Of a stretch of 64,000 nucleotides of DNA, positions 1 through 64,000 are shown one piece after another. The position numbers and the translations under genes are program-made. The stretch lies in the IMG/VR virus record IMGVR_UViG_3300037010_001227, positions 62,001 through 126,000 of that record. One strand, written 5' to 3'. The notes beneath the pieces were generated by a model, which made no database searches, was not told where the DNA came from, and was given only the letters and a program-made list of their open reading frames with translations. Positions within the stretch are counted from its first letter, which is position 1, and the number at the start of each line of letters is the position of its first letter.

Positions 1-1
1 A

Positions 2-97
2 TGCGTCTAAATCATCACGTTCGTCTTCTATCATCTGTAAGTAAGCTAACTCATTATAATCAGTATCTTCTGCATCATAGTCATTATAGTTCTTCAT
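2..97 (-). CDS. acidic hypothetical protein, runs off the window (MKNYNDYDAEDTDYNELAYLQ...)
   Basis: Hand translation; GAGGA SD upstream of the ATG at 97. Confidence 0.6.
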   Translation of the reverse strand, partial: MKNYNDYDAEDTDYNELAYLQMIEDERDDLDA

Positions 98-147
98 TTA
101 TATTCCTCTATGTTATTGTATCGGACTATAAATATAAAAATATAAAT

Positions 148-176
148 AAAAAGAGCCCCTATGTTAATATAGGGCA
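148..176 (-). terminator. intrinsic terminator after tRNA-Thr
   Basis: GCCCT/AGGG(G)C hairpin followed by a U-rich run on the minus strand. Confidence 0.55.
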
Positions 177-183
177 TTTAATT

Positions 184-270
184 TGGCGCGTAGTGAGAGA
201 TTTGAACTCCCGGTAGACTTTCATCGACGGATTACAAAACCGTTCCAATTGACCACTATGGGAACTACGC
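184..270 (-). tRNA. tRNA with UGU (Thr) anticodon and long variable arm
   Basis: Acceptor GCGTAGT/ACTACGC, G73, encoded CCA; anticodon arm ACGGT-TTTGTAA-TCCGT; 15-nt V region with GAT-GAAA-GTC hairpin; T-arm GGGAG-TTCAAAT-CTCTC. Confidence 0.85.
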
Positions 271-320
271 AAGTAAAAATCGCTCCCTGCCTTTGTCAGG
301 GTTTGCGCTCATGTTTGCGC

Positions 321-623
321 TCATGTTTGGTCATTATCTTGTTTATCAAGATTGATACCAAAACGAGCTGCTATCAATTTAATTACATCTTTCAACATTG
401 TAATACTATAACCACCAAGTACTAAATAAAATAAATAATCATTTACTTGACTAATATAGGTTAAAGTGTCAAAAATCTTCCATGGATTTACTGCAATACA
501 CCAATTTAATGTAATAAATGCTATAAACGCGGCGGTACTTATTACTCTTCCATAAGATGCATCAGTATTAGTACTATATACTTTTTTCCACCAATGTAAC
601 ATAAAATACCTAAACCTTACCAA
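321..623 (-). CDS. small two-TM membrane protein (holin-like size and topology)
   Basis: Two hydrophobic segments and a charged C-terminus; start may be the ATG at 602. Confidence 0.55.
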   Translation of the reverse strand: MVRFRYFMLHWWKKVYSTNTDASYGRVISTAAFIAFITLNWCIAVNPWKIFDTLTYISQVNDYLFYLVLGGYSITMLKDVIKLIAARFGINLDKQDNDQT

Positions 624-721
624 AACTTATTTAGAACTCTTCGATATCGGTATATCTTCATGGAAAAGCTATAGGTGTTTCTTTAAAGATTTTTGGAATC
701 TTTTAAAGAAGACCCCACACC

Positions 722-1798
722 CTAATGAGAACTGAATTGTCTAACCCAAACTTTAATAGATTTTTTCACATAAAAACGTAGTTTAATCAAATTTAATAAC
801 TGAATAATTCTAAAGTTACGTAAAAACCAAACCCTGTTCATTACTTTAACAATATCTTTTGTAGACGTTGGATCAGCTTTTGCAAAATTACTTACCCAAG
901 AAACTTCTGGGGACACAACAATTGGTAATTCTGACATTACCATGTCCGCTGATACAATATTAAAAGTTTCAGTAAAAGATACTTGCATACCCATATCCAT
1001 ATCTTTTATAAATTCTAAAAAATCATCATGAGATAACCATTCATGTGTTACTAAATGATGACGATAGGAATTTTTAAATAATCCTCTAAGATTATTTAAA
1101 GCTGGTTCACTTTTATTTTCTATTCTGGTTCCATTAATATGGAAATAAAGAGTCAACTGGTTTTTATCTGCAAATTCTATAGCTGCTATAGCTTGTGTTA
1201 AGTGATTTTTCAAATGTCTAACAGCACCAAAACACATTATATGAATTTCATTCTCTCTATCTCTGAATCTTACATAAGGTTCATAAAATTCCATAGGATA
1301 ACAATTAGGCAGATATAAAACTTTTTTGTCTATTTTTGATTCATCCCAATAAGGGTGGGCAGATTTAACAATAGTTTTGATATCATGGTAACTGCGCTTT
1401 GAATTACCAGAAACAGAAACATTATCGTAACCTACGTATCGTGAAATCCAATCCATAGCCATACCTTCAGTTGCTAAGAAAGGCATTTCACTATGATTTC
1501 TAATAATCCACTGTACTTTAGGATGAAGTTTATGAAGAATCTCAAATTTTTCTGGGACTACCCAAAAGGCTTCTATAACTACATGAGTAGGTTTATACTC
1601 TGTCACTAGTCTATCAATACAATTATTATCAATAGCATGAACAACTTTTACAGAAAAACCTTTTTTTCTCAAAGCATCTGCAACAAAGTTAGCACTATTT
1701 ACTAACCCAGATGACAATCCAGTTCTACAACTATATGTAGAGTTACCATAAGAGTCTTCTCTAAATTTTAAAATAAATAAAATTTTTGCCATTTCCAT
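722..1798 (-). CDS. GT-B fold glycosyltransferase (GT4-like)
   Basis: C-terminal SFTETFNIVSADMV nucleotide-sugar motif, FGAVRHLKNH strand, two-domain 358-aa size. Confidence 0.75.
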   Translation of the reverse strand: MEMAKILFILKFREDSYGNSTYSCRTGLSSGLVNSANFVADALRKKGFSVKVVHAIDNNCIDRLVTEYKPTHVVIEAFWVVPEKFEILHKLHPKVQWIIRNHSEMPFLATEGMAMDWISRYVGYDNVSVSGNSKRSYHDIKTIVKSAHPYWDESKIDKKVLYLPNCYPMEFYEPYVRFRDRENEIHIMCFGAVRHLKNHLTQAIAAIEFADKNQLTLYFHINGTRIENKSEPALNNLRGLFKNSYRHHLVTHEWLSHDDFLEFIKDMDMGMQVSFTETFNIVSADMVMSELPIVVSPEVSWVSNFAKADPTSTKDIVKVMNRVWFLRNFRIIQLLNLIKLRFYVKKSIKVWVRQFSSH

Positions 1799-1817
1799 TT
1801 CAGCCTCATATTAATGC

Positions 1818-1894
1818 TGTAGCGGGTTAAGAAATTTGAATTCTTATCGTAAGTTTGGTAGACTTTCATGCTAACTGTTGAACATCACACTCGC
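1818..1894 (-). tRNA. degenerate tRNA-Gly(ACC), possibly a pseudogene
   Basis: AAGT-CTACCAA-ACTT anticodon arm, T-arm AAGAA-TTCAAAT-TTCTT, U73; two acceptor mismatches and ACA instead of CCA. Confidence 0.6.
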
Positions 1895-1900
1895 ATAAAC

Positions 1901-2125
1901 TTAAACTTCCTTTAAAAACTCTCTTACTTCATCAGCATAACTTCTAACAATTTTTTGAATGATTAATGTTTGACCTTCATGAGAACAGCTATTAAAGAAA
2001 TGTTTAAACTCTTCTAATTCCTGATCCATACTTTTGGGAACTGCATAAATAGTTTTACCAAATTTATCAGTTGTTTTTACTGTGTCAATATAATCATTAG
2101 GATGGGTATAATCTTCAGTAGTCAT
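1901..2125 (-). CDS. hypothetical protein (MTTEDYTHP...)
   Basis: ORF track; start moved to 2125 because the 5' extension overlaps tRNA-Ser. Confidence 0.6.
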   Translation of the reverse strand: MTTEDYTHPNDYIDTVKTTDKFGKTIYAVPKSMDQELEEFKHFFNSCSHEGQTLIIQKIVRSYADEVREFLKEV

Positions 2126-2146
2126 AAAAGTCTCTAAAACTAATTC

Positions 2147-2236
2147 AGGCGGAAAACAAGAGGATCGAACTCTCATGCCCTTTCAGGTATCTTGTTTAGT
2201 AAACAAGTGCAACAAACCAGTATTTGCCTGTTTTCC
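2147..2236 (-). tRNA. tRNA-Ser(ACT), class II
   Basis: GGAAAAC/GTTTTCC acceptor, G73, CTTGT-TTACTAA-ACAAG anticodon arm, long V-arm, TTCGATC loop; ends CCT. Confidence 0.85.
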
Positions 2237-2241
2237 ATAAA

Positions 2242-2422
2242 TGACGGGCCGTTTAATCCCGTCTCTCCTTGTCGGTCATGACTCCGACTCATCTTGTAAT
2301 TTCAAGAATGCTTAATCTATGTAAGAACGTATAACACAAATCAATTATCTAGTTAGCTAGCATTTTCAATAATTGAAAACGAACTTGATTACAGCGGTTC
2401 AAACAGGAAGATCGAGGAAACC
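2242..2422 (-). ncRNA. candidate structured ncRNA, rod-like, about 180 nt
   Basis: Nested long-range complementarity (2384-2393 with 2295-2306; 2359-2364 with 2307-2312; partial end-to-end pairing) plus local hairpins; no ORF. Confidence 0.35.
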
Positions 2423-2432
2423 TATAATTTAA

Positions 2433-3029
2433 TTATAGTAGTTTCAGCCCTTTTATACGAAAAATGTCACCAAAGTTGTTCATCAGAGCTAAAGCAGTTA
2501 CTCGGTTATCTAAATCAGGTTCACTCCATTCTGTATAAAAATCAAACCTACAACTATCATAGCGTTGAAGAATCTGTTTAAGACTCTGAGAACCTTCCGG
2601 TGTTAATAATATAATCGTACCATTAGTCCAAGGCGCTAATGGATGCTCTTTCTGAAATTGAGCAACAGCATGAGCTGACTGAACTGCTTTCTGTGACTCA
2701 GATAAAGTCTCATCACAAATAATATAAAGCTTCTTTGCACCTGGATTGTTAAAATACTCTTTCCAAGTATCAATACGCTCACGTAATTTATCACTCAAAT
2801 CACGTAATCTATGTTCATATGCCTTACTGGCATTTTTTGATATAACTTCAATTGGACCTTTGTGAGTCCTATACTTGCTACGTAATTCTGACATAGCTAT
2901 ATGAAGTGCTCTATACTGAACCGTATTAGTTCCAGCGTAGGTTTTAAGTAACAGTTTAGCCTTTTTCCAAGCTTCTTTTTGTTCAGCAGTGAAATTAGGA
3001 CGAGTTTTAATAGTAGTTTCGATAGCCAT
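2433..3029 (-). CDS. PTH2-like peptidyl-tRNA hydrolase domain protein with N-terminal extension
   Basis: C-terminal QKAVQSAHAVAQF...WSEPDLDNRVTALAL pattern of phage PTH2-like proteins; SD AAGGAG before the ATG at 3029. Confidence 0.7.
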   Translation of the reverse strand: MAIETTIKTRPNFTAEQKEAWKKAKLLLKTYAGTNTVQYRALHIAMSELRSKYRTHKGPIEVISKNASKAYEHRLRDLSDKLRERIDTWKEYFNNPGAKKLYIICDETLSESQKAVQSAHAVAQFQKEHPLAPWTNGTIILLTPEGSQSLKQILQRYDSCRFDFYTEWSEPDLDNRVTALALMNNFGDIFRIKGLKLL

Positions 3030-3036
3030 TTGATGG

Positions 3037-3143
3037 TCTCCTTGAAAAATTGGCACTTTATAAAGGTGTAACTCTTCACAAGATCAAGGCGATCTACTTA
3101 CAACCTAAAGATGATTAAAGCTCATAAACATGATGTTACTCCT
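3037..3143 (-). promoter_or_regulatory. leader peptide MFMSFNHL* (3105-3131) with putative translational attenuator of the PTH2-like gene
   Basis: SD AGGAGT 6 nt before the uORF ATG; AGATC/GATCT hairpin competes with anti-SD TCGCCTTGA pairing to TCAAGGAGA (8 of 9 bp). Confidence 0.5.
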
Positions 3144-3155
3144 AATATATAATTC

Positions 3156-3229
3156 TGGTGTTTCTGACAGGAATTGAACCCGTATAAACTATTTTAGAGA
3201 TAGCTGCTCTACCGTTGAGCTACAGAAAC
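3156..3229 (-). tRNA. amber suppressor tRNA (CTA anticodon)
   Basis: GTTTCTG/CAGAAAC acceptor, A73, CCA; GCTAT-CTCTAAA-ATAGT anticodon arm; canonical D- and T-arms. Confidence 0.9.
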
Positions 3230-3319
3230 ATTTTATAGATGATAAAACCAGGGAGGTTAGCCTCGCCAATACCTGCGGTTTTATATTCCGCTATTCTATA
3301 TAGAAAGAGCTATATTAAT

Positions 3320-3410
3320 TGGCGGCAGGTGTCCGATTCGAACGGACGAAACGCTTTCACGTTTGGATGTTTTCAAGACATCTGGGTTGTAACCACTTCC
3401 CTAACCTGCC
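3320..3410 (-). tRNA. tRNA-Ser(TGA)
   Basis: GATGT-CTTGAAA-ACATC, long V-arm, G73, CCA. Confidence 0.95.
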
Positions 3411-3510
3411 TATAGTTCTTCTTTACCGTAATGTTGTAACACATGACAATTAGAACAAATCAATTGTAAGTTATCCAAATCATTTGTGCCAATGTTACAG
3501 GTTTCTACTA
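3411..3510 (-). pseudogene. C-terminal fragment of an HNH endonuclease
   Basis: Translates as GTNDLDNLQLICSNCHVLQHYGK; no intact 5' part. Confidence 0.6.
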
Positions 3511-3541
3511 TATAATAAACAACTAAGTTTTTAGTTGATTA

Positions 3542-3784
3542 TCATACTTCCTCAACTCTAAATTGATTTTTAGCTGGAACCCAACCACCGCGTTTATGCC
3601 TATATTCAATAAAATTATCAATCCAATCATGTGCCTCTAAAGAGGTTTCAAATTCCCAGTACTCCATAGTTGGAGGAATTGGATCAAATATTGGCATTCC
3701 CAACAAATCATATTGCCAACCTAAGACTTTAGGTAGATAACATTCGCCAAATGGTTGTCCTAAGTTAGTCCAAATTCTATACAT
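3542..3784 (-). CDS. hypothetical protein
   Basis: ORF track, co-oriented with the tRNA array. Confidence 0.65.
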   Translation of the reverse strand: MYRIWTNLGQPFGECYLPKVLGWQYDLLGMPIFDPIPPTMEYWEFETSLEAHDWIDNFIEYRHKRGGWVPAKNQFRVEEV

Positions 3785-3797
3785 ATAATCCTCAAAA

Positions 3798-3871
3798 TGG
3801 TTGGGAAGCTAGGAGTTGAACCTAGGCTAAGACTTTCAAAGAGTCCGGTGCTACCGTAACACTTCTTCCCA
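3798..3871 (-). tRNA. tRNA-Gln(TTG)
   Basis: T1-A72 acceptor TGGGAAG/CTTCCCA, GGACT-CTTTGAA-AGTCT, CCA. Confidence 0.9.
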
Positions 3872-3877
3872 ATAATA

Positions 3878-4171
3878 TTAATCTACTTGCTCATAAGTAG
3901 CTGTAAAGATATCTGGTTTACAAGGATAAATCTCACCAAAAGCACCTTTAATAATCCAATCATTCCAAGAAACCAAAAGATTACCTTCCAGCGTTCCAAT
4001 AGAAAGAGTTCCATCCCTAGTCCCAGCTTCTGTAGGAAATAAGGAACCTTCTGTTCCTCGTTCTAATTGCCAAGCTTGATTTAACCAAGAAGGCCAATCC
4101 GTATTACTTGCTCTACGTTCTTTAGTCATTTGAAATGCTTCAATGACCACTGGTTTCTTTCGAAATTTCAT
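3878..4171 (-). CDS. conserved phage protein (KFRKKPVVIEA...WIIKG..GE.YPCKPDIF family)
   Basis: Recognisable widespread phage family motif; SD GAGGA. Confidence 0.8.
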   Translation of the reverse strand: MKFRKKPVVIEAFQMTKERRASNTDWPSWLNQAWQLERGTEGSLFPTEAGTRDGTLSIGTLEGNLLVSWNDWIIKGAFGEIYPCKPDIFTATYEQVD

Positions 4172-4208
4172 ATCGTCCTCTACATTATATCGGACTGAAT
4201 AAAAATTT

Positions 4209-4721
4209 CTAAACCTCTTTCAACATCTGTGGGCCTTTTACGATTCCACGATCTTGGAAGAATGAAATATACTTTTTAGTTTCTTCTGGGGCATTTTTAA
4301 GACCTTTTCTGATAACATTTCCACGACCCCAATTATATGCTGCCAAAGCTTCAGAATAGTTTCCAAATGTATCAAGTAAAGATTTTAATGTTTTAGCTGC
4401 CCACTCTGCTGCTTCTAGTGGATTAAATGGATCTCCATTAAATCCACTAATATGTGCTGGCATAATCTGAAATAAACCCTTCGCCCCTCGCTGGGATTTA
4501 GCATGAGGATTTCCCTTTGACTCAATTTCAATCATATGCTTGAGAATACCTGGAGCTAATCCATATGCCTTCTCTAATGAATTCAATCCTAATTTAGCAT
4601 ACCAAACATCAGGTGATTCCTGCTGTTTGTGCGTAATTGCAGGAGGCATTGTTGTAGTTTGGTGAATCTGTTCTTGAATAATATATTGTGATTTAATAAA
4701 TTCTTCTAGTTTTAATGACAT
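4209..4721 (-). CDS. soluble lytic transglycosylase (SLT domain)
   Basis: IESKGNPHAKSQRGAKGLFQIMP and ALAAYNWG motifs. Confidence 0.9.
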   Translation of the reverse strand: MSLKLEEFIKSQYIIQEQIHQTTTMPPAITHKQQESPDVWYAKLGLNSLEKAYGLAPGILKHMIEIESKGNPHAKSQRGAKGLFQIMPAHISGFNGDPFNPLEAAEWAAKTLKSLLDTFGNYSEALAAYNWGRGNVIRKGLKNAPEETKKYISFFQDRGIVKGPQMLKEV

Positions 4722-4743
4722 ATAAATCTCTACTATTTAGTTC

Positions 4744-4830
4744 TGATGCGAGAATTGGGAGTGGAACCCACACATCACAAGGATATCACTTTCTAAGAAT
4801 GAAACGTCGAGCTAGGTCTGCCATTCTCGC
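4744..4830 (-). tRNA. tRNA-Leu(TAG) with aberrant T-loop
   Basis: GCGAGAA/TTCTCGC, A73, TCATT-CTTAGAA-AGTGA, V-arm; T-loop TTCCACT; no CCA. Confidence 0.75.
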
Positions 4831-4832
4831 AT

Positions 4833-4917
4833 GGGTGCTGATTACAGGAATCGAACCTGGTTACTTTCACGCCAGATTTACAGTCTGGTACCAAGTCCAG
4901 TAGAGAGCAGAATCAGC
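4833..4917 (-). tRNA. tRNA-Tyr(GTA)
   Basis: GCTGATT/AATCAGC, A73, CCAGA-CTGTAAA-TCTGG, V-arm, TTCGATT loop; weak D-stem. Confidence 0.85.
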
Positions 4918-4920
4918 AAA

Positions 4921-4948
4921 TAAAAAGGCCCTAAACTAATAGGGCCTA
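4921..4948 (-). terminator. intrinsic terminator immediately 5' of tRNA-Tyr
   Basis: AGGCCCT/AGGGCCT stem followed by a T run on the minus strand. Confidence 0.65.
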
Positions 4949-4968
4949 GTATAGGATATTTAGTTCGC

Positions 4969-5130
4969 TTAACTGATAGGAGTCTTGTCAATATAACCAG
5001 AAGTTTGTTGCCAAGAAATTTCCCGATTTAACTCTACTTGAGTAGGAGTCAGTGGAGTAAAAATATCAGCTGGAACTTCATATTGAAGTTTAAGGGGATC
5101 TTCTTTATCTAGTAGATAGGTTTGTGACAT
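4969..5130 (-). CDS. 53-aa hypothetical protein (MSQTYLLDKEDPLK...)
   Basis: Hand translation; SD GAGGT; below the ORF-track size cutoff. Confidence 0.6.
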   Translation of the reverse strand: MSQTYLLDKEDPLKLQYEVPADIFTPLTPTQVELNREISWQQTSGYIDKTPIS

Positions 5131-5202
5131 GGTTAGAATACCTCTATAATTTAGTTAAACTTAATTTACTTAATTATTCAAGTAAAATAAGATTTTATTT
5201 TT

Positions 5203-5280
5203 TGGTGGATCTTGTCGGTAACGATCCGACCTGTATTCTCCTTGCAAAAGAGACAACCACCCCGTGCAGTTCCAAGACCC
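5203..5280 (-). tRNA. tRNA-Ala(TGC)
   Basis: G3.U70 pair, TCTCT-TTTGCAA-GGAGA, A73, CCA; T-loop ATCGTTA. Confidence 0.9.
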
Positions 5281-5284
5281 AAAA

Positions 5285-5880
5285 TTATTTGTGTTTTATG
5301 TATCTACTACTGTCAGTAAGAAAATGTATCTCTTCATGACAGGTAGGCACAAAATTTGAAGATTTTCAATACTATTGTTTGTTCTGTCTTTATCTATACG
5401 ATAAACAATTAACAATTCCGGTAACTTATCATATCCGCAATTATTACAGTTATTTGTATTATTTCTTTTTCTATTTCTCTGTAACTATAATCTCCACTTT
5501 TAAAATCTATTCTAACTAATAAATTTCGTTCAGTTTGTTTAGCTAAATCACAACATTTATGAGAACAAAAATGTAGTCCAGATTTTTTAGAATCAAATAA
5601 TTTACTAATATAATAAGATTTTCCACATAATGAACAAACACAATTATGTGGCTTGTCTTATTTTGTAAACAGCTTATTATATAACAATATGTGCAAGATT
5701 TACAACAAAACTTAGCTCTCACTCTATTAAGTTATTTATTTTCAGCTTCAATATATCTTGCAATATAAACATTTTACAATAGTTTTTGATATATTGGCAG
5801 ATATCCTTTGTATTTATTTACAAAGAAGACAGACCATCCACTAAATAAAAGTTTACAGTCAAATACACAAACTTCTACAA
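5285..5880 (-). pseudogene. decayed HNH endonuclease with N-terminal Cys-rich repeats
   Basis: Fragments CSLCGKSY..FCSHKC, CNNCGYDK..LIVYRIDKDRTNNSIENLQILC(fs)PTCHEEIH, broken by stops and frameshifts. Confidence 0.75.
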
Positions 5881-5907
5881 AAGTCTACCAAGATTAACCT
5901 GGTTAAT

Positions 5908-5982
5908 TGGTCGGAGTAGGAGAGATCGAATCTCCGGCTTCCTGTATCCAAAACAGGCTGTCTACCACTGACTTACACTCCG
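5908..5982 (-). tRNA. tRNA-Pro(TGG)
   Basis: C1-G72, CCTGT-TTTGGAT-ACAGG, A73, CCA. Confidence 0.95.
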
Positions 5983-6043
5983 TATTTTAACATATTATCA
6001 CATATGTTGGGGAAGAACCTAACGCTTCAAATGTGAAGGTTAC

Positions 6044-6119
6044 AGGTTGCCCAAAGTAGGATTGAACTACTAACCTCACGATTATCGGTCGTGCGCTCTA
6101 CCAGTTGAGCTATTAGGCA
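6044..6119 (-). tRNA. tRNA-Ile(GAT) with C33
   Basis: CACGA-CCGATAA-TCGTG; TGCCTAA/TTGGGCA acceptor. Confidence 0.85.
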
Positions 6120-6122
6120 ATA

Positions 6123-6197
6123 TGGTGGGCTAGATTAGTATCGTCTAACCTCTCGGGATTTTCAGTCCACGCGCTAATACATCTCAGCTACTAACCC
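6123..6197 (-). tRNA. tRNA-Phe(GAA) with degenerate T-loop
   Basis: GGGTTAG/CTAGCCC, A73, CCA, CTGAAAA loop; weak anticodon stem; T-loop ACGATA. Confidence 0.75.
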
Positions 6198-6227
6198 ATA
6201 AAATAAACCATTATTTGATTTTCAAAC

Positions 6228-6406
6228 AACAAAAAACCCGCTTTTTTTTGGCGGGTTCTTGTGAAAGGAGCAAAGATGAAGCTTTATGAACAAGAACCCG
6301 CTCTAGTATGAATGGAGAAAATTGCTGGGCTAAATTGGGCATAAAAACTACGACCAACGTTGTCGTTAGTTGCAAGTAGTGATGTCTGTCCAACTTGAAA
6401 GTTCAT
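6228..6406 (-). promoter_or_regulatory. leader-peptide transcription attenuator upstream of tRNA-Phe/Ile/Pro
   Basis: 40-aa uORF 6284-6406; 12-bp antiterminator (6290-6301 with 6251-6262) mutually exclusive with terminator (6251-6257 with 6235-6241 plus U run). Confidence 0.65.
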
Positions 6407-6465
6407 ACAATTAATTCCTATTTGTATACTGGTGGATAGGAAGAAAACTTAAGATATTTATTTTT

Positions 6466-6540
6466 TGGTGCGCCCGGAGGATCTCGAAACCTCAACCCTT
6501 TCGTTAAAAGCGAAATGCTCTTCCTTTGAGCTACGGGCAC
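6466..6540 (-). tRNA. tRNA-Lys(TTT)
   Basis: TTTCG-CTTTTAA-CGAAA, A73, CCA; T53/T61 mismatch at the T-stem closing pair. Confidence 0.85.
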
Positions 6541-6544
6541 AGAA

Positions 6545-6770
6545 TAATGACAGAGATAACCTTGAAGTATTATGTCCAAACTGCCATTCATTAATAGATA
6601 CTTGAAGAGGTAAAACCAAGGAAATTCAAAACAAGGAAAATACCATACCATACCAGATGATACTTTAATTGAGGCACTAAAAGCAACTGAAACAGTAGGA
6701 CAAGTAGGTATTGTAGTAAGATTATCTCCCAAAGGTAATAACTATGTTAGAGCAAAGAGATACATGTAAA
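6545..6770 (+). pseudogene. HNH endonuclease fragments, antisense to the tRNA array
   Basis: DNLEVLCPNCHSLIDT*RGK, then (frameshifted) TLIEALKATETVGQVGIVVRLSPKGNNY. Confidence 0.6.
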
Positions 6771-6781
6771 CGTTACTAATT

Positions 6782-6864
6782 TGGCTGAGGATATTGGAAT
6801 CGAACCAATCAGGTCAAAGACGAAAGCTTAACAGGCTTTTGTACCACCACTGTACTAATCCTCA
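6782..6864 (-). tRNA. tRNA-Asn(GTT) with extended variable arm
   Basis: TGAGGAT/ATCCTCA, G73, CCA; AAAGC-CTGTTAA-GCTTT; 13-nt V region with GTC-TTT-GAC hairpin. Confidence 0.9.
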
Positions 6865-6875
6865 AAACATTAACA

Positions 6876-15815: not shown

Positions 15816-16108
15816 TGGTAAACCTTAGTTTAGATTTACATGAATACATGGCAAAGTCAGCTAAAACGTCTTTGTCTATATTAGAATTTTTAAATTTATC
15901 AGAGGATTTATTTTCTTTTTTACACGAACTTGATGAACATTTTAGTTTCTTTTATATTAATGAAACAGCATATGATTCTGTTGTATATACTGGAGGAAAT
16001 AATATTTATTTTTGCAGTGATTTCAATGTCACAACTGGACGAGTAACTAGCGAAATCTTACTTATTCTTTCCGTTTTAAAAATAGACAGAACATCCGATA
16101 TTAACTGA
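15815..16108 (+). CDS. hypothetical protein
   Basis: ORF track; coupled start/stop. Confidence 0.65.
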   Translation: MVNLSLDLHEYMAKSAKTSLSILEFLNLSEDLFSFLHELDEHFSFFYINETAYDSVVYTGGNNIYFCSDFNVTTGRVTSEILLILSVLKIDRTSDIN

Positions 16109-16152
16109 AGGTATGTCAAAAATAGTATTTACAGTATCATTAAAGGATTAGC

Positions 16153-16560
16153 GTGGGTAAAAATTCGAAACGTATTGTTGATGATTTATACGATTGTTCC
16201 ACTTTAGATGAATTAGAACCTTTAGAAGATGCTATTAGTTCTAATAGACTCGCTAAAAGATTACAACAGAATATTAAAAAAATAGATTCACAGAATAAAA
16301 AAGAAAATAAAATGAAGAAATCTTCGGATTCTGCAAATAAAGCCAGTATTTATATGTCCACGGTAGAAGTTCCTGCTAAATGCAACGGATGTGGAAAACA
16401 AATGACAGGTAAATTATTAGATTATTTTTATCAACCTGATGCAAGAATTGTTATCCCTTTTATAGAATACACTTGCTGCCATTGTGGAAAACATGGAAAG
16501 CGTGCTGTAACTGCAGCTGCTTTGTCCCCACACGATTTTGATATGAAATACTTTAACTAA
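16153..16560 (+). CDS. Zn-ribbon hypothetical protein
   Basis: CNGC and CCHC motifs. Confidence 0.7.
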   Translation: MGKNSKRIVDDLYDCSTLDELEPLEDAISSNRLAKRLQQNIKKIDSQNKKENKMKKSSDSANKASIYMSTVEVPAKCNGCGKQMTGKLLDYFYQPDARIVIPFIEYTCCHCGKHGKRAVTAAALSPHDFDMKYFN

Positions 16561-16573
16561 TAAATTAAGTTTT

Positions 16574-17026
16574 ATGGTTAAAATTCAAACAGGAAATGTA
16601 TACCAATTAATAGGGACTACTAGACTGTGCATTGTTGAAAGTCTAATGATATTAGACAACAATAAATTCGCTGTTGTCTATCCACTATCCAATGCTGTAT
16701 ACATGGCTTCTGATATGGATTTTATAATGTTAGATGAACCCTGCTTTAATAATATTTCAACTATGGCAGAAAGCTGGAACAGTTTAGCATTGCCAGTAGA
16801 ATGTTTAGATAACTTAGTAGGAAAATTAAGTTCTAAGTATAAACAATACTTTTCTTCTTTTATTTATTTTAAATATCAGAATGCAAAAAATAAAACTTTA
16901 CGAGTTTTAACTGGTCCTCCACTTAAGAGTAATACTGATATCAGATACTTATTTAGAGCACAGGAACTAGAAGACATTTCTGCAATTAGGGACCAATTAA
17001 TATCGACCGTTTCGCTATCCGAGTAG
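16574..17026 (+). CDS. hypothetical protein, possible PemK/MazF-like fold
   Basis: GNVY...RLCIV...AVVYPLS pattern resembles the PemK N-terminal strands. Confidence 0.4.
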   Translation: MVKIQTGNVYQLIGTTRLCIVESLMILDNNKFAVVYPLSNAVYMASDMDFIMLDEPCFNNISTMAESWNSLALPVECLDNLVGKLSSKYKQYFSSFIYFKYQNAKNKTLRVLTGPPLKSNTDIRYLFRAQELEDISAIRDQLISTVSLSE

Positions 17027-17030
17027 TATA

Positions 17031-17360
17031 ATGGGCATTTCTTTTGTCACACGAAAATATATTTGTAATGATTGTAACCACCATGGATTTGTTTCCTCAG
17101 CAATAAAAAATCATAGTGATATTTCACTATATTTTACTGAAGAGAACAGACCAAAGAACATATCGACAGATCGGCTGTATGTAGAAGTTTTAGAGCGTGA
17201 TGAGATTGGTATAGTTTCAAAACGTGAAATTGTTGAAGCAGTCTGTGAAAATTGTGGTTCTTCAGATTATACACCAGAAGTAGTTCAGAGGTTTGAGAAT
17301 GTTTTGAACTTCTATCCTCTTTGTGAAGCAGCTAAATGGTATAATGGCTTTAACAAGTAA
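17031..17360 (+). CDS. Zn-ribbon hypothetical protein
   Basis: CNDC and CENC motifs. Confidence 0.7.
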   Translation: MGISFVTRKYICNDCNHHGFVSSAIKNHSDISLYFTEENRPKNISTDRLYVEVLERDEIGIVSKREIVEAVCENCGSSDYTPEVVQRFENVLNFYPLCEAAKWYNGFNK

Positions 17361-17410
17361 TCCAATTACTCAATTAAGTCAGTATAAGCTAAATTCTTGG
17401 AAAGTTGTAA

Positions 17411-20400
17411 ATGTCAAAATCATTGATCTCTGCGTTATTCGCTAATAGAATATATAAAGATAATTTCTTAAAGACTTTTCTAAAAGAAGACGTTAAAAAG
17501 CCTTCTATCGGTCAAGATACTTGGGAACGCCTAAAAGCAAGTAAGTTAGTATATATCAATATACCAGCTACTGATTTTATTGCAAATATTTCAGCAACTA
17601 TTGACGCTATCCAAGCATATGCAGCAAAATCTGTTGAACTCAAGAAGTTTAAAGATTATCTAGACACTCTCCGTGCTGATATTAAAGATAGACTTACACC
17701 CAATAGTAATTTAGTAGCTTTTCCAAGTAAGGACGTAAATGAGGATACTCCAGAACATGAAGTTCTAGCATCCGCCAATTTTCCAGTCTCTTTACGAACT
17801 GTATATAGAGATATTATAACAAATTCAAAAGGTATTGATTTTGCTAACTACGGTGTTTCAAAGTTAGCTGTAGAAAGACTTAAGAGTTTCATAGAAACTC
17901 AACTAGAGTATATGAAATCAGAATATGAGAAGCCTGATCGTCAAAGTTTACAGGCCGTTATTAAGAATCCAGAACAGTTCTATAAAGTAATAGTTCCTGT
18001 GAGACCTGATGAATCTACCGTATTAAAACCTCTAAATCTAAATCATTATGCTGAAGAGAAATCTAAAGAAGGTAGAACTTTAAAGAACGCTATTTTTAAT
18101 ATCACTCAAGATTTAGATTCTTTACTTGCATCACCCGCAGTAAAAAATGTTGTTAATAGAGAAACTGGTAAGCATGTCTGGCCAGAAATTGAGAAATATT
18201 TTAGCAAAGGTAAAGTATTATTTACTGACTATCTTAAAATTGCATTATTTTTAGCCTCTCCAGAAGATTTTAAAGCCTTTATAGAGAATAACAACTTAAT
18301 CAATATTATTGGTCAGACTGAAAAAGAGTTCCGAGCACGAGCTGGACAGAGATATACAAATTCTATCTATTCAATCCGAACCGGAGGACAGGATAATATC
18401 TTTAAGGATGCTAATGTTGCTTATCTTTTCACAAGAATCAAACATAGTGAACCAAAAGAACGTAATGGTGTTGTAGTAAATCAATCATTAATTGACCAGA
18501 GAAATGATATTGCAACTTCTGTAAAAGAAATAGCTTCACTTCCAACTGAATTTTATAGGGGTAGATTTTCTTCTTCAACTAATACAAATATTGCTGATAA
18601 CATCTACTATTCTATTATTAGTTCCTTCGGAACCTCTAAAGACTTACAGAAACTTGAAAAGCTACCAGGAATTCCTGATAAGACAGAGGGTTTCTTAACT
18701 CCTGATGCGCGTAGGCATTTACAAAAAGATCTTGGTTATGTAAGTTCTAAACGTAAGTTAGGTGAAAAAGTAACTGATATTATTGACACTTCATTCTCTT
18801 CTGACTATCAAGTAATCCGAGACGTTGCTCAAACTCTTCGGATGAGTTTAGAAACATTACACTCTGAGACAAATAAAGGATATGAATATATTTTCAAGGC
18901 ATTAAGCCGAGCATTAGAACAACATAAGATTTTAAGCCTTGTTGAAAATATTAAGACTCTGAAAGACCAAGCTCTAGTAGATGCTTTCAGAGAAGGTATG
19001 TTCCATAACATTGAAACTGAATTAGGACTAGTAGGCGCGAATTCATTAAAACTAATGTTTGCTTCTAGCTCACGTAAAGAGCTCCTATCACCAGGTTCAA
19101 AAAACATATTTGATGTTTCCAGAGCTGTTAAAAATAAGCTAATTGAAACAAAGAAAGCTATTGAAGCACTAACTGCTAAAGATTTAACTACAATAGTTTC
19201 TGTCTTATCAAAGTCAAATGAGATTTTAGACTATTCAAAAAAGATGCAGAAACCTCTTGAGTTCTCTACTGAATTTTTGGATGAGGCTTTAGCTACCTGC
19301 AATAAATTACACATGCTTGTAATGGATGTTAATGATAATGAAGCAGTTCAAAAAGTTATCATGGATTCAGCGGAAGCTCTACGCAAAGGAGAATATTCCT
19401 TACGAACATTAAATATTATTAAAAATGCTATTAACAAAGATCCAGAGTTAACCTCAAATGAAGGTATCGCTACTTGTTTAGTAAAATTAGACAACATTTT
19501 TGGTTCTTCTACTGAAATTGAACAATATAATGAACTTGTTAAGCAATACTTAGAAATTAAAACAAGTATTAAAAATCTTATTTCTTATAAAACTAACGAA
19601 AAAATTAGTTCTGACTCAGATCGTAGTTTAGGATTTGATTTAGTTATCCATCCTTTTGATAAACTACTTCAAAATATCAACAACTGGATTGAACTTTTAG
19701 ATGAAGATGAAATAGAATCCTGGAGAGAACAGCGTAAAGAAGGCGTCATTAAGTCTGAAGAAGATATTAAAGATGCTATAATTTCAGCTCAGATCCGAAT
19801 GAATACTGAACGAGCACAGAAAGAAGCTGCGAAAAGACGGCTTGTTCCTGGAAGTTCTCTATCAGGAAATGCTTATACTACTACTGAGCAAGAATTACGT
19901 AAAGTTTTTGAAGCTAACCTACGTCAAGCAGGTGATAGAGCCAAAGAATTTTATAATGACATTCTCAAGATAGTTGAATCAGACAAGAAGTTCCAAGAAT
20001 ACTTAAAGTATGCTGGAAAAGAAGAGTTCGACGAAGAGACTGGCGAAAAGAAAGATGCCTTCAATGATGAAGAATTAAAAAATTATCTTTTCGATACTTT
20101 TAGTAAGGTTATTCAAAAGTTCCAAAGTGGTCTAGCTACAGAAAATCCTGAACTTGAAGCTGAAATGGCTCCAATACAAGCACAAGCTCTTCAGAAAACT
20201 GATAGACCTGGAGGAGTATTACGTGATGGTATTTCTGGTAAATCTCGCACTATTACAGAGTTTCCCGATGGTTCTGCTCTAACAATTTTTAAAACTACTC
20301 CAAGTAAGGAACTTCTAGATAATTTTTCTGATCTATTCCCAGATGCAACAGTTGACACATTCACTGATTACCGAAATGGTAAAGCTTTTGGTCATGATGG

Positions 20401-23344
20401 ACTACGTTTAGCTGATTTCGTTACAATTTTACCTGAAGCCGAGTTCAAAATTTTTAAAGAACGTTTACGTGCTATTGAGAGCAAGAAACGTATTATCAAA
20501 ACAAAAGCATTCACAACATTTAGCACAATTATTAAAAATGCTATTGATACTGGAAATATTGTATATCCAGTTAGAGTAGAAATAGCTTCAACTATCACTA
20601 ATCTTGATCTAAAGAGTTCCGCATTTTTAAATATTGCAACTGCTATTTCTCATTATGAGGATATTAATAATTTTACATTAGGTAACCATGGTCGTTCAGC
20701 TGATGTAATCAATGCATTATTTAATATGTCAGAATATCCTGTTATTCTTAACCAGGATCGTTGTGTTGCATTAGCTGTTAAGTGTTATATTCTTGAACTT
20801 CTTTTAGATGCAATCAAAAAATCATCTGTAGATAGTTTAATATCTGCAGCCTCTATAAACTTCTTAGATACTTCAACCACAGAAAACGTCAAACTCAATA
20901 AAGAAGCTACTGACATTTTTCGTTCAAGTGTTGCTAAAGCAATTGAAAAAGACTTTAATCCTACTTCAGGCACTTTTGCCAAAGAGTATGAAGTTACCAA
21001 AAAGATGCTACTGTCAGCTATTGATGGTTCAGCAAATGCTGTATCTATTCTAGTAGCTTCTGGTTCTATTGTAGGTAAGACTACTATAAATCCAAAAAAT
21101 GAAAGTCAAGTAGAAGGTATCATTAAGTCTCGCGGTATTGCTGGTCTATCAATCATTAAGAATAGTGACAAGACTTCAGATTCTGTTAAACTGTTTATTA
21201 CTAAGCTAATGGCAAATACCTCCACAATAGCAGACAATTTAAAGGCTACTGTTAATATCATCACAAGCGGTATTTCATATACTTTAGCCAGACAAGCTCT
21301 CATCACCTCAGCACAGAAAAATAATGAGAGAGTTAGTGATAAATTAGAAGAATTTGATCGAAACGAAAAGTGGGTTCAGTTTACTAGTAAGTTCAAACTT
21401 ACTAAAGATAAGATAGCAAACAAGAGTGTTATCGTTCAAGACGATGATTCAGGTGCTTCTAACCTACGAAATATTTATCTGAATTCTTTCTTAACAGATT
21501 TTGAAAGACTATTCAAAAATATTCAAAAACTGAAGATTGACAGAGAAACACAAGAAGTTGAAGAGACAGAAGATCAGTCCGCCTTTGATGAAAAGCAAGA
21601 AATTGAAGCTACTGGAGTTGCTATTTTAGGTTTATACCAGTCTGGTGAAACCGAGAAACTACAAAGTGGCTCTATTCTCCCTGGAAGTGAGGCAGAGAAG
21701 CTAGTAAATAAACAACGTTCTAAGCAAGGTGATAGTTCAGTTAAACGGGCTATTAAACAGGGTGGTACGGTAACTCTTCCAAAGTCAATGGTTAAACCTT
21801 CTAAATCTGGTGGTTTAGAAGCAGTAGTAAATCTAAGCGTTGGTAGAACTTACAAGAATGTTACAAAGGAATTACTATCTGGCCAATCTCGTTCTATGGA
21901 TATGACTGGGATTAAGGGAGTTGCAAAAGCTTCCTTCAATGAACATAAAAACATTAAGCAGATTTATGATAGTATTGAAGCTGAGTTAGTAACAATTAAC
22001 AAAATATTATCACTATCTTGTGGCGCATTTGAAAATCCAGAAAAGGCCAAAGCTGATCTGTTTGAATATAGTAACAATATTTCTAGATCAGTAACTATTG
22101 TAGAAAGCGCTTTGCGAGACTTTTATATAGATGGTAAGGTAGTTTTCAATAAGAAAGAAGTTCAAGCAGCAGCAAGACAAAAATTAACCGCCATCCCGCA
22201 TCCTCTAATATCTCCAGAAAGTTCTTTCGCTTTCTTACTACACCCAGATTTAGGTAAACAAGCTCTTGCTACACATGAATCTTCTTATAAAAAGATTGAT
22301 GAGGGTATTAAAGAACATTGGAAGATTTTAATCAATTCCTTACTTGTAGATGGTAAAGCTTCAATAGACGAAATTTTTACTGCAATCCGAACTAAATTTG
22401 AAGTTGTTGAAGCACCTCTCGGAAAAACCGAATTACCAGAAAAACCAGCTCAAGAAAAAGTTAAGTTTAGCGTGGAAGATTTAACCAACTTTGAAGACTC
22501 TTTCTTTAGTAATGCAGTATCTACAAAAGTTTTAAATACTTTTGTTGTTGCTTTACTTGACAAATATAAAGATGTTGAAAAAACTAGTCCTGATAAATTA
22601 GCGAAAACTAAGGAAGCTGTTAATGCAAGTTTAGTAAAAATACTAGAATTCTGTGGACAAAAGATTAAATTCTTTAAAAACTTACTAACTTCTGATATGG
22701 ACGCAGTTAGTCTACAAACCAAGTATAATGATTCTATTCAACCCATAGTAAACCACTTGTTTACTCTTGAAAACATTATAAATGCTGTAGGGTTAGATGG
22801 TAGTTTGTCTTCTAGTGTTGATGCAGTTGAAAAAGAATTAGATACACTTCAAAAAGAAATGGATTCACGTAAGACAGTAGAATCTATTTTATATAATTTC
22901 TTCAAAGTTATTAATGAAGTAAATGATGCTGGAAATGATGAAGCTGCAATAATGCAGAAAGATTCAGAGCTACTCCCAACTGCTGGAAAATCAGAAGAAG
23001 CTAAGTCAAAGAAATATGACTTCAGTAAAAACTCTACAATAGATGATATAGCAAAAGATTATAAGTTCATCTATAAAAATTCTGCATGGGATATAATTTT
23101 CCCAAATATTAAGAATGAATTTATTGCAGTATTTGTAACAGAGTTTGTCCGTGGTCCTCTCTACAGACACTATATGCAAAGCTTATTCAAGAGTGCATAT
23201 TACATTAAAGTATTAGCAAAAGCTGGTACTATAAATGAAGAATCTGTTACTGGTAAATTCTTAATTAGTATAGGTGATTTCGAGTTGCTTCATGATTTCG
23301 CTAATGGCGAAGATTTGACAGATAGAGCAATAGCAACCAAGTAA
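17411..23344 (+). CDS. 1977-aa helical hypothetical protein (probable virion/internal protein)
   Basis: Uninterrupted ORF; no catalytic motif recognised. Confidence 0.85.
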   Translation: MSKSLISALFANRIYKDNFLKTFLKEDVKKPSIGQDTWERLKASKLVYINIPATDFIANISATIDAIQAYAAKSVELKKFKDYLDTLRADIKDRLTPNSNLVAFPSKDVNEDTPEHEVLASANFPVSLRTVYRDIITNSKGIDFANYGVSKLAVERLKSFIETQLEYMKSEYEKPDRQSLQAVIKNPEQFYKVIVPVRPDESTVLKPLNLNHYAEEKSKEGRTLKNAIFNITQDLDSLLASPAVKNVVNRETGKHVWPEIEKYFSKGKVLFTDYLKIALFLASPEDFKAFIENNNLINIIGQTEKEFRARAGQRYTNSIYSIRTGGQDNIFKDANVAYLFTRIKHSEPKERNGVVVNQSLIDQRNDIATSVKEIASLPTEFYRGRFSSSTNTNIADNIYYSIISSFGTSKDLQKLEKLPGIPDKTEGFLTPDARRHLQKDLGYVSSKRKLGEKVTDIIDTSFSSDYQVIRDVAQTLRMSLETLHSETNKGYEYIFKALSRALEQHKILSLVENIKTLKDQALVDAFREGMFHNIETELGLVGANSLKLMFASSSRKELLSPGSKNIFDVSRAVKNKLIETKKAIEALTAKDLTTIVSVLSKSNEILDYSKKMQKPLEFSTEFLDEALATCNKLHMLVMDVNDNEAVQKVIMDSAEALRKGEYSLRTLNIIKNAINKDPELTSNEGIATCLVKLDNIFGSSTEIEQYNELVKQYLEIKTSIKNLISYKTNEKISSDSDRSLGFDLVIHPFDKLLQNINNWIELLDEDEIESWREQRKEGVIKSEEDIKDAIISAQIRMNTERAQKEAAKRRLVPGSSLSGNAYTTTEQELRKVFEANLRQAGDRAKEFYNDILKIVESDKKFQEYLKYAGKEEFDEETGEKKDAFNDEELKNYLFDTFSKVIQKFQSGLATENPELEAEMAPIQAQALQKTDRPGGVLRDGISGKSRTITEFPDGSALTIFKTTPSKELLDNFSDLFPDATVDTFTDYRNGKAFGHDGLRLADFVTILPEAEFKIFKERLRAIESKKRIIKTKAFTTFSTIIKNAIDTGNIVYPVRVEIASTITNLDLKSSAFLNIATAISHYEDINNFTLGNHGRSADVINALFNMSEYPVILNQDRCVALAVKCYILELLLDAIKKSSVDSLISAASINFLDTSTTENVKLNKEATDIFRSSVAKAIEKDFNPTSGTFAKEYEVTKKMLLSAIDGSANAVSILVASGSIVGKTTINPKNESQVEGIIKSRGIAGLSIIKNSDKTSDSVKLFITKLMANTSTIADNLKATVNIITSGISYTLARQALITSAQKNNERVSDKLEEFDRNEKWVQFTSKFKLTKDKIANKSVIVQDDDSGASNLRNIYLNSFLTDFERLFKNIQKLKIDRETQEVEETEDQSAFDEKQEIEATGVAILGLYQSGETEKLQSGSILPGSEAEKLVNKQRSKQGDSSVKRAIKQGGTVTLPKSMVKPSKSGGLEAVVNLSVGRTYKNVTKELLSGQSRSMDMTGIKGVAKASFNEHKNIKQIYDSIEAELVTINKILSLSCGAFENPEKAKADLFEYSNNISRSVTIVESALRDFYIDGKVVFNKKEVQAAARQKLTAIPHPLISPESSFAFLLHPDLGKQALATHESSYKKIDEGIKEHWKILINSLLVDGKASIDEIFTAIRTKFEVVEAPLGKTELPEKPAQEKVKFSVEDLTNFEDSFFSNAVSTKVLNTFVVALLDKYKDVEKTSPDKLAKTKEAVNASLVKILEFCGQKIKFFKNLLTSDMDAVSLQTKYNDSIQPIVNHLFTLENIINAVGLDGSLSSSVDAVEKELDTLQKEMDSRKTVESILYNFFKVINEVNDAGNDEAAIMQKDSELLPTAGKSEEAKSKKYDFSKNSTIDDIAKDYKFIYKNSAWDIIFPNIKNEFIAVFVTEFVRGPLYRHYMQSLFKSAYYIKVLAKAGTINEESVTGKFLISIGDFELLHDFANGEDLTDRAIATK

Positions 23345-23362
23345 CAATATAAAGGTAACTTT

Positions 23363-23395
23363 AAAGCCTCCGACAAAAAGGAGGCTTTAATTTTT
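23363..23395 (+). terminator. intrinsic terminator
   Basis: AAAGCCTCC/GGAGGCTTT stem plus T run. Confidence 0.75.
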
Positions 23396-23406
23396 AATTA
23401 AATGAT

Positions 23407-25542
23407 ATGAATACAGTAACTTTCCACGTCGATAATATATTAAAACGATTAGATGAAACTCTGATGAATCTAAATATCCCTAATAAGTTAGACACAGGGA
23501 TGGATACTTCTACCACAGCACAAAATATGAAAACTGGTTCAACATTCAAGAACTGGATTGGCCCAGATTATAATCCTGGTGAGGTTCATTTGAATAAACC
23601 TCGATCATATTCTGGCGGAGCCTTAACAAGTATGTCAAAAAATGTAGCTTCTATATTATTTGATAATAATGTTAGAAAACAAAAAGTAACTTTGTTACGT
23701 ATTTTAAAAACTGTTCCCATGCGAGAATTTCATACTCCAGTATTAAATTACAAGTTTATTAATTTAATGGAAGCTTCTAATATGTATCCATTAAGTAATA
23801 AATTTTTTCAATCTTTTGGTGATGCACATAATGTGTATGTAGAATACAAAGGAGCTTTAGCTACAGTAGTTTCTGGTGGTACCTATCGGAATTATCTAAC
23901 TACTAGTCAGGGAAATAATAGTAGCACTCATGAATATCTTCAAAAGATTAGTGATCCAATTCTACAACAAATTAAACAAAAAGCATTGCAGTTGTTTAAA
24001 CATCCTGAAGATATTGAATTTATTAACACTGCTATAGGAACGGAAGTCATACCTTCTGTGGTGTATGATGGTATATCTCTTGGTGTTATTGATACGGCAA
24101 ATCTAAATATTTCTAATAATGCCCTATCAACGTCTCCGATTAAAAATATCTTACCAGCACATTTACGAAATAAAGCATCGGTCATTATGCATGCAAATTA
24201 TACTTCATCTAGTGAATTTGCGAGTTTGTCACAGGAAATTATTAATGACTTACATGCACACTTACACGCTGTAGATACAATGTCACCAACAGTTTATAGT
24301 AACAACATAATGGATGATATGAATCAGGTGTTCCAGTTAAGTAAACGAGATCCTTCAAATACATACAGAACTATTTACAAATCTACAGTTACTGTTTGTA
24401 ACTGGATAGTAAATGACTTGAACAATGCTATTGATTCAAGCACTAATAAGCCTGACTTATATTTTAGTAATCCACCGATGGAAAAAATCATTCCTTTACT
24501 TAAAAAGGGTAAGAATGATAACATGCCGTTTATTGTTGTTAGAGCATTGACTGAACGAGATGGTAAAAATGATCCTCTTCAGATTCGATGTTTTGGAACA
24601 GAATGTCAGAAACGAGCAGAAACTGGATACAAAGCATATAAAAAAGTAAACAAAGTAGCTATCATTCCACCTGGATTTAATAACTATATTACTTCAAAAG
24701 CTAATGGTGCAGCTTCTGTAGAAGACTATATTAATCAATTAAGACAGCTCCTTCCCTCAGAAGCTAACTCATATAAAGGTAGTTCAGAAGGAACTGAAAT
24801 TTTTTATACTGCATTACGTAGTTGCTATGCTGGAAACGGTAAGTTCAAGTCAATGCCTTTGTTTAAATATCTACCTCCTATTCTCTATCAAGATACTGAA
24901 AACAAATTTGAGTTATACACTTCGTTTAAAGATTTATCTATGTCAGCTTTACCTTATATGGAAAAACTCAAAGACAAATCTTTACTTAATGCTGAACAAT
25001 TTCAAGCACTTCCAAGAAATATGAACCAAGCTGCGTTCATGTTATTTGTGCCTTTAGATAAACAGGATAATCTTTCGACTACCATACGTCCTATTCAACC
25101 AGATTCTGTTGATTCTATTGAAGCGCAACGTGCAATAACTATGTCTGATGAAGAAACACCTTCTGGAAATAGAATTCCTACAATGATTCCTATGAAAGTA
25201 ATCAGAGAACAGTTATCAAAAGATCTAGATCGAGTAAGAGATTTAAATGACTTAATGACTGTAAGTACAAAATTTTCAATAGTTCTTAAGAATCTATCTA
25301 GAGGTTTTTGGACCGCTAAGGGTGGAACATTAGAAGGTATTAAAAACCTAGAAGAAGGAACTCTTCTGGGTATGTATAATATTTTACTTCCAGATAACGT
25401 AGCAACTTCAGATAAACCAGTAGACATTGATGTTCTTGGTGGAAGATTAAATATTTTAAGCTTACAAGATGCTGCATATTTCAAAAAATTAAGAGATGCA
25501 GCTATAGAGTCCGCCAGCGCTTCTTTTAGCAAGGGTCAATAA
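23407..25542 (+). CDS. 711-aa hypothetical protein
   Basis: Long ORF with phage-like codon usage. Confidence 0.8.
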   Translation: MNTVTFHVDNILKRLDETLMNLNIPNKLDTGMDTSTTAQNMKTGSTFKNWIGPDYNPGEVHLNKPRSYSGGALTSMSKNVASILFDNNVRKQKVTLLRILKTVPMREFHTPVLNYKFINLMEASNMYPLSNKFFQSFGDAHNVYVEYKGALATVVSGGTYRNYLTTSQGNNSSTHEYLQKISDPILQQIKQKALQLFKHPEDIEFINTAIGTEVIPSVVYDGISLGVIDTANLNISNNALSTSPIKNILPAHLRNKASVIMHANYTSSSEFASLSQEIINDLHAHLHAVDTMSPTVYSNNIMDDMNQVFQLSKRDPSNTYRTIYKSTVTVCNWIVNDLNNAIDSSTNKPDLYFSNPPMEKIIPLLKKGKNDNMPFIVVRALTERDGKNDPLQIRCFGTECQKRAETGYKAYKKVNKVAIIPPGFNNYITSKANGAASVEDYINQLRQLLPSEANSYKGSSEGTEIFYTALRSCYAGNGKFKSMPLFKYLPPILYQDTENKFELYTSFKDLSMSALPYMEKLKDKSLLNAEQFQALPRNMNQAAFMLFVPLDKQDNLSTTIRPIQPDSVDSIEAQRAITMSDEETPSGNRIPTMIPMKVIREQLSKDLDRVRDLNDLMTVSTKFSIVLKNLSRGFWTAKGGTLEGIKNLEEGTLLGMYNILLPDNVATSDKPVDIDVLGGRLNILSLQDAAYFKKLRDAAIESASASFSKGQ

Positions 25543-25892
25543 TGGATAACAGTATTGCTAATTTACCAACCCATCCCGCGCTAATACTCTACGCTCTAAC
25601 AGTATATGGCTATTGCCTGGCTGCTGAGAAAACCAAGACAGATATTCAGTCCAATGATCCGACTGCAAATGGCCTTTTTTATTCGACAGAAGCCAATTAC
25701 AAGACTTTGCAGACATACGACACCACTGAAACACGAGATGCAGATGAAGACTTGGATGACATAATAAACGGCTTGGACCCTGAAATAGCTGAAACATATA
25801 GGAAAGCCATGGAGGAAAATGAAACTCCTCAAGCTGGCGAGGAATCGTCCGATATAGAACAACGGGACTATGACCCGGCCATGGGCACGTAA
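25542..25892 (+). CDS. acidic hypothetical protein
   Basis: ORF track; coupled start. Confidence 0.7.
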   Translation: MDNSIANLPTHPALILYALTVYGYCLAAEKTKTDIQSNDPTANGLFYSTEANYKTLQTYDTTETRDADEDLDDIINGLDPEIAETYRKAMEENETPQAGEESSDIEQRDYDPAMGT

Positions 25893-25913
25893 TCCGCTTC
25901 TATATAGGTTCAG

Positions 25914-27314
25914 ATGATAACCCGAGAGACACTTGAATACCTTTCAGTTGGTACATTTTATTCTATTAAAGAATACCTACCAGTTGAACAGAAAAGTCTA
26001 TTACTGGATATTTTATATTTTCTATCAATTAAAACAAAAACTCCACAACTTTGTATTGAAAATGATATTAAGTCAATAGAGATTCTGTTTGAATATTGTA
26101 ATCAAATGAATATTGAACCAGAAAATTATGTTTCTTGTGCATATGACTATATTGGTAAATTTGTAAATAAAGGTCATAAGATTCATGTATCATATTTACT
26201 AAATGAAAAAGTTATTGAGTTTTGTGCAAAGCATATTAAATCATGTTCTAGTGATGCTTTGATTTTTAACCAAATAAGAACAGATATTCTTGTAACTGAA
26301 AAACAAATCAGAAACTATAGTAAAGAGCAAGGTATTTCATATACGGATTCTTTACTATTTTTCTATAGAACTGGAAAAGTATCTGAAATATTTCTACTGT
26401 ATAAAGTCTATATGGGAGTTGAACCATTTGTAGATATTAAATTATCTGAAACTTTAGATAAGATGTTCATTCTTGTGAAACCTATTTTTATTCAAATGAC
26501 TTCACGATATGGATTATATCCAAGTAATAAAATTCAGGAATGGAACAATTCTAAAATTGAATCTTTTAGTTTTTGCCCTATTTACTTTAGAGATGTTTAT
26601 CTGAATGAAGAAATTCCACATAGCTATCTTGGAAATGAATCTACCAGAATTGGAACTAATGTTCACAAGATTTTTGAAGATGTTATTTACAAATATACTA
26701 AAGCAAAAGTAAAAGACTTTGAAGCTATTTATAAAAGACATTTAACCTGTAAAGCATTTTTAGAAGTTGAACACAGTATTATGGAACATAAGAAAGGTTT
26801 AGATGATTTCTTTCTTGGACCTAACAGTATAGTTAAGAAGTATTTTAAACCTGACACACAAATTTTTATTGAAGAAACAATGCATTACACAGATCCTATT
26901 ACTGGTTTAAAGTTTTATGGAACTGCTGACTTGATTCTGATAAATGGCGATGAAGCAATTCTTCTTGACTATAAAACTTCTAAAATCGACGACCAGAAGT
27001 GGATTGATAAAAATAATGAAAAGTATCACAAGCAGTTAAGTTTATATGCAAAATTTATAAAAGAACGTTTTAATGTTTCTTCTGTTAAAGCAGTTATTAT
27101 TTACACGCGTGGTTTAATTCATGAGTTTCCGAGTATAAACGAGTTCATTATAGAAGAACGAGCAGTAGATATTCAAAAGATTAAAAACGCCATGAAAATG
27201 AATAGCTTCAGAAGCAACACAAGCTCATGCACACTTTGTCGCCATCCAAATTGTAAAGATAGAGCAAGAATTTCTATGTGGGATACTAATGGTAATCGTA
27301 AACCAAAAAAGTAG
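25914..27314 (+). CDS. PD-(D/E)XK nuclease, Cas4/RecB-like, with N-terminal extension
   Basis: GTNVHKIFE, GTADLI, LDYKTSK, QLSLYA; Cys at FSFCP plus C-terminal CTLCRHPNC. Confidence 0.85.
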   Translation: MITRETLEYLSVGTFYSIKEYLPVEQKSLLLDILYFLSIKTKTPQLCIENDIKSIEILFEYCNQMNIEPENYVSCAYDYIGKFVNKGHKIHVSYLLNEKVIEFCAKHIKSCSSDALIFNQIRTDILVTEKQIRNYSKEQGISYTDSLLFFYRTGKVSEIFLLYKVYMGVEPFVDIKLSETLDKMFILVKPIFIQMTSRYGLYPSNKIQEWNNSKIESFSFCPIYFRDVYLNEEIPHSYLGNESTRIGTNVHKIFEDVIYKYTKAKVKDFEAIYKRHLTCKAFLEVEHSIMEHKKGLDDFFLGPNSIVKKYFKPDTQIFIEETMHYTDPITGLKFYGTADLILINGDEAILLDYKTSKIDDQKWIDKNNEKYHKQLSLYAKFIKERFNVSSVKAVIIYTRGLIHEFPSINEFIIEERAVDIQKIKNAMKMNSFRSNTSSCTLCRHPNCKDRARISMWDTNGNRKPKK

Positions 27315-27329
27315 CCAGAAGATTTATTG

Positions 27330-27855
27330 TGGTTGTAAACAATTAAAAGACATAATAGAATTTTATGTGGCAAATAACAGAAAGTATAAAGATAAAGTGC
27401 AAGGTCAATGTAAAATGTCAATCCACTAAAGCAAAAGCAGCTAGGAAAGCTAAAAGAAACCTAAAGTAGTTAATAACATAACTTGTATTTGTAGTAAATG
27501 TAAAATAGAAAAACCTATCTCAAACTTTATTAAAGCTAAATCTATGTTGAATGGTCATAGGCCAAAATATAAATCTTGTTATAAAGTAATCAATACTCCT
27601 ATTAGAAGAAATAGATTACTACAGCAAAACTTTGGTATAGACCTAGAGATATATAATCAAATGTTAGAAAGTCAAAATAGTGTTTGTGCTATTTGTGGTG
27701 GTGAAGAAAAACCTTGTTCTGGTTTAGCAGTAGATCACGATCATGCTACTGGAAAAATTAGAGCATTGTTATGTAGCCATTGTAATCTGCAATGGATTCT
27801 ATTGATATACTCAACGCTGCTATATAGTATTTGATAAAGCATGCAGAAAAGTGAA
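27330..27855 (+). pseudogene. decayed endonuclease VII-type HNH homing endonuclease
   Basis: CAICG...LAVDHDHATGKIRALLCSHCN core; N-terminal CSKCKIEKP ribbons broken by stops; C-terminus frameshifted with an internal TAG. Confidence 0.8.
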
Positions 27856-27893
27856 GTAATTAAGTTTTGTTAGCATATATGTAGGAATAATAC

Positions 27894-28412
27894 ATGTCCT
27901 TATTTAGTCCAAAATCAACCATTCGGCAATTAATACAAGAAACTGAAGAGTTCACTGTTACACCTGAAATGGAAATGCCTTCAGATACTGGCGTTGACGT
28001 TGGTGATATTACAACTGATTTAGCTTCCCGACCATCAGCACCTCAACCTGGAAATGGTGCTCCTCAGATTCAAATTAGTTCTATCCCACAACCACAGTCT
28101 AATGTTCCTACTACTATGACAAAGACTGTTTCTAATGCCGAAGCCATTAGAACCCAACTTACACAGTTAAAGAGTGTAATTGTAACTTATGAAAAAGAAT
28201 TCCAAGATAACGATCTTTCTCCAGAAAGTGCTAAAGTTGCAATAGGTGGATTGCTTAACGTAATAATTTATCATGCAAAAGAATTAGAAAAATATCTTAG
28301 TATTGGAGAAGCTTCAGCAGAAGAACCAGTAGCTCCTGATACTGAAGCCTCTCCAATGCCTCCTATGAATGCAGCTCCAGCAAAAGAATCAACTAGCGGA
28401 GATGTTGTTTAA
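27894..28412 (+). CDS. low-complexity hypothetical protein (probable virion protein)
   Basis: ORF track; N-terminal LIQE motif. Confidence 0.75.
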   Translation: MSLFSPKSTIRQLIQETEEFTVTPEMEMPSDTGVDVGDITTDLASRPSAPQPGNGAPQIQISSIPQPQSNVPTTMTKTVSNAEAIRTQLTQLKSVIVTYEKEFQDNDLSPESAKVAIGGLLNVIIYHAKELEKYLSIGEASAEEPVAPDTEASPMPPMNAAPAKESTSGDVV

Positions 28413-28675
28413 TGGCTACTTTAACTACAAAATTTGGTATTGGCGATACTCTTTATCTGTTCGATTCTGAGACTGGTATAATTTCCAGAGATGTAGTTTA
28501 TGGTATTGCTGTTTTCTCTAAGACTTTAGATTGTCAACCAGAGATTCAATATATTCTTAGGACTCATGGAAAGATTTCTGAACAAGATACATTTACAGAT
28601 GTAGAAGTAAAAGATTTAGGTAATGCTTGGCTGGCTGAACGTTCAGTAGCTATGTTCTCTTCTGTAGGAATTTAA
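28412..28675 (+). CDS. hypothetical protein (KF..G..Y SH3-like start)
   Basis: ORF track; resembles the next ORF. Confidence 0.7.
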   Translation: MATLTTKFGIGDTLYLFDSETGIISRDVVYGIAVFSKTLDCQPEIQYILRTHGKISEQDTFTDVEVKDLGNAWLAERSVAMFSSVGI

Positions 28676-28962
28676 TGTCTGCTCCAGTTCCTAAGTTTCT
28701 CGAGGGCCAGCGTGCTTATTATGTATTATTTTCTACAGTAGAAATAGTGCCAGTAGAGATTATTACTACTCACTTTTATTCACATAATAGTGCAGAGCCT
28801 GTGTCCTATAAAGTTCAATTTGTTAATAGACTAAAACCAACGTTTGTTGATTTTGTTGAAGAATCTAAACTTCTAACCTTTTCGCAAGCTAAACTATATT
28901 TACTTTCTTGGTTAGAAACTCAAAGAGTAAGAATTACCAACCTAACAGAACCTACAATATAA
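28675..28962 (+). CDS. hypothetical protein, likely paralog of the preceding ORF
   Basis: KFLEGQRAYY versus KFGIGDTLY; similar size. Confidence 0.7.
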   Translation: MSAPVPKFLEGQRAYYVLFSTVEIVPVEIITTHFYSHNSAEPVSYKVQFVNRLKPTFVDFVEESKLLTFSQAKLYLLSWLETQRVRITNLTEPTI

Positions 28963-29642
28963 TGGCTACTTTTAAAAAGAAACATCGCATTGGCTCGGAC
29001 TCAAGTATCTTTGAGTCCTTTTCCGCGTTATCTAAAAAAGATGTATCAAATGGAAATATCGCTGGAGTAGAAAGTCCCTATTCAGCTAGTCATAAACAGA
29101 GTGTGAGTTTAGCTCTTTTAAATGCTGATGAACAAGCAACAGAATTATCAAGTGACATAGTAAAATTACATAATAAACTTGAGGAATACATTAAGTTAGG
29201 CTCTGTAAAATATTTTGAAGGGTTTAACAGATTTTCAATGTTATTACTTCAGGCGTTAAAGATAAATGATGTTCTTTCTGGTGATGATTTAGTTTTAAAG
29301 AAATTAGCAGATATTGTTACTTATTCATATCTAAGAAAAAATAAAGGTAAGTTTAAAATTTACACCGACTTTGATGAAGCTAAATCAGTTACCATGCTGG
29401 TATTTGAAGCTGCACAAAAATTAGGATTGACTTTTTTGACTTCTGATATTGAAGACCTCCTTCAAAAAATTGTCTTTTCTGTTCTCTATAAACCAAAGGA
29501 TGAGGATAAAAAAGATAAGAAATCAGAGACTCAGAAAGGTGACAAAAAAGAACCTTTACCAAATCCCACATCAGACGATAAACTTGAAGAGAAACCTGGA
29601 GAGGTAATTCCTAATGACCCCAACAAGCTTGATACTAAGTAA
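28962..29642 (+). CDS. hypothetical protein
   Basis: Start moved to the coupled ATG at 28962. Confidence 0.75.
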   Translation: MATFKKKHRIGSDSSIFESFSALSKKDVSNGNIAGVESPYSASHKQSVSLALLNADEQATELSSDIVKLHNKLEEYIKLGSVKYFEGFNRFSMLLLQALKINDVLSGDDLVLKKLADIVTYSYLRKNKGKFKIYTDFDEAKSVTMLVFEAAQKLGLTFLTSDIEDLLQKIVFSVLYKPKDEDKKDKKSETQKGDKKEPLPNPTSDDKLEEKPGEVIPNDPNKLDTK

Positions 29643-30312
29643 ACCAATACAGATTGTTATTTCAGTAGTTATAGCTGCAGCTCTTGCGGCTTTTACGGTT
29701 TCTTATGTTAAAGACCAGAGTTGGAAGAGGACTGTTGAAAGTAAAACACAACAAATTCAACTTTTAGAAGAGTCTGTTGCTAAGAAAAATATGGAAATTG
29801 CTGCATTAAATATAAAGATTGGTGAAGCGACTATTGCTACAGCTGAAGCTACCAAAATTGCTAAGAATGCTCAGGCTAATACAAATGAGCTACTTAAAAA
29901 ATGGAAAGAACTACAAGCGCAATTACACCCAAATATTCCACCTGATTCACTGCCATCTATTCCACCAGTAGAAAGTGATTATACACCTATCGCTAATATA
30001 ACTACTTTAACTGACTGCACAAAGACTTTAGAAGCAGAGAGAAAACAATGCACTGAAGAAAAGACTGTATTAGTTGAAGAGATTGTTGCGGATAGAAATC
30101 TTATCACAACAGTTACAACAGAGAAAGACTTGATCTCTCAAAAAGCTGATATTCTTACTACTGAAGTAACTGGCTTAAAAGAAATTAAAACAGAGCAGGA
30201 AGTTATTATTGATACCCAAGGTAAACAAATAAAATCTGAAGTTCGAAGAAAGAAGATTTATAGAGGCGCGTCTGGCATCTTGGCCCTGATAGTCACTGTT
30301 TTATTACTTTAG
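29614..30312 (+). CDS. membrane-anchored coiled-coil protein (spanin-like architecture)
   Basis: N-terminal TM, two coiled coils around a Pro-rich hinge, C-terminal hydrophobic tail. Confidence 0.55.
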   Translation: MTPTSLILSKPIQIVISVVIAAALAAFTVSYVKDQSWKRTVESKTQQIQLLEESVAKKNMEIAALNIKIGEATIATAEATKIAKNAQANTNELLKKWKELQAQLHPNIPPDSLPSIPPVESDYTPIANITTLTDCTKTLEAERKQCTEEKTVLVEEIVADRNLITTVTTEKDLISQKADILTTEVTGLKEIKTEQEVIIDTQGKQIKSEVRRKKIYRGASGILALIVTVLLL

Positions 30313-30356
30313 TAAAATTAAAAACGTTCGATATATAAGGTGAGGATACAAAAAAT

Positions 30357-30587
30357 ATGGAAGAAAATCACGTAAACACTCTACTACTTAGCGATGAAGA
30401 ACTCAAGGCTCTAAGCGATGCAATTCGAGCTAGTAAAGTTACCGCCACTACAGAAGAGATCATTCTTGTGAAGATGGGTAAATCAGCTGCTCCACTTCTT
30501 GATGTTACCTTTAAGGTAGTTTCTGCTTGGGAAGCTCGATATCAGGAACTCCAGGCTTCCGTAGCAGCTTCTAAAGCAGAAGCTTAA
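30357..30587 (+). CDS. hypothetical protein
   Basis: SD GAGGA; ORF track. Confidence 0.7.
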   Translation: MEENHVNTLLLSDEELKALSDAIRASKVTATTEEIILVKMGKSAAPLLDVTFKVVSAWEARYQELQASVAASKAEA

Positions 30588-30628
30588 TTTGTAAGTGAAT
30601 TAAGTTAATATCATTTATAGGAATTCAT

Positions 30629-30775
30629 ATGGATAAGATTAAGCCAGTAACCACTGCACCCGCCACAGGAAAAGGAAAGATTTTTTCCACTCCCAAGACT
30701 CAAGCAGGTATCACTAATGCTAAGAGTCATAAGAACGGTAGAGTAACCACCAGCGGTATGAGCGGAAGCAAGTAA
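30629..30775 (+). CDS. 48-aa basic peptide (MDKIKPVTTAPATGKGK...)
   Basis: Hand translation; AGGA SD; followed by a terminator. Confidence 0.6.
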   Translation: MDKIKPVTTAPATGKGKIFSTPKTQAGITNAKSHKNGRVTTSGMSGSK

Positions 30776-30794
30776 ACCAGTTAAATAGCGACAG

Positions 30795-30824
30795 AAGTGG
30801 CACCTGAGTGGTGCCACTTTTTTT
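30795..30824 (+). terminator. intrinsic terminator
   Basis: AAGTGGCACC/GGTGCCACTT stem plus T run. Confidence 0.85.
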
Positions 30825-30896
30825 GTCTATTTTCCTATATGTAGTGCGGGTTTCGGACGATATACCTTTACGACGTTTTTTATGAGGCATCAAGGA

Positions 30897-33800
30897 ATGA
30901 CATTTCAAACACTACAGCAGCAATACTTAGAAGCTAAAGGCAAAACATTAGAGACTGCATCGGAGGCTATGATAAGCGATGCAACTGCGTATGCTTCTTG
31001 TTATGATTGGTATATTACTAAGCAGTTAGTATCAGATAGTACCGCAGATTTGGCCTCTAAAGTATGGGTTAATAAGTATGCTCTGCATGATAAGAATGGT
31101 ATTTGCAGAGAGCGAACACTAGAAGATACTTGGAAGCGTATTGCTAAAACTCTGGCCGAAGTAGAAGTAGCCAACAGTGGTGATTCCGCTAATGAGTTTT
31201 CTAAATGGAATGATATTTTCTTAGACGCTCTTCAGGATTTTAAGTATGCTCCGGGTGGTAGTGGACTATACAGTATTGGAAACCCGTATACCTGTTCCAG
31301 CGTTTCTAACTGCTTCGTAATGAATCCTCCACAGGATAATCTTGAGTCTATCTTTGATGTTGCTAAAAGTATGGCAAGAGTTTACGCTAACCGTGGGGGC
31401 TGTGGTGTAGATATTTCTAATCTACGCCCCTGTAATGCTCCTACAAATAACGCTGCAAAGTCTTCTACTGGCGCTGCTAGTTTTATGGACTTCTATAGTT
31501 ATGTTACAGGAAAGATTGGTCAAGAAGGCAGACGTGGTGCCCTTCTGATGTCAATGCGTATTGACCATCCTGATATTTTTAAGTTCATTAAAATGAAACG
31601 TGACGAAGACAAGCAATGGTTTATTACTGAACTTGAAGAGGCTGGAATTGATCTTAAAGATTATAAATATTCAGCTATTGCTGATAGACTCAAGTCTTGC
31701 TCACAGTCAAACGTATCTGTAAAAATTACAGATAAGTTCATTTCTGCATTAGAAAAAGATGAGATGTTTGAACTTTGGTTTGAATATGATAATGGCTACC
31801 CAAGATACTCTGAATTTGTGAGAGCAAAAGATATTTGGGATGCTCTTATTGAAGGTGCTTGGGCTTCTGCTGAACCAGGAATGTTTAACTGGGATCATAT
31901 CCTACGAGAGTCTACTTCTGGAAAATACGATGGAGTAATATATAAAGGTAAGAAAGTTCAGGGTAAAGAAATTACAAGTAATCCTTGTCAACCGGGGTTT
32001 GCTACTGTTCTTACTCCAAATGGGATCAGAACCTTCGATGACATCACTGTTGGCTCTACAATTTGGTCTGGTAACCAATGGACAAGAGTTGTAAATAAAG
32101 TAGCAACTGGGATTAAAAAAGTTTTTCGTTATACCACTAATGCTGGTGAGTTCATCGGCACAGAAAACCATCGTGTTGTAAGTAATGGTACTAAAGTTGA
32201 AGTTGGAAAAACTGATAGTATTGATATTTGTATTGGTAACCCTTCTTTTCTACGGTTGGATATTGAAGGGTGTAGAATGGCTGAAAATAGTCAAACTATT
32301 ATGGATGGTTGGGTAATTGGAGATGGTTCTGTTCATACTGCAAGTAACAATTTAGTTTTTATCTGTGTTGGAGAAAATGATTACGACATTCATACAGCAT
32401 TACCAGAGTATCTGATAAAAGCTCGCCCTGACATTAAAGAGACCGCTTGGGAAGTTAACACTACTATTACAGCAGATGAGCTTTCTCTTACTTATAGTAG
32501 AAGAGTTCCAAGTAGATTTAAATTTGGTAGTTTTGATACTGTTGCAGATTTTCTTTGCGGATTATACTCGGCTAACGGATCTATTACTGAAAATAGAGTA
32601 ACGTTAAAGTCAGCTTCTGTTGGATTAATTAAAGATGTTCAAGAGATGCTTTCTTCGTTAGGTATTTCTTCTTACGTTACTATAAATAAGGAAAAAGAAG
32701 TAGAATTTTCTGAAGGTTCTTATACCTACAAAGAACCTTATGTTTTAAACATCGGTGACATAGTTAATAAAACTAAATTTTGTAAGCTTATAGGATTTAA
32801 GCAAGACTATAAACTTGATAACTTAATCAACGTTATTAAGGATGAGTCTCATGGTGGAAAAACTACATATGATATCACCACTATTACTGAAGTAGGAGAC
32901 TTAGAAGTATTTGATATTACCGTAGATGCAGATGAGCATACCTATTGGACTGGCGGACTTTTAGTGTCAAACTGTGGCGAAATTGTAATGCCTCCAGATA
33001 GTTGCAACCTTGGTCAGATGTATCTTCCTGCTTTCGTAGAATATCCTTATACCCCAGAGGCATATTTTAACCGGGAGAAATACGAGAAGTACGCTGCTAT
33101 TGCAGTTAGAATGCAAGACAATATTAAACAACTTGATATTGATTCTGGTCTACTGCTTCCTGAACATCAGTTATCTGCTGAAGCTTTTAGACGTTTAGGA
33201 CTGGGTAATACTGGTTATGGTGATATGTTTGCAATGCTAGGAATCAAATATGGTTCTGATGAATCTATTGCTTGTGCTGAAAACATTGCAGAAATTTATA
33301 AAGAGGTTGTCTATAATGCTTCTGTAGATCTAGCAATTGATAAAGGTTCTTTCCCTGTTTTTGATTGGGATCGTCATAAGCAAAGTCCGTTCATTCAGAG
33401 ACTGAAACCAGAAACTCAGCAGCGTATTGCATCTTTTGGTATTAGAAATATTGCACTACTAACACAAGCTCCTAATGGAACTGGTTCTATTCTTTGCAGA
33501 AACACTACTTCTGGTCTTGAACCAATGTTCTTTGCTGAATCAAATAGAAATGTTAAGAATCCTGACGGTTCAATTACTCGTTATACTGTTTACCATCAGG
33601 GAATTGAAGATTGCAAACGTGCTGGTGGCGATCCTTCTGTTTATGTTGCTGCTCATGATGTTTCTTATGAGAAGAAGATTGAACTTCAGGCAGCAATGCA
33701 GAAGCACATTGATCACTCAATCAGCGTTACAGCTAATCTTCCAGCAGAAATCAGTAAAGAAGAAATTGGAAGTCTTTATCTAAAAGCTTTTAAACTTGGT

Positions 33801-34445
33801 TGTAAAGGTTTCACAGTGTATCGTGAAGGTTCAAGAGGAAGTGTTTTATCTGCTTTAGATGAAAAGAAAGTTGTAAAGCGGTTACTCGATAAACCACTTG
33901 AACGTCCTAAGACAACTGAAGTTGATATTCATAAGGTAAAATATAAGGATAAGCCTTGGTCAGTTCTTGTTGGAAGTCTTGATGGGATTCCAATTGAAGT
34001 ATTTGCTGGTATTGAAGAAGACACTCCGCTCCCAAATAAATACCATAAGGCCGAACTGACTAAGAAGTCTAAAGGTCATTATTCCCTAACTGTTTATCTT
34101 TCTGCTGATTCACAAGAAGATGTTATTAAGATAAACAATATTGGCGCAAGATTCCCATCACCGGAAGGTTTAGTTCTTACACGGTTCATTTCATTATTAC
34201 TTCGTAATCGTGTTCCAATTTCTGATATTGTTGAGCAGCTTCAGAAATCAGCAAGTTCTATGTTTGATTACCCAGCTGTTCTAGCAAGAGTTCTTAAGCA
34301 GTATGCTTCGGATGAAGAGTTAGCTGCTAAAATTAAAGGAACACCATGTCCTGACTGTGGTAAAGAACTTAAAATAAAACGAGAGAGTGGTTGCTCTGTA
34401 GTATATTGTGAAAATTGTAATTACGTAGATAGTAAGTGTGGTTAA
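30897..34445 (+). CDS. nrdJ: class II (B12-dependent) ribonucleotide reductase with intein
   Basis: SNCF, NPC(intein)GE, APNGTGS, TTSGLEP, QKHIDHSISVT, YREGSR; C-terminal Zn ribbon; start at 30897 after AAGGA. Confidence 0.95.
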   Translation: MTFQTLQQQYLEAKGKTLETASEAMISDATAYASCYDWYITKQLVSDSTADLASKVWVNKYALHDKNGICRERTLEDTWKRIAKTLAEVEVANSGDSANEFSKWNDIFLDALQDFKYAPGGSGLYSIGNPYTCSSVSNCFVMNPPQDNLESIFDVAKSMARVYANRGGCGVDISNLRPCNAPTNNAAKSSTGAASFMDFYSYVTGKIGQEGRRGALLMSMRIDHPDIFKFIKMKRDEDKQWFITELEEAGIDLKDYKYSAIADRLKSCSQSNVSVKITDKFISALEKDEMFELWFEYDNGYPRYSEFVRAKDIWDALIEGAWASAEPGMFNWDHILRESTSGKYDGVIYKGKKVQGKEITSNPCQPGFATVLTPNGIRTFDDITVGSTIWSGNQWTRVVNKVATGIKKVFRYTTNAGEFIGTENHRVVSNGTKVEVGKTDSIDICIGNPSFLRLDIEGCRMAENSQTIMDGWVIGDGSVHTASNNLVFICVGENDYDIHTALPEYLIKARPDIKETAWEVNTTITADELSLTYSRRVPSRFKFGSFDTVADFLCGLYSANGSITENRVTLKSASVGLIKDVQEMLSSLGISSYVTINKEKEVEFSEGSYTYKEPYVLNIGDIVNKTKFCKLIGFKQDYKLDNLINVIKDESHGGKTTYDITTITEVGDLEVFDITVDADEHTYWTGGLLVSNCGEIVMPPDSCNLGQMYLPAFVEYPYTPEAYFNREKYEKYAAIAVRMQDNIKQLDIDSGLLLPEHQLSAEAFRRLGLGNTGYGDMFAMLGIKYGSDESIACAENIAEIYKEVVYNASVDLAIDKGSFPVFDWDRHKQSPFIQRLKPETQQRIASFGIRNIALLTQAPNGTGSILCRNTTSGLEPMFFAESNRNVKNPDGSITRYTVYHQGIEDCKRAGGDPSVYVAAHDVSYEKKIELQAAMQKHIDHSISVTANLPAEISKEEIGSLYLKAFKLGCKGFTVYREGSRGSVLSALDEKKVVKRLLDKPLERPKTTEVDIHKVKYKDKPWSVLVGSLDGIPIEVFAGIEEDTPLPNKYHKAELTKKSKGHYSLTVYLSADSQEDVIKINNIGARFPSPEGLVLTRFISLLLRNRVPISDIVEQLQKSASSMFDYPAVLARVLKQYASDEELAAKIKGTPCPDCGKELKIKRESGCSVVYCENCNYVDSKCG
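31986..32972 (+). mobile_element. 329-aa intein with LAGLIDADG homing endonuclease, inserted at the RNR catalytic Cys
   Basis: Begins CQPGFATVLT after NP; GTENHRV block B; GWVIGDG and GLYSANG LAGLIDADG-like motifs; ends LLVSN before CGE. Confidence 0.93.
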
Positions 34446-34455
34446 GGAGAACCAA

Positions 34456-34728
34456 ATGAATTTTAGTGATGCTCTTATTAGTGTAAAAGCAGGTAATCGT
34501 ATTGCTCGTAAAACTTGGAATGGTAAAAATATGTTTATTGTTTACCAGCCGGGATATCCAAAAGGAATTAGTATTAATGAAAATACTCAAAAAGCTTTTA
34601 ATCTTCCAGCTGGATCTATTTTAGCATTCAAACCTTACTTAACAATGTATACCGCTCAAGGTGATTGTGTCCCTTGGGTTGCGTCACAAAGTGATTTGTT
34701 AGAAGATGATTGGTATATTTTAGAATAA
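34456..34728 (+). CDS. tad2: DUF2829 protein, Tad2-like (Thoeris anti-defence sponge family)
   Basis: MNFSDAL..VKAG.RIARKTWNGKNM...PYL...PW.ASQSDLLEDDW signature; SD AAGGAG. Confidence 0.8.
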   Translation: MNFSDALISVKAGNRIARKTWNGKNMFIVYQPGYPKGISINENTQKAFNLPAGSILAFKPYLTMYTAQGDCVPWVASQSDLLEDDWYILE

Positions 34729-34734
34729 ATAATT

Positions 34735-34757
34735 AAGCCCTCGAAAGAGGGCTTTTT
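34735..34757 (+). terminator. intrinsic terminator
   Basis: AAGCCCTC-GAAA-GAGGGCTT plus T run. Confidence 0.85.
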
Positions 34758-34876
34758 GCAGCTACCAATAGATTATAACTATTTTGATTTCTAGTTGTTT
34801 AAGATAGTAATCTGACCTGGAGATAACCTGCTAAAAACCTCGTACGCCGTAGGATCCCAGTTATCTGTACCTTGAT

Positions 34877-35281
34877 TTATTCTTCAGTCTCATCAATTAC
34901 AACTTCCTCTTCTGGTTCTTGAAGGGCCGTTGTAGTAGATGCTTGAATGTCTAGTTTAATACCATGTTTCTCGGCTTCAGCAACTAAATCTTTAATAGCA
35001 GCTTTAAGAGCTTTATATTTAGCATTTGCTGGTTTTTTAGCGGATTTGATATTATGAAGTTTACTGATATGATGACCTAACACACCAAAAACTCTTCCTA
35101 CTTCTCGTTGAACATCGTCGTAATCAGACTTAGTAGATGGTGAGAAAGTATCTTCTGGAGTAATGGATGCTTCTGGTGCTGGACCTGAAGAAGGAATTGG
35201 AAACAAAGTAAATTCTTCTTCTACAGCATCATATTGCTGCTCTAGAAACCTATCGAGTTTATTGTTGTGTAGTTGCGCCAT
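34877..35281 (-). CDS. hypothetical protein
   Basis: ORF track; acidic tail. Confidence 0.7.
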   Translation of the reverse strand: MAQLHNNKLDRFLEQQYDAVEEEFTLFPIPSSGPAPEASITPEDTFSPSTKSDYDDVQREVGRVFGVLGHHISKLHNIKSAKKPANAKYKALKAAIKDLVAEAEKHGIKLDIQASTTTALQEPEEEVVIDETEE

Positions 35282-35283
35282 AG

Positions 35284-35463
35284 TTATTTATGTTTCTCTA
35301 TAAAAGCTTCAATCTCTGATTTGGAGATAATTGCTTTTGAGGACTGCACTTTTTCTACTAACTCATTTATGATGAGTGTAGCCTTTGCATTGTTCTTTCT
35401 GAACACTAATGCGATACCGATTCCACCAATGACCAGACCTAAGATAAGTCCAAATAAAAACAT
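35284..35463 (-). CDS. 59-aa single-TM protein (MFLFGLILGLVIGGIGIALVF...)
   Basis: Hand translation; SD AAGGAG. Confidence 0.7.
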   Translation of the reverse strand: MFLFGLILGLVIGGIGIALVFRKNNAKATLIINELVEKVQSSKAIISKSEIEAFIEKHK

Positions 35464-35496
35464 TTCTTCTCCTTATTAATTTATTGCTTTATTAAT

Positions 35497-35835
35497 TTAT
35501 TTCTTTAGTTCAGCGGCTTCTTCATTCTTTAGTTTAGCTGAGTCAATTTCAAGAGCTCGGATTTCTTCCTCTAATTTTTCTAGAGATTCTAAAACAAGTC
35601 TTGCTAATTTTAAATTGCCAGTTTCTAAATGGCTTTTAACTGCATTAAGTCCAGCAGTCAATTCACCTTTTACTCGTTCAAGTTGCTGTGAAATATGACC
35701 TAGCTTAACTTCATGCTCATGATTTGGAGCTACTTTTACTTCTTTGGTCATAGGAATAGAAGCTCCAGTTTCAGAACCTAATGGATTTGAAAATCCATCC
35801 AATTCCTCAATAATTGTATCAATAAATCGTTTCAT
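35497..35835 (-). CDS. coiled-coil hypothetical protein (MKRFIDTIIEE...)
   Basis: Start moved to the internal ATG at 35835. Confidence 0.7.
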   Translation of the reverse strand: MKRFIDTIIEELDGFSNPLGSETGASIPMTKEVKVAPNHEHEVKLGHISQQLERVKGELTAGLNAVKSHLETGNLKLARLVLESLEKLEEEIRALEIDSAKLKNEEAAELKK

Positions 35836-35895
35836 TAGTGCCACCAAAAAAAAAAGTATCTTCAAAAACTTAATTACCAAGTTTAAATTAAGTTT

Positions 35896-36285
35896 ATGGC
35901 TACTATTAACTACAATAAAACTATCTATTCAGGAATTAGTTTCCCTCCTCGTAAAGATGGCAACGCAGGATTTTTTGCTATTTCTACTGACTTAGAACTA
36001 ATCAAAGAGAGTGTCTATATTATTTTAAACACTCGTAAAGGGGAAATGGTGATGTATCCTGAGTTTGGATCGGCAGCTATGGACTCTCTGTTCGAGAACA
36101 TGGACACAAATTCTCAGGCTATTTTATGCCAACAGATTAAGAAAGACATCGAAACTTTCGAAAAACGCATAACCGTTAAATCAGTGGCGGCTTATTCAAA
36201 AGACAATACTCGAATTATTATAGTAACCGCCTTAGTAAACGTAACCGGGCAGGAAACGACCCTAGAATACAACCTGGCCGCATAA
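35896..36285 (+). CDS. baseplate wedge subunit, T4 gp25-like
   Basis: GISFP...IKESVYIILNTRKGEMVMYPEFGS...FEKRI signature. Confidence 0.9.
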   Translation: MATINYNKTIYSGISFPPRKDGNAGFFAISTDLELIKESVYIILNTRKGEMVMYPEFGSAAMDSLFENMDTNSQAILCQQIKKDIETFEKRITVKSVAAYSKDNTRIIIVTALVNVTGQETTLEYNLAA

Positions 36286-36372
36286 ATCCCTTGAGTCCTG
36301 GCCACGAAGGCCCGATATACTTGTAGATGATTGGCAGGAATCGCATCCTGCCTGCATTCTATGAGACTGGAT

Positions 36373-37416
36373 ATGACAAAGGTTCTAATTTGCTCAGATT
36401 TACATTTTAACTTCAATTCTCCTTTTAGTAAGACCAATAATGATGGAATCTCAAGCAGACTGCAAGAGATTCTTGATTCGTTATTATGGGCTGCTGAAGT
36501 TGGTAAAAGTAAAGATGCAAAACTATTTGTAATCACTGGTGATCTATTTGAACGCGCTGAGAAGTTGCCTACCAAAGAAGGTCTTGCTATTATAGATGCT
36601 TTTAAGAAGATAAAATCACTATACGCTGGCAAATTCTATGCTTTGGTTGGTAATCACGATCAGATTAGTTCTGATAATAACATTCTTGATTTGTTTAGTA
36701 ATATAATGACTGTAATTAGTAAGCCTACTTTCTTAGATATAGACGGAGGCAGACTTTTCTTTATTCCGTATATTCGAGAACCTGATGAGCTTTACAAGAC
36801 TGTTCAATCCTTTGAACAGCATGACTGTATAGGCAGAAAGTATCTATTTGGTCACTTTTGGGACTCCACTGTAATGGGAGTAGATGCAGAAGCTATTGAT
36901 ATCACAAAGATAAATACTGCTTTCTTCGATAGAATTTTTCTTGGTCACTATCATGTTCCAACTATAGATTTGAATAACCTTATTATCTATTCTGGAACTC
37001 TTCTTAATCACAAGTTCAGTGAGACTGGTCCTAAAGGTTGTTGGGTATTAGAGACTGATACCAATGCTATTGAGTTTATTAAGAATCCACACTCGCCTGA
37101 GTTTTATTCTACCCAAGATGACATTTTACTTAGTGACCCTTCTGTAGTGGAGTCAAGAGCATATTACAGAGTATATTGTGACGCTAATAATGTTGTAGAT
37201 ATCTCTAAGATTCTTACTCTTGCTAAAGGTTACGAGATTCTTTCCAAGAAAGCTGCAAGCGCCGATTCTTCTGCCGTATCTATTGATTCAGTAGAGAAAC
37301 GTAACTCTCTTACACTAAAAGAGTTTATCTTTAAAAACTGCACTCTATTTACTCCAGAAGGTGTTTCTGAAGATGATTTTAAAAAGCGTGGTTTAGAATT
37401 ACTATCTGACTTATAA
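36373..37416 (+). CDS. sbcD: SbcD/Mre11 (gp47-like) metallophosphoesterase nuclease
   Basis: SDLH, GDLF, GNHD, GH, GHYH motifs. Confidence 0.93.
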   Translation: MTKVLICSDLHFNFNSPFSKTNNDGISSRLQEILDSLLWAAEVGKSKDAKLFVITGDLFERAEKLPTKEGLAIIDAFKKIKSLYAGKFYALVGNHDQISSDNNILDLFSNIMTVISKPTFLDIDGGRLFFIPYIREPDELYKTVQSFEQHDCIGRKYLFGHFWDSTVMGVDAEAIDITKINTAFFDRIFLGHYHVPTIDLNNLIIYSGTLLNHKFSETGPKGCWVLETDTNAIEFIKNPHSPEFYSTQDDILLSDPSVVESRAYYRVYCDANNVVDISKILTLAKGYEILSKKAASADSSAVSIDSVEKRNSLTLKEFIFKNCTLFTPEGVSEDDFKKRGLELLSDL

Positions 37417-37425
37417 GGTAATGTT

Positions 37426-39210
37426 GTGAGCTATAAAATAAAATCATTAACCGTAAAGAACTTTGTAGTTTTCGTGGATGAGGTCACTGTTGACTTCTCT
37501 GCCATAACTTTAAATCAGATAGAAGCTATTTTCAAGACTGACACCAAACAATCAAATGGCGCTGGTAAATCTGTTTTGTTATGTGCTATTTCCTTGGCTT
37601 TGTTTGGTAAGGGAATACGAAGTAACTATATTTCTGATTACATTGCACCTACTAATCCTACTGGCGGTATCTATATTGGTTTGGAATTAGTCGATGACTC
37701 TGGTAATATCTTAAAAATAGAACGTTGGCGTAGACCAGGATCTGATATTAATAAGGCTAAAGTTTGGTTTAACTCTGCTCATATCTCTAAGGATATGACT
37801 ATTTCAAAGATTGATGATCTAGTAGCTTCTTATGCTGGAGTTACACATTCCAACTTTCTTTCTTGTATTTTCTCTGTAATGCTTCCAGGTTTTCTAGCTC
37901 TGCGTCCAGCACAACGATTTGAAGTGTTGGAAAATGCTTTAGCGGTAAAGAAAATGGAAACTATTATTAAAAAGCTAAACACTGCTCAGAAGGTTGCAGA
38001 AGAAAAGCTTACTAACACCAATCTTGCATTAACTGAGAAACACCAGTTACTAGGACAGGAACTTGCCAAACGAGATATTTACTCTCAAAATAGGGATGCT
38101 CTTGTTCGATCTATTGCTTCTCAAGAAGAAGAATTACGTGGTTTATATAAGGAAGAGGAGAAGCTAATTAAGAAACGAAATGATTATGCTGTTTTGATTG
38201 ATCTAGCTACTAACAAACTCAAAACTCAAAGAGAAAAGTTATCTTCTGCGTCTTCTGAGAAGTTTTCTCTTGATTCTTCAAAGTCAAAATTAGTTTCTAC
38301 CATAAATTCTCTCGCAAAGAATTTCAAGTCGGTTAGTGACGCTGAGATAGAGTGTTTAGTGTGCCACTCCACCCTCGATAAGACCTCAGAAGTGTCTATC
38401 AAGCGTCATTACCAGTCTGAACTTTCGGACTTATTAGGTAAGCTCGCTATAGTGGAGACAACTATCACTACTATAATGGAGGCTATAGAACGTGACGAGA
38501 AGTCCTTAGCATTAGCACAGAAAAGTTTATCAAAAGTTGTTAGTGATATGAACATTAATAGTGCTTCCGCTATGGCTTGCGAACGAACTATTAAGTCAGC
38601 TAAAGAATCTTTATCTATTGCCGAGTCATCTTTTGATACAACTTTACTAGATTTTCTAAACGTTGACATCAATAATCTGAATACTCAAAAAGATGCTTTG
38701 TTGAAAGAAACAAAAATTGTAGCTTCTTGGAAACAAGCAATGTCAAAAAACGGTTTGCGTCTTGCTTATCTGAGAGAAGAAGTAGGGACTCTTAGCGCAA
38801 TTGCTTCTAAGTTTGCATCTTCTGTTTATTCTAAACCTACTCAAGTTGAGTTCTTTATTAATGAAGAACGTGATACACCACAGCTTGATTTCACTGTAAA
38901 TGGTAATGGTTCTGGAACATTCTCTACTGGAGAGCGAAGACTATTAGAAGTAGCTATTACGTTATCTTTGATGACTCTGTTGAAATCAGCTGGAATGAAC
39001 TTAGAGTTCTTGATTTTAGATGAGGCATTAGATGGGCTTTCTGAGACAAGTAAGCACAATGTATTATCTATAATTGGAGAGTTATCTAAAGAATATCAGG
39101 TCATAATGATTTCTCACGATGACATGATTAAGAAGACTTCTGGTAATATTATTAGAGTTATTAAGGATGATGCAACTAAGACTTCAACTATTGAACAGTA
39201 TGTTCGCTAA
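37426..39210 (+). CDS. sbcC: SbcC/Rad50 (gp46-like) ATPase
   Basis: SNGAGKS Walker A, CLVC Zn hook, FSTGE signature, LILDEALDG, ISH. Confidence 0.93.
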   Translation: MSYKIKSLTVKNFVVFVDEVTVDFSAITLNQIEAIFKTDTKQSNGAGKSVLLCAISLALFGKGIRSNYISDYIAPTNPTGGIYIGLELVDDSGNILKIERWRRPGSDINKAKVWFNSAHISKDMTISKIDDLVASYAGVTHSNFLSCIFSVMLPGFLALRPAQRFEVLENALAVKKMETIIKKLNTAQKVAEEKLTNTNLALTEKHQLLGQELAKRDIYSQNRDALVRSIASQEEELRGLYKEEEKLIKKRNDYAVLIDLATNKLKTQREKLSSASSEKFSLDSSKSKLVSTINSLAKNFKSVSDAEIECLVCHSTLDKTSEVSIKRHYQSELSDLLGKLAIVETTITTIMEAIERDEKSLALAQKSLSKVVSDMNINSASAMACERTIKSAKESLSIAESSFDTTLLDFLNVDINNLNTQKDALLKETKIVASWKQAMSKNGLRLAYLREEVGTLSAIASKFASSVYSKPTQVEFFINEERDTPQLDFTVNGNGSGTFSTGERRLLEVAITLSLMTLLKSAGMNLEFLILDEALDGLSETSKHNVLSIIGELSKEYQVIMISHDDMIKKTSGNIIRVIKDDATKTSTIEQYVR

Positions 39211-39616
39211 TATCTACGGTAACTAATACAGGCTCACCAAACTCTTTAATGAACGAAAGTTTCCAGATGTAGCAATCGTCTAGATCTGGAAATTTTTCTT
39301 TGAACTCAGTAAAAACAGAGTCTATTAATGCTTTACCTTGGTTTTCAATGTCTTTCTTTCTAACGCTTTTTTTATCTTTGAGTAGCCATGTTGGTGATCT
39401 TACTGTGATACAAACTTCTAAAGGTTTGTCCACAAGGTTCGATAAGATAGTAAGGTTTGGCTTTGTCAGTTGTTCCAGAACAGCATCTTTGACTTGCGCT
39501 TTAAATCGTTTACCATCTGTTGATATGAATCGTCTTGATTGTCCAGGAATATTACAATACAGTTTGTTCATACTAATAGGTTCAAAATCAAAATTTATAG
39601 TAAGTTTATTAGTCAT
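39188..39616 (-). CDS. rusA: RusA-like Holliday junction resolvase
   Basis: EPISMNKLY, KDIENQGKALIDSV, DDCYI pattern. Confidence 0.75.
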   Translation of the reverse strand: MTNKLTINFDFEPISMNKLYCNIPGQSRRFISTDGKRFKAQVKDAVLEQLTKPNLTILSNLVDKPLEVCITVRSPTWLLKDKKSVRKKDIENQGKALIDSVFTEFKEKFPDLDDCYIWKLSFIKEFGEPVLVTVDISEHTVQ

Positions 39617-39641
39617 ATAAAATTAATTTGAGGAATAACAA

Positions 39642-40205
39642 ATGTTTTGGAACAAGCCAATTAAGATTAAAGTAACAAGGACTCATGAATTTGCTACTTT
39701 GCCACGCAAAACTCATACTAATATGTTTGCTGATGCTGCTTATGATTTATTTCCTTTTGAAGCCGCCCCAACATACCCATTAGAAGCTATAGATGCGTTA
39801 ACTGGTTCTTCTTTGTGGAGAACCCCCTCAGTTGATATAGAGTTTCCAGAAGAGAAGACTTTTGTTTTAGAAGCTAACTCAAGGAAACTAGTTGGAACTG
39901 GGATACGGTTAGCAATACCAGATGGCTATTGGGTTAAGTTTCATGAACGTTCTGGTCTTGCTAATAAAGGTATTCATATTCTTGGTGGAGTTATTGATTC
40001 AGGTTATACTGGTGAATTAAAAGTTATTATGTATAATTCCAGTAATAGTGCTTATGAGCATGATTGCTCTAAAGCGATTTGTCAGTTTACTGTAGAGAAG
40101 GTGACTGATTCTGTATTAGAACTTGTTTCTATTGAAGACATGGACTACCAGGCAGAACTAAGAGAACGTAAAGATAAGGGTTTTGGTTCTTCAGATGGGA
40201 AATAA
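39642..40205 (+). CDS. dut: trimeric dUTPase with an insertion after motif 1
   Basis: AAYDL, RSGLA, GGVIDSGYTGE, ICQ, RKDKGFGSS. Confidence 0.93.
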   Translation: MFWNKPIKIKVTRTHEFATLPRKTHTNMFADAAYDLFPFEAAPTYPLEAIDALTGSSLWRTPSVDIEFPEEKTFVLEANSRKLVGTGIRLAIPDGYWVKFHERSGLANKGIHILGGVIDSGYTGELKVIMYNSSNSAYEHDCSKAICQFTVEKVTDSVLELVSIEDMDYQAELRERKDKGFGSSDGK

Positions 40206-40662
40206 GTTACTTCCACTCGATAAGTGCATTGAGATAGTTAATGCAGCTATCGAGAATAAAGAAATTAATTTTGTATTTTTAGAGGATGCTCCGAAATTAG
40301 TAAAACTATTAAGTTCAGGAGAGTATTGTGCTTACAAGAATACAGTATACGTTCCATCAATTCACCTTAAACTATCTACTTCCGCCAATGAATCAGACCG
40401 TGCTGTTGCTACTGCTAAGTTATTACCTTGGATAATGGCAATAAAAGATGGTAAAACTAGCTCTCTATATCAAATGAGGAAGTTATTAACAGATTATAAG
40501 CTGCGTTCATTTTATTTTATGTATGAGTATGTCTTTCTAGTAGCGTCAGAAAATCCTTATGCAGATACTATATTCGGAGGCTTTGTTTGTTCTAGAAAAG
40601 GTTGGTTAGGTAAAAGATACCCGACAGAGCAAATAATAGATTATCTTCAAACACTCTTATAA
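40183..40662 (+). CDS. hypothetical protein
   Basis: ORF track. Confidence 0.7.
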   Translation: MVLQMGNKLLPLDKCIEIVNAAIENKEINFVFLEDAPKLVKLLSSGEYCAYKNTVYVPSIHLKLSTSANESDRAVATAKLLPWIMAIKDGKTSSLYQMRKLLTDYKLRSFYFMYEYVFLVASENPYADTIFGGFVCSRKGWLGKRYPTEQIIDYLQTLL

Positions 40663-40666
40663 TAAC

Positions 40667-40694
40667 AAAGCCCTCTTTCGAGGGCTTTTGTTTT
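40667..40694. terminator. bidirectional terminator between convergent genes
   Basis: AAAGCCCTC-TTTC-GAGGGCTTT with A and T flanks. Confidence 0.8.
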
Positions 40695-43245
40695 AGATAT
40701 CATCGTCGAAAAGTTCTAATTTTTGTAGATCTTTTCGGCGTTTTGCTTTTAATCCTCTAGCTTCTCTAGTCTTTAAAGTAGCATCAATTCTACCTTGATA
40801 GTCTGGATGAATATCGCCATCTTTATTAATAATATAGGCAATATTTTTGGAAACCAATTCAATAATTTCTGTTGTCTCAGGATCTTTAGCAGTAGCTTCA
40901 GCCTGGACTAAGTAAGCTTTATCTTCTTTAGGTAGCTGTTCGATAGAGTCAGTGAAAAGGTTTACAATTTCTTCTACATAATCACTAAACTCTTTGATGG
41001 CTACTAAGAAAGTTAATCGAGTGTGAAGGATACCTAAGAAAAGTAGTTTTCTATTTCTGGTTTCTGTGTTAGTCACCTTCTGTGGTTGCTCTACTACTTC
41101 AGCTTCAGCTTCAGTAGCAGGTTTCTTAGTGCATAAACCTAGTAATAATGGTGTAGATTCATTGCGAATGTAGTTAAAGTAAGATTTTGAATCACTTACT
41201 TTATTATTGATTAAGTCTATTACTACAGGGTTTGGCAATAACAGATTTGCAATAGTTGCCTTAGAATTTGTTGTAATACATCTAGATAAGGCTTTTAGAG
41301 CTGGCCCAAAAGCAGTTTCAAAAATATTTCTAATAATTTCTGAAACTTTATTAGGATCTGTCGCTGCTAAAAGTTCCCCGTGATTTGATTCTATACTAGA
41401 AACAACAGTATTTACCTTAGAATCAAAATCTTCCTTACTAGGAAATATGAATCTATATTTTTCTGGATTAGGTTGACCAGCAGGATATAAGAAATAATAA
41501 GTTGATGGAGCACTAGCATTTGTGCCAATCTTCTGCTTCACAGCAACTGGAATAGCTTCTAAATTTGCTTTTACTCTATTCTTGTAGGTTTCAATTACAG
41601 TATCTTTATTTACAGCAGTAGATTTTGATGCTGACTTAAATTCTTTAGATACAATATTAAAGGTAGAATTTAAGTCATCAGCTAAAGCTGAGTTAAAAGG
41701 TCTTTCTGCAATATTTAGAGAAAAGATGTCAGTAAAATCATCTTTTATTCTAGATACTTTATCACCAGTATTGTTCAATACTTTATTAAAAGTATAATAA
41801 GCTACTTTAATACCTTCATTACTATTTATGAAGTTTGCAAAACTTGTGTTATCTCTTGAGATATCTACATCATCAACATTTTTTGGTAGGTCATATAAGA
41901 ATCGTTTTAATTCATTGACTGAATATGGTAAGTTATTATCAATACCGTTATATAACTGGTTTACAAAAATAGCACCTTCGGGTGAATACGCGAAGGAAGC
42001 AAACTTACTATCAAAGAAGTCATAAAAAAGGTTTCGTTTTTCTAAGTTACCGATGTTATTTATAACGATAAAATCGAAACTAGTTCTAACTGGAGAACCA
42101 GTTGTTTTACATAGAAGTTCTAAGGTATTTCTAACAGCACTTGTAACATATTCTCTATGAATATCACCAAGAATACGATTAGAATCTATGTTGATATAAT
42201 CTTCGTAAGTGGCATAATCTTCATAAGTATCAGTATCTCCCTTACCATCTACTTCGGAAGGATCTAACTCACCACTTTCAGGTTTTCTTTTCTCTTCTGC
42301 TTCTTTCTTACTTAACCCATTATCGGCTTGTTTTAATACAGATTTTAATTCTGTAATAGGAGTATTAGATAATAATGCTTTTAAAAAGAAAATCAAAGAA
42401 AGAACTGGGTATTCAGTAATAGACAGTAGCATTTTGTTGCCAATATCTGTTGCAGTTTCAGTTCCTTTAGCTTCATATAAATGTTGTTTATCTGCATTCA
42501 TTGGATAAACAGTATTAACATAATCCTCATCTATCTGATAAATATCTTTGATATACTTAACAAAACTTGTGTTGCGATGTAAGAAAATAGATAAAGTTTC
42601 ATTGCTTAAATTAGTAGCAGGAAGTTTCTTTTCCATACCACCCATTGCTGCTTTGGCATACTTTGTAGTATCTAATGGAGAGTTAATGGATTTTAAATTG
42701 AACATATTACGCAGAGATTGTTTCTGCGTATTTTGTGACAACTCACCAATAGCGTCATAAGACATAATAATAAAGATATGGTGTCCTCTAATTACAGAAG
42801 CTATCATTAAATCTCTGACGAGTCTATCAAAGTCATCCTTACTTAAAACATTCTCTACTTTGTAACCACCTAAAGCATTGGTGACTGTTTTAATTACAGT
42901 AGAAAATGATTTTTTAGCTAACTGGTCTTCTTCATCAATCTCCTCAATATCAGTTTCCACTTCAGATTCATCTTCGCCAGTGTTCTCTGGAAATGTTAGT
43001 TCTCCTGAAATTGGATTCCCAGGATTATTAATAAACGCTACACAATCAGTGTAAATTTTATATAATTTATCAATTATCTGTGTAATTGCAATAGTTTCTT
43101 TTGTATTCTGAGATTTGTAAAAAGTTGAGTAAGAAGATAGTTTCTCTAACTCTTTTACAAAGCCTCTGTTTTTATTACAGAAGAAAACTTTGTTTAGGAC
43201 GGCAGTAATTTTTCCGTGGTGCTTTGTTTCTAATTGTATGCTCAT
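40693..43245 (-). CDS. 850-aa hypothetical protein
   Basis: Long ORF downstream of the baseplate hub gene. Confidence 0.8.
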   Translation of the reverse strand: MSIQLETKHHGKITAVLNKVFFCNKNRGFVKELEKLSSYSTFYKSQNTKETIAITQIIDKLYKIYTDCVAFINNPGNPISGELTFPENTGEDESEVETDIEEIDEEDQLAKKSFSTVIKTVTNALGGYKVENVLSKDDFDRLVRDLMIASVIRGHHIFIIMSYDAIGELSQNTQKQSLRNMFNLKSINSPLDTTKYAKAAMGGMEKKLPATNLSNETLSIFLHRNTSFVKYIKDIYQIDEDYVNTVYPMNADKQHLYEAKGTETATDIGNKMLLSITEYPVLSLIFFLKALLSNTPITELKSVLKQADNGLSKKEAEEKRKPESGELDPSEVDGKGDTDTYEDYATYEDYINIDSNRILGDIHREYVTSAVRNTLELLCKTTGSPVRTSFDFIVINNIGNLEKRNLFYDFFDSKFASFAYSPEGAIFVNQLYNGIDNNLPYSVNELKRFLYDLPKNVDDVDISRDNTSFANFINSNEGIKVAYYTFNKVLNNTGDKVSRIKDDFTDIFSLNIAERPFNSALADDLNSTFNIVSKEFKSASKSTAVNKDTVIETYKNRVKANLEAIPVAVKQKIGTNASAPSTYYFLYPAGQPNPEKYRFIFPSKEDFDSKVNTVVSSIESNHGELLAATDPNKVSEIIRNIFETAFGPALKALSRCITTNSKATIANLLLPNPVVIDLINNKVSDSKSYFNYIRNESTPLLLGLCTKKPATEAEAEVVEQPQKVTNTETRNRKLLFLGILHTRLTFLVAIKEFSDYVEEIVNLFTDSIEQLPKEDKAYLVQAEATAKDPETTEIIELVSKNIAYIINKDGDIHPDYQGRIDATLKTREARGLKAKRRKDLQKLELFDDDI

Positions 43246-43268
43246 GAAATTTAATTTCCTAATCTTTC

Positions 43269-45839
43269 TTACAAGCGAGAATAGATCCAGTTTAGTGTTG
43301 GAACATATTCTAAATGGACTTGCGCATTATTGCTGAAAGGATGCGCTGCTTTGTAACTAGCCTCAACTGCTGGGTATGTTACAGTCTGTTCGATATTGTT
43401 AGAAATTCTTCTTCTCACCTCTCCAGAACCAACGTTATAAACGAAGAAACAAATATTTCGTATATCTTCTTTGTTTATTTCAGAGAAAGGTGTAGCATTG
43501 TTGATTCGACTGTTTCTATCTTCAATTGCTTTCTTAGCATGATAGTAACATCTAGTCATAAATTGAATACCAAGATCAATATTAGCTTTTGGATCAAAAT
43601 AATAGTTAAAGGAAGCTGTTCCAATATTTACCATACCTTTAACTTCTTCAACTGCTGATGGGCCTATCTGGAATAATCCAATAGTTCCACCTGATTTAGC
43701 TTTAGGATCTCCGTTACTTTCAAGTAACATTTGAGCCTTAAAATATTTCCAATTTGGGAATACTTGTTGTAACTCTCCAGTAATATATGTATTATAAGCT
43801 TTTTGAATTTCATCATCATAAGTAGTTAAATTAAAATTACGTGGAGTTGTTTTAGCTGCTGTAGCAATACCTTTGCAAGTTTCTGAATATGAGTTAAGAA
43901 TTCGCATTGGTGAAGAATCTTTATTTACATAAAACGCATTACCAAGAGTTGACCTGACAGCATTAGCCATATCAATTTTTCTAAACTCTTCAGCTCGTTT
44001 AAAGAAGTCTGGGTATGAATTATCAGCAACAGGTTTGTTTTTAAGCTGTGAAAATATTTTAGCCCAAGTTCTTGTTACAGTCTTGATTCTGCTGAATTTT
44101 GCATAGCAACTTTCTAATATTCCGCCTAAAACATCCCAATTAACAGAACGATTTACTCTGTGATTTTCGTCACCTGGAGTATATGATTGTAAATTACCAT
44201 CAACATCAAACCCAATAAAGGCTCCTGATGGATGTCTTAAATATACTGTTTCTTGTCCTGGAACAGTTGAGATTTCAAGTCCAATAGGTTTAGAAAAATT
44301 AACGTCGCTAGAATTTGCATACAAGGTTGTATGATCAATATAGCTTCTAATCTGTTCTGGAGTCCCTTGGATGATTGTTGTCGGTGTAGCTATACTTCCT
44401 ATCCATTCCAAAGGATTATAGAAAGCTGAGGTTCCTATTACTTGAGCTTTATTACGAATTGCTAATAGACTGTTGGCATCTATAGTCTCACCAGCCCCTT
44501 TAAAGATTTCCCAATGTAAGTGGTATCCACCATTGTTACCAAATACGTGTCCTGTATTACCACAGAATCCTAATGGTGTTCCAGCCTTTACTAAGGTTCC
44601 AGCATGATTTTGTATAATCTTAACAATACTGTCATTTATAGCAGCTAGGTGGAAGAAACCGTGTCCAGTCCCATCAACTGCTCTACAGAATAAAGCATTT
44701 CCCATAGAATTATTATTATATATAAAAGTAACAGGATACATGTCAATAGGAGCAAGGCAAATAGTGCTGTTATCTGTAGCTGCCGATATATCAATACCCA
44801 TATGACGTTTTTCAGCGTTTCTATAATAAGGCCGAGGTGCGCCGAAGTTACCTTTGATTGGATCTCCCGATAATGGTGGTGTTGGGCGCCCAGGTCCAGG
44901 TTTAATAGGCCACATTTTTATTACATGAGTATCAACTGGTGTAGTTTTTTCTGGCGTTGGTTCTGCAACAGGAGCTGGTAAAGCTTGTCGTAATGCTTCA
45001 GGAATAACTAAAGTATCTGTAGGAGCAACATATGTTGTTGTTTCAGGAACTGTTAAAGTGACAGCATCTTTACTTAAAATAACACGTTTGGCAAAAGGCG
45101 CAGAAGCAGTTGTTGGGAATCCAGGATATGCAGCAGTAATTTTACTGTATTTAGCAGTAGTTAAAGTATCAATATCTGTTAGATTAATTTGGCCGGATAG
45201 AAATATTGCTGACTCGCCAATAGTATCAGAAATGTAAAGCATAGACTTATTTTCTGCTCTAATACTAAAAGCATTTGCTACTTTCGTAACATAATCATCT
45301 TCGTCATTTGTAAGAATCTGTGTATTACTTTCAGTTTCAGTTCTAATAGATTGTTCAGCTACTTCAAGTCCAGGAATGATTTCTAATGGTCTATCCTTAT
45401 CATATTTAAACTCATTGGCATGAATTATTGCACCAACAAGAATAGGTAAGTTTGGATCATCATTTTCAAATATTACATAAACTTCAGTTCCTTGTTTGGG
45501 TGTGCTAAATACTCCGCTAATAGTAGCAACTTCATTTTCATTCTTTTTTGGACCCCAATTTTGAGATAGTGGTTTTGCCCAAGGTAATAAATCTTCTGCA
45601 TCAGAAGCTTTCCAAGTATTGATATATTTGGCTCCATCAGGTATAGAAATACTATTAGGACTATCTTGAGCCGTATCAATAAACTCATCTGGAAATGTTC
45701 CATGAATAGCAGGGATCCAAACTTTAACTCTACCACTAAATAAAGGATCTTTATTAGATACAACAATAGCTCTCGTTAAAGAGCCTTTAATTATATTTTT
45801 TAGACTATAATTATATTCATTTATTTCGTGATTAAGCAT
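43269..45839 (-). CDS. baseplate hub / tail spike: gp5-like OB-fold plus M23 peptidase plus SLT transglycosylase
   Basis: VVSNKDPLFSGRVKVWIP..FENDDPNLP..G; HMGIDIS, FFHL, YHLHWE; RHPSG; LESNG...GLFQI...YNVG. Confidence 0.85.
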   Translation of the reverse strand: MLNHEINEYNYSLKNIIKGSLTRAIVVSNKDPLFSGRVKVWIPAIHGTFPDEFIDTAQDSPNSISIPDGAKYINTWKASDAEDLLPWAKPLSQNWGPKKNENEVATISGVFSTPKQGTEVYVIFENDDPNLPILVGAIIHANEFKYDKDRPLEIIPGLEVAEQSIRTETESNTQILTNDEDDYVTKVANAFSIRAENKSMLYISDTIGESAIFLSGQINLTDIDTLTTAKYSKITAAYPGFPTTASAPFAKRVILSKDAVTLTVPETTTYVAPTDTLVIPEALRQALPAPVAEPTPEKTTPVDTHVIKMWPIKPGPGRPTPPLSGDPIKGNFGAPRPYYRNAEKRHMGIDISAATDNSTICLAPIDMYPVTFIYNNNSMGNALFCRAVDGTGHGFFHLAAINDSIVKIIQNHAGTLVKAGTPLGFCGNTGHVFGNNGGYHLHWEIFKGAGETIDANSLLAIRNKAQVIGTSAFYNPLEWIGSIATPTTIIQGTPEQIRSYIDHTTLYANSSDVNFSKPIGLEISTVPGQETVYLRHPSGAFIGFDVDGNLQSYTPGDENHRVNRSVNWDVLGGILESCYAKFSRIKTVTRTWAKIFSQLKNKPVADNSYPDFFKRAEEFRKIDMANAVRSTLGNAFYVNKDSSPMRILNSYSETCKGIATAAKTTPRNFNLTTYDDEIQKAYNTYITGELQQVFPNWKYFKAQMLLESNGDPKAKSGGTIGLFQIGPSAVEEVKGMVNIGTASFNYYFDPKANIDLGIQFMTRCYYHAKKAIEDRNSRINNATPFSEINKEDIRNICFFVYNVGSGEVRRRISNNIEQTVTYPAVEASYKAAHPFSNNAQVHLEYVPTLNWIYSRL

Positions 45840-46188
45840 TTTGTAGACTATTTAAAAGTTTTAAAAGATATGTAATGTCAATAATCTTAATAATTTCGCC
45901 ACCACCAGGTCTTCCAAAAGGATCGACAATACCATTACTCCAGTAAATAACCCACCACAAATCAGACGATTGATAAAGTTCGTTAGCAATAAGATCAGGT
46001 CTATCTGCAAAATTATTGGGAACTTTATAATAACCAACCACGGGAACTAGTTTACTATAAATAGGAGCAATTGGAAAATAAGTTACAGTATTATGAACTC
46101 CCTTAAAAGTCCCACCTTTAGTAGTTCTCTCGTATGAAGATTTGGCTGGTTGAATTATTGATCCATCCCAAGAAAAAATCGCTGGCAT
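45832..46188 (-). CDS. baseplate wedge protein, gp53/LysM-like
   Basis: DRPDLIANELYQSSDLWWVIYWSNGIVDPF signature. Confidence 0.8.
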   Translation of the reverse strand: MPAIFSWDGSIIQPAKSSYERTTKGGTFKGVHNTVTYFPIAPIYSKLVPVVGYYKVPNNFADRPDLIANELYQSSDLWWVIYWSNGIVDPFGRPGGGEIIKIIDITYLLKLLNSLQNA

Positions 46189-46256
46189 ATAATAAATTCC
46201 CTATAAAAGTTAATTGATTTTTTTCTTCAGAATCCGATATGTAGTAAGAGGCTATT

Positions 46257-46673
46257 ATGGATAAACAAACCGGATTGGAAATTAGAGCGTTAAACGAAGC
46301 ATTAAACACAGCCATGCACCGCATTATGTTACTAGAAACCAGAGTTTCCCAACTAGAAACTATTACCAACCAAAATACATTTAAATGGCAACCTCATACT
46401 ACGCTAGATACAATCCAGTATGGAGCACCAGGAGAATTTTCTGGAATGAATTATCCTGTTTATCCTGTTTGGCAACCAGCTACTCCAGAGTATTTCGTTA
46501 CTAAACCAGATCCTAATAAATATTATACTGGAACACCTCCGCAAACGTTTTCATCTGTTTCTTCAGGAACAATATTGGTAGCTGATTCAGAAGGTGGTGT
46601 TCATTGGGAACATTGTGAACCTTTAGTAAGTGGCTCAATAACAACTTCTGAGCCTGTATGGAACCCCGAATAA
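46257..46673 (+). CDS. hypothetical protein
   Basis: SD GAGG; ORF track. Confidence 0.7.
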   Translation: MDKQTGLEIRALNEALNTAMHRIMLLETRVSQLETITNQNTFKWQPHTTLDTIQYGAPGEFSGMNYPVYPVWQPATPEYFVTKPDPNKYYTGTPPQTFSSVSSGTILVADSEGGVHWEHCEPLVSGSITTSEPVWNPE

Positions 46674-46735
46674 TCGAAAAAGTCCTTTGTAGTCATGGCC
46701 TTCCGTCCGATATGTATGTACGGAAGGTCATTCTC

Positions 46736-47635
46736 ATGTCAACAATACGAAAGCCTATGTTAGCAGGAACCATTAAAGACGTTACCAAGCTTATATTTCC
46801 CTTGGGTGCAACGTACAAATTAGATGGGATTCGTTGTTTACGCCCTGAACCTAAAGACGTAGTTAGTAGATCGTTTAAACCAATTGCAAACGTTTACATT
46901 AGAAACATTCTCAGTAAAGACTTAAAAGTAGGAATGGATGGAGAGATTATATCAGGATTGACATTTCAAGATGTGACTCACGCCGTAATGTCTTATGAAG
47001 GTGAACCAGACTTTAAGTATTATGTCTTTGATTACGTTGTAGATGACCTTACTAAAGGTTACATGGACAGAATGAAGGATCTTAAAGCATGGTATGACGC
47101 TGAAGGTCATAAGTATCCTTACATTGTTCCTCTCTTTCCAACAATTATTAACAATCTTGAAGAACTTCAAGAGTTTGAAGCAAAAGCTCTTGGTGAGGGT
47201 TATGAAGGAGTTATTCTCAGGTCACTTAATGGCCCTTACAAAAATGGTAGAAGTTCTTTTAAAGAACATTATCTGTTAAAGCTAAAGCAGTTCCTTGATA
47301 GTGAAGCAATAATTATTGGGTTTGAAGAACTTCTGATAAATAATAATGTTGCAACTACTAACGAACTAGGTCATACAGAACGATCTTCTTGCAAAGATAA
47401 TCTAGCTCCTGGCTATAAACTAGGTTCTATTTATGTTCAGGATTTGAAATCTCGTTGTTGTTTTAGTATTGGAACTGGATTCGATGATGCACTTCGTTGT
47501 GAGATTTGGAACAATAAAGCTAAGTATCTTGGAAAAATTGCAAAATATTCTTACTTCCCAATTGGTGTAAAAGAAAGTACTGGAGTGCCAAGACACCCAG
47601 TATTTAAAGGTATTAGAGATAAAGACGATATGTAA
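46736..47635 (+). CDS. minimal ATP-dependent DNA ligase
   Basis: YKLDGIR, DGE, FD, EGVILR, LLKLK, IGTGF, PRHPVF motifs. Confidence 0.93.
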   Translation: MSTIRKPMLAGTIKDVTKLIFPLGATYKLDGIRCLRPEPKDVVSRSFKPIANVYIRNILSKDLKVGMDGEIISGLTFQDVTHAVMSYEGEPDFKYYVFDYVVDDLTKGYMDRMKDLKAWYDAEGHKYPYIVPLFPTIINNLEELQEFEAKALGEGYEGVILRSLNGPYKNGRSSFKEHYLLKLKQFLDSEAIIIGFEELLINNNVATTNELGHTERSSCKDNLAPGYKLGSIYVQDLKSRCCFSIGTGFDDALRCEIWNNKAKYLGKIAKYSYFPIGVKESTGVPRHPVFKGIRDKDDM

Positions 47636-48060
47636 TATGACTAATACTTTAAGTGATATTTAACAGAAAATAAATACGCTTTCTACAAACGGTTGTTGGG
47701 TTTGGACTGGTTACAAAACTAATGGTGGGCTATGGTAGAATACAATGGTGAGTCTATATTATCTACAGAGTGATATATTCTATGGAGAATAGACCAATAT
47801 TTCCACTTTTAGATTTAGACTACTTGTGCAAAAACAGAGCTTGTTGTAATCTAGTTCATCTAGAACCAGTTACTTACTTGAAAATGTATTGCGAGGTAAT
47901 CCAGGGAAGCATAACTTAACTAAACCTGTTATCGGCAAGGACATGAATATTCAGATAGTAATATTGCTATAATTACGAGCAAGAACGGTGAGCCTGAACG
48001 TGTTTGTAAACAATGTAGATTGGAAAGTTATAAACGATACGAGCTATTACATCCAAACCG
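47635..48060 (+). pseudogene. decayed HNH endonuclease
   Basis: Fragments CWVWTG, GYG, LDYLCKNRACCNLVHLEPVT, ENVLRG, GHEY, RVCKQC across frameshifts. Confidence 0.75.
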
Positions 48061-48078
48061 TAAAAGGAATATTAAATA

Positions 48079-48357
48079 ATGGAATATACTAAATTTAGAA
48101 TAGAAGTTGAGACAGTAAATAAAGGCTTCTTTACGAAACCTATTACCAGTGATGTAGAGGATATTAGAGTTTTCGTAGCAAGGACTTTTGCTAATACTGC
48201 TAGTATACCTCTCGACCAATGCTGGAAAATATTAGAACAACATTTATATCAATTGGCTTTGTTTACTCATGAAAAACCGTTAGTTATAAAATTAAACGGA
48301 AATAATCGTTACTTCAATCCAGCAAATGTTGTTAGTCTGGCTATTATTAAGGAATAA
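48079..48357 (+). CDS. hypothetical protein
   Basis: SD AAGGA; ORF track. Confidence 0.7.
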   Translation: MEYTKFRIEVETVNKGFFTKPITSDVEDIRVFVARTFANTASIPLDQCWKILEQHLYQLALFTHEKPLVIKLNGNNRYFNPANVVSLAIIKE

Positions 48358-48380
48358 AAAGCCCTACTCTGTAGGGCTAT
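48356..48380. terminator. terminator hairpin
   Basis: AGCCCTAC/GTAGGGCT with a 5' A run. Confidence 0.6.
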
Positions 48381-48523
48381 TCAAAGAATGATGATCGTTC
48401 TAGGTTATATTTAGGAGGATTATCCAAGTTAGATATATCGTAAATGGTTTCAGTAATTCTATACATTCTTCCATTTATTAATACGTGATCTTTTTCATTA
48501 TATGTGTAAACACTATCTCGCAT

Positions 48524-49051
48524 TTACTTAGCAGCAAGTGATATGAGTTTTGAGATTTCACTAGAGAAGTCTAGTTTAGCTTCGTCTCCACGCTTCTGCA
48601 TATTAGGGACGGTGGATATAATCTTTGTAAACTCATCAAATAAGCCAGCAAGAGTTGGAGAAGCTTTTCTAATAAATATATCAACTTCTTCCTTGCTTAG
48701 ATCATACTTACTCATAATAGTTTTCATAGCTCTCATAGCCTGAATAAAATTATCACCAGTATAGTTAGTAAGAACTTCGTCTCTAATATTCTTGGCAAGT
48801 TCTTGTTCCTGAGCAAATGGAATTAAGAGTCTTCCAGTTTCGATATTAAATACATTGTTAGGAACCTGATTAGATTTAGCTAAGTCCAGTTTAATACCTG
48901 TAGAAGCGTCACCATTTTTTAATGAGATTTGCTTACTATCAACTCTATCATTCCAGATATCATTGAGTAGAGGATTTCGCATCCCAGCTTCATCAAGCAC
49001 AAATTCTGCTTGTTCCATATAACAAAGTTCAAGAAATGTTTCGTTGTCCAT
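48524..49051 (-). CDS. hypothetical protein
   Basis: ORF track. Confidence 0.75.
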   Translation of the reverse strand: MDNETFLELCYMEQAEFVLDEAGMRNPLLNDIWNDRVDSKQISLKNGDASTGIKLDLAKSNQVPNNVFNIETGRLLIPFAQEQELAKNIRDEVLTNYTGDNFIQAMRAMKTIMSKYDLSKEEVDIFIRKASPTLAGLFDEFTKIISTVPNMQKRGDEAKLDFSSEISKLISLAAK

Positions 49052-49109
49052 TTTAAGCCTATTAGTAGTTTGAATGTCTATATAAAGTAATTCACGAAAG
49101 GGAAAGACT

Positions 49110-49307
49110 ATGTTTAAAATTACCCATGAAAATCCAGATGTAAAACGGATTCATCGAGTATCTACAAAAGAAGATAAGATTAGTGGAACCTTTGATTTTG
49201 GAGATCTTACCTTTGATACTGTTGAAGAAGCAAAGGATCTGATAGAATATCATACTAACGAAAGAACAATACTAATGTCAGATCAGCTATCGGTAGTTAA
49301 AACTTAA
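49110..49307 (+). CDS. hypothetical protein
   Basis: Purine-rich SD; followed by a terminator. Confidence 0.65.
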   Translation: MFKITHENPDVKRIHRVSTKEDKISGTFDFGDLTFDTVEEAKDLIEYHTNERTILMSDQLSVVKT

Positions 49308-49313
49308 ATAACT

Positions 49314-49337
49314 AGGGACTCGAAAGAGTCCCTTTTG
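49314..49337. terminator. terminator between convergent genes
   Basis: AGGGACTC-GAAA-GAGTCCCT plus T run. Confidence 0.8.
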
Positions 49338-49904
49338 TTATTCTTTTATTGCTAAAAGTTTATCAACTACGCTCTTGAAATATTCCCATCCATTTGTGCC
49401 ACCATTTACTTTCTCTCGTACAGCAACCCAATCTTGACAGATAGCTGCCTGATCGACATGATGGGATTCAAAATAGTTAATAGCTTCTTTAGCTGCGGCA
49501 GTAGGTTCTAAAATAAGGTCTGGGTTATTAACTAAATCCAGACCTAATCTTTTGCCTGCAAGCGTATAATTAGCTTTTCCAGTGGTTTGAATAAAACCTC
49601 TTCCGTGATACTTGGCACCGTCATTGATAGCTGTATTTCCTAGTCTCTTCCCAATAGCGGTCATGTAACCATAATGGGTTTCAAAGTAAGAATCACTACC
49701 AAGTTCATTGATAGGTAAAAATCCTTTCTTTACATTACCAACAGTTATATTAGTCTCTGTTGCTACTGTAGCAATCATGGCAATATGAATATTTTTGTTA
49801 GTCCAACCTTTATCATTCATTAGTTTTTCTAATATCGGCCAAGATTGTTGTATGTTCTCTACTGGAATACCAGTAGCTTTTGATATTTGTTCACATGTAA
49901 ACAT
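49338..49904 (-). CDS. GH19 (chitinase-like) endolysin
   Basis: ATVATET, INELG, YHGRGFIQTTGKANY, VNGGTNG motifs. Confidence 0.9.
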   Translation of the reverse strand: MFTCEQISKATGIPVENIQQSWPILEKLMNDKGWTNKNIHIAMIATVATETNITVGNVKKGFLPINELGSDSYFETHYGYMTAIGKRLGNTAINDGAKYHGRGFIQTTGKANYTLAGKRLGLDLVNNPDLILEPTAAAKEAINYFESHHVDQAAICQDWVAVREKVNGGTNGWEYFKSVVDKLLAIKE

Positions 49905-50476
49905 TATTCAAACCTCTTTAATTGTGCATTATAAATTAAACCAAATTCCTTAGCATATCTTTGTGCCCATTCAGGAGCTGTGGCAATAGTAGATTCAGCT
50001 TTCCAGAATCTTTTATGTGTTAACTTAGTAGCATAAAATGTAGCATACTTAGGACTTTGCATTATGTAATATTCACCATCTGGCCACTCAGTCCCAATAT
50101 CATATTTTGCATGCTCCCATGCTCCTTGTGGAGTTTGATATTTTTCTGGGATCTTAATTATAGTATCTTTAGAACCTTTACGTTGAAATGCTTGTTTAGC
50201 TGGAATAGGAATAAGTTTATCAGATTCTTTTGGTCGATATCTTTCTTGCTGATATATATCTGAATCCCATGTAAATAGCTGTGGAGTTCCACTAGGTCTT
50301 AATATCTTTCCACGTAAAACTTTAAAAGTCCAACCTAATGAAGTCTGTTCTACAGCTTGCAACTCTCTACCGGCATAATAGATAATAGTTCCTGGAACTA
50401 TATCTCCCAAATACTTAGCTAAGTTGGCTTCTGTAATATACTTGAAATTTACGAAGGACAGGATAGATAAGGACAT
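49904..50476 (-). CDS. hypothetical protein with N-terminal F..YITEA motif
   Basis: Start moved to the ATG at 50476. Confidence 0.7.
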   Translation of the reverse strand: MSLSILSFVNFKYITEANLAKYLGDIVPGTIIYYAGRELQAVEQTSLGWTFKVLRGKILRPSGTPQLFTWDSDIYQQERYRPKESDKLIPIPAKQAFQRKGSKDTIIKIPEKYQTPQGAWEHAKYDIGTEWPDGEYYIMQSPKYATFYATKLTHKRFWKAESTIATAPEWAQRYAKEFGLIYNAQLKRFE

Positions 50477-50527
50477 AAAATTAATTGTCAACCGTACTCT
50501 AATTAAGTTCAGAGGACACCTTGAGGT

Positions 50528-52738
50528 ATGTATACAAGCAAGAAATCACTTAAGAGAGTTTCTATACGGTCTATTGTGCCTTATAGCACAAGTTTGTATA
50601 TAAACAGAGATGAATTACTTGTTTTAACTCCAGGCGAAATTGTCCCGTATGATGATTTTGTTGATTCCGATATTGAGAGTTCTGGATATAACTTAGATTT
50701 GATTGAAGGTTATATTAGAGAAAAGATTATTACTGTATTAAATGAAGAAACCTCTGATTTAGTCTTAGTTGAAGATGACGATATTGTTCTAAACCCAAAT
50801 ACAAATATTCCGCAAAGTCCTCCAATTAAAATAAGCACTGATGTATTCAAATGTTTATACTTGAATTCAGTTGCTACCGCTTCTGTAACTACATATGATA
50901 ATGCAACATATACTTGGAAGATTTCCAATGGAATAATTATATCTGGTCAAGGAACTTTTACCATTAAGTTTACAGCTACAGTAGCTGGACTTCCTGTAGT
51001 TTTATCTTGTGCTGTTGTTACTGATAACATAACTAGAAATGCATCTGCTACAATTTTAGGTAGTAATGTATTACCAGCACCCATCCCAGTTACAATTTCA
51101 ATTACTCCTGATAACGTAGAAGTAACACAAAATACATCTATAACCTTAGCTGCACATGTTACTGGAAATGCTAACACTAATGTAACTTGGTATGCTTCAG
51201 CAGGAACTTTCGTTGAAGGCCCAAATAATACAATTGTATATACTGCACCAGATAACGATGGTATTTATAGTGTAACTGCGACTAGCGTAGCAGATCCAAC
51301 TAAAATGGCTAGTGCTAAGATCAATTGCACTAAAGTAGAAATCTCATTATTACCATCCTCATCTAAATCTGTTCAGGTATTGGATACATTACAATACACA
51401 GCTATTGTAAAAGGAACAATAGATCCAACAGTAACTTGGACTGTTGATGAAATTCCTAATGGTAATTTAACGGTAGGAACTATTATTGGTTCTGGAAATA
51501 CTATTAATTACATGGCTCCATACTTTACTGGAACTCATACAATAAAAGCTACCAGTGCTGTTAATCCTACTAAATATGCCGCTGCAACGATTACATGTGT
51601 CCATGCTCCTGTATTAGATGTATCCATATTCCCTTCAAACACTTCTATACAAGTTTCTACATCTTTACAAATGACTGCCAACGTCACTGTAGGAGGTCCA
51701 GGAAGCACAGATGTTATCTGGAAAGTAAATGGAGTTCTTTATGGAACTGCTGAAACCGGAACTATAAGTGTGAGTAGTAATAGTAATTTTGTAGTATATC
51801 ATGCTCCATCTATTCCAGGAACATATGAAATTACTGCAGTTAGCGTTATAGATCCAACTAAATATTTCACTTCCACAGTTGTTTGCACAGCCGTACCTGT
51901 TGTAGCAGTCACATTAACTCCTGCCACACCAGTAAATACCTTTGTAGATGGCTCATTAGCATTTGATGCTGTTGTTACTAATGCTGTTGATACCTCAGTT
52001 GTTTGGAAAGTAAATAACGTTGTCCATGGTAATGAAACTGTAGGAACAATAACGACTGGAGTTGCAAACACTTGCACATATAATGCTCCTTCTACTCCAG
52101 GTATCTATACAATTTCTGCAACAAGTGTAGCAGATCCGACTAAATATGCATCTACTACTATTGTTTGTTCTACTATTCCAATTACAGTTACTGTATTACC
52201 AGCAACAGCAAATGTTCTCTTGTCTGATACACTTCGATTAACAGTTGATGTAACAGGAACTGGTAGCCATAATGTAATTTGGACCGTAGATGGTATAGTA
52301 GATGGTAATACTACTGTAGGTTCAATTAGTTACAGCGAAGGAACTATATGGTATATAGCACCAGAAACTAAAGGTGTTCATGTTATTAAAGCAACTAGTG
52401 TGGAAGACGATTCTAAATTTGATTCTACCATAGTCACTTGTTCAGAAGTAGTAGATATTCAGGTTACTCTAACTCCTAATGGAATACAACATATTCCAGT
52501 TATGACTAGTTTAGAATTTACAGCTGAAGTAACTGGAACTTCTAATACAGTAGTAACTTGGACTGTTAATGGTGTTGCAAATGGTAATGCTACATTAGGA
52601 ACAATTACTTCATTTGCTGGTAACACACAGACATATACAGCACCTTCAACAGGCGGCACAAGAACAATTACTGTAACAAGTGTTGCAGATCCTACTAAGA
52701 GTGCATCAACTACTGTTGACTGCATATTACAATCTTAG
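50528..52738 (+). CDS. Ig-like (Big-type) tandem-repeat virion surface protein
   Basis: About six repeats of W.V.G...GN.T.GTI...Y.AP...G...I.ATSV.DPTK. Confidence 0.85.
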   Translation: MYTSKKSLKRVSIRSIVPYSTSLYINRDELLVLTPGEIVPYDDFVDSDIESSGYNLDLIEGYIREKIITVLNEETSDLVLVEDDDIVLNPNTNIPQSPPIKISTDVFKCLYLNSVATASVTTYDNATYTWKISNGIIISGQGTFTIKFTATVAGLPVVLSCAVVTDNITRNASATILGSNVLPAPIPVTISITPDNVEVTQNTSITLAAHVTGNANTNVTWYASAGTFVEGPNNTIVYTAPDNDGIYSVTATSVADPTKMASAKINCTKVEISLLPSSSKSVQVLDTLQYTAIVKGTIDPTVTWTVDEIPNGNLTVGTIIGSGNTINYMAPYFTGTHTIKATSAVNPTKYAAATITCVHAPVLDVSIFPSNTSIQVSTSLQMTANVTVGGPGSTDVIWKVNGVLYGTAETGTISVSSNSNFVVYHAPSIPGTYEITAVSVIDPTKYFTSTVVCTAVPVVAVTLTPATPVNTFVDGSLAFDAVVTNAVDTSVVWKVNNVVHGNETVGTITTGVANTCTYNAPSTPGIYTISATSVADPTKYASTTIVCSTIPITVTVLPATANVLLSDTLRLTVDVTGTGSHNVIWTVDGIVDGNTTVGSISYSEGTIWYIAPETKGVHVIKATSVEDDSKFDSTIVTCSEVVDIQVTLTPNGIQHIPVMTSLEFTAEVTGTSNTVVTWTVNGVANGNATLGTITSFAGNTQTYTAPSTGGTRTITVTSVADPTKSASTTVDCILQS

Positions 52739-53553
52739 TAACTCCCGCTACACCTCCAGCTACCTTTGTTGAAAAGACCACTGAATTTACTTCTCTTGTA
52801 CTAGGTTGCTCAGGTTCTCATGAAGTAACTTGGGACGTTAATGGTATAACTAATGGTAATAGTACTGTAGGAACAATCACAGGCTCTGGAAATACAGTAA
52901 CTTGTACAACACCTAATACTTCAGGAACTTATGTAGTTATGGCTACAAGTGTTGAAGATGCTACTAAGAATGCTACAACATCAGTTACTTGTTAGCTACT
53001 TGTGGAACAACTAAAGTCCATGCAGCAACTCTCAATGATACAGGAACTGGATCATTACGTGATGTATTTCTACAAGTGGTAATCATGTCGTTTCGATGTC
53101 TCTGGAGAAATAGCTTTATCTTCTGCACTTTACATACCTTCTAACACAACTATAGATGGAGCATCAGCCCAAGTTCTGGTATTACTTTAACAGGACATTC
53201 TTTAAATTTGATTACGATTAGTAATATTACTATTAATAATCTTAGACATAGCGGTGGATGGAATTGGTGGAGGCCATACAGATCGTATTAGTATCTATAA
53301 TATTGTATTAGACCATTTATCTCTATCTGGTTCTTATGATGGACGCTTAGGTATATTCCGAGATAACTATGATATAACTGTTCAAAATTGTATAATTAGT
53401 AGTAATGAAGAAACTCCTTATTCTGTAGATGAATATGTTCAAATTACAGCATCTTCTGCTGCTGATGCATTAACTTATGTTAAAGCGAATGCCGGTTGCA
53501 GAGTTGGTGGATTAGATACTTTCGACCAGGCTATTATTGATGCAATGGTGTAA
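52727..53553 (+). pseudogene. frameshifted continuation: one more Ig repeat, then a decayed pectate lyase (PL1-like) domain
   Basis: ITILVTP..EVTWDVNGITNGNSTVGTI; LNDTGTGSLRD, FDVSGEI, SNTTIDG, NIVLDHLSLSGSYDG, ITVQNCII across several frameshifts. Confidence 0.8.
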
Positions 53554-53558
53554 CCTAT

Positions 53559-53834
53559 ATGACATTACCAGAATTACAAGTAGAGATTAAAAGATATATT
53601 CTTGACCGTCCAGGAGTCTTTACAGGTAAAAGGTTGAATGCCTATAATATAGGTGTTTATACCTAGTATATTAGAATCTTAGAAAATATCAGTTCTAGTC
53701 ACGTTCAACATAGTATTAAGTATATAAACTTGACAATAAATCAATTAATGGAATACAAAACAAATAGATGGAGAGAACTTATCAGCGCAAGGTTACTCTC
53801 CATTTCTATTCGGAAAGATATAGTAGTAGATTAA
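53559..53834 (+). pseudogene. 91-codon ORF interrupted by a single in-frame TAG (53664-53666)
   Basis: Hand translation. Confidence 0.35.
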
Positions 53835-53936
53835 ACGTGGAACATTACCAAAGAATGTAGACTGTCGCACCTTTTCGCAACAAAGTTCTTATATTCTAGC
53901 CATCATCGCTCGATAAGTAAATATCTAGGTGTTTCA

Positions 53937-54125
53937 ATGACGGTCTATAAGCTCTTTACAAGTGAGAATAAGTATGTAGGCGAAATAGAATGCACTTCAC
54001 CCGAAGAGGCTATAACTATGTTCCGTATGCTAACGGGTGACCTATTTGATTCAGCTACTTTAGCGGCTAAAGTAAAGACTGACAGACGTAAGACCCCTAG
54101 AAAGGGTTGGAACTTGCTGCGGTAG
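53937..54125 (+). CDS. hypothetical protein
   Basis: SD AGGTG; ORF track. Confidence 0.65.
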   Translation: MTVYKLFTSENKYVGEIECTSPEEAITMFRMLTGDLFDSATLAAKVKTDRRKTPRKGWNLLR

Positions 54126-54220
54126 TGATGATATAAGATAATACATTTAGGAACAAGTGCAGAGTATTTAGGTTGTGCTGCTATTCAAGATAAGGCTTAT
54201 GCAGTATTTCTTTAGAACCT

Positions 54221-54430
54221 ATGCCATATACCTTAGTCTACCGGCATCTAATGTTAATAAGGGGTGGTAATGTTGATCACTTTACTCATATCCGTGCGTT
54301 TGAAGCCTATTATGCAGCATTACAAGAAATAGCATTACTTTATCATTATAATAGGATGGCGTTTAAAGAAAACTTAAAAGTAATAGAACCAATTTATATA
54401 AGTGAATTTGATGTAGTGAAGATATGTTAG
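54221..54430 (+). CDS. hypothetical protein
   Basis: ORF track. Confidence 0.45.
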   Translation: MPYTLVYRHLMLIRGGNVDHFTHIRAFEAYYAALQEIALLYHYNRMAFKENLKVIEPIYISEFDVVKIC

Positions 54431-54557
54431 AAGAGATTGGGTTGATACTTTCTAGTTATTTAATGGTGTGTATCTTAGATGAGTTTTTACCCTAACTAAA
54501 TAACTAGATTTTTTTTAATAAGTGGTGGTAATTATTAATACTAACACGGAGAATAAA

Positions 54558-54740
54558 ATGACTAAAGTAGAAGTAGGATCAGTAGTAAGACTAAAATCAG
54601 GCTCACCTAAGATGGTAGCTTTAAGAGAATCAGGCAATGGTTGGGACTTTATGTTCTTTTATGACGAGAGTCATGGCCCAGTAGAACCAAAGATTCTAAC
54701 AGGTGTTCCAGCAGATTGTGTAGTATTAGCTGGAGATTAG
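54558..54740 (+). CDS. DUF2158/YodC-like small protein
   Basis: VGSVVRLKSGSPKM signature; SD GGAG. Confidence 0.75.
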   Translation: MTKVEVGSVVRLKSGSPKMVALRESGNGWDFMFFYDESHGPVEPKILTGVPADCVVLAGD

Positions 54741-54803
54741 CCAACATTAAGTTGAAATAGGCCAATCTAGTTAATGAACTCCGGTAAAGTCACATCACAC
54801 TGA

Positions 54804-54837
54804 TAAAAATCCCAGCCATAATAAGCTGGGATTTTTA
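54804..54837. terminator. bidirectional terminator
   Basis: AAAAATCCCAGC/GCTGGGATTTTT. Confidence 0.85.
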
Positions 54838-54859
54838 TTCTCTAATTATAGTTCAACTA

Positions 54860-55295
54860 TAACATACTAAGTTACAGCCGCAAACTTGTGTAGGCATCTA
54901 TCCAGTTCTTTTAGACAACCTATTCATTCCAGATTCAGGTCTTAATTCAATGATACCTGTTCTACCTACCGACCAAAATCCCTCTATTACTTGATCTTTA
55001 GTAAAACTCCATAACCAAGTTCTTGGTTTAGTTTAATAATAGATCAGCTATAATATTCAGTATTAAAGTTAGTACCATGTCAACTTTTATATGTGTATCA
55101 ATAAGTTCTAGTATACTATTCTTTAATGCAGAATAATGTTCAATACGGTATTGTGATTTAATAAACAATTACGCAGGTAACGTAGACATAACCTTAATTT
55201 GAACTACCTTTCATTCTTCGTATTGCTTCTTGTCGTTTAGTAGGGTCTTCCAATAGATTAGCAACAGCCTTGAAACACTGATCATCTGTTAATTG
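54860..55295 (-). pseudogene. eroded gene remnant of unknown family
   Basis: Protein-like fragments (QLTDDQCFKAVANLLEDP..., FWSVGRTGIIELRP...) separated by stops and frameshifts. Confidence 0.35.
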
Positions 55296-55311
55296 TCTAT
55301 TACATCCTTCT

Positions 55312-56343
55312 TTATATATATATAGGGAAATACTGGTTTCGATGTAAATATAGGTTATGAAGCACCAGACTATAATCTATACACTCAGTAATAGGTTTAT
55401 CATACATATTCATGTCTTTAAATGCCTGTATAATCTTAGGATTCACTGGCTCACCATTGCCACGGAATGATACAACAAGGTTTCTATTATTCCCATCGTT
55501 AGGATCAATATAATACTGTGCAATAAGACTAGGGTATTGACATCCTAAAGCTGTGAAAAAGCAGTCAGTTAAACAATTCCAGTCTATATCATCTCTAATC
55601 ATGTCAGAACCTTTAAAGTCCATGGCATACCCAACTAGATTATTACAAGCTTTTACTATAGTCTCTTCTATCTCAGATGATGAATATTCGACGGTACTGA
55701 AGTAACCAACAGACTCATCTGCTGCATTCATAAATTGATTAGATTCGGTATCATATTGATAGGCTGGTTTATCATTAATAAGTATAATACATGCATCTGG
55801 ATAATCTGCACAAGAATTTATTAATTCTATCTTACTAGATTCAAAATTTAGTAATTTAACCTCTCTAGTTTCAAGAACACCAGACTGTAGACTAGGAATC
55901 GATGTACACCATCGTGTTCCAAAACCATATTTAATATAGGTTATTTTATCTAGTGGATGTATAATATCAATACCATCCTTAGAATAAACTAAATCAAATT
56001 TACAATCAGATTTATCAACTATCCATTGCATTAATTGTTGTATAATAACAGATCTATCACCAGCTTCAGGATTATCAATAAATCGTTGTAGGTACTTATC
56101 GACAGGCACTAAACCTTCATTTGGAACAGAATATTGAATACCTTTTAGTTTTTGTCCTAGTTTATCTATAGTATCTGGCAACCGGTCATTAATCATGTTT
56201 AGTTTAACGCCTAAATCCCATATCTGTAACCAACGTAAATATTTATCACAATCCTGTATACCAAATTCAAAACTGTAATGAATACTATTAAGTATATTTG
56301 ACTTATCATTATAGGTTTCAATTTTACTATTTAGTAGTTTCAA
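55312..56343 (-). CDS. large-phage protein with a G.GT.WCT...YQ....QFM...D (PcfJ-like) module
   Basis: KYGFGTRWCTS and YQYDTESNQFMNAAD motifs. Confidence 0.65.
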   Translation of the reverse strand: MKLLNSKIETYNDKSNILNSIHYSFEFGIQDCDKYLRWLQIWDLGVKLNMINDRLPDTIDKLGQKLKGIQYSVPNEGLVPVDKYLQRFIDNPEAGDRSVIIQQLMQWIVDKSDCKFDLVYSKDGIDIIHPLDKITYIKYGFGTRWCTSIPSLQSGVLETREVKLLNFESSKIELINSCADYPDACIILINDKPAYQYDTESNQFMNAADESVGYFSTVEYSSSEIEETIVKACNNLVGYAMDFKGSDMIRDDIDWNCLTDCFFTALGCQYPSLIAQYYIDPNDGNNRNLVVSFRGNGEPVNPKIIQAFKDMNMYDKPITECIDYSLVLHNLYLHRNQYFPIYI

Positions 56344-56650
56344 CGTGGTATGAAAAATAATAGATATTCTGTGTATTTATTAGGATTAAATGATTCCTTA
56401 CCCTTACCTTAATAGATGGATATTTTCTATTAGTTAAATAAACTAATTTTTCACAATACAAATCTAAATCTTGTATAGTTTTCATCAATATTTGAGGAAA
56501 TTCTGTACCAGCAAATTTTGTACCAGCAAATTTTGTGAGCTTGTTTTGAATTTGAGCTTTAAAAAAATTGCATTTTTGTTCAGAAATACCCTCTTCCAAT
56601 ATAAAGAAGTTAGATTTAATGAACGAATTGATAGGTAGATTCGTAGGCAT
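56327..56650 (-). CDS. hypothetical protein
   Basis: ORF track; contains a short TKFAG tandem duplication; start moved to the second Met. Confidence 0.55.
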   Translation of the reverse strand: MPTNLPINSFIKSNFFILEEGISEQKCNFFKAQIQNKLTKFAGTKFAGTEFPQILMKTIQDLDLYCEKLVYLTNRKYPSIKVRVRNHLILINTQNIYYFSYHVETTK

Positions 56651-57499
56651 GAATTTAATTCCTGGCAATAGATGTTCATAATATTTCTAAAGGTTATATA
56701 ACTATAATCAGGGAATTATCTACATAAAACAGACCATAGGTGATTTTATATACTTCGGTAGTAGTTCTACAGATAATTTGTTTTGTATATGTTTACTATT
56801 GCATCTACTAATAGACCAGTAATGTTTAGTACTCAATTAGACGCTGACTACTATCTTGATATTGATAAAATACTGATTCGTAATAGACTGTACAATGATG
56901 ATACAGATACTATACAGATACTATAATAACACCAATATGTAGAGGAGAGTTTGTAATAGTATTGTGTTAATCCAAAGAAGAAGTTAAGAAAAAGCTGGAG
57001 TAGTAAATCAATTAATAAGTTTAACGAGTAATAAGATAAATCCAACCAAAAAGGAATAATACAGGATTACATTAATAAGTCTACCGGCATATACCTACAT
57101 AATCTATTTATAGTATAGTACATCAGTAACACCACCTGGTAATATATAATATAACTATTATAGACCTATCAAAAGTACGATATCTTGAGATTAAATATTA
57201 GTACTACACATGTCTCATAAGTAGAGAAATGAATTCAAATAACACTAAATTTATTAGTATAATTTCTTTAAAATAGGATTTGATTTTATGTGACATTCTA
57301 GTACAATACGATTTAACATCTACAGGATTAGATATCTAATCCTATTAGAACTGTTGATGATTTATATAGATACGAAACTCTTGTAGAAATTTTTAAACCT
57401 TTGGTAGAGATAACCTATAGCGCGCCAAGTTTTGAAGGGTTTATTAAAATAAGAATGTAAGGTTAAAAAAATTATCTACTGTTATTTCAGTACTTCCAA

Positions 57500-57737
57500 T
57501 AAATTGAATTTTTTTTGAATTTTTTTTTTGAATTTTTTTTTGAATTTTTTTTTTATTGATTTTTTTTTAATTTTTTTATTACCATCTGGAAACCTTTTAG
57601 TTTCCTTTGGAAAATTTTTAGTTTTCTCTGGAAAATTTTTTAAAATTTTTTATTTACCCTCTGGAAACCTTTTAGTTTTCTCTGGAAAATTTTTTAAAAT
57701 TTTTTATTTACCCTCTGGAAAATTTTAAAAAATTTTT
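57500..57737. repeat. T-tract / AT-rich repeat zone (ttgaatttttt x4; ~50-bp ctctggaaa unit x2 plus partial copies)
   Basis: Direct reading of the sequence. Confidence 0.85.
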
Positions 57738-57794
57738 TGTTGAAAAACGAGTTCATGTGGTGCGAGGACAATTTGCCCAGTCATGAATCTTGCA

Positions 57795-58013
57795 TGGTAT
57801 CCCCATTGCATAACTACGGCAGTTTTTACCTGGAATTTTCTGCCGATTTCATCAAAATTCGTGCCAATTTGAGCGAATGCAACCTTTATGCCAAAATCCG
57901 CTGGAACGTTTTGATTACTTCAATAATCCTTGCAATGGCTCCAGGGTATCAAGTGAAGCAAGCAAGCGCGGCACGGCGAGCCTAGAGCATGGCGTGCTGC
58001 AAAGATCATGCCA
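57795..58013. promoter_or_regulatory. cluster of four sigma54-type -24/-12 motifs
   Basis: TGGTAT-CCCCA-TTGCA (+57795), TGGCAC-GAATT-TTGAT (-57866), TGGCAT-AAAGG-TTGCA (-57893), TGGCAT-GATCT-TTGCA (-58013). Confidence 0.6.
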
Positions 58014-58155
58014 AGGTGGCGTGATTACTTCAGTAATCCTTGTAATGGTTCCAAGGTATCAAGTGAAGCAAGCAAACGGAACACAAAGGAAAGCTGATTA
58101 CTTCAGTAATCCTTGTAATGGTTCCAAGGTATCAAGTGAAGCAAGCAAACGGAAC
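57912..58155. repeat. three ~57-61-bp direct repeats (tgattacttcagtaatccttgtaatggttccaaggtatcaagtgaagcaagcaa)
   Basis: Copies start at 57912, 58022 and 58095; internal GATTAC/GTAATC palindrome. Confidence 0.9.
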
Positions 58156-58234
58156 AAATATCACGTTCCAAAGTAACCAAGCTAACATGGGATAAGCTGG
58201 TTACTTAAACCATCCCAAACGAAAGGGGTCTATC

Positions 58235-58822
58235 ATGGCTCTTATCAAGACTGTCTCTCTCTGCGGGCTGACCTGCAACGTCGAAACCAACGACGACAAA
58301 GAGAAGGAAAGTGTTTCCTTCGTTTTCCCCGAACTGACTTTCGAGAAGGGGGTCAGGGGCTCGAAGGAAAAGGAAATCAAGACTGTTTCCATCGGCAAGC
58401 GCAGTTTCAATGCGGTGCTTGATCTTTTCGAGCTGGTGAAGGACCCCGCCAGCAGGGCCGCTATCTCCGATGGCAAGCTGAAGGAATTGAGCCCGGTTCT
58501 TTACAAGGCCGTGATCAATTCGGGGAATGATCCCGAAGAGTTTTACCTCTCTGCTGGCAGTATCATTGCAGAGATGGAATCTGAGGAAGAGAATCTTTCT
58601 GCAAGCAATCCCAACAACATTGCAGCCCGTGCCATTGCTTCCGTGTTTACCATGGAAGATACGGCGGAATCCTGCAATCCGCAGGATCTTCTCCAGAAGT
58701 TTATGGAGAAGCTGGACATGGCAGAAGTGAAGAAACTTCTGTCCAAGTTTGAGGAACTGGGACGGTTCGATGATGGGAGTCTCAGGACCCGCAAGCAGAA
58801 GGCAACCTCGAAGGCCGCGTAA
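58235..58822 (+). CDS. hypothetical protein with GC-rich codon usage
   Basis: SD AAGGGG; visibly higher GC3 than neighbouring genes. Confidence 0.75.
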   Translation: MALIKTVSLCGLTCNVETNDDKEKESVSFVFPELTFEKGVRGSKEKEIKTVSIGKRSFNAVLDLFELVKDPASRAAISDGKLKELSPVLYKAVINSGNDPEEFYLSAGSIIAEMESEEENLSASNPNNIAARAIASVFTMEDTAESCNPQDLLQKFMEKLDMAEVKKLLSKFEELGRFDDGSLRTRKQKATSKAA

Positions 58823-59003
58823 CACCTGGAGTAATAGCCGGGACTCAGTAATGGGTTCCGGCTATTGCTTTGTCTATTTTTAGGATGTTTGTTATGTAAC
58901 ATACATCCTGGTTTTAATTCATTAGATACATTCGCATTCTTAAAATACATCCAGGTATCTATACAGTATTAGATACACCGAGGTATTTTAACAATGTGGT
59001 TTT

Positions 59004-59242
59004 ATTAACCCCGGAGAAAATGTCATTAATTAATCCGGATTTTATTAAATATAGTAATATATACACTTACGATTTTTCATCGTAAACCAATTTAAAATAA
59101 TTTTCATTAACCCCGGAGAAAATGTCATTAATTAATCCGGATTTTATTAAATATAGTAATATATACACTTACGATTTTTCATCGTAAAACAATCCGGAAT
59201 AATTTTAATACATCCCGGAAAAATGTCATTAATTAATCCGAA
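59004..59242. repeat. two identical 83-bp direct repeats plus a partial third copy
   Basis: 59004-59086 = 59106-59188; internal ccgga/tccgg and ttacgat/atcgtaa inverted repeats. Confidence 0.9.
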
Positions 59243-59351
59243 TATCTATTAATAGCCCGATGATATATGCAGCTGAAGTTATGGCTGATATGTTATCGGG
59301 CTATTTTTGTATTGGATTTAATACTTACAATCAGAAATACAATTAAGATTT

Positions 59352-59414
59352 TGGTATGGAAATTGGATGTAATAAATAAATAAATACAATTAAGATTTTG
59401 GTATGGAAATTGCT
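59352..59414 (+). promoter_or_regulatory. tandem sigma54-type motifs upstream of the small-gene cassette array
   Basis: TGGTAT-GGAAA-TTGGA (59352) and TGGTAT-GGAAA-TTGCT (59399) inside a duplicated segment. Confidence 0.55.
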
Positions 59415-59569
59415 CGTGTTCATCCGATAATAAACACTCTACAATTTACTAAACTTGCTCATGAGTTTAGTAACTGTGATTATCGCCCATAAGCCAGAAA
59501 TTGCTATTAGTGATTCAGTTAGGGCACTGAATAAATCACTAACAATATACATACCTATGGAGGTATCAT

Positions 59570-60265
59570 ATGTCACTTGAACAACCCATCGTAGAAAGAG
59601 TAAAGAAACTCTTGGCATTATCTAAATCTTCCAATCCTGCTGAAGCTGAATTGGCAATGATGAAAGCCAATGAACTGATTCAGAAGTGGAATATTAACAT
59701 TATCGAACACCTGGATGAAAAAACTAACAAATGGACATTCCAGGTTCATGATAACGATGGGAAGGATAGTATATTTTATGGTAATAGATTGCAGGAATGG
59801 GAACTATTTCTTATGATGAAATTAGCTACCTACTGTGATGGTAAAATTGTGCAGTACGGTTATTCAGATACAACGCGGTATTGTTTCGTTGGTCTGGAAA
59901 CTGATGCTCAATTGTGCAAGATGCTATTCTGGGATATTAATAATCGTATTCGTAGTATCTTTAACAAAATGAAGAAGGCAATGCAGCTAAAAGATCGAAA
60001 TGCTTTTAGTCTTGGTGTTGTTCTTTCTCTTTGTAATCGAATGATTGAAGCAAAAAAAGTAATGCTTCAAACCCAGATTACTGAACGTGGTCTTATTACT
60101 ATTGACCATAAGAATAATGAATTTGCTGAATACTATTCTAATCTATCTAAGGGTTTTGTTAATTCCAATCATCGATTCAATCAAGAACGAGATTGGGATT
60201 CGTTTAAGGTTGGTACGAAGGTTGGTAATGATATGGAAATGTCCGTTGTTAATCCTACTGTTTAG
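59570..60265 (+). CDS. DUF2786-domain protein
   Basis: ERVKKLLALSKSSNPAEAELAMMKANELIQKWNI signature; ...VGLETDA... Confidence 0.8.
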   Translation: MSLEQPIVERVKKLLALSKSSNPAEAELAMMKANELIQKWNINIIEHLDEKTNKWTFQVHDNDGKDSIFYGNRLQEWELFLMMKLATYCDGKIVQYGYSDTTRYCFVGLETDAQLCKMLFWDINNRIRSIFNKMKKAMQLKDRNAFSLGVVLSLCNRMIEAKKVMLQTQITERGLITIDHKNNEFAEYYSNLSKGFVNSNHRFNQERDWDSFKVGTKVGNDMEMSVVNPTV

Positions 60266-60346
60266 TATTCTAGTCAGCACATTGTATTAGAATGTGCTGA
60301 ATAGTTTACTAATCCCGGTAAACTATATATCCTATGGAGGTATATC

Positions 60347-60424
60347 GTGAGTATTGAGATTTTGTTGGACGGTGAATGGGTTCTGTTGGTTTCGGAATCT
60401 GAACAAGAGTCACACCAGGGTTAA
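60347..60424 (+). CDS. 25-aa peptide (VSIEILLDGEWVLLVSESEQESHQG)
   Basis: GTG start 6 nt after GGAGG. Confidence 0.5.
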   Translation: MSIEILLDGEWVLLVSESEQESHQG

Positions 60425-60523
60425 ATCTGAAGCTAGTATTCTGGCTAACACATTCAGTTTAAATACTTGATGTGTTAGATAGTTTACTAATCACGGTAAA
60501 CTACACGTCCTATGGAGGACACG

Positions 60524-60853
60524 ATGTCAGCAAACCAGCAGGATATGTTCTACAGTATTCTCAGCGGTAGTGGATTTCTTACCACTACCCAAGCTGAAGA
60601 ATTGGCTGAAAAATGTGCCAATTCTGTTCAGCATTTCACGGATGACCAGGACCCGTTTCCTGTTCTTTACGAGGATAGGAATGTGGTTATCTATACCAAT
60701 GGGTCCAACGAAATCTTCATTAAGGAGAAGAACACACTCTCCGAAATGAGGATGAATTTCGACAACGGGATTCAGTTCACGGCCCAGGGTCACTACGTGG
60801 AACCATACTCCACCAATGGTTTAATTGGTTGGAGGGTGAAGAAGCGGAAGTAG
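60524..60853 (+). CDS. hypothetical protein
   Basis: Start moved downstream of the GGAGG SD; GC3-rich codons. Confidence 0.75.
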   Translation: MSANQQDMFYSILSGSGFLTTTQAEELAEKCANSVQHFTDDQDPFPVLYEDRNVVIYTNGSNEIFIKEKNTLSEMRMNFDNGIQFTAQGHYVEPYSTNGLIGWRVKKRK

Positions 60854-60928
60854 TAGTTCAGTCAACACATCATCTCAACTATTAAGATGATGTGTTGAAT
60901 CAACTACTATCCTATGGAGGATACCATA

Positions 60929-61120
60929 ATGTTTCTCTTAATTACCACTGTCTTTACCAAGAAACGAGTTATTAAACTTGTTGATAAAGTTGGTGAAAGC
61001 GGTAAAGAAACAAGTAATACATTGAAAGCATTTGGCTTTAAAGGGCCGGATGTGCATTCACTATTTGAAGGATATCCAGTAGAAGTAAGTAATAAGACAT
61101 TTTCATTACAGAAACAGTAG
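60929..61120 (+). CDS. hypothetical protein
   Basis: Start moved downstream of the GGAGG SD. Confidence 0.7.
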   Translation: MFLLITTVFTKKRVIKLVDKVGESGKETSNTLKAFGFKGPDVHSLFEGYPVEVSNKTFSLQKQ

Positions 61121-61192
61121 TAGCTCAGTCAACACATCCTCTTAATATAGATGATGTGTTGAATCAACTACTATCCTATGGAGGATATAACA

Positions 61193-61324
61193 ATGAGAAT
61201 ACAATTCATATGTGGTTGTGGAGTTCGCAACTACAATCTTGGAGATTGGCTCTGCCATTTTAAACAAAGTGGATTTTTGCGTGGAATGAGACACCTGTTA
61301 AAAACAAAGATTCAATTCAAGTAA
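61193..61324 (+). CDS. 43-aa Cys/His-containing peptide (MRIQFICGCG...)
   Basis: Hand translation; GGAGG SD. Confidence 0.65.
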   Translation: MRIQFICGCGVRNYNLGDWLCHFKQSGFLRGMRHLLKTKIQFK

Positions 61325-61341
61325 TATCCTATGGAGGATAT

Positions 61342-61494
61342 ATGTTAACTCTTTATCTAATCAGAGATATATACGGAACGGTGTTAGCTGCATGGAAAAT
61401 GGCTCTAACTACAGAGTCTATTTCTCCGAGTAAAAGAATCAAGGCCGCCGACGATCAGCTGATTGAATATGCAAAACAAGAGTCATATCAGTAA
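61342..61494 (+). CDS. 50-aa peptide (MLTLYLIRDIYG...)
   Basis: Hand translation; GGAGG SD. Confidence 0.65.
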   Translation: MLTLYLIRDIYGTVLAAWKMALTTESISPSKRIKAADDQLIEYAKQESYQ

Positions 61495-61540
61495 GTTAGT
61501 CAATAATTGTAACTCAAAGTTCTATATGAAAGGATAAGTC

Positions 61541-61690
61541 ATGAGTTTAGCTGACATTTGTTCTCAATGCTCAGATAGTCTTACTTGTTTAACAGCATAT
61601 ATAAAACCATGTGCTGTTTTATCACAAAACAACGCATCTCTGGAGACGTGTGATGACAATACAACGAATGTTCAGGATTTGGAACGTTAA
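61541..61690 (+). CDS. 49-aa Cys-rich peptide (MSLADICSQC...)
   Basis: Hand translation; AAGGA SD. Confidence 0.55.
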   Translation: MSLADICSQCSDSLTCLTAYIKPCAVLSQNNASLETCDDNTTNVQDLER

Positions 61691-61853
61691 TACTATTAAG
61701 GTTCCAGTTCATAGATTTCATAGATAGTCTTTCATCCTGGATATTCTAAATATATCCAGGCTAAAGGACTATTAATCCTATGGAGGGTTAAATGTAGAAA
61801 GTAAAACTTCTTTGTTACAATAGATGTATCTGATTTTTGGTAGTATTATTAAT

Positions 61854-61939
61854 GGCCCTATGGTGAAATTGGTAGACACAAAGCACTCAAAATGCTTCGC
61901 TCACAAAGCGTTTCGGTTCGAATCCGAATAGGGCCACCA
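61854..61939 (+). tRNA. tRNA-Leu(CAA)
   Basis: GGCCCTA/TAGGGCC, AAGCA-CTCAAAA-TGCTT, V-arm, A73, CCA. Confidence 0.95.
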
Positions 61940-62078
61940 ATTCTATTTAAACAACCACTGTTAATGCTGGTATAAGAATAGTCTTATACTGGTGTGTTTG
62001 TTGATCCTTGTAGTGAGAGAGTGTGGGAACACAACAAGACAGTGGTTATTTAAATAGAATTGCAGCATCTTCTATAAG

Positions 62079-62363
62079 ATGTATGAATGCAAAACAATGT
62101 TAAACACTTTCTATAACTACGCCAGGAAAGTGTTAGGAAGTATATTTGGCGTAGATAAACAATCATTCTATAGGTGTTCTATGAATTGCAGTAATTGTGG
62201 TTCTGAACTGATTTATAACGCTGGTTACGCATGGAATAGTAAGAAACTCTGTGAGGCTTGTTTTCACAATGAGTATTCGAGTGTGATTTCCCTTAAATTT
62301 AAAAGTAACCAGTGCCAGGATACATCCGACACGCTTGTACTGCAATCTGAGACTAGGAGATAA
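62079..62363 (+). CDS. Cys-rich hypothetical protein (CSNC...CEAC); start uncertain
   Basis: ORF track; Zn-ribbon Cys pairs. Confidence 0.5.
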   Translation: MYECKTMLNTFYNYARKVLGSIFGVDKQSFYRCSMNCSNCGSELIYNAGYAWNSKKLCEACFHNEYSSVISLKFKSNQCQDTSDTLVLQSETRR

Positions 62364-62486
62364 CCTAGTGTGATTGGAAGTTTTGAAACGGAGAATTATG
62401 CGAGCGACAATCACACATGCAGAGACTAACTGTAATCTGCGCTTGGTTGAAGTAAGAGTAAATGGGTTTCTACAGGAGAATAACTA

Positions 62487-62696
62487 ATGCCAAGAGGAAA
62501 CGAAAAGTTTAAACCCGTCTTAAAGTTTGCACTGGTTGTTGATCCTGACGGGAAAGAACCAGATATTGAAGTTTTTGATACCCTTAAAGAACGCTGTGCG
62601 TATGTTAATGTATTGAGGTCAATTGATACTCCATATATATTGTTTCCATCTCCTGCTGTTAGTTTTGAGATGGCTAATTATGAAGAGTTAGCTTAG
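62487..62696 (+). CDS. hypothetical protein
   Basis: SD AGGAG. Confidence 0.7.
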   Translation: MPRGNEKFKPVLKFALVVDPDGKEPDIEVFDTLKERCAYVNVLRSIDTPYILFPSPAVSFEMANYEELA

Positions 62697-62864
62697 TTCT
62701 TTAGCATCCAGATTCTTAATATCTGGATGATAAATAACTAACACAAAGAAGGTAAGCTAGTTAAATTAGCAAAAAGCAAAGAATAGAACCATCAACAGAA
62801 GTATTAGTTCTGAGATGGATTGGTTAGAGGATAATTACTACCCACCCACCATACGGAGGATAGA

Positions 62865-63221
62865 ATGCTCTATCTAGTAACAATTCCTATTCCTAATTCC
62901 TACGGGGATGGAGTTTTCGAGCAACCTTATTATTTCAGTGCTGACAAGTTTCCTTCTTGGGAGACAATCAAAACTGAAATTAAGAAGCTACATGAACGGG
63001 ATCTTAATTATCCTGAATATCGTGGTTGTCACGATCATGCACTATACACACTGAAAATGGCAGAAATGAAAAAGATTGAATTGCCGAGATTATGGGGCAA
63101 TCTCTGTCAATCTGCGGTTCCTTACGAACATGCGTGTGGTCATAGTTTTATTTCTGCAAGATCTATTCGACCTATTGTGGTCGAAGAACCTGTTGCAGAG
63201 ATGCAAATGTATTCTGTGTAA
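62865..63221 (+). CDS. hypothetical protein
   Basis: SD GGAGG. Confidence 0.75.
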   Translation: MLYLVTIPIPNSYGDGVFEQPYYFSADKFPSWETIKTEIKKLHERDLNYPEYRGCHDHALYTLKMAEMKKIELPRLWGNLCQSAVPYEHACGHSFISARSIRPIVVEEPVAEMQMYSV

Positions 63222-63318
63222 ACAGGATATTCCACATAGTAGTTGTGATAACAACTGATACAGATTATTCAGCACATTCTCTTAGGATGATGTGCTGTAT
63301 TAATTTGTAGGAGGATGT

Positions 63319-63465
63319 ATGGACGTTCTCGTTATCTACCGTATATTGACTGACTTTAGGCAACTACAATTAGACATTCTGGAGGTAGAAGTAACAGATG
63401 TTAAAGCTGAATTTAATGAAAGAAAAGAACAGTTAAAGAAACGGCATCCACAACAAGAAGAATAG
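63319..63465 (+). CDS. 48-aa peptide (MDVLVIYRILTDF...)
   Basis: Hand translation; SD AGGAGG after a cassette stem-loop. Confidence 0.65.
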   Translation: MDVLVIYRILTDFRQLQLDILEVEVTDVKAEFNERKEQLKKRHPQQEE

Positions 63466-63474
63466 GAGGCAGTT

Positions 63475-63738
63475 ATGAAACTGCATATCTATCAAATCGA
63501 CAAGAAAGAATACACCAGAGATTTAGTTGCACTTCTTACAGTATCCTTGAGGATCATGTTTAATGATTCTCTTGAACTGGAAGAAGTAACTAAGACTTGC
63601 ATTACCGCTACAATCAAACACCTTGGTTTTCAAGAAGAGGATGAGTATTATCTTACTGAGATGTTAAGCAATGTAACTGGAACTGATAACCTGACATTGA
63701 TCTTAACAGAACAGACTGAGGAACAACATGTGGCATAG
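63475..63738 (+). CDS. hypothetical protein
   Basis: SD AGGAGG. Confidence 0.75.
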   Translation: MKLHIYQIDKKEYTRDLVALLTVSLRIMFNDSLELEEVTKTCITATIKHLGFQEEDEYYLTEMLSNVTGTDNLTLILTEQTEEQHVA

Positions 63739-63864
63739 AAACCCAAATGTTTATAGAAAGGAACCTTATTGGTATTGTAATCCTACCTTTAGAGTATCCT
63801 TTCTACTCTCTACACTAAGCATATTAACGTTCTTTGGAATGTATTTATTACTGCGGTAACCAAT

Positions 63865-63941
63865 GGACCCTTAGCTCAGTTGGTTAGAGCATTTCCCTTT
63901 TAAGGAAGTGGTCATCGGTTCAAATCCGATAGGGTCCACCA
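63865..63941 (+). tRNA. tRNA-Lys(TTT), second copy
   Basis: GGACCCT/AGGGTCC, TTTCC-CTTTTAA-GGAAG, A73, CCA. Confidence 0.95.
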
Positions 63942-63964
63942 ACTCTTTCTTTCAGGAGGATGTT

Positions 63965-64000
63965 ATGAAACGTCTACTTGGACACGAAACACGAGAAACT
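63965..64000 (+). CDS. 5' end of an ORF running off the window
   Basis: SD GGAGG then ATG AAA CGT... Confidence 0.5.
   Translation, partial: MKRLLGHETRET

What the first reader, a model, noticed from the sequence alone, without database searches (positions are those of the whole stretch)
184..270. Class II (long V-arm) tRNA carrying a Thr UGU anticodon and G73
Seen: a 15-nt variable region with a GNRA-capped hairpin, G73, G1-C72/C2-G71 and a U31.U39 mismatch. Established: bacterial long V-arms are limited to Ser, Leu, Tyr and Sec; SerRS reads the V-arm, while ThrRS reads G35/U36 and the acceptor pairs. Inference: either a nuclease-evading Thr tRNA or a Ser-charged tRNA misreading ACA codons (allo-tRNA-like).
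Basis: partly seen in the sequence, partly recalled or inferred. Interest (0 to 1): 0.7.

Follow-up and report, generated by a model that had tools for sequence, protein, structure and literature searches.

The report
Phage threonine tRNA with extra arm
This is a real phage tRNA gene that reads the threonine codon ACA but carries the extra side arm normally seen only on serine, leucine and tyrosine tRNAs. It is one member of a recurrent, little-discussed family of such phage tRNAs, and it most likely still carries threonine rather than rewriting the genetic code.

Summary
Window 270->184 (minus strand) encodes an intact 87-nt tRNA with anticodon UGU, a 15-nt variable region forming a 3-bp GAAA-capped hairpin, G73, G1-C72/C2-G71, U31.U39 and an encoded CCA.

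It is not a one-off. I found 21 further distinct long-arm tRNA(UGU) sequences on 36 IMG/VR contigs. The same kind is annotated "tRNA-Thr" in about 100 cultured T5-like phages (87 nt) and in Aeromonas phages PX29/Ah1 (85 nt). The extra-arm stem covaries across the family.

The evidence favours threonine identity:
- The acceptor pairs are Thr-type; C2-G71 is an antideterminant for E. coli SerRS.
- The anticodon arm and T-arm match ordinary tRNA-Thr(UGU) genes of related phages.
- ACA codons in this genome align with Thr in relatives, not Ser.
- The phage encodes no class-II synthetase core of the Ser/Thr/Pro/His/Gly type (PF00587).

G73 is unique in the family, so some serylation cannot be excluded.

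In phages with the long-arm Thr tRNA, the other tRNAs that gain such an arm are mostly Asn(GUU) and Lys. These are the published targets of the PARIS nuclease AriB. Shielding from such a nuclease is a plausible purpose, but it is untested.

The parts
184..270 (-). tRNA(UGU) gene, 87 nt, 7/5 cloverleaf with a long variable arm and encoded CCA
   Evidence: ARAGORN; Rfam 46.7 bits
234..236 (-). anticodon UGU (reads ACA) in loop UUUGUAA, closed by the U31.U39 mismatch
   Evidence: the same loop and mismatch occur in ordinary tRNA-Thr(UGU) of L068 and L115
212..226 (-). 15-nt variable region; the hairpin GAU-GAAA-GUC lies at 216-225
   Evidence: the equivalent stem covaries in 13 family members
187..187 (-). 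discriminator G73, unique among 22 long-arm tRNA(UGU) variants (the others are A or U)
264..270 (-). 5' acceptor strand GCGUAGU giving G1-C72, C2-G71 and G3-C70 with 188-194
   Evidence: Thr-type in 10/10 Thr tRNAs of the clade versus G2-C71 in 19/20 Ser tRNAs
285..301 (-). terminator-like hairpin plus U run directly upstream of the tRNA
157..174 (-). terminator-like hairpin plus U run directly downstream of the tRNA
6782..6864 (-). sister case in the same tRNA cluster: 83-nt tRNA-Asn(GUU) with a 13-nt variable region (GUC-UUU-GAC hairpin), U1-A72 and G73
   Evidence: identical in relative L005

Best explanation
This is a functional phage-encoded tRNA-Thr(UGU) built on a class-II-shaped body. 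Its acceptor identity pairs, anticodon arm and T arm are those of this phage clade's ordinary tRNA-Thr(UGU). Its D arm and variable arm are of the Ser/Tyr (class II) type. It is most likely charged by the host ThrRS, which reads G1-C72, C2-G71, G35 and U36, and it decodes ACA (probably also other ACN codons) as threonine for an AT-rich phage. These steps are inferred, not shown. It belongs to a recurrent family of long-arm tRNA-Thr(UGU) in T4-like and T5-like phages. The most likely purpose of the extra arm is to change the shape next to the 3' strand of the anticodon stem, so that tRNA-targeting defence nucleases of the PARIS AriB type no longer fit while synthetase and ribosome use is kept. 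AriB cuts host Lys(UUU), Thr(UGU) and Asn(GUU) between positions 40 and 41 and also touches the D loop. This last part is circumstantial; I put it at about 0.4. The confidence given here is for the Thr-tRNA reading as a whole, not for the shield idea.
For: Intact tRNA.

Acceptor signature: in 200 unique tRNAs of the clade, all 10 Thr tRNAs have G1-C72 and C2-G71. Of the 20 Ser tRNAs, 19 have G2-C71 and 18 have A3-U70.

Nearest core relative: the ordinary tRNA-Thr(UGU) of L115. It has the same T stem GGGAG/CUCUC, and its anticodon arm differs only by a compensatory 27-43 change. L068 has an ordinary Thr(UGU) with the same U31.U39 and UUUGUAA loop directly after the homologue of the gene at 722-1798.

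Codon test: 165 ACA positions align with T 0.35 and S 0.10, or 0.61 and 0.05 at 60% identity or more. This matches ACT, ACC and ACG and is the opposite of the Ser codons. Subject ACA codons were excluded.

No class-II aaRS core in the phage genome.

Family: 36 IMG/VR contigs with 21 more distinct sequences; G1-C72 in 21/21, C2-G71 in 20/21, N73 is A or U. All five helices covary, including the extra arm.

Cultured phages annotate the same kind as tRNA-Thr.

Identity rules (PMC9976931): N73 is not a strong Thr determinant in bacteria, and C2-G71 is an antideterminant for E. coli SerRS.

For the shield idea:
- AriB targets and cut site are from PMC12409363.
- In loci with a long-arm Thr, the other long-arm class-I tRNAs are Asn 5/13 and Lys 2/20, against 1/178 for the rest (Fisher 9e-6).
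- Bas33/HildyBeyeler carries an 87-nt Thr(UGU) and an 86-nt Asn(GUU) and escapes PARIS once only T5 tRNA-Lys is supplied.
Against: - No RNA, charging or modification data exist for this phage; no RNA run was shown to hold it.
- G73 and G3-C70 are unique in the family. G73, C11-G24 and a 3-bp arm are Ser-like, and the genome's own Ser-type tRNA(ACU) also has a 3-bp arm.
- The best database matches for the body are phage tRNA-Ser(UGA) genes.
- The host, and so its ThrRS and SerRS rules, is unknown.
- The codon test shows what ACA has meant over evolutionary time. It does not measure what this tRNA carries.
- The tRNA keeps the U36AAUC motif next to the AriB cut site.
- The Asn/Lys enrichment was tested after part of the data had been seen.
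- The pattern used to collect the family fixed part of the anticodon arm.
Confidence: 0.75

Rival explanations
1. It is a serine-accepting tRNA. SerRS recognises the extra arm plus G73, and Ser is inserted at ACA codons. This would be either deliberate mistranslation or a dual Ser/Thr identity.
For: - The extra arm, G73 and C11-G24 are present.
- D arm and body are closest to phage tRNA-Ser(UGA): 79% over nt 11-74, E 8e-7.
- The genome's Ser-type tRNA(ACU) also has only a 3-bp arm.
- G73 is absent from all 21 other family members, so this copy has moved towards Ser-like features.
Against: - C2-G71, a SerRS antideterminant in E. coli (PMC9976931), and G3-C70 replace the G2-C71 and A3-U70 seen in 19 and 18 of 20 Ser tRNAs of the clade.
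- ACA aligns with Thr, not Ser.
- Anticodon and T arms are homologous to Thr(UGU).
- ThrRS would bind through G35 and U36. From established knowledge, its editing domain hydrolyses Ser-tRNA-Thr.
Confidence: 0.12
2. It is a decaying or non-decoding tRNA-like gene. Examples would be a mutated Ser(UGA) paralogue, or a decoy that binds a host nuclease without taking part in translation.
For: - It has two non-Watson-Crick pairs (U13.U22, U31.U39) and a lower Rfam score than its neighbours.
- It sits between two terminator-like hairpins with no room for a promoter of its own.
- The PARIS paper raises competition or decoy action by phage tRNAs as a possibility.
Against: - Both mismatches are normal here. 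A non-paired 13.22 is typical of class-II D arms, and U31.U39 is shared with ordinary Thr(UGU) genes of relatives.
- G18 G19, the T loop, U33, A37 and the encoded CCA are all intact.
- The family shows compensatory changes in all helices.
- It is the only Thr tRNA in a set that otherwise covers A/U-ending codons.
Confidence: 0.08
3. It is a Thr tRNA whose extra arm has no adaptive role. The arm would be a neutral product of recombination between neighbouring tRNA genes that ThrRS happens to tolerate. This is a variant of the main reading, differing only in the purpose of the arm.
For: - Phage tRNAs in this clade vary in both directions. Leu tRNAs occur with 4-7-nt variable loops, and Bas33 Leu tRNAs are 77 nt.
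- Scattered single cases of long-arm Trp, Gln, Gly, Cys and Arg tRNAs exist.
Against: - The arm is kept with compensatory changes over 22 distinct sequences in T4-like and T5-like phages.
- Gains are strongly concentrated in Thr(UGU), Asn(GUU), Lys and Ile(UAU).
Confidence: 0.3

Closest known systems
87-nt tRNA-Thr(UGU) of T5-like phages (Tequintavirus slur09, HildyBeyeler/Bas33 and about 98 records) and 85-nt tRNA-Thr of Aeromonas phages PX29/Ah1
   Same: UGU anticodon, G1-C72/C2-G71, class-II-type D arm, 13-15-nt variable region with a short capped hairpin, 7/5 cloverleaf, encoded CCA, position inside a phage tRNA cluster.
   Different: Those have A73 or U73 and U3-A70. The T5-like ones have a normal A31-U39 pair. 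Sequence identity to the window tRNA is too low for blastn to link them directly. I found no paper discussing their long arm.
Phage T5 tRNA-Lys(UUU), Thr(UGU) and Asn(GUU) variants that overcome PARIS (AriB)
   Same: Phage copies of exactly these isoacceptors rescue translation when host copies are cut (PMC12409363). The window phage carries Thr(UGU), Asn(GUU) and two Lys(UUU) genes.
   Different: T5's own Thr(UGU) is an ordinary 75-nt tRNA that escapes through base substitutions near position 40/41. Here the change is a whole extra arm, and resistance has not been tested.
allo-tRNAs (Mukai et al. 2017)
   Same: Long variable arm combined with a non-Ser, non-Leu anticodon; G73.
   Different: Allo-tRNAs have an 8/4 or 9/3 acceptor/T architecture and Ser or Ala identity elements (PMC7609411). 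This tRNA is 7/5 with Thr-type acceptor pairs.
nev-tRNAs of nematodes
   Same: Class II body carrying an anticodon of a class I amino acid (PMC3333845).
   Different: Those are eukaryotic, charged with Leu, and decode Gly or Ile codons against the standard code. Here the identity elements agree with the anticodon.
Bacterial and phage tRNA-Ser(UGA)
   Same: D arm (C11-G24, A12-U23, unpaired 13.22, 20a/20b-type loop), GAAA-capped extra arm, G73. One base separates UGA from UGU.
   Different: 2-71 and 3-70 are C-G and G-C instead of G-C and A-U. The anticodon arm and T arm match Thr(UGU) of relatives.

Membership tests
tRNA (Rfam RF00005) | Cloverleaf scoring at or above the 29-bit gathering score, with a canonical T loop, G18 G19 and U33 | tested here: met
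   46.7 bits, full-length match; ARAGORN call
Bacterial tRNA-Thr identity set | G1-C72 and C2-G71 in the acceptor stem | tested here: met
   Read from the sequence; 10/10 Thr tRNAs of the clade share it; the rule is from PMC9976931
Bacterial tRNA-Thr identity set | G35 and U36 in the anticodon | tested here: met
   Anticodon UGU
Bacterial tRNA-Thr identity set | Aminoacylation by ThrRS | not testable with these tools
   The complex prediction was not folded for protein-RNA pairs; no charging data exist
Bacterial tRNA-Ser identity set | Long variable arm and G73 | tested here: met
   15-nt region with a 3-bp stem; G73
Bacterial tRNA-Ser identity set | G2-C71 (and A3-U70) in the acceptor stem | tested here: not met
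   C2-G71 and G3-C70 here; 19/20 and 18/20 Ser tRNAs of the clade have the Ser pairs; C2-G71 is listed as a SerRS antideterminant
allo-tRNA | 12-bp acceptor branch in 8/4 or 9/3 configuration | tested here: not met
   7-bp acceptor stem plus 5-bp T stem; definition from PMC7609411
Phage long-arm tRNA-Thr(UGU) family | UGU anticodon, 12-17-nt variable region with a covarying short hairpin, class-II D arm, G1-C72/C2-G71 | tested here: met
   Alignment A4 and pair counts; 21 further variants. The D arm UCCCAUAGUGGUC.A.UGGA of L261 differs from the window's at only two bases, and L162's is similar
Phage long-arm tRNA-Thr(UGU) family | Discriminator A73 or U73 | tested here: not met
   G73 here; the 21 other variants have 11 U and 10 A
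Bacterial tRNA-Tyr (class II) | GUA anticodon and A73 | tested here: not met
   The 7-nt loop puts UGU at 34-36, and opening U31.U39 to a 9-nt loop keeps UGU central; G73. A separate Tyr(GUA) lies at 4836-4917
PARIS/AriB-resistant phage tRNA | Not cleaved by activated AriB while supporting translation | not testable with these tools
   Indirect only: Bas33 data in PMC12409363 combined with its tRNA set

The most novel reading that the evidence does not exclude
Adding a variable arm is a general, so far undescribed way for phages to shield their copies of the ANN-decoding tRNAs (Thr UGU, Asn GUU, Lys, perhaps Ile UAU) from defence nucleases that cut the 3' strand of the anticodon stem, such as PARIS AriB, while keeping cognate charging. 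The window tRNA, with its unique G73, may additionally sit on the edge between Thr and Ser identity.
Probability: 0.35. Interest if true: 0.8.

Novelty: new member of a known kind. Interest (0 to 1): 0.55.

Why it matters
The textbook rule is that only Ser, Leu, Tyr and Sec tRNAs carry a long variable arm. It does not hold in phages. Long-arm Thr, Asn and Lys tRNAs recur, including in cultured E. coli phages of the BASEL collection. Their isoacceptor set coincides with the tRNAs that the PARIS defence system destroys. That turns a metagenomic curiosity into a directly testable idea about how phages armour their tRNAs. It also warns against reading such genes as evidence of sense-codon reassignment.

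Tried and rejected
- Megablast of window 1-8000 against phages: no match.
- blastn of the tRNA against E. coli genomes: no match.
- 'relatives' search: not available for a virus record.
- Single-protein related-locus scan with the UvsX-like protein: nothing. The alignment-based scan gave 20 loci, but none has the tRNA cluster beside UvsX.
- Pattern scan for the long-arm Asn tRNA: chance hits only.
- The closest relatives could not be read at this tRNA. Contig L005 (87% UvsX) ends inside the cluster, and no DNA was served for the contig of P0122 (75% identity to the protein at 722-1798), which has a 172-nt gap at the expected place.
- DNA runs X1-X4: no variant, so no population signal.
- No RNA run was listed as holding the stretch, and three wastewater RNA runs laid nothing.
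- The ThrRS-tRNA complex prediction was not folded and is not evidence.
- Tyr reading through a shifted or enlarged anticodon loop: rejected, because UGU stays central and N73 is G.
- Stop-codon recoding as context: no genome-wide TAG or TGA signal.
- T5's own tRNA-Thr as a member of the long-arm family: rejected, because it is 75 nt and of a different sequence lineage.

Full report
**What is there**

The window is part of a 213-kb, 35% G+C virus record from IMG/VR, estimated 95% complete. It is a T4-like phage by its relatives' genes: gp23 capsid, T4-type portal, gp32 and a UvsX-like recombinase. On the minus strand, 270->184 encodes an 87-nt tRNA. ARAGORN calls it tRNA(tgt). Rfam's tRNA model gives 46.7 bits against a gathering score of 29, and places the extra bases in the variable region.

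- G1-C72, C2-G71 and G73;
- a U31.U39 mismatch closing the loop UUUGUAA;
- a 15-nt variable region with a G-C, A-U, U.G stem capped by GAAA.

CCA is encoded. U8, G18 G19, U33, A37 and the T loop are canonical. The cloverleaf is within 0.3 kcal/mol of the unconstrained minimum. No register gives a short variable loop. The sequence recurs unchanged in a second IMG/VR contig and in whole-stretch contigs of two DNA runs from microbial-mat samples; two sediment runs hold fragments with no variant where they cover it.

**Context**

The tRNA ends a cluster of at least 12 tRNA genes at 184-6864. It lies between two terminator-like hairpins. The cluster also holds:
- a Ser-type tRNA with anticodon ACU;
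- Ser(UGA);
- an amber-suppressor-like tRNA(CUA);
- an 83-nt tRNA-Asn(GUU) with a 13-nt hairpin-forming variable region.

The genome has no class-II synthetase core of the Ser/Thr/Pro/His/Gly type, so charging depends on the host. It does have a CCA-adding-enzyme homologue.

**Which amino acid?**

I collected 200 unique tRNAs from this phage clade. The sources were the genome itself, a relative with 87% UvsX identity, a 230-kb relative, a 209-kb relative, and 80 metagenome loci found through the neighbouring glycosyltransferase-like gene.

- All 10 tRNAs with Thr anticodons start G1-C72, C2-G71.
- Of the 20 Ser tRNAs, 19 have G2-C71, 18 have A3-U70 and 17 have G73.

The window tRNA therefore has the Thr acceptor signature. 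Only G73 is Ser-like, and the other Thr tRNAs have U or A at 73. The Giege-Eriani review (PMC9976931) states three relevant rules. Bacterial Thr identity rests on acceptor pairs plus anticodon bases, with no strong role for N73. C2-G71 acts as an antideterminant against E. coli SerRS. G73 blocks LeuRS and TyrRS.

With the anticodon masked, the nearest core neighbour is an ordinary (4-nt variable loop) tRNA-Thr(UGU) in relative L115. It has the same T stem GGGAG/CUCUC. Its anticodon arm differs only by a compensatory 27-43 swap. It shares the U31.U39 mismatch and the loop UUUGUAA. In the 209-kb relative, an ordinary Thr(UGU) with the same mismatch and loop sits directly after the homologue of the gene at 722-1798. 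The D arm, by contrast, is closest to Ser and Tyr tRNAs. blastn's best body matches are phage tRNA-Ser(UGA) genes. So the molecule is a mosaic: Thr acceptor pairs, Thr(UGU) anticodon and T arms, and a class-II D arm and variable arm.

**Codon test**

I aligned the genome's ORFs to all fetched relatives by tblastn and tabulated what relatives have opposite each Thr or Ser codon. Relatives' own ACA codons were left out to avoid circularity.

| Codon class | Positions | Thr in relatives | Ser in relatives |
|---|---|---|---|
| ACA, all matches | 165 | 0.35 | 0.10 |
| ACA, 60% identity or more | 69 | 0.61 | 0.05 |
| Ser codons, all matches | 23-291 per codon | about 0.05 | about 0.5 |

ACA is indistinguishable from ACT, ACC and ACG. 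ACA has therefore not been reassigned. This does not measure what the tRNA carries, but it removes the strongest form of the Ser reading.

**Not a one-off**

I scanned IMG/VR for the anticodon-arm signature followed at variable distance by a T loop. The scan found 122 tRNA(UGU) genes, 15 of them with 13-17-nt variable regions. Restricting the gap gave 36 contigs with 21 further distinct long-arm sequences:
- G1-C72 in 21/21;
- C2-G71 in 20/21;
- N73 is U in 11 and A in 10, never G;
- class-II-type D arms, one (L261) differing from the window's at only two bases and L162's similar.

On an alignment of 13 members, all five helices show compensatory changes. This includes all three pairs of the extra arm, which are 94.7% paired; no shuffle or slid register comes close. 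The caveat is that the search pattern fixed part of the anticodon arm and the T loop.

The same kind of gene is annotated tRNA-Thr in cultured phages:
- Aeromonas phages PX29 and Ah1, 85 nt;
- about 98 T5-like records, 87 nt, including slur09 and HildyBeyeler.

T5 itself has an ordinary 75-nt Thr(UGU) of another sequence lineage. I found no paper that discusses a long-arm tRNA-Thr. Allo-tRNAs are defined by 8/4 or 9/3 stems, which this tRNA lacks.

**Why an extra arm?**

Long arms on class-I isoacceptors are not spread evenly. In the 37 loci that carry a long-arm Thr(UGU), the other cases are:
- Asn(GUU), 5 of 13;
- Lys, 2 of 20;
- all remaining anticodons except Ile(UAU), 1 of 178 (Fisher 9e-6).

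This is post hoc and not corrected for relatedness. Close relatives of the window phage also have long-arm His(GUG).

Belukhina et al. (PMC12409363) show that the PARIS nuclease AriB cleaves E. coli tRNA-Lys(UUU), Thr(UGU) and Asn(GUU). His(GUG) is among the minor signals. The cut falls between positions 40 and 41, and a second contact is predicted at the D loop. Phage copies of these tRNAs restore infection.

A helix emerging at position 45 lies three to four nucleotides from that cut site, and the class-II D arm changes the second contact. Steric exclusion is therefore a reasonable mechanism.

Bas33, which is HildyBeyeler, has the 87-nt Thr(UGU), an 86-nt long-arm Asn(GUU) and no Lys(UUU). 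In the published work it escapes PARIS when only T5 tRNA-Lys is supplied. That fits its long-arm Thr and Asn tRNAs being functional and resistant. This is my inference from combining their data with the sequences; it is not a reported result.

**Verdict**

The gene is a real, probably functional tRNA-Thr(UGU) of a recurrent phage type with a class-II body. It is a new member of that type, distinguished by G73 and G3-C70. Serine charging is disfavoured but not excluded. Nuclease shielding is the best available rationale for the arm, and it is untested. No expression or charging data exist for this phage.

Noticed in passing
window 2148-2236 (-): Ser-type tRNA (G1-C72, G2-C71, A3-U70, G73, 16-nt arm) with anticodon ACU, that is A34 instead of the usual G34. 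Rfam misses it at the gathering score. Relatives carry Ser(AGA) and Phe(AAA), so A34 tRNAs for U-ending codons recur in this clade. AGT outnumbers AGC about 4:1 in conserved genes.
   Followed up: partly
window 3156-3229 (-); G000 120-135 kb: Amber-suppressor-like tRNA(CUA), 68 bits, A73. There is no genome-wide sign of TAG recoding. In G000 120-135 kb, however, coverage by ORFs of 100 aa or more rises from 0.49 to 0.66 if TAG is read as sense.
   Followed up: partly
window 6782-6864 (-); L005 11732-11814: 83-nt tRNA-Asn(GUU) with a 13-nt variable region (GUC-UUU-GAC), U1-A72 and G73. It is identical in a relative whose UvsX is only 87% identical. Other long-arm Asn(GUU) genes occur in IMG/VR loci and in phage HildyBeyeler (86 nt).
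   Followed up: partly
L005 12361-12446; L057 6500-6587: Long-arm (86-88 nt) tRNA-His(GUG) with C73 in two relatives of the window phage. Presence of G-1 was not checked.
   Followed up: no
window 4836-4917 (-), 4747-4830 (-), 6126-6197 (-): Further tRNAs not called by ARAGORN: Tyr(GUA) at 26.1 bits and Leu(UAG) at 26.0 bits, both just under Rfam's 29-bit gathering score, and a Phe(GAA)-like gene with an aberrant T arm, 31.3 bits, which exceeds 29 but appeared only in the E-value scan.
   Followed up: partly
IMG/VR loci L151-L259 (for example L158 4946-5037): Phage tRNA-Ile(UAU) genes almost always (26 of 29 unique) carry a 21-27-nt variable region. The window genome's own Ile(UAU) is ordinary. 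Any relation to the abundant UAU allo-tRNA-like genes of soil metagenomes was not examined.
   Followed up: no
L068 6989-7062; L293 5603-5679 and 10565-10641: The reverse case also occurs: tRNA-Leu genes with 4-7-nt variable loops (74-77 nt) in relatives and in T5-like phages. The arm is therefore both gained and lost in phage tRNAs.
   Followed up: no
G000 198002-198307 (outside the window): 431-aa ORF matching the CCA-adding enzyme / poly(A) polymerase family PF01743 (73 bits). No T4 Rnl1-type ligase was found.
   Followed up: no
window 6466-6540 (-) and 63865-63941 (+): Two different tRNA-Lys(UUU) genes. The first has a mismatched T stem and an unusual T loop (UUCGAGA).
   Followed up: no
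window 301-330 (+): A 12-nt unit (GTTTGCGCTCAT) repeated about 2.5 times between the 100-aa ORF at 321-623 and the terminator-like hairpin upstream of the tRNA.
   Followed up: no

What the first reader, a model, noticed from the sequence alone, without database searches (positions are those of the whole stretch)
3156..3229. Intact amber suppressor tRNA in a genome that still uses TAG as a stop
This is one of the most canonical tRNAs in the array. No long gene here has in-frame TAG, and several genes end in TAG, so this is not full recoding. Some TAG stops are doubled (TAG-TAG at 60851 and 61118, TAG-TAA at 30310, TAG-TGA at 54123), as expected if amber is leaky. Candidate targets: two leader uORFs, the 53559-53834 ORF with one TAG, and the ATG-TAG minigene at 61792.
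Basis: partly seen in the sequence, partly recalled or inferred. Interest (0 to 1): 0.6.

Follow-up and report, generated by a model that had tools for sequence, protein, structure and literature searches.

The report
Phage amber tRNA paired with hydrolase
A real stop-codon-reading (CUA) tRNA sits in a 213-kb standard-code phage, and it is one half of a widely conserved two-gene unit whose other half is a peptidyl-tRNA-hydrolase-like protein, which suggests that such "suppressor" tRNAs do something other than change the genetic code.

Summary
Window 3156-3229 (-) is a canonical tRNA with anticodon CUA (Rfam 68.4 bits, best of its array). The 213,189-bp phage genome reads in the standard code, and about 20% of its genes end in TAG.

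- Back-up stops are no commoner after TAG than after TAA or TGA (Fisher p 0.55-0.87).
- Two of the four "doubled stops" lie in copies of one repeated intergenic element.
- Orthologues end where TAG is.
- The proposed targets are at chance level and not conserved.
- The genome has no release-factor gene and no Glu/Gln, Trp/Tyr or Lys/Asp/Asn-type aaRS gene.

New finding: the gene 126 nt downstream on the same strand (3029-2433, 198 aa, no Pfam) has a C-terminal PTH2 peptidyl-tRNA-hydrolase fold (Z 10-11). In IMG/VR, 70 of 80 loci encoding this domain carry a tRNA(CUA) on the same strand, at a median gap of 258 nt. Three large phage genomes with the pair use the standard code. A related phage without the tRNA also lacks the protein. 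Lak megaphages pair the domain with a tRNA(UUA).

I read this as a two-part unit in which the hydrolase acts on the stop-reading tRNA. The exact mechanism is inferred, not shown.

The parts
3156..3229 (-). tRNA with anticodon CUA (reads UAG). It is class I, with G1-C72, U2-A71, A73, encoded CCA and the A36-A37-A38 loop context.
   Evidence: ARAGORN. Rfam tRNA 68.4 bits. An identical copy lies in a second metagenome contig, L006.
2433..3029 (-). Gene for a 198-aa protein (P0121). It has an N-terminal four-helix part (about residues 15-94) and a C-terminal PTH2-fold domain (residues 97-198). The start ATG at 3029 is preceded by AAGGAG at 3043-3038.
   Evidence: - No Pfam or PDB sequence hit; weak match to phrog_3668 'hydrolase'.
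- AlphaFold2 (AF2) model: pLDDT 89, pTM 0.82.
- Foldseek: the top 13 hits are PTH2 or PTH2-like structures.
- VIA-align: Z 10.2-11.3, rmsd 2.4-2.9 A over 96-100 residues.
- Atlas feature search: 28 of 30 nearest hits share the PF01981 (PTH2) family set; the listed clusters are mostly viral.
- Family of 68 protein clusters.
- Linkage to tRNA(CUA).
3030..3155 (-). 126-nt spacer between the tRNA and the partner gene. It holds an SD-led 8-codon ORF (ATG 3131, MFMSFNHL, TAG 3107-3105). That ORF is probably not a functional part.
   Evidence: Read from the sequence. The uORF is absent from the equivalent spacer of G007. Mini-ORFs ending in TAG are not enriched.
184..6864 (-). Context: a minus-strand tRNA array that has grown from an Asn-Lys-His array seen in relatives. 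It lies between the UvsX/gp32-like genes and the genes further downstream on the minus strand. It contains the tRNA(CUA)/PTH2-like pair, an SLT transglycosylase gene (4209-4721) and small ORFs.
   Evidence: ARAGORN and Rfam. Relatives L136, L200 and L201 have only Asn, Lys and His tRNAs at this site. More distant relatives have none here. SLT domain.

Best explanation
The tRNA is a functional, stop-codon-reading tRNA of a standard-code, T4-like jumbo phage. It is not a sign of code change. It is one half of a conserved, mobile two-gene unit; the other half is the PTH2-fold protein encoded 126 nt downstream on the same strand.

Shown:
- The tRNA is canonical.
- TAG works as a stop in this phage.
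- The protein has the peptidyl-tRNA hydrolase 2 fold.
- Protein and CUA tRNA are neighbours on the same strand in about 88% of viral loci that encode the domain. These include three large standard-code phage genomes.

Inferred:
- The tRNA enters ribosomes at UAG in competition with host RF1.
- The PTH2-like protein cuts the ester bond on this tRNA, either peptidyl-tRNA(CUA) after read-through or drop-off, or aminoacyl-tRNA(CUA).
- UAG decoding by the tRNA is therefore coupled to release and recycling, or is kept in check.
- The phage thus gets its own way of handling UAG codons while keeping TAG as a usable stop.

Which ester is cut, which amino acid (if any) the tRNA carries, and what the phage gains are not known.
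For: - tRNA quality and anatomy.
- Standard code in this genome.
- Orthologues end at the TAG. The 417-aa gene ends LLW-stop in L136, L201 and L202. The 150-aa and 352-aa genes match orthologue lengths.
- Partner fold.
- Linkage found from the protein side: 33/39 loci and 70/80 loci, all on the same strand, median gap 258 nt.
- Linkage found from the tRNA side: 20 of the 76 loci with a CUA tRNA, chosen by tRNA pattern alone, encode the domain beside the tRNA.
- Presence and absence:
  - G000, G007, G008, G009, G011 and G001 each have one domain gene beside their CUA tRNA(s).
  - The relative G003 (34 tRNAs) has neither.
- The pair sits at different genome places in G000 and G007, so it moves as a unit.
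- G007, G008, G009 and G011 read in the standard code.
- Lak phages pair the domain with tRNA(UUA).
- No third conserved gene.
Against: - No expression or activity data: no RNA run holds the locus.
- No HMMER-level match to Pfam PTH2, so family membership rests on fold and language-model features.
- The residue before the AVQ motif is variable (Q 25, K 5, R 3, S 1 of 34). From memory, this position corresponds to a catalytic Lys of archaeal Pth2. The domain could therefore bind rather than cleave.
- About 73% of CUA-tRNA loci chosen by tRNA pattern showed no domain within the locus. The pairing is therefore not universal for phage CUA tRNAs, or my profile is not sensitive enough.
- Gene neighbourhood shows linkage, not mechanism.
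Confidence: 0.55

Rival explanations
1. Classic leaky amber suppression. The tRNA gives low-level read-through of TAG, the genome buffers this with back-up stops, and a few uORFs, minigenes or TAG-interrupted ORFs are the regulated targets.
For: - The tRNA is canonical and has the A36-A37-A38 context typical of efficient UAG readers (the role of this context is from established knowledge).
- Next in-frame stops are close anyway, a median of 4 codons after TAG.
Against: - Back-up stops are not enriched after TAG compared with TAA or TGA.
- The doubled TAG-TAG stops lie in a repeated element.
- The candidate targets are at chance level or not conserved.
- No extension after TAG is conserved in relatives.
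- It does not explain the conserved PTH2-like partner.
Confidence: 0.15
2. An early step towards TAG recoding, following the model of Borges et al. [quoted passage not shown]
For: - Standard-code relatives of recoded phages with a suppressor tRNA are described (10.1101/2021.08.26.457843, read).
- The array lies at the upstream end of the ~70-kb minus-strand gene block; the first 60 kb of that block use mostly TAA.
- Lak phages, reported as TAG-recoded, carry the same protein domain.
Against: - TAG is not depleted. It ends 21% of ORFs of 150 aa or more here and 15% in G007, against 13% in the CUA-less relative G003.
- The pair persists across very divergent standard-code phages with 31-49% GC and in 51 of 53 loci without any local sign of TAG recoding. 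This looks like a stable state, not a transition.
Confidence: 0.12
3. Counter-defence or ribosome rescue unit. The PTH2-like enzyme frees ribosomes jammed after host nucleases or toxins damage tRNAs or mRNAs, as Iyer et al. 2021 proposed for jumbo-phage PTH2. The CUA tRNA serves this rescue, for example by resolving ribosomes stalled at UAG when RF1 is limiting or attacked, rather than serving suppression as such.
For: - PTH2 in jumbo phages has been linked to ribosome rescue (PMC7824862).
- The tRNA arrays of this phage and its relatives fit tRNA replacement.
- TAG remains a frequent stop in carriers.
Against: - There is no direct evidence for a host system that targets RF1 or UAG.
- This rival overlaps with the best explanation and differs mainly in the benefit it proposes.
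Confidence: 0.13
4. A chance anticodon mutation or decaying tRNA gene with no function.
For: - The near-identical L006 gives no evolutionary information.
- Several neighbouring tRNA calls are marginal.
Against: - It is the best-scoring tRNA of the array.
- CUA tRNAs with the same partner gene recur in at least 70 distinct viral loci.
- A related phage, G007, keeps a CUA tRNA with a similar acceptor and T arm (25 of 32 end positions) and compensated stem changes.
Confidence: 0.03

Closest known systems
Phage-encoded suppressor tRNAs of stop-codon-recoded phages (crAss-like, Lak, Agate, Jade; Borges et al., 10.1101/2021.08.26.457843)
   Same: A phage-borne tRNA with a stop-codon anticodon (CUA), encoded among standard-code genes. 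The paper also notes a standard-code relative that carries a suppressor tRNA.
   Different: - This genome and three other module-bearing genomes show no TAG recoding.
- TAG is not depleted.
- There is no phage RF or aaRS 'code-change module'.
- The conserved partner is a PTH2-like protein. I found no mention of it in that paper or in the other papers searched.
PTH2 peptidyl-tRNA hydrolases (Pfam PF01981; archaeal Pth2, human Bit1/PTRH2; PDB 1xty, 3erj, 1q7s, 2zv3), and PTH2 genes noted in jumbo phages (Iyer et al. 2021, PMC7824862)
   Same: - The fold of residues 97-198 (Z 10-11).
- Similar motif layout: KLYxxxR-DL...AVQ..HA and ...EPD..N..TA.A, compared with the PTH2 motifs as I recall them.
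- Found in jumbo phages.
   Different: - No HMMER hit to PF01981.
- The presumed catalytic Lys position is variable.
- The full-length subfamily has an extra N-terminal helical domain.
- It is tightly linked to a stop-reading tRNA, which that paper does not mention ('suppressor' occurs 0 times).
tRNA-Pyl, the label ARAGORN gives it
   Same: Anticodon CUA only.
   Different: It has a normal D loop with GG, a normal T loop (TTCAATT), a 4-nt variable loop and a standard cloverleaf. True tRNA-Pyl lacks these features (established knowledge). It should not be filed as tRNA-Pyl.
Laboratory amber suppressors derived from tRNA-Trp or tRNA-Lys (E. coli Su7 and supF-type classes)
   Same: The loop CU-CUA-AA is one base away from the Trp (CCA) and Lys (CUU) loop contexts. 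It is a class I tRNA.
   Different: - It is a natural, conserved gene, not a mutant allele.
- It shows no clear sequence affinity to any sense isotype. The best match is 54/71 to a Met tRNA, against 56/71 to other CUA tRNAs.
- The amino acid it carries is unknown.

Membership tests
tRNA (Rfam RF00005) | Cloverleaf structure scoring above the family's gathering score | tested here: met
   68.4 bits against a cut-off of 29, full model 1-71. ARAGORN cloverleaf.
Amber suppressor tRNA | Anticodon CUA in a 7-nt loop with U33 and a purine at 37 | tested here: met
   Loop C-U-CUA-A-A.
Amber suppressor tRNA | Is aminoacylated and inserts an amino acid at UAG in vivo | not testable with these tools
   No RNA or proteome data. 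Identity elements are ambiguous: G1-C72, U2-A71, A73, no long arm, and no isotype affinity.
tRNA-Pyl | Atypical tRNA-Pyl architecture: small D loop without GG, 3-nt variable loop, no T-psi-C consensus | tested here: not met
   Canonical D loop (AACGGTA) and T loop (TTCAATT), and a 4-nt variable loop.
TAG-recoded (code 15) phage | Coding density rises specifically when TAG is read as sense, and conserved genes carry in-frame TAG | tested here: not met
   - Coverage 77.3% in code 11, 80.7% with TAG as sense, 80.1% with TGA as sense.
- TAG-ended genes end where their orthologues end.
- The long TAG junctions are separate genes.
Code-change module (suppressor tRNA + aaRS + release factor; Borges et al.) | A phage-encoded RF1/RF2 or matching aaRS accompanies the suppressor tRNA | tested here: not met
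   No RF-1 or PCRF domain and no tRNA-synt_1c, 1b or 2 in a genome that CheckV rates 95% complete.
PTH2 peptidyl-tRNA hydrolase (PF01981) | PTH2 alpha/beta fold | tested here: met
   - VIA-align Z 10.2-11.3 to 1q7s, 1xty, 3erj, 1rlk, 1wn2 and 2zv3, covering the whole domain; the next unrelated hit has Z of 4.4 or less.
- All of the Foldseek top 13 are PTH2 or PTH2-like.
PTH2 peptidyl-tRNA hydrolase (PF01981) | Sequence match to the Pfam model | tested here: not met
   - No PF01981 hit even at E up to 10; the profile against PDB sequences found nothing.
- Indirect link only: the nearest Atlas clusters carry PF01981 in 26-31% of members.
PTH2 peptidyl-tRNA hydrolase (PF01981) | Catalytic residues and ester-hydrolase activity | tested here: inconclusive
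   - Invariant Q, H and T, and near-invariant E and D, lie in positions resembling the PTH2 motifs.
- The position I recall as the catalytic Lys is mostly Q.
- No residue-level structural alignment was available, and activity was not tested.

The most novel reading that the evidence does not exclude
The CUA tRNA and the PTH2-like protein together form an RNA-guided, RF1-independent way to end or rescue translation at UAG. The tRNA recognises the stop codon, and the dedicated hydrolase releases the chain from that tRNA (or keeps the tRNA deacylated). Standard-code jumbo phages could then keep TAG as a stop without depending on host RF1. In recoded phages such as Lak, the same pair would tune suppression.
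Probability: 0.2. Interest if true: 0.9.

Novelty: new variant of a known kind. Interest (0 to 1): 0.62.

Why it matters
Stop-reading tRNAs in phages are usually read as tools or forerunners of genetic-code change. Here the tRNA sits in a phage that plainly uses TAG as a stop. It belongs to a two-gene unit with a peptidyl-tRNA-hydrolase-fold protein, and that unit recurs in dozens of unrelated large phages that also use the standard code.

If the pairing is functional, three things follow:
- It defines a new translation-related phage module.
- It gives a concrete partner protein to test for the many 'orphan' suppressor tRNAs.
- It may explain how suppression is controlled in recoded megaphages.

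It also warns annotators that a CUA tRNA does not by itself indicate code 15.

Tried and rejected
- **Near relatives in GenBank phages:** none by megablast. UvsX is under 31% identical to any deposited phage.
- **Amino-acid identity of the tRNA by similarity to about 130 phage tRNAs:** no isotype stands out.
- **Theta/HDV-like ribozyme or another known RNA next to the tRNA:** none in Rfam at E up to 1.
- **Promoter scan:** not above shuffles, 38 against 34.7.
- **Read-through fusions:** rejected.
  - The candidates were exonuclease|primase, 113 aa|DNA polymerase, and virion protein fragment|HNH.
  - The downstream genes have their own starts and are separate or distant genes in relatives.
- **Coding potential of extensions after TAG:** a few are positive (for example the 28 codons after the nucleotidyltransferase gene), but none aligns past the TAG in relatives.
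- **TAG-specific avoidance in the first 60 kb of the minus-strand gene block:** rejected, because TAG and TGA are both replaced by TAA there.
- **Autoregulation through a TAG stop on the partner gene:** rejected. Stops are TAA 50, TGA 12, TAG 6.
- **A third conserved gene in the module:** none.
- **Cultured carriers of this PTH2-like subfamily:** only Lak MAGs and one uncultured phage by tblastn. Sinorhizobium phage Phosso has a CUA tRNA, but no domain hit within the 3 kb I held.
- **Not used:** Read laying (no RNA runs) and complex prediction (no protein-protein claim is made).

Full report
**What the window is.** The window is bases 62,001-126,000 of a single 213,189-bp virus record with 34% G+C, rated 95% complete by CheckV.
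- It has no near match among deposited phages.
- Metagenomic relatives with 50-87% identical UvsX form a clade of roughly 220-240-kb phages. They carry T4-type terminase, portal, prohead protease and Gp23 capsid genes.
- Identical or near-identical DNA occurs in microbial-mat and sediment metagenomes. No RNA run holds it.
- The window carries replication genes: a gp32-like protein, UvsX, a 5'-3' exonuclease, a DnaG-like primase and SbcC. It also carries a minus-strand tRNA array at 184-6864.

**The observation.**
- ARAGORN finds a 74-nt tRNA with anticodon CUA at 3156-3229 (-).
- Rfam's tRNA model scores it 68.4 bits (cut-off 29), the best of the array.
- It has a 7-bp acceptor stem (G1-C72, U2-A71), A73, an encoded CCA, a normal D loop with GG, a normal T loop, a 4-nt variable loop and the loop C-U-CUA-A-A.
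- ARAGORN's label 'tRNA-Pyl' rests on the anticodon alone. The cloverleaf is ordinary and is not of the tRNA-Pyl type.
- The amino acid cannot be told. There is no long arm, which excludes bacterial Ser, Leu and Tyr types. No sense isotype resembles it more than other CUA tRNAs do.

**Genetic code.**
- ORFs of 100 aa or more cover 77.3% of the genome in code 11, 80.7% if TAG is sense and 80.1% if TGA is sense. There is no TAG-specific gain.
- A simple codon-usage gene caller of my own gives 276 genes with stops TAA 180, TAG 55 and TGA 41.
- TAG-ended genes end where their orthologues end:
  - The 417-aa gene ends ...LLW-stop in L136, L201 and L202.
  - The 352-aa exonuclease and the 150-aa gene match orthologue lengths.
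- The four long in-frame TAG junctions are neighbouring genes with their own starts. In relatives, those with detectable homologues are separate genes, or lie 2.5 kb apart.
- There is no release-factor domain and no class Ic, Ib or IIb synthetase gene.

- A stop directly follows TAG in 10/55 genes, TAA in 28/180 and TGA in 6/41. No threshold or rank test separates TAG from the others (p 0.46-0.87).
- The TAG-TAG pairs at 60851 and 61118 are the first bases of two copies of a repeated intergenic hairpin followed by the SD element TCCTATGGAGG. The 'ATG-TAG minigene' at 61792 follows another copy.
- Only 9 SD-led intergenic mini-ORFs exist, and 2 of them end in TAG.
- The 8-codon ORF just after the tRNA is not conserved in a relative.
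- TAG is not depleted. It ends 21% of long ORFs here and 15% in G007, against 13% in the CUA-less relative G003.

**The partner gene.**
- A related phage fragment, G007 (UvsX 59% identical, standard code), has a single tRNA. It too has anticodon CUA, with a similar acceptor and T arm and compensated stem changes.
- Right after that tRNA lies a 49% identical homologue of the 198-aa gene that follows our tRNA (window 3029-2433).
- The pair sits in a different genome place in the two phages. G003, L136, L200 and L201, which lack a CUA tRNA in the DNA held, give no hit to the protein.
- The protein belongs to an unannotated family of 68 clusters.
- Its AF2 model is confident (pLDDT 89). Residues 97-198 superpose on PTH2 peptidyl-tRNA hydrolases:
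  - All of the Foldseek top 13 are PTH2 or PTH2-like.
  - VIA-align gives Z 10.2-11.3 and rmsd 2.4-2.9 A over 96-100 residues.
  - The next unrelated hit has Z of 4.4 or less.
- Language-model features place it among clusters, mostly viral in the rows listed, of which 26-31% of members carry PF01981.
- HMMER sees no Pfam or PDB match.

**How general the pairing is.**
- Starting from the protein, 33 of 39 IMG/VR loci carry a CUA tRNA on the same strand.
- A second scan used a C-domain alignment. Of its 80 loci, 70 do so. All 70 tRNAs are on the same strand, the median gap is 258 nt, and 54 of them lie downstream of the gene.
- CUA is by far the commonest anticodon in those loci (71 CUA tRNAs; the next anticodon has 14).
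- Starting from the tRNA, I used loci matched by a D-arm and anticodon-loop pattern. Of the 76 that carry a CUA tRNA, 20 encode the domain beside it.
- G008 (210 kb), G009 (313 kb) and G011 (362 kb) each have 40-49 tRNAs and one CUA tRNA, which is adjacent to their single domain gene. All three read in the standard code.
- Of 53 CUA-tRNA loci of 6 kb or more, only 2 show a local TAG-specific coding gain.
- Lak megaphages, described in the literature as TAG-recoded, have the domain 590-690 nt downstream of a tRNA(UUA).
- No third gene is conserved with the pair.

**Interpretation.** The linkage is strong. The mechanism is inferred.
- A PTH2-fold protein next to a stop-reading tRNA most simply acts on the ester bond of that tRNA.
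- This would couple UAG decoding to release or recycling of the chain, or limit the charged pool.
- It would explain why carriers keep TAG as a normal stop and show no adaptation to read-through.
- The position that I recall as the catalytic Lys of archaeal Pth2 is mostly Gln in this family, so a binding role cannot be excluded.
- Iyer et al. (PMC7824862) noted PTH2 in jumbo phages and proposed ribosome rescue, without mentioning suppressor tRNAs.
- I found no paper that links the two. The library covers open-access papers only.

**Verdict.** The feature is real. The 'leaky amber with back-up stops' reading is not supported. The tRNA is best described as part of a conserved tRNA(CUA)/PTH2-like module of large phages whose function is still to be tested.

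Noticed in passing
window 59554-64552 (+): Eight copies of an intergenic element: an inverted-repeat hairpin followed by the SD-containing motif (T)CCTATGGAGG and a start codon. They sit between small plus-strand genes and next to tRNA-Leu and tRNA-Lys. One copy is followed only by ATG-TAG.
   Followed up: partly
L001:2430-3641 (-) = genome 22430-23641: A 183-aa ORF matches only the first ~90 residues of a 1106-position virion structural protein profile. It ends in TAG and is followed in frame by an HNH endonuclease gene with its own ATG. This looks like a structural gene interrupted by a homing endonuclease, possibly in an intron.
   Followed up: partly
L002:3155-5757 (+) = genome 193155-195757: The family A DNA polymerase seems split. 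A 622-aa ORF holds the 3'-5' exonuclease and only the first third of the polymerase domain. A 245-aa ORF without Pfam hits follows, overlapping it by ATGA.
   Followed up: no
window 184-270, 2148-2236, 4747-4917, 5203-5280, 6126-6197, 6782-6864 (-): There are odd tRNAs in the array.
- A Thr(UGU) of 87 nt has a long variable arm and G73.
- An Asn(GUU) is 83 nt long.
- Ser(ACU) and Ala(UGC) are called by ARAGORN only.
- Leu(UAG)-like and Tyr(GUA)-like elements score below threshold (26 bits).
- One extra Rfam tRNA hit (31 bits) is not called by ARAGORN.
   Followed up: partly
window 4209-4721 (-): An SLT-domain lytic transglycosylase gene sits inside the tRNA array, 1 kb upstream of the CUA tRNA, and ends in TAG. 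In a 24-locus subclade of other phages, a lysozyme-like gene lies just upstream of the PTH2-like gene.
   Followed up: no
G001 (L009, L011-L018): 56944-57096 and 58581-58958: This is a 155-kb fragment of a much larger phage (26.6% G+C, CheckV 22% complete). It has two tandem CUA tRNAs whose D and anticodon arms are identical to ours. The PTH2-like gene lies 1.5 kb upstream. The fragment reads in the standard code.
   Followed up: partly
G009:212903-213223 (+); G011:55271-55588 and 51923-52204 (-): Two module-bearing jumbo phages also encode short RF-1-domain proteins, with open frames of 195, 173 and 108 aa. In G009 this gene lies about 10 kb from the tRNA(CUA)/PTH2-like pair.
   Followed up: no
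L215:1494-1569 (Sinorhizobium phage Phosso, PV764938.1 171983-172058): An isolated 469-kb phage has a CUA tRNA annotated only as 'tRNA-OTHER'. It lies between genes annotated as cysteinyl- and seryl-tRNA synthetase. No PTH2-like hit was found in the 3 kb held.
   Followed up: partly
L237:3604-3694; L248:3793-3866; L235:3908-3982; L301:1841-1913: Variants of the partner tRNA next to the PTH2-like gene:
- anticodon UUA (L237 and the Lak phages);
- a 74-nt class I tRNA with anticodon UAA (L248, L249);
- one tRNA with an 8-nt loop read as 'ctaa' (L235).
   Followed up: no
whole genome G000; G007; G008: TAG is used as a stop more often than TGA in the module-bearing genomes G000 (29 against 18), G007 (7 against 2) and G008 (34 against 29). 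It is used less often in the CUA-less relative G003 (20 against 25). The numbers are too small to test.
   Followed up: partly

What the first reader, a model, noticed from the sequence alone, without database searches (positions are those of the whole stretch)
6228..6420. Textbook-geometry attenuator before tRNA-Phe/Ile/Pro
The uORF is MNFQVGQTSLLATNDNVGRSFYAQFSPAIFSIHTRAGSCS*. Codons 36-39 (GCGGGTTCTTGT, 6301-6290) form a perfect 12-bp helix with 6262-6251. That segment is also the 5' arm of a GC-rich terminator (AACCCGC/GCGGGTT plus U run). The helix arm sits two codons before the stop, where a terminating ribosome would mask it. The peptide has 4 Phe, 2 Ile, 1 Pro and 4 Ala, matching downstream tRNAs (suggestive only). 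It also has an ATNDN stretch resembling ssrA-tag N-termini.
Basis: partly seen in the sequence, partly recalled or inferred. Interest (0 to 1): 0.75.

Follow-up and report, generated by a model that had tools for sequence, protein, structure and literature searches.

The report
Ribosome-gated terminator in phage tRNA cluster
Inside the tRNA gene cluster of an uncultured 213-kb phage sits a short translatable reading frame whose last codons can pair with, and so disable, a transcription terminator. This looks like a switch that lets translation speed decide whether the next tRNA genes are transcribed, but it rests on sequence analysis and a single related phage.

Summary
The 40-codon ORF (6406-6284, minus strand), the perfect 12-bp helix (6301-6290 with 6262-6251) and the overlapping intrinsic terminator (6262-6251 with 6241-6229, then a U run) are all there. 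The combination is not chance: of 14 stringent terminators in the 213-kb phage genome, only this one has an upstream decoy arm.

The one diverged relative I could find (L187, about 84% identical) keeps the Shine-Dalgarno block, the ATG, the reading frame, the stop position, both helices and the downstream tRNA-Phe/Ile. The helix loops have diverged.

The ORF's substitutions are spread evenly over codon positions, so the peptide itself is not under selection. Folding with a modelled ribosome gives the same result in both phages:
- Ribosome held before about codon 31: antiterminator forms.
- Ribosome at codon 34 through the stop: terminator forms.

Specificity for Phe/Ile/Pro is not supported. 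Those codons are not enriched, and two of the four Phe codons are not conserved. The ssrA resemblance is spurious, and this phage's "tRNA-Phe" is degenerate.

Best reading (about 0.45): a translation-coupled attenuator, most like mgtL. That is a known mechanism in a new setting. There is no covariation, no expression data and no known host.

The parts
6466..6540 (-). tRNA-Lys(UUU), directly upstream. The leader follows it in both phages.
   Evidence: ARAGORN. Rfam 56.3 bits. A tRNA-Lys also precedes the homologous leader in L120/L187.
6411..6428 (-). 18-nt block identical in both phages. It holds the AGGA Shine-Dalgarno (6419-6416), 9 nt before the ATG (10 nt in the relative).
   Evidence: Alignment. 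GAGG/GGAG/AGGA are 5-7x enriched upstream of this phage's long ORFs, and AGGA spacers of 5-9 nt are usual.
6284..6406 (-). Leader ORF: 40 codons plus a TAA stop (6286-6284).
   Evidence: The relative has a 39-codon ORF with an in-frame 3-nt indel and a stop at the same place. Substitutions fall 5:6:6 over codon positions, against 65% at third positions in real genes, P = 0.012.
6332..6396 (-). Upstream hairpin inside the ORF. AAGUUGG (6396-6390) pairs with CCAAUUU (6338-6332).
   Evidence: -16.4 kcal/mol. Both outer arms are invariant in the relative, while inner predicted helices are partly broken.
6324..6331 (-). Segment 0: AGCCCAGC (codons 26-28, Ser-Pro-Ala). It can pair with segment 1 or with the terminator's 3' arm.
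   Evidence: RNAalifold consensus. The seg0:seg1 hairpin is -5.9 kcal/mol. It lies in a stretch of about 30 nt that differs at one base between the phages.
6290..6301 (-). Segment 1: the antiterminator 5' arm, codons 36-39.
   Evidence: 12/12 complementary to 6262-6251. 11/12 identical in the relative; the one change affects the outermost pair.
6263..6289 (-). Loop of the antiterminator helix, including the last codon and the stop.
   Evidence: The 24 nt from the stop codon to segment 2 (6286-6263) are only 50% identical between the phages, against 83-90% for the flanking arms.
6251..6262 (-). Segment 2: shared arm, serving as the antiterminator 3' arm and the terminator 5' arm.
   Evidence: The single C-to-U change in the relative keeps pairing (G-U) in both helices.
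6224..6241 (-). Segment 3: the terminator 3' arm (6241-6229), running into the U tract.
   Evidence: Terminator hairpin at -13.5 kcal/mol here and -14.9 in the relative. The arm is invariant, while the 9-nt loop 6250-6242 has changed.
6198..6223 (-). Conserved spacer between the terminator and the next tRNA.
   Evidence: The post-terminator spacer 6227-6198 is 90% identical to the relative. No promoter consensus was found in it.
6123..6197 (-). tRNA-Phe(GAA)-like gene. It is degenerate in this phage: a bulged anticodon stem and a non-canonical T loop.
   Evidence: Rfam 31.3 bits against a cut-off of 29. ARAGORN misses it even when relaxed, while the relative has a canonical tRNA-Phe at the same place.
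6045..6119 (-). tRNA-Ile(GAU), the second gene downstream of the terminator.
   Evidence: Present in the relative.

Best explanation
This is most likely a translation-coupled transcription attenuator sitting inside a phage tRNA operon.

Proposed mechanism:
1. RNA polymerase coming from tRNA-Asn/tRNA-Lys transcribes a leader carrying a ribosome-binding site and a 40-codon ORF.
2. The last 16 codons hold two strands (6331-6324 and 6301-6290) that can sequester the two arms of the terminator lying just downstream.
3. If the ribosome keeps pace and reaches about codon 34 through the stop, it covers 6301-6290. Then 6262-6251 pairs with 6241-6229, and transcription stops at the U tract before tRNA-Phe-like and tRNA-Ile.
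4. If the ribosome lags or stalls before about codon 31, the 12-bp antiterminator forms and polymerase reads through.

The sensed signal is most likely general elongation speed or tRNA supply, not one amino acid.

Shown here: the sequence features, their energetics, their rarity in the genome, and their retention in one relative.

Inferred: that the ORF is translated, that the terminator works in the unknown host, and that the ribosome is the trigger.
For: - The helices and their overlap are real and energetically ordered: -23.5 against -13.5 kcal/mol.
- It is the only one of 14 terminators in the genome with a decoy arm.
- An AGGA Shine-Dalgarno sits at a usable spacing in a phage that clearly uses Shine-Dalgarno sites. 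It lies inside an 18-nt block identical in the relative.
- The relative L187 (about 84% identical overall) keeps the ATG, the frame (a 3-nt indel), the stop position, both helices, the terminator and the downstream tRNA-Phe/Ile. The loops have diverged: the stretch from the stop codon to segment 2 is 50% identical.
- Substitutions are uniform over codon positions (P = 0.012 against real genes). No peptide homologue exists among about 15 billion proteins apart from the relative's own. So the frame is kept but the protein is not, as expected for a leader peptide.
- Base-pair probabilities with a modelled ribosome: masked to 6305 or further upstream, antiterminator 0.998; masked to 6293 or further downstream, terminator 1.0. 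The relative gives the same two outcomes.
- 20 of 39 codons are read by the tRNA set encoded downstream, against 31% in genes (P = 0.007) and in the top 4.5% of 488 small ORFs.
- Leaders with interspersed rather than tandem regulatory codons are an established mechanism, as in mgtL (PMC6460261).
Against: - There are only two diverged sequences. All helix arms are essentially invariant, so there is no covariation. The one change in segment 1 breaks the outermost pair.
- At 84% background identity, retention of a 12-bp helix is not in itself significant.
- ORF retention is weak evidence. 26% of simulated neutral substitution sets keep it, and a second frame (6393-6211) is open in both phages too.
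- There is no run of regulatory codons. Phe/Ile/Pro are not enriched, and F3 and F30 are not conserved.
- The naked-RNA default differs between the phages.
- No promoter was identified, the host is unknown, and there are no RNA data. The runs that hold the sequence are DNA, as contigs only.
- The first regulated gene is a degenerate tRNA in this phage.
- Leader-plus-terminator candidates have failed mutational tests before, as with S. coelicolor ilvB (cited in PMC1262725).
Confidence: 0.45

Rival explanations
1. An RNA switch or tuning element that does not depend on the ribosome. The decoy arm could set a fixed, partial efficiency for a leaky internal terminator. Alternatively it could be displaced by a protein, a small RNA or a tRNA, or the long hairpin could serve as a processing or stability signal for the tRNA precursor. 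On this reading the ORF is incidental.
For: - The substitution pattern in the ORF looks non-coding.
- Two forward frames are open in both phages.
- Arms are conserved and loops are variable, which fits any RNA-level function.
- Other terminator hairpins sit directly in front of tRNAs in this cluster (6905-6883 and 4947-4926). Leaky termination and processing therefore seem to be part of how the cluster is expressed.
Against: - It does not explain the conserved Shine-Dalgarno and ATG, the in-frame indel, or the stop placed 3 nt after the decoy arm in both phages.
- No known riboswitch, T-box or other Rfam family matches.
- In this phage the antiterminator wins by 6 kcal/mol. A terminator that nothing can unmask would be pointless, yet it is conserved.
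Confidence: 0.27
2. An ordinary small phage gene encoding a 40-aa protein with its own terminator. The complementarity to the terminator arm is a side effect.
For: - Shine-Dalgarno, ATG, frame and stop are all conserved.
- Small ORFs followed by terminators occur elsewhere in the cluster, for example the 53-aa ORF 5130-4969 with the terminator 4947-4926.
Against: - Substitutions are 35% at third positions against 65% in real genes (P = 0.012). Amino-acid identity (78%) is below nucleotide identity (86%).
- There is no homologue in the protein libraries and no Pfam or PHROG hit.
- A 12-bp perfect decoy would defeat the gene's own terminator.
Confidence: 0.1
3. A functionless relic. A local duplication of the terminator's 3' arm (6302-6292 resembles 6242-6232), or debris of a decayed tRNA gene in a fast-changing tRNA cluster. 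It is retained in the relative only because the two phages are still 84% identical.
For: - A direct repeat, 10 of 11 nt, lies 60 nt apart (D4).
- The cluster is in flux: degenerate tRNAs, an HNH endonuclease insertion and replaced spacers.
- Retention of the helix at this divergence is not statistically significant in itself.
Against: - Neighbouring tRNA spacers (Asn-Lys, Pro-Ala) are unalignable between the phages, whereas this one aligns end to end.
- Within it, divergence is concentrated in loops (50% identity) and spares the arms, the Shine-Dalgarno block and the start.
- The relative's helix energies keep the same order.
Confidence: 0.18

Closest known systems
mgtL / mgtP leaders of Salmonella mgtA and mgtCBR (coupling/uncoupling attenuators; PMC6460261)
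   Same: A short leader ORF whose translation, kept in step with transcription, selects between alternative stem-loops. Any slowing of the ribosome increases readthrough. The regulatory codons are interspersed, not tandem.
   Different: In mgtA the attenuator state is reported to act with Rho (from my own knowledge) and is combined with a Mg2+ riboswitch. Here the terminator is intrinsic, the controlled genes are tRNAs, and the element is in a phage. There is no sequence relationship: the Rfam mgtC_leader match is 15.6 bits against a cut-off of 48.
Classical amino-acid operon leader-peptide attenuators (trpL, pheL, hisL, leuL, thrL, ilvL; Rfam RF00513, RF00512 and relatives)
   Same: A leader ORF with a ribosome-binding site. 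Mutually exclusive antiterminator and terminator hairpins share one arm. Ribosome position decides the outcome. In the relative the naked RNA can also adopt a 1:2 plus 3:4 type fold.
   Different: There is no run of codons for one amino acid. In this phage the untranslated RNA favours readthrough, not super-attenuation. The stop lies after the antiterminator's 5' arm, not before it. Rfam Trp_leader and Leu_leader score 17 bits against cut-offs of 41 and 50.
Attenuators of translation-apparatus genes: pheST in gamma-proteobacteria, trpS and leuS in Streptomyces (PMC1262725)
   Same: Leader-peptide attenuation applied to components of the translation machinery rather than to biosynthetic enzymes. 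This gives a feedback on decoding capacity.
   Different: Those control aminoacyl-tRNA synthetases and carry tandem cognate codons. Here the controlled genes are the tRNAs themselves, and no single amino acid stands out.
T-box riboswitches
   Same: An antiterminator/terminator choice that reports on tRNA status.
   Different: T-boxes bind uncharged tRNA directly and need no leader ORF. No T-box match was found.
Internal termination between the two tRNA subclusters of phage T4 (Goldfarb and Daniel, about 1980; recalled from memory, not found in the searchable library)
   Same: A phage tRNA operon divided by a terminator, so that distal tRNAs depend on readthrough.
   Different: As far as I recall, no leader ORF or decoy arm has been described there.

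Membership tests
Leader-peptide (ribosome-mediated) transcription attenuator | Short ORF with a ribosome-binding site upstream of the regulated genes, on the same transcript | tested here: met
   ATG at 6406, AGGA at 6419-6416 with a 9-nt spacer. Shine-Dalgarno use is shown for this phage. The feature is conserved in L187.
Leader-peptide (ribosome-mediated) transcription attenuator | Intrinsic terminator and a mutually exclusive antiterminator sharing one arm | tested here: met
   -13.5 against -23.5 kcal/mol, with the shared arm at 6262-6251. The relative gives -14.9 against -18.5.
Leader-peptide (ribosome-mediated) transcription attenuator | ORF placed so that ribosome position selects the structure | tested here: met
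   By modelling only. Masked to 6305 or upstream, antiterminator P = 0.998. Masked to 6293 or beyond, terminator P = 1.0. The relative gives the same result.
Leader-peptide (ribosome-mediated) transcription attenuator | Regulatory codons: enrichment or a run of codons for the sensed amino acid | tested here: not met
   Phe/Ile/Pro are 7 of 39, P = 0.2. There are no tandem codons, and F3 and F30 are not conserved. Codons read by the whole downstream tRNA set are moderately enriched (20 of 39, P = 0.007, top 4.5% of small ORFs). This second test was chosen after seeing the data.
Leader-peptide (ribosome-mediated) transcription attenuator | Structure supported by covariation in relatives | tested here: inconclusive
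   Only one diverged homologue exists in every collection searched. The arms are invariant, with one G-U substitution and one broken terminal pair. The only compensatory pair lies in the loop hairpin.
Leader-peptide (ribosome-mediated) transcription attenuator | Termination frequency responds to leader translation | not testable with these tools
   No RNA runs hold the sequence. The DNA runs are contigs only.
Rfam leader families (Trp_leader, Leu_leader, mgtC_leader, rimP) | Score at or above the family's gathering threshold | tested here: not met
   The best of these is 19.5 bits (rimP, cut-off 47). All such matches essentially align only the terminator.
tmRNA / ssrA-like element | tRNA-like domain plus a tag reading frame | tested here: not met
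   ARAGORN finds no tmRNA in the window or the genome. ATNDN is not conserved.
Protein-coding small gene | Excess of synonymous (third-position) change between relatives | tested here: not met
   5:6:6 by codon position, against 104:63:308 in four neighbouring genes. Binomial P = 0.012.

The most novel reading that the evidence does not exclude
The phage measures its own tRNA supply. The leader is built largely from codons decoded by the tRNAs that lie behind the terminator: the conserved run Ser-Phe-Tyr-Ala-Gln-Phe-Ser-Pro-Ala-Ile matches the downstream Ser, Phe, Tyr, Ala, Gln, Pro and Ile tRNAs. A shortage of these tRNAs could arise from a codon-usage mismatch with the host, or from host tRNA depletion or cleavage during infection. 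Such a shortage would stall the leader ribosome and open the terminator. That would be a direct feedback loop from decoding capacity to tRNA gene transcription, which to my knowledge has not been described for any tRNA operon.
Probability: 0.2. Interest if true: 0.85.

Novelty: new variant of a known kind. Interest (0 to 1): 0.6.

Why it matters
Leader-peptide attenuation is known for amino-acid biosynthesis operons, a few aminoacyl-tRNA synthetase genes and some transporter genes. I found no report of it controlling tRNA genes, or of it acting inside a phage tRNA cluster (literature searches).

How phages regulate their tRNA genes is largely unknown, although these tRNAs are now linked to codon-usage adaptation and to escape from tRNA-targeting host defences. 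If the element works as proposed, it would show that a phage can tie tRNA production to how well translation is actually going.

It would also be a compact natural part, about 200 nt, that converts ribosome speed into a transcriptional output.

If it does not work this way, it is still a clear case of a conserved decoy arm set against an internal terminator of a tRNA operon.

Tried and rejected
Searches for further homologues all failed beyond near-identical copies and L187:
- INPHARED phages by blastn: only tRNA-Ile hits.
- UvsX-anchored searches of IMG/VR: none.
- UvsX-anchored search of JGI metagenomes: relatives at 63% identity or less, with no tRNA cluster after UvsX.
- UvsX and SLT homologues in the 5.8-billion-protein set, with contig look-ups. 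P0003, P0004, P0123, P0124, P0129 and P0138 either end before the cluster or lack it.
- Exact and gapped DNA patterns in IMG/VR and GTDB genomes. These gave only the same phage (L008) or chance hits at about the expected number, with no similarity by nhmmer.
- Peptide searches: no candidates, and only L187's own peptide.
- Same-strain contigs (L122, L123, L008) and four DNA runs show no informative variation.

Interpretations rejected:
- tmRNA or ssrA tag.
- A known Rfam family.
- A promoter in the terminator-to-tRNA spacer. A Bacteroidetes-type -7 box in L187 would place the start inside the tRNA, and the phage uses Shine-Dalgarno sites.
- A repeated promoter motif in the conserved Shine-Dalgarno block.
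- TAG recoding by the suppressor tRNA.
- A similar switch at the second ORF-plus-terminator (5130-4926), which has no alternative pairing.

Claims I withdrew:
- My early impression that the ORF is more conserved than coding DNA was wrong. It is 84%, against 81-88% for genes.
- My early claim that untranslated RNA always reads through holds only for this phage, not for L187.

Full report
**Context**

The window is part of a single-contig, 213,189-bp virus genome with 34% G+C. It comes from microbial-mat and sediment metagenomes.

On the minus strand the order is:
- a UvsX-like recombinase (8502-7312)
- a 93-aa ORF
- a terminator hairpin (6905-6883)
- tRNA-Asn (6864-6782)
- tRNA-Lys (6540-6466)
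- the 268-nt spacer under study
- a weak tRNA-Phe(GAA)-like gene (6197-6123)
- tRNA-Ile (6119-6045)
- tRNA-Pro (5982-5908)
- further tRNAs interspersed with small ORFs, down to position 184

The phage has no cultured relative. The best UvsX identity in INPHARED is about 30%, and IMG/VR holds none apart from the phage itself. It belongs to a family of 210-240-kb metagenomic phages.

**The observation**

- The 40-codon ORF is at 6406-6284.
- The 12-nt perfect inverted repeat is 6301-6290 with 6262-6251, with a 27-nt loop.
- The second pairing is 6262-6251 with 6241-6229, followed by a U tract.
- The long hairpin is worth -23.5 kcal/mol and the terminator -13.5. The region folds better than shuffles, with z = -3 to -4.

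It is not chance.
- Perfect inverted repeats of at least 12 bp number 32 in the genome, against 0-4 in random genomes.
- Among 14 stringent terminator hairpins, this is the only one preceded by a copy of its own 3' arm.
- The element occurs once in the genome.

Two further features are relevant.
- An AGGA lies 9 nt before the ATG, in a phage whose long ORFs show 5-7-fold enrichment of Shine-Dalgarno cores.
- A further segment inside the ORF, AGCCCAGC at 6331-6324 (codons 26-28), is complementary to 6301-6295 and to the terminator's 3' arm.

So both strands able to sequester the terminator's arms lie within the last 16 codons of the ORF.

**Comparative evidence**

Near-identical contigs (L122, L123, L008) and four DNA runs gave no informative variation.

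One diverged relative was found through the SLT-domain protein downstream: Logan contig L187, which abuts L120 from the same sample. The two phages are about 84% identical over 20 kb. In the relative an HNH endonuclease gene and a tRNA-His are inserted upstream. Even so, the order tRNA-Lys, leader, tRNA-Phe, tRNA-Ile is kept, and the spacer aligns end to end. The neighbouring Asn-Lys and Pro-Ala spacers do not align at all.

Within the spacer, the following are conserved:
- an 18-nt block with the Shine-Dalgarno site
- the ATG
- both arms of the upstream hairpin
- segment 0
- segment 1 (11 of 12)
- segment 2 (11 of 12, with the change giving G-U)
- segment 3 and the U tract
- the 30 nt leading to the tRNA

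The antiterminator loop and the terminator loop have diverged; the 24 nt from the stop codon to segment 2 are only 50% identical.

The ORF is kept through an in-frame 3-nt indel, and a stop (TAA to TAG) is at the same place. Helix energies keep their order in the relative, -18.5 against -14.9.

**What the ORF is**

Its 17 substitutions fall 5:6:6 over codon positions. Four neighbouring genes give 104:63:308 (P = 0.012). Amino-acid identity (78%) is below nucleotide identity (86%).

No homologue of the peptide exists among about 15 billion predicted proteins, other than the relative's own. It has no Pfam or PHROG match. So the peptide sequence is not what is selected.

Retention of the frame is only weak evidence for translation. 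26% of simulated neutral substitution sets keep the ORF, and the +1 frame (6393-6211) is open in both phages too. The better arguments for translation are the conserved Shine-Dalgarno and ATG, and the fixed position of the stop 3 nt after the decoy arm.

**Mechanism**

I modelled a ribosome as masking everything up to 13-14 nt past its A site.

| Ribosome position | Antiterminator P | Terminator P |
|---|---|---|
| A site at codons 25-30 | 0.998 | 0.001 |
| A site at codon 32 | 0.44 | 0.72 |
| Codon 34 through the stop | 0 | 1.0 |

The relative gives 0.99 for the antiterminator with the ribosome held upstream, and 1.0 for the terminator with the ribosome at the stop.

The naked RNA behaves differently in the two phages. 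Here the antiterminator state wins by 6 kcal/mol. In the relative the two states are isoenergetic, because AUGAAC at the start pairs with GUUCAU at the end of the ORF, and segment 0 pairs with segment 1. The property shared by both phages is therefore the ribosome-dependent choice, not the default state.

This is the logic of a coupling/uncoupling attenuator. A ribosome that keeps up with the polymerase causes termination, and a slow or stalled one allows readthrough.

**What is sensed**

- Those codons are 7 of 39 (P = 0.2), and 28% of spurious small ORFs match or exceed that share.
- None are tandem.
- F3 and F30 are replaced in the relative.
- The tRNA-Phe-like gene is degenerate in this phage though canonical in the relative.

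A broader signal is possible. 20 of 39 codons are read by the set of tRNAs encoded downstream, against 31% in genes (P = 0.007) and in the top 4.5% of 488 small ORFs. The best-conserved ten codons (Ser-Phe-Tyr-Ala-Gln-Phe-Ser-Pro-Ala-Ile) all correspond to downstream tRNAs. I chose this test after seeing the data, so it is only suggestive.

**Rivals**

- A ribosome-independent RNA element is the main rival. It could tune a leaky terminator, act as a processing or stability signal, or be a switch operated by some other factor. It fits the non-coding substitution pattern and the other terminator hairpins placed directly in front of tRNAs (6905-6883 and 4947-4926). It leaves the conserved start signals and stop placement unexplained.
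- An ordinary small gene is disfavoured by the substitution pattern, and because the decoy arm would defeat the gene's own terminator.
- A functionless relic is disfavoured by the contrast between conserved arms and diverged loops, and by the unalignable neighbouring spacers. With only two sequences it cannot be excluded.

**Comparison with known systems**

No Rfam family reaches threshold. The weak matches to rimP, Trp_leader, Leu_leader and mgtC_leader align little more than the terminator.

- In function it is closest to the mgtL type of leader. There, interspersed codons and the degree of transcription-translation coupling decide between stem-loops (PMC6460261).
- It is next closest to classical attenuators, including those of pheST, trpS and leuS, which regulate translation-apparatus genes (PMC1262725). 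That paper also records that a leader-plus-terminator candidate failed a mutational test (S. coelicolor ilvB), which is a reason for caution here.
- Literature searches found no report of leader-peptide attenuation of tRNA genes or within phage tRNA clusters.
- From memory, phage T4's tRNA operon has an internal terminator between its two subclusters. I could not retrieve that paper.

**Verdict**

The most likely reading (about 0.45) is a translation-gated terminator controlling at least tRNA-Phe-like and tRNA-Ile. A conserved look-alike of an extended -10 element at 6002-5994 may give tRNA-Pro and later genes their own start.

This is a known mechanism in a new place: a new variant of a known kind. 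The evidence is computational, rests on one relative, and lacks covariation and expression data. The experiments listed under next steps are simple and would settle it.

Noticed in passing
window 3156-3229 (-): An amber-suppressor tRNA (anticodon CUA; ARAGORN labels it Pyl) is the best-scoring tRNA in the cluster, at 68 bits. It is absent from the relative L187. TAG still ends 37 long ORFs, and reading it as sense gains no more ORF length than doing the same with TGA. So there is no sign of stop-codon recoding.
   Followed up: partly
window 6123-6197, 4837-4910, 4747-4830 (-): Three tRNAs look eroded in this phage: Phe GAA-like, Tyr GUA and Leu UAG. They show mismatched stems and non-canonical T or D loops, score 26-31 bits, and are missed by default ARAGORN. 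Their counterparts in L187 are canonical.
   Followed up: partly
window 2148-2236 (-): This tRNA-Ser has the unusual anticodon ACU. The orthologue in L187 has GCU.
   Followed up: no
window 6883-6905 and 4926-4947 (-): Strong terminator-like hairpins with U runs lie about 10 nt in front of tRNA-Asn and the tRNA-Tyr-like gene. The tRNA cluster is thus cut into blocks by terminators, with no room for promoters after them. Neither has a decoy arm.
   Followed up: partly
window 5983-6044 (-): The tRNA-Ile to tRNA-Pro spacer is 92% identical to the relative, more than the flanking tRNAs. It holds the palindrome ACATAT/ATATGT and TGTGATAAT (6002-5994), a look-alike of an extended -10 element that ends 11 nt before tRNA-Pro and would put a start a few nt upstream of it. 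In L187 about 320 nt are inserted after it.
   Followed up: partly
L120 11768-12304 (opposite strand), between tRNA-Asn and tRNA-His: The relative carries an HNH homing-endonuclease gene (PHROG 2255, E = 2e-38) inside its tRNA cluster, plus a tRNA-His that this phage lacks. tRNA cluster content turns over quickly in this lineage.
   Followed up: partly
window 6211-6393 (-): A second ORF in the +1 frame (60 aa, TTG start) runs through both helices and the U tract. It is open in both phages, with indels in the two loops summing to 3 nt. It has no Shine-Dalgarno site and no codon-position bias.
   Followed up: partly
window 6401-6406 and 6286-6291 (-): The start of the leader ORF (AUGAAC) is complementary to its end (GUUCAU, overlapping the stop codon) in both phages. 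In L187 this pairing helps make a terminator-permissive fold of the untranslated RNA.
   Followed up: partly
L123 3770-3803 (window 6218-6251): A contig of the same phage from another sample differs from the window at only three positions in 3.3 kb. All three are in the terminator loop and U tract, within 35 nt of the contig's end. This is probably a homopolymer or assembly artefact, but the contig does break just after the terminator.
   Followed up: no
window 6149-6199: Short unitigs in the source runs match the 5' half of the tRNA-Phe-like gene, with 3 mismatches in 51 nt, and then diverge upstream. This suggests another phage in the same samples with a similar tRNA but a different or absent leader.
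   Followed up: no

What the first reader, a model, noticed from the sequence alone, without database searches (positions are those of the whole stretch)
6782..6864. tRNA-Asn(GUU) with an extended variable arm
A 13-nt V region containing a GTC-TTT-GAC mini-hairpin sits in an otherwise canonical Asn tRNA with intact stems and CCA. This is the second non-canonical V-arm in the same array, which suggests selection rather than decay. A V-arm might block host tRNA nucleases or alter charging (inference).
Basis: partly seen in the sequence, partly recalled or inferred. Interest (0 to 1): 0.6.

Follow-up and report, generated by a model that had tools for sequence, protein, structure and literature searches.

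The report
Phage asparagine tRNA with extra arm
A large T4-like phage encodes an intact asparagine tRNA with an extra hairpin arm of the kind textbooks reserve for Leu, Ser and Tyr tRNAs. About one in ten phage contigs that carry this tRNA type have such a version, which I did not find described in the open literature searched.

Summary
Window 6782-6864 (- strand) is an 83-nt tRNA(GUU) with CCA, all four stems intact and a 13-nt variable region, C-GUC-UUU-GAC-CUG.

It carries every known Asn identity element: GUU, G73 and U1-A72. The phage is a 213-kb T4-like phage from microbial-mat and sediment metagenomes.

The gene is under selection. A relative with 81% nucleotide identity in recA has an identical 83/83 copy. 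A more distant relative has, at the syntenic position, a tRNA-Asn with the same arm layout built from a different stem (GGA-GCAA-UCC-CUG). A third relative has a canonical 5-nt loop.

It is not an oddity of this phage. About 10% of IMG/VR contigs with a tRNA(GUU) of this type carry a long-arm version (92 distinct sequences). In 72 of those 92 the arm region folds into a hairpin, mostly capped by GNRA loops. These tRNAs co-occur with long-arm tRNA-Thr(UGU), as in this window. Cultured Aeromonas T4-like phages have them, annotated simply as tRNA-Asn.

The arm layout matches bacterial tRNA-Tyr, not Ser or Leu.

What the arm does is untested. Evasion of host tRNA nucleases is the leading inference.

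The parts
6782..6864 (-). tRNA-Asn(GUU), 83 nt including the encoded CCA (6784-6782). Discriminator G73 at 6785. Pair U1-A72 at 6864 and 6786.
   Evidence: ARAGORN; Rfam tRNA 53.6 bits; 83/83 identical in relative L122
6830..6832 (-). Anticodon GUU, inside the loop CUGUUAA (6834-6828)
6810..6822 (-). 13-nt variable region CGUCUUUGACCUG: 1 unpaired nt (6822), stem GUC (6821-6819), loop UUU (6818-6816), stem GAC (6815-6813), 3 unpaired nt CUG (6812-6810)
   Evidence: Sequence; RNAfold. Same 1+3bp+3+3bp+3 layout and same GUC/GAC stem as E. coli tyrT CGUCAUCGACUUC.
6841..6855 (-). Class-I-type D arm: 4-bp stem GUAC/GUAC and 7-nt loop AGUGGUG. This is not the 3-bp stem with enlarged loop of type II tRNAs.
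6874..6905 (-). Terminator-like hairpin GGGCATC-(9 nt)-GATGCCC followed by TTTTTATTG. It ends 10 nt upstream of the tRNA 5' end and closes the recA-ORF93 unit.
   Evidence: Read from the sequence. The consensus scan missed it because the loop is 9 nt.
6466..6540 (-). tRNA-Lys(UUU), the next gene downstream. The order recA ... tRNA-Asn, tRNA-Lys is also seen in relatives L351 and L352.
184..270 (-). tRNA-Thr(UGU), 87 nt, with its own extra arm (GAU-GAAA-GUC). This is the other long-arm class-I tRNA of the array.
   Evidence: Long-arm Thr(UGU) co-occurs with long-arm Asn(GUU) across phage contigs.
7312..8502 (-). RecA/UvsX-like recombinase gene upstream of the tRNA. Used as the marker to find related phages.
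   Evidence: Pfam PF00154, E = 5.5e-37; homologues

Best explanation
This is a functional phage elongator tRNA-Asn that reads AAU and AAC. It has a class-I body into which a short Tyr-type variable-arm hairpin has been built. It belongs to a widespread architecture of phage and mobile-element tRNA arrays that I did not find described in the literature searched: class-I isoacceptors, above all Asn(GUU) and Thr(UGU), that carry a 3-4-bp extra arm followed by 3-4 unpaired nucleotides.

Shown:
- The gene is intact and conserved under purifying selection.
- It keeps all known Asn identity elements: G34, U35, U36, G73 and U1-A72.
- The arm is a selected structure across the class.
- The phage encodes no AsnRS/AspRS-type enzyme, so a host enzyme must charge it.
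- AAU is among the most-used codons of the phage.

Inferred:
- It is charged with Asn by the host AsnRS, or by non-discriminating AspRS plus GatCAB, and supplies a high-demand codon pair.
- The arm changes the shape of the anticodon-stem/elbow region, so the phage copy is a poor substrate for host tRNA-targeting defence nucleases while still fitting the synthetase, EF-Tu and the ribosome. PARIS AriB, for example, cuts Asn(GUU), Thr(UGU) and Lys(UUU) at position 40/41, three nucleotides before the arm.

My odds: about 0.8 that it is a working, selected tRNA-Asn; about 0.35 that nuclease evasion is the reason for the arm.
For: Conservation. L122, a relative with RecA 87% aa and recA 81% nt identical, has an 83/83 identical tRNA. 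The 200 nt upstream are 83% identical and the 200 nt downstream are unrelated at 53%, against a 52% shuffled baseline. The probability of no change in 83 nt at 81% identity is about 2.5e-8. Wastewater contigs about 10.6% diverged in recA show at most 1 difference across 6777-6864, with indels starting right at 6864.

Compensatory arm. L352 (RecA 61%) has a tRNA-Asn(GUU) at the syntenic place, again followed by tRNA-Lys. Its arm is U-GGA-GCAA-UCC-CUG: a different stem in the same layout, with the same CUG tail.

Prevalence. Of 119 IMG/VR loci hit by a pattern that does not depend on arm length, 13 carry a long-spacing hit. By inference these are L003-L015, and ARAGORN confirms a long-arm tRNA(GUU) in 10 of them.

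Class features. There are 92 distinct long-arm GUU tRNAs; 61 have U1-A72 with G73. The arm region folds into a hairpin of 3 bp or more in 72 of 92, against a mean of 29.9 (maximum 40) in shuffles. Mean folding energy is -2.8 against -0.67 +/- 0.12. GNRA loops cap 45 of 79 hairpins. All four Watson-Crick pair types occur at each stem position. The cloverleaf of 32 members has compensatory changes in 18 of 20 pairs.

Layout. In the same loci the arm is followed by 1 unpaired nt in Ser, 2 in Leu and 3 in Tyr. Long-arm Asn has 3-4 (54 of 72) and long-arm Thr(UGU) 3-4 (9 of 10).

Co-occurrence. Thr(UGU) has a long arm in 11/43 loci that hold a long-arm Asn and in 1/46 control loci (p = 0.0013). Among Thr isoacceptors only UGU has it: 12/89 against 0/45 (p = 0.008).

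Decoding. At RecA columns where this phage has AAY, homologues have N 635, D 140, S 110, G 79; Tyr is not among the eight commonest residues there. AAT is 44.1 and AAC 16.7 per 1000 codons. No PF00152 synthetase is found in the genome.

Literature. Asn identity is the anticodon plus G73, and U1-A72 serves GatCAB (PMC9976931). AriB cleaves Lys(UUU), Thr(UGU) and Asn(GUU) at 40|41, and T5 versions of these tRNAs neutralise PARIS (PMC12409363). Here position 39 is G, not the U of the UAAU motif. The longer variable loop of a phage tRNA-Tyr is required to neutralise Retron-Eco7 (PMC12673091).
Against: There is no RNA-level evidence: no RNA run holds this phage, so expression, processing and charging are not shown.

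The 13-nt arm alone is too short for its identity in L122 to be significant (0.81^13 = 0.065).

Relative L351 (RecA 64%) has a canonical 76-nt tRNA-Asn at the syntenic place, so the arm is dispensable in this phage family.

The host and its defence systems are unknown.

Lys(UUU), the main AriB target, rarely has a long arm (3/82). Many long-arm Asn tRNAs keep U39-C40. Together these weaken the specific PARIS link.

This copy has a UUU triloop, whereas the class mostly has GNRA tetraloops, and G15/G48 cannot form the usual Levitt pair.

Class II synthetases approach tRNA from the variable-loop side (established knowledge from the AspRS-tRNA complexes). Tolerance of the arm by AsnRS is therefore assumed, not shown.
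Confidence: 0.6

Rival explanations
1. Tolerated ornament. This is a working tRNA-Asn kept for codon supply, and its extra arm has no function of its own. Known Asn identity elements (the anticodon and G73) lie outside the variable region, so insertions there would be nearly neutral and would drift in and out of phage tRNA genes.
For: The arm is present in two relatives and absent in a third at the syntenic gene. Arm length and sequence vary widely, from 10 to 21 nt. Long arms turn up at low frequency on many class-I isoacceptors: 19/584 in control loci. AAT and AAC are heavily used.
Against: Neutral insertions would not be expected to form hairpins far above shuffled expectation (72/92 against 29.9). 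Nor would they carry 57% GNRA loops, keep a fixed spacer of 3-4 nt, concentrate in Asn(GUU) at about 10% and Thr(UGU) but not Thr(CGU/GGU), or cluster in the same arrays at p = 3e-5.
Confidence: 0.25
2. Identity switch. The Tyr-like arm makes the tRNA a substrate for TyrRS, SerRS or LeuRS, so AAY codons are partly read as another amino acid. This would parallel the nematode nev-tRNAs and the bacterial allo-tRNAs.
For: The arm has the same layout and the same GUC/GAC stem as E. coli tRNA-Tyr. GUU differs from the Tyr anticodon GUA by one base. V-arm tRNAs with 'wrong' anticodons that are mischarged are documented (PMC3333845; PMC5389517). In 18 of 92 loci a canonical GUU tRNA sits beside the long-arm one, which hints that the two are not redundant.
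Against: G73 is a listed antideterminant for TyrRS and LeuRS, in E. coli tRNA-Ser (PMC9976931). U1-A72, G73 and GUU are exactly the Asn set. The arm has 3 bp and 3 unpaired nt, whereas Ser arms in the same loci have 4-7 bp and 1 unpaired nt. The 7/5 acceptor/T configuration is unlike allo-tRNAs. The D arm is class I. AAY codons lie at Asn-type columns in RecA, and Tyr is not among the eight commonest residues there.
Confidence: 0.05
3. Non-translational role. The RNA would serve as a decoy or sponge for nucleases that cut the tRNA-Tyr variable arm (Septu or Retron-Eco7 PtuAB), or as a handle for a phage protein. One example would be a 'self' mark that spares phage tRNAs from a phage-encoded tRNase.
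For: PtuAB cuts E. coli tRNA-Tyr within the G-U|C of its variable arm (PMC12673091; PMC13096335). This tRNA carries the same CGUC at the same place. GNRA loops, common in the class, are typical contact motifs.
Against: Full conservation of the acceptor end, CCA, T loop, anticodon loop and Asn identity elements argues for use in translation. The phage has its own tRNA-Tyr(GUA) at 4836-4917. The host is unknown and is not E. coli.
Confidence: 0.07
4. Decaying or spurious gene: a pseudo-tRNA that picked up an insertion.
For: The folding energy is not better than that of shuffles (z = -0.37). G15/G48 is not a standard Levitt pair. A terminator-like hairpin lies 10 nt upstream and no convincing promoter was found.
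Against: All stems are Watson-Crick, the T loop is UUCGAUU, and U33, A37 and CCA are present. The Rfam score is 53.6 bits. The tRNA is 83/83 identical in a relative whose recA is 81% identical.
Confidence: 0.02

Closest known systems
Canonical bacterial and phage tRNA-Asn(GUU), for example the T5 tRNA-Asn used against PARIS
   Same: GUU anticodon in a CUGUUAA loop, G73, U1-A72, 7/5 acceptor/T branch and a class-I D arm. It is phage-encoded and sits in a tRNA array next to tRNA-Lys(UUU).
   Different: The canonical form has a 4-5-nt variable loop. This one has 13 nt with a 3-bp hairpin.
Long-arm tRNA-Asn(GUU) genes of cultured T4-like Aeromonas phages (44RR2.8t, 31, Aeh1, PX29), annotated only as 'tRNA-Asn'
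   Same: T4-like phage, GUU anticodon, G73 and an extra arm followed by 3 unpaired nt (GAGGA-AUU-UCCUC-UAU in 44RR2.8t). The genome paper lists Asn GUU without comment on its structure (PMC1524935).
   Different: They have G1-C72 instead of U1-A72, a 5-bp arm and a larger D loop. There is no detectable sequence relationship beyond tRNA generalities.
Bacterial type II tRNA-Tyr (E. coli tyrT)
   Same: A 13-nt variable region with the same layout and the same stem: CGUC-AUC-GAC-UUC against CGUC-UUU-GAC-CUG, 9 of 13 nt identical. The anticodon differs by one base (GUA against GUU).
   Different: Tyr has A73, G1-C72 and a 3-bp D stem with an 11-nt loop. This tRNA has G73, U1-A72 and a 4-bp D stem with a 7-nt loop.
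Nematode nev-tRNAs and bacterial allo-tRNAs (V-arm tRNAs with non-Leu/Ser anticodons)
   Same: A long variable arm on a tRNA whose anticodon is not Leu, Ser or Tyr.
   Different: Those derive from Leu or Ser tRNAs, keep Leu or Ser identity elements and are mischarged. Allo-tRNAs have 8/4 or 9/3 branches. This tRNA keeps the identity set of its own anticodon and has a 7/5 branch.
Phage anti-defence tRNAs (T5 Lys/Thr/Asn against PARIS AriB; SP15 or T5 tRNA-Tyr against Retron-Eco7)
   Same: A phage copy of an isoacceptor known to be a nuclease target, and it differs from the usual form near the cleavage site. For tRNA-Tyr the enlarged variable loop is what confers evasion.
   Different: Those cases were shown by experiment in E. 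coli and involve point changes (Lys, Thr, Asn) or a longer arm on an already type II tRNA. Here a class-I tRNA gains an arm, and nothing has been tested.

Membership tests
tRNA (Rfam RF00005) | Cloverleaf with conserved T loop and D loop, scoring above the gathering threshold | tested here: met
   53.6 bits against 29, E = 1.4e-9, model positions 1-71; ARAGORN call
tRNA-Asn (asparagine identity) | Anticodon G34 U35 U36 | tested here: met
   Loop CUGUUAA. Identity rule from PMC9976931.
tRNA-Asn (asparagine identity) | Discriminator G73 | tested here: met
   G at window 6785
tRNA-Asn (asparagine identity) | U1-A72, the determinant for GatCAB amidation in the indirect pathway | tested here: met
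   U at 6864 paired with A at 6786. Rule from PMC9976931.
tRNA-Asn (asparagine identity) | Aminoacylated with Asn, or Asp then amidated to Asn, in vivo | not testable with these tools
   No RNA runs are available. Indirect support only: AAY codons sit at Asn-type columns in RecA.
Type II (class II) tRNAs: Leu, Ser, bacterial Tyr, Sec | Variable region longer than 10 nt that forms a stem-loop | tested here: met
   13 nt, with a GUC/GAC stem
Type II (class II) tRNAs: Leu, Ser, bacterial Tyr, Sec | Anticodon and identity set of Leu, Ser, Tyr or Sec | tested here: not met
   GUU, G73 and U1-A72
Type II (class II) tRNAs: Leu, Ser, bacterial Tyr, Sec | 3-bp D stem with an enlarged D loop | tested here: not met
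   4-bp stem and 7-nt loop. Compare tyrT.
Mischarged V-arm tRNAs (nev-tRNA, allo-tRNA) | Leu or Ser identity elements (A73, or a long Ser-type arm) with an unrelated anticodon; 8/4 or 9/3 branch for allo-tRNA | tested here: not met
   G73, a 3-bp arm with 3 unpaired nt (Ser arms: 4-7 bp with 1 unpaired nt), and a 7/5 branch
Phage anti-defence tRNAs | Phage-encoded copy of an isoacceptor that a defence nuclease targets | tested here: met
   Asn(GUU) is an AriB target in E. coli (PMC12409363). The array also holds Thr(UGU) and two Lys(UUU).
Phage anti-defence tRNAs | A difference from the host tRNA at the recognition or cleavage site | tested here: inconclusive
   G39 replaces the U of the UAAU motif, and the arm starts 3 nt after the 40|41 site. 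The host tRNA and the host nucleases are unknown.
Phage anti-defence tRNAs | Resists cleavage and rescues infection | not testable with these tools
   Needs cleavage and plaque assays

The most novel reading that the evidence does not exclude
Phages and tRNA-array elements have repeatedly converted class-I tRNAs (Asn(GUU) most often, then Thr(UGU), Ile(UAU), His, Lys and Phe) into type-II-like tRNAs. They did so by adding a short hairpin arm in a Tyr-like orientation while keeping each tRNA's own identity set. The result would be a general, so far unrecognised class of 'armoured' tRNAs that host defence nucleases cannot cut, and in some loci they sit beside canonical copies.
Probability: 0.3. 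Interest if true: 0.8.

Novelty: new variant of a known kind. Interest (0 to 1): 0.62.

Why it matters
Textbook tRNA biology allows long variable arms only on Leu, Ser, bacterial Tyr and Sec tRNAs. The known exceptions (nev-tRNAs, allo-tRNAs) are mischarged oddities.

Here a tRNA that keeps the full Asn identity set carries such an arm, and the same design is common in phage tRNA arrays. That raises concrete, testable questions:
- How do AsnRS or the transamidosome, EF-Tu and the ribosome accommodate the arm?
- Is arm gain a general route by which phages escape tRNA-cutting immunity such as PARIS, Septu or retrons?

It also matters for annotation, because these genes are currently labelled plain 'tRNA-Asn'. 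It may interest people who design orthogonal tRNAs. Cultured Aeromonas phages (44RR2.8t, Aeh1) offer an immediate experimental system.

Tried and rejected
1. Closest relatives by DNA. blastn of the tRNA and of 5800-7400 against 50,697 GenBank phages found only generic tRNA-Ile, T-arm and acceptor matches. An rV5-like hit turned out to be an ordinary tRNA-Ser.

2. The search for related loci with RecA in IMG/VR found nothing. An exact-pattern scan found only L002, a near-identical fragment of the same phage.

3. Origin of the tRNA. Global alignment of the arm-less body against about 2,000 phage tRNAs gave no nearest isoacceptor: the best identities were 0.70-0.74 across Gln, Val, Met, Ile, Asn and Tyr. 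Descent from a tRNA-Tyr can therefore be neither shown nor excluded.

4. Cellular genomes. Of 120 pattern hits in 185,579 species genomes, only 14 were real long-arm tRNA(GUU). Ten of those lie in dense tRNA arrays; the rest of the hits are chance matches.

5. Alternative genetic code. Reading TAG as sense raises crude ORF coverage only from 0.817 to 0.859, so no recoding was assumed.

6. RNAalifold on a MAFFT alignment did not recover the arm, because arms of different length are misaligned. I used per-sequence folding with shuffled controls instead.

7. Expression. No RNA sequencing run holds this phage. Only contigs could be laid.

8. Relatives L123 and L353 have no tRNA near recA. The P0004 contig had no DNA available.

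9. Literature. Ten full-text searches found no description of long-arm tRNA-Asn in phages. The library lacks most subscription journals, so this is not proof of absence.

10. A specific PARIS triad: Lys(UUU) rarely has a long arm (3/82), so the link to AriB is kept only as an analogy.

Full report
WHAT IS THERE

The window is bases 62001-126000 of a 213,189-bp virus record, estimated 95% complete, 34% G+C. Around the finding it encodes RecA/UvsX-like, gp32-like, 5'-3' exonuclease and primase-like proteins. A relative found through RecA (L123) carries a T4-type portal, a prohead protease and gp23 a few kb downstream of recA, so this is a large T4-like phage. DNA runs that hold it come from microbial-mat, sediment and wastewater metagenomes.

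On the - strand between 184 and 6864 lies an array of tRNA genes. ARAGORN finds ten. Rfam adds a tRNA-Tyr(GUA), a tRNA-Leu(UAG) and a Phe(GAA)-like tRNA.

The tRNA in question is the first gene of the array. It starts 10 nt after a terminator-like hairpin that closes the recA unit.

CHECK OF THE OBSERVATION

ARAGORN and Rfam (53.6 bits, E = 1.4e-9) agree on an 83-nt tRNA(GUU) at 6782-6864 (-). All four stems are Watson-Crick. The T loop is UUCGAUU and the anticodon loop is CUGUUAA. CCA is encoded.

The variable region is CGUCUUUGACCUG, 13 nt. RNAfold puts GUC/GAC with a UUU loop into the minimum-energy cloverleaf. The D arm is of the class-I kind: a 4-bp stem and a 7-nt loop.

The 'other' long-arm tRNA is confirmed too: Thr(UGU) at 184-270, with arm GAU-GAAA-GUC.

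IDENTITY

According to the tRNA identity review PMC9976931, bacterial Asn identity rests on the three anticodon bases and G73. U1-A72 directs GatCAB amidation in the indirect pathway. G73 is listed there as an antideterminant for TyrRS and LeuRS, in E. coli tRNA-Ser. This tRNA has GUU, G73 and U1-A72.

The genome has no class IIb synthetase gene (PF00152), so a host enzyme must charge the tRNA. It does have a CCA-adding-enzyme family gene.

AAT (44.1 per thousand) and AAC (16.7 per thousand) are heavily used. At RecA columns where this phage has AAY, 68 homologues show N 635, D 140, S 110 and G 79. That is an ordinary Asn substitution pattern, and Tyr is not among the eight commonest residues there. 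I see no sign of recoding.

SELECTION ON THIS GENE

L122 is a relative whose RecA is 87% identical in protein and whose recA is 81% identical in DNA. Its tRNA copy is identical at 83 of 83 positions. The 200 nt upstream are 83% identical, and the 200 nt downstream are unrelated. The chance of no change in 83 nt at that divergence is about 2.5e-8.

Contigs from two wastewater runs that are about 10.6% diverged in recA show at most one difference over 6777-6864. Their indels begin exactly at the tRNA 5' end. These runs may be the same lineage as L122, so I count this as one line of support, not two.

The arm alone (13 nt) is too short for this test: p = 0.065.

More telling is L352 (RecA 61%). 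At the same place, downstream of recA and directly before tRNA-Lys(UUU), it has an 84-nt tRNA-Asn(GUU). Its arm is U-GGA-GCAA-UCC-CUG: a wholly different stem in the same layout, with the same CUG tail.

L351 (RecA 64%) has a canonical 76-nt tRNA-Asn there. So within this phage family the arm is kept in some lines and absent in others.

L122 also has a long-arm tRNA-His(GUG), and L352 a long-arm tRNA-Lys(UUU).

HOW COMMON IT IS

ARAGORN found 92 distinct tRNA(GUU) of 79-94 nt in them.

The same pattern with the spacing left free gave 119 loci. Of these, 106 had only canonical spacing and 13 had been found before by the long-spacing pattern. From the scan order I infer these are L003-L015, and ARAGORN confirms a long-arm tRNA(GUU) in 10 of them. 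So about one phage contig in ten that carries such a tRNA has the long-arm form.

In 185,579 cellular species genomes the long pattern mostly gave chance hits. Of the 14 real ones, 10 lie in stretches with 10-36 tRNA genes per 8 kb, that is, in tRNA arrays.

Cultured T4-like Aeromonas phages (44RR2.8t, 31, Aeh1, PX29 and others) carry such genes. They are annotated plainly as tRNA-Asn. The 2006 genome paper lists 'Asn GUU' without remark on structure (PMC1524935).

THE ARM IS A STRUCTURE, WITH A DEFINED ORIENTATION

- 72 of the 92 arm regions fold into a hairpin of 3 bp or more. Shuffles give a mean of 29.9 and a maximum of 40.
- Mean energy is -2.8 against -0.67 +/- 0.12 kcal/mol.
- 45 of 79 loops are GNRA, and 30 of those are GAAA.
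- All four Watson-Crick pair types occur at each stem position.

Unpaired nucleotides after the arm, for tRNAs in the same loci:

| tRNA class | Stem length | Unpaired nt after the arm |
|---|---|---|
| Ser | 4-7 bp | 1 |
| Leu | 3-4 bp | 2 |
| Tyr | 3 bp | 3 |
| Long-arm Asn(GUU) | 3-4 bp | 3-4 (54 of 72) |
| Long-arm Thr(UGU) | mostly 3 bp | 3-4 (9 of 10) |

That spacer is known to set arm orientation and to separate Ser, Leu and Tyr recognition. I state this from established knowledge of type II tRNA identity, not from a test here.

The copy in this window has 1 + 3 bp + 3 + 3 bp + 3 nt. That is exactly the E. coli tyrT layout, with the same GUC/GAC stem. It differs from most of the class in having a UUU triloop.

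Of the 92 sequences, 61 have U1-A72 with G73, 23 have G1-C72 with G73, and 7 have G1-C72 with U73. The cloverleaf of 32 U1-A72 members shows compensatory changes in 18 of 20 pairs.

COMPANY IT KEEPS

Loci with a long-arm Asn have larger arrays: a median of 11 tRNAs against 5. More long arms sit on other class-I tRNAs there: 83/985 against 19/584, p = 3e-5.

Thr(UGU) stands out: 11/43 against 1/46, p = 0.0013. Among Thr isoacceptors only UGU has a long arm: 12/89 against 0/45, p = 0.008.

In 18 of 92 loci a canonical GUU tRNA sits beside the long-arm one.

WHAT THE ARM IS FOR

Nothing here tests this. Three published facts make nuclease evasion the leading idea.

1. PARIS AriB cleaves E. coli Lys(UUU), Thr(UGU) and Asn(GUU) between positions 40 and 41. 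It recognises U36-A-A-U39, and the T5 versions of these three tRNAs neutralise PARIS (PMC12409363). In this tRNA position 39 is G, and the arm starts three nucleotides after the cut site.
2. Retron-Eco7 and Septu (PtuAB) cut the variable arm of tRNA-Tyr. The longer arm of a phage tRNA-Tyr is needed to neutralise the retron (PMC12673091, PMC13096335).
3. The bias towards one Thr isoacceptor fits a pressure that reads the anticodon region better than one acting through the synthetase.

Against the idea: Lys(UUU) seldom has the arm (3/82). Many long-arm Asn tRNAs keep U39-C40. The arm is dispensable in L351. The host is unknown.

A neutral, tolerated insertion is the main rival. The hairpin excess, the GNRA loops, the fixed spacer and the isoacceptor bias argue against pure drift. 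Mischarging, a decoy role and gene decay are less likely, for the reasons given under rivals.

COMPARISON AND NOVELTY

The tRNA works like, and by its identity elements is, a tRNA-Asn. It has one defining feature of type II tRNAs (the arm) but not the others (anticodon set, D arm). It therefore should not be filed as type II, nor as a nev-tRNA or allo-tRNA.

Ten full-text searches found no description of long-arm tRNA-Asn in phages. The library lacks most subscription journals, so I rate it as a new variant of a known kind rather than something wholly new. Such genes have sat in GenBank, uncommented, since the Aeromonas phage genomes were deposited.

LIMITS

- There is no expression or charging evidence.
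- Variable-region lengths come from ARAGORN folds.
- Some 'long-arm' calls on other isoacceptors may be mis-folds.

Noticed in passing
window 3156-3229 (-): A high-scoring tRNA with anticodon CUA (amber suppressor type; Rfam 68.4 bits; ARAGORN labels it 'Pyl'). Crude ORF coverage of the genome rises only from 0.817 to 0.859 if TAG is read as sense, so genome-wide recoding is not evident. The bins at genome 110-130 kb gain most.
   Followed up: partly
window 184-270 (-): tRNA-Thr(UGU), 87 nt, with an extra arm GAU-GAAA-GUC and 4 unpaired nt after it. It has one U-U mismatch in the anticodon stem and a weak D stem. Long-arm Thr(UGU) co-occurs with long-arm Asn(GUU) across phage contigs (11/43 against 1/46).
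   Followed up: partly
window 4747-4830, 4836-4917 and 6126-6197 (-): Three tRNA-like genes that ARAGORN missed: Leu(UAG) at 26.0 bits, Tyr(GUA) at 26.1 bits and a Phe(GAA)-like gene with a degenerate T arm at 31.3 bits. The first two fall just under the Rfam gathering score of 29.
   Followed up: partly
window 2148-2236 (-) and 5203-5280 (-): ARAGORN-only calls with odd features: a 'Ser' tRNA with anticodon ACU (A34) and a short CCU-GAAA-GGG arm, and an Ala(UGC) with irregular junctions. Neither gave an Rfam hit at E <= 1.
   Followed up: no
L122:12361-12446 and L352:13504-13587: Related phages carry a long-arm tRNA-His(GUG) (86 nt, arm GAGAA-UUU-UCUC) and a long-arm tRNA-Lys(UUU) (84 nt, arm CGCGA-GAAA-UCGC). 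Arm gain therefore affects several isoacceptors in this phage family.
   Followed up: no
13 IMG/VR loci, e.g. L108, L106, L069, L210, L020: tRNA(UAU) genes of 88-96 nt with a 19-24-nt variable arm. Most share a loop motif resembling CAGAU(U/A)A. They make up 13 of 36 tRNA(UAU) in the loci examined. This looks like a second, distinct long-arm class.
   Followed up: no
L356 (Aeromonas phage 44RR2.8t, NC_005135.1) 2835-2919 and 3001-3086: This cultured phage has an 86-nt long-arm tRNA-Asn(GUU) and an 85-nt long-arm tRNA-Phe(GAA) side by side. Both are annotated as ordinary tRNAs.
   Followed up: partly
G000:C1:198002-198307 (outside the window): A 431-aa ORF of the CCA-adding enzyme/poly(A) polymerase family (PF01743, 73 bits). 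No RNA ligase (PF09414) and no class IIb synthetase (PF00152) were found in the genome.
   Followed up: partly
L122:11765-12304 (-): A 179-aa ORF sits between the tRNA-Asn and tRNA-His genes of the relative, in DNA that is unrelated to this window at the same place. It could be a mobile insertion, but this was not examined.
   Followed up: no
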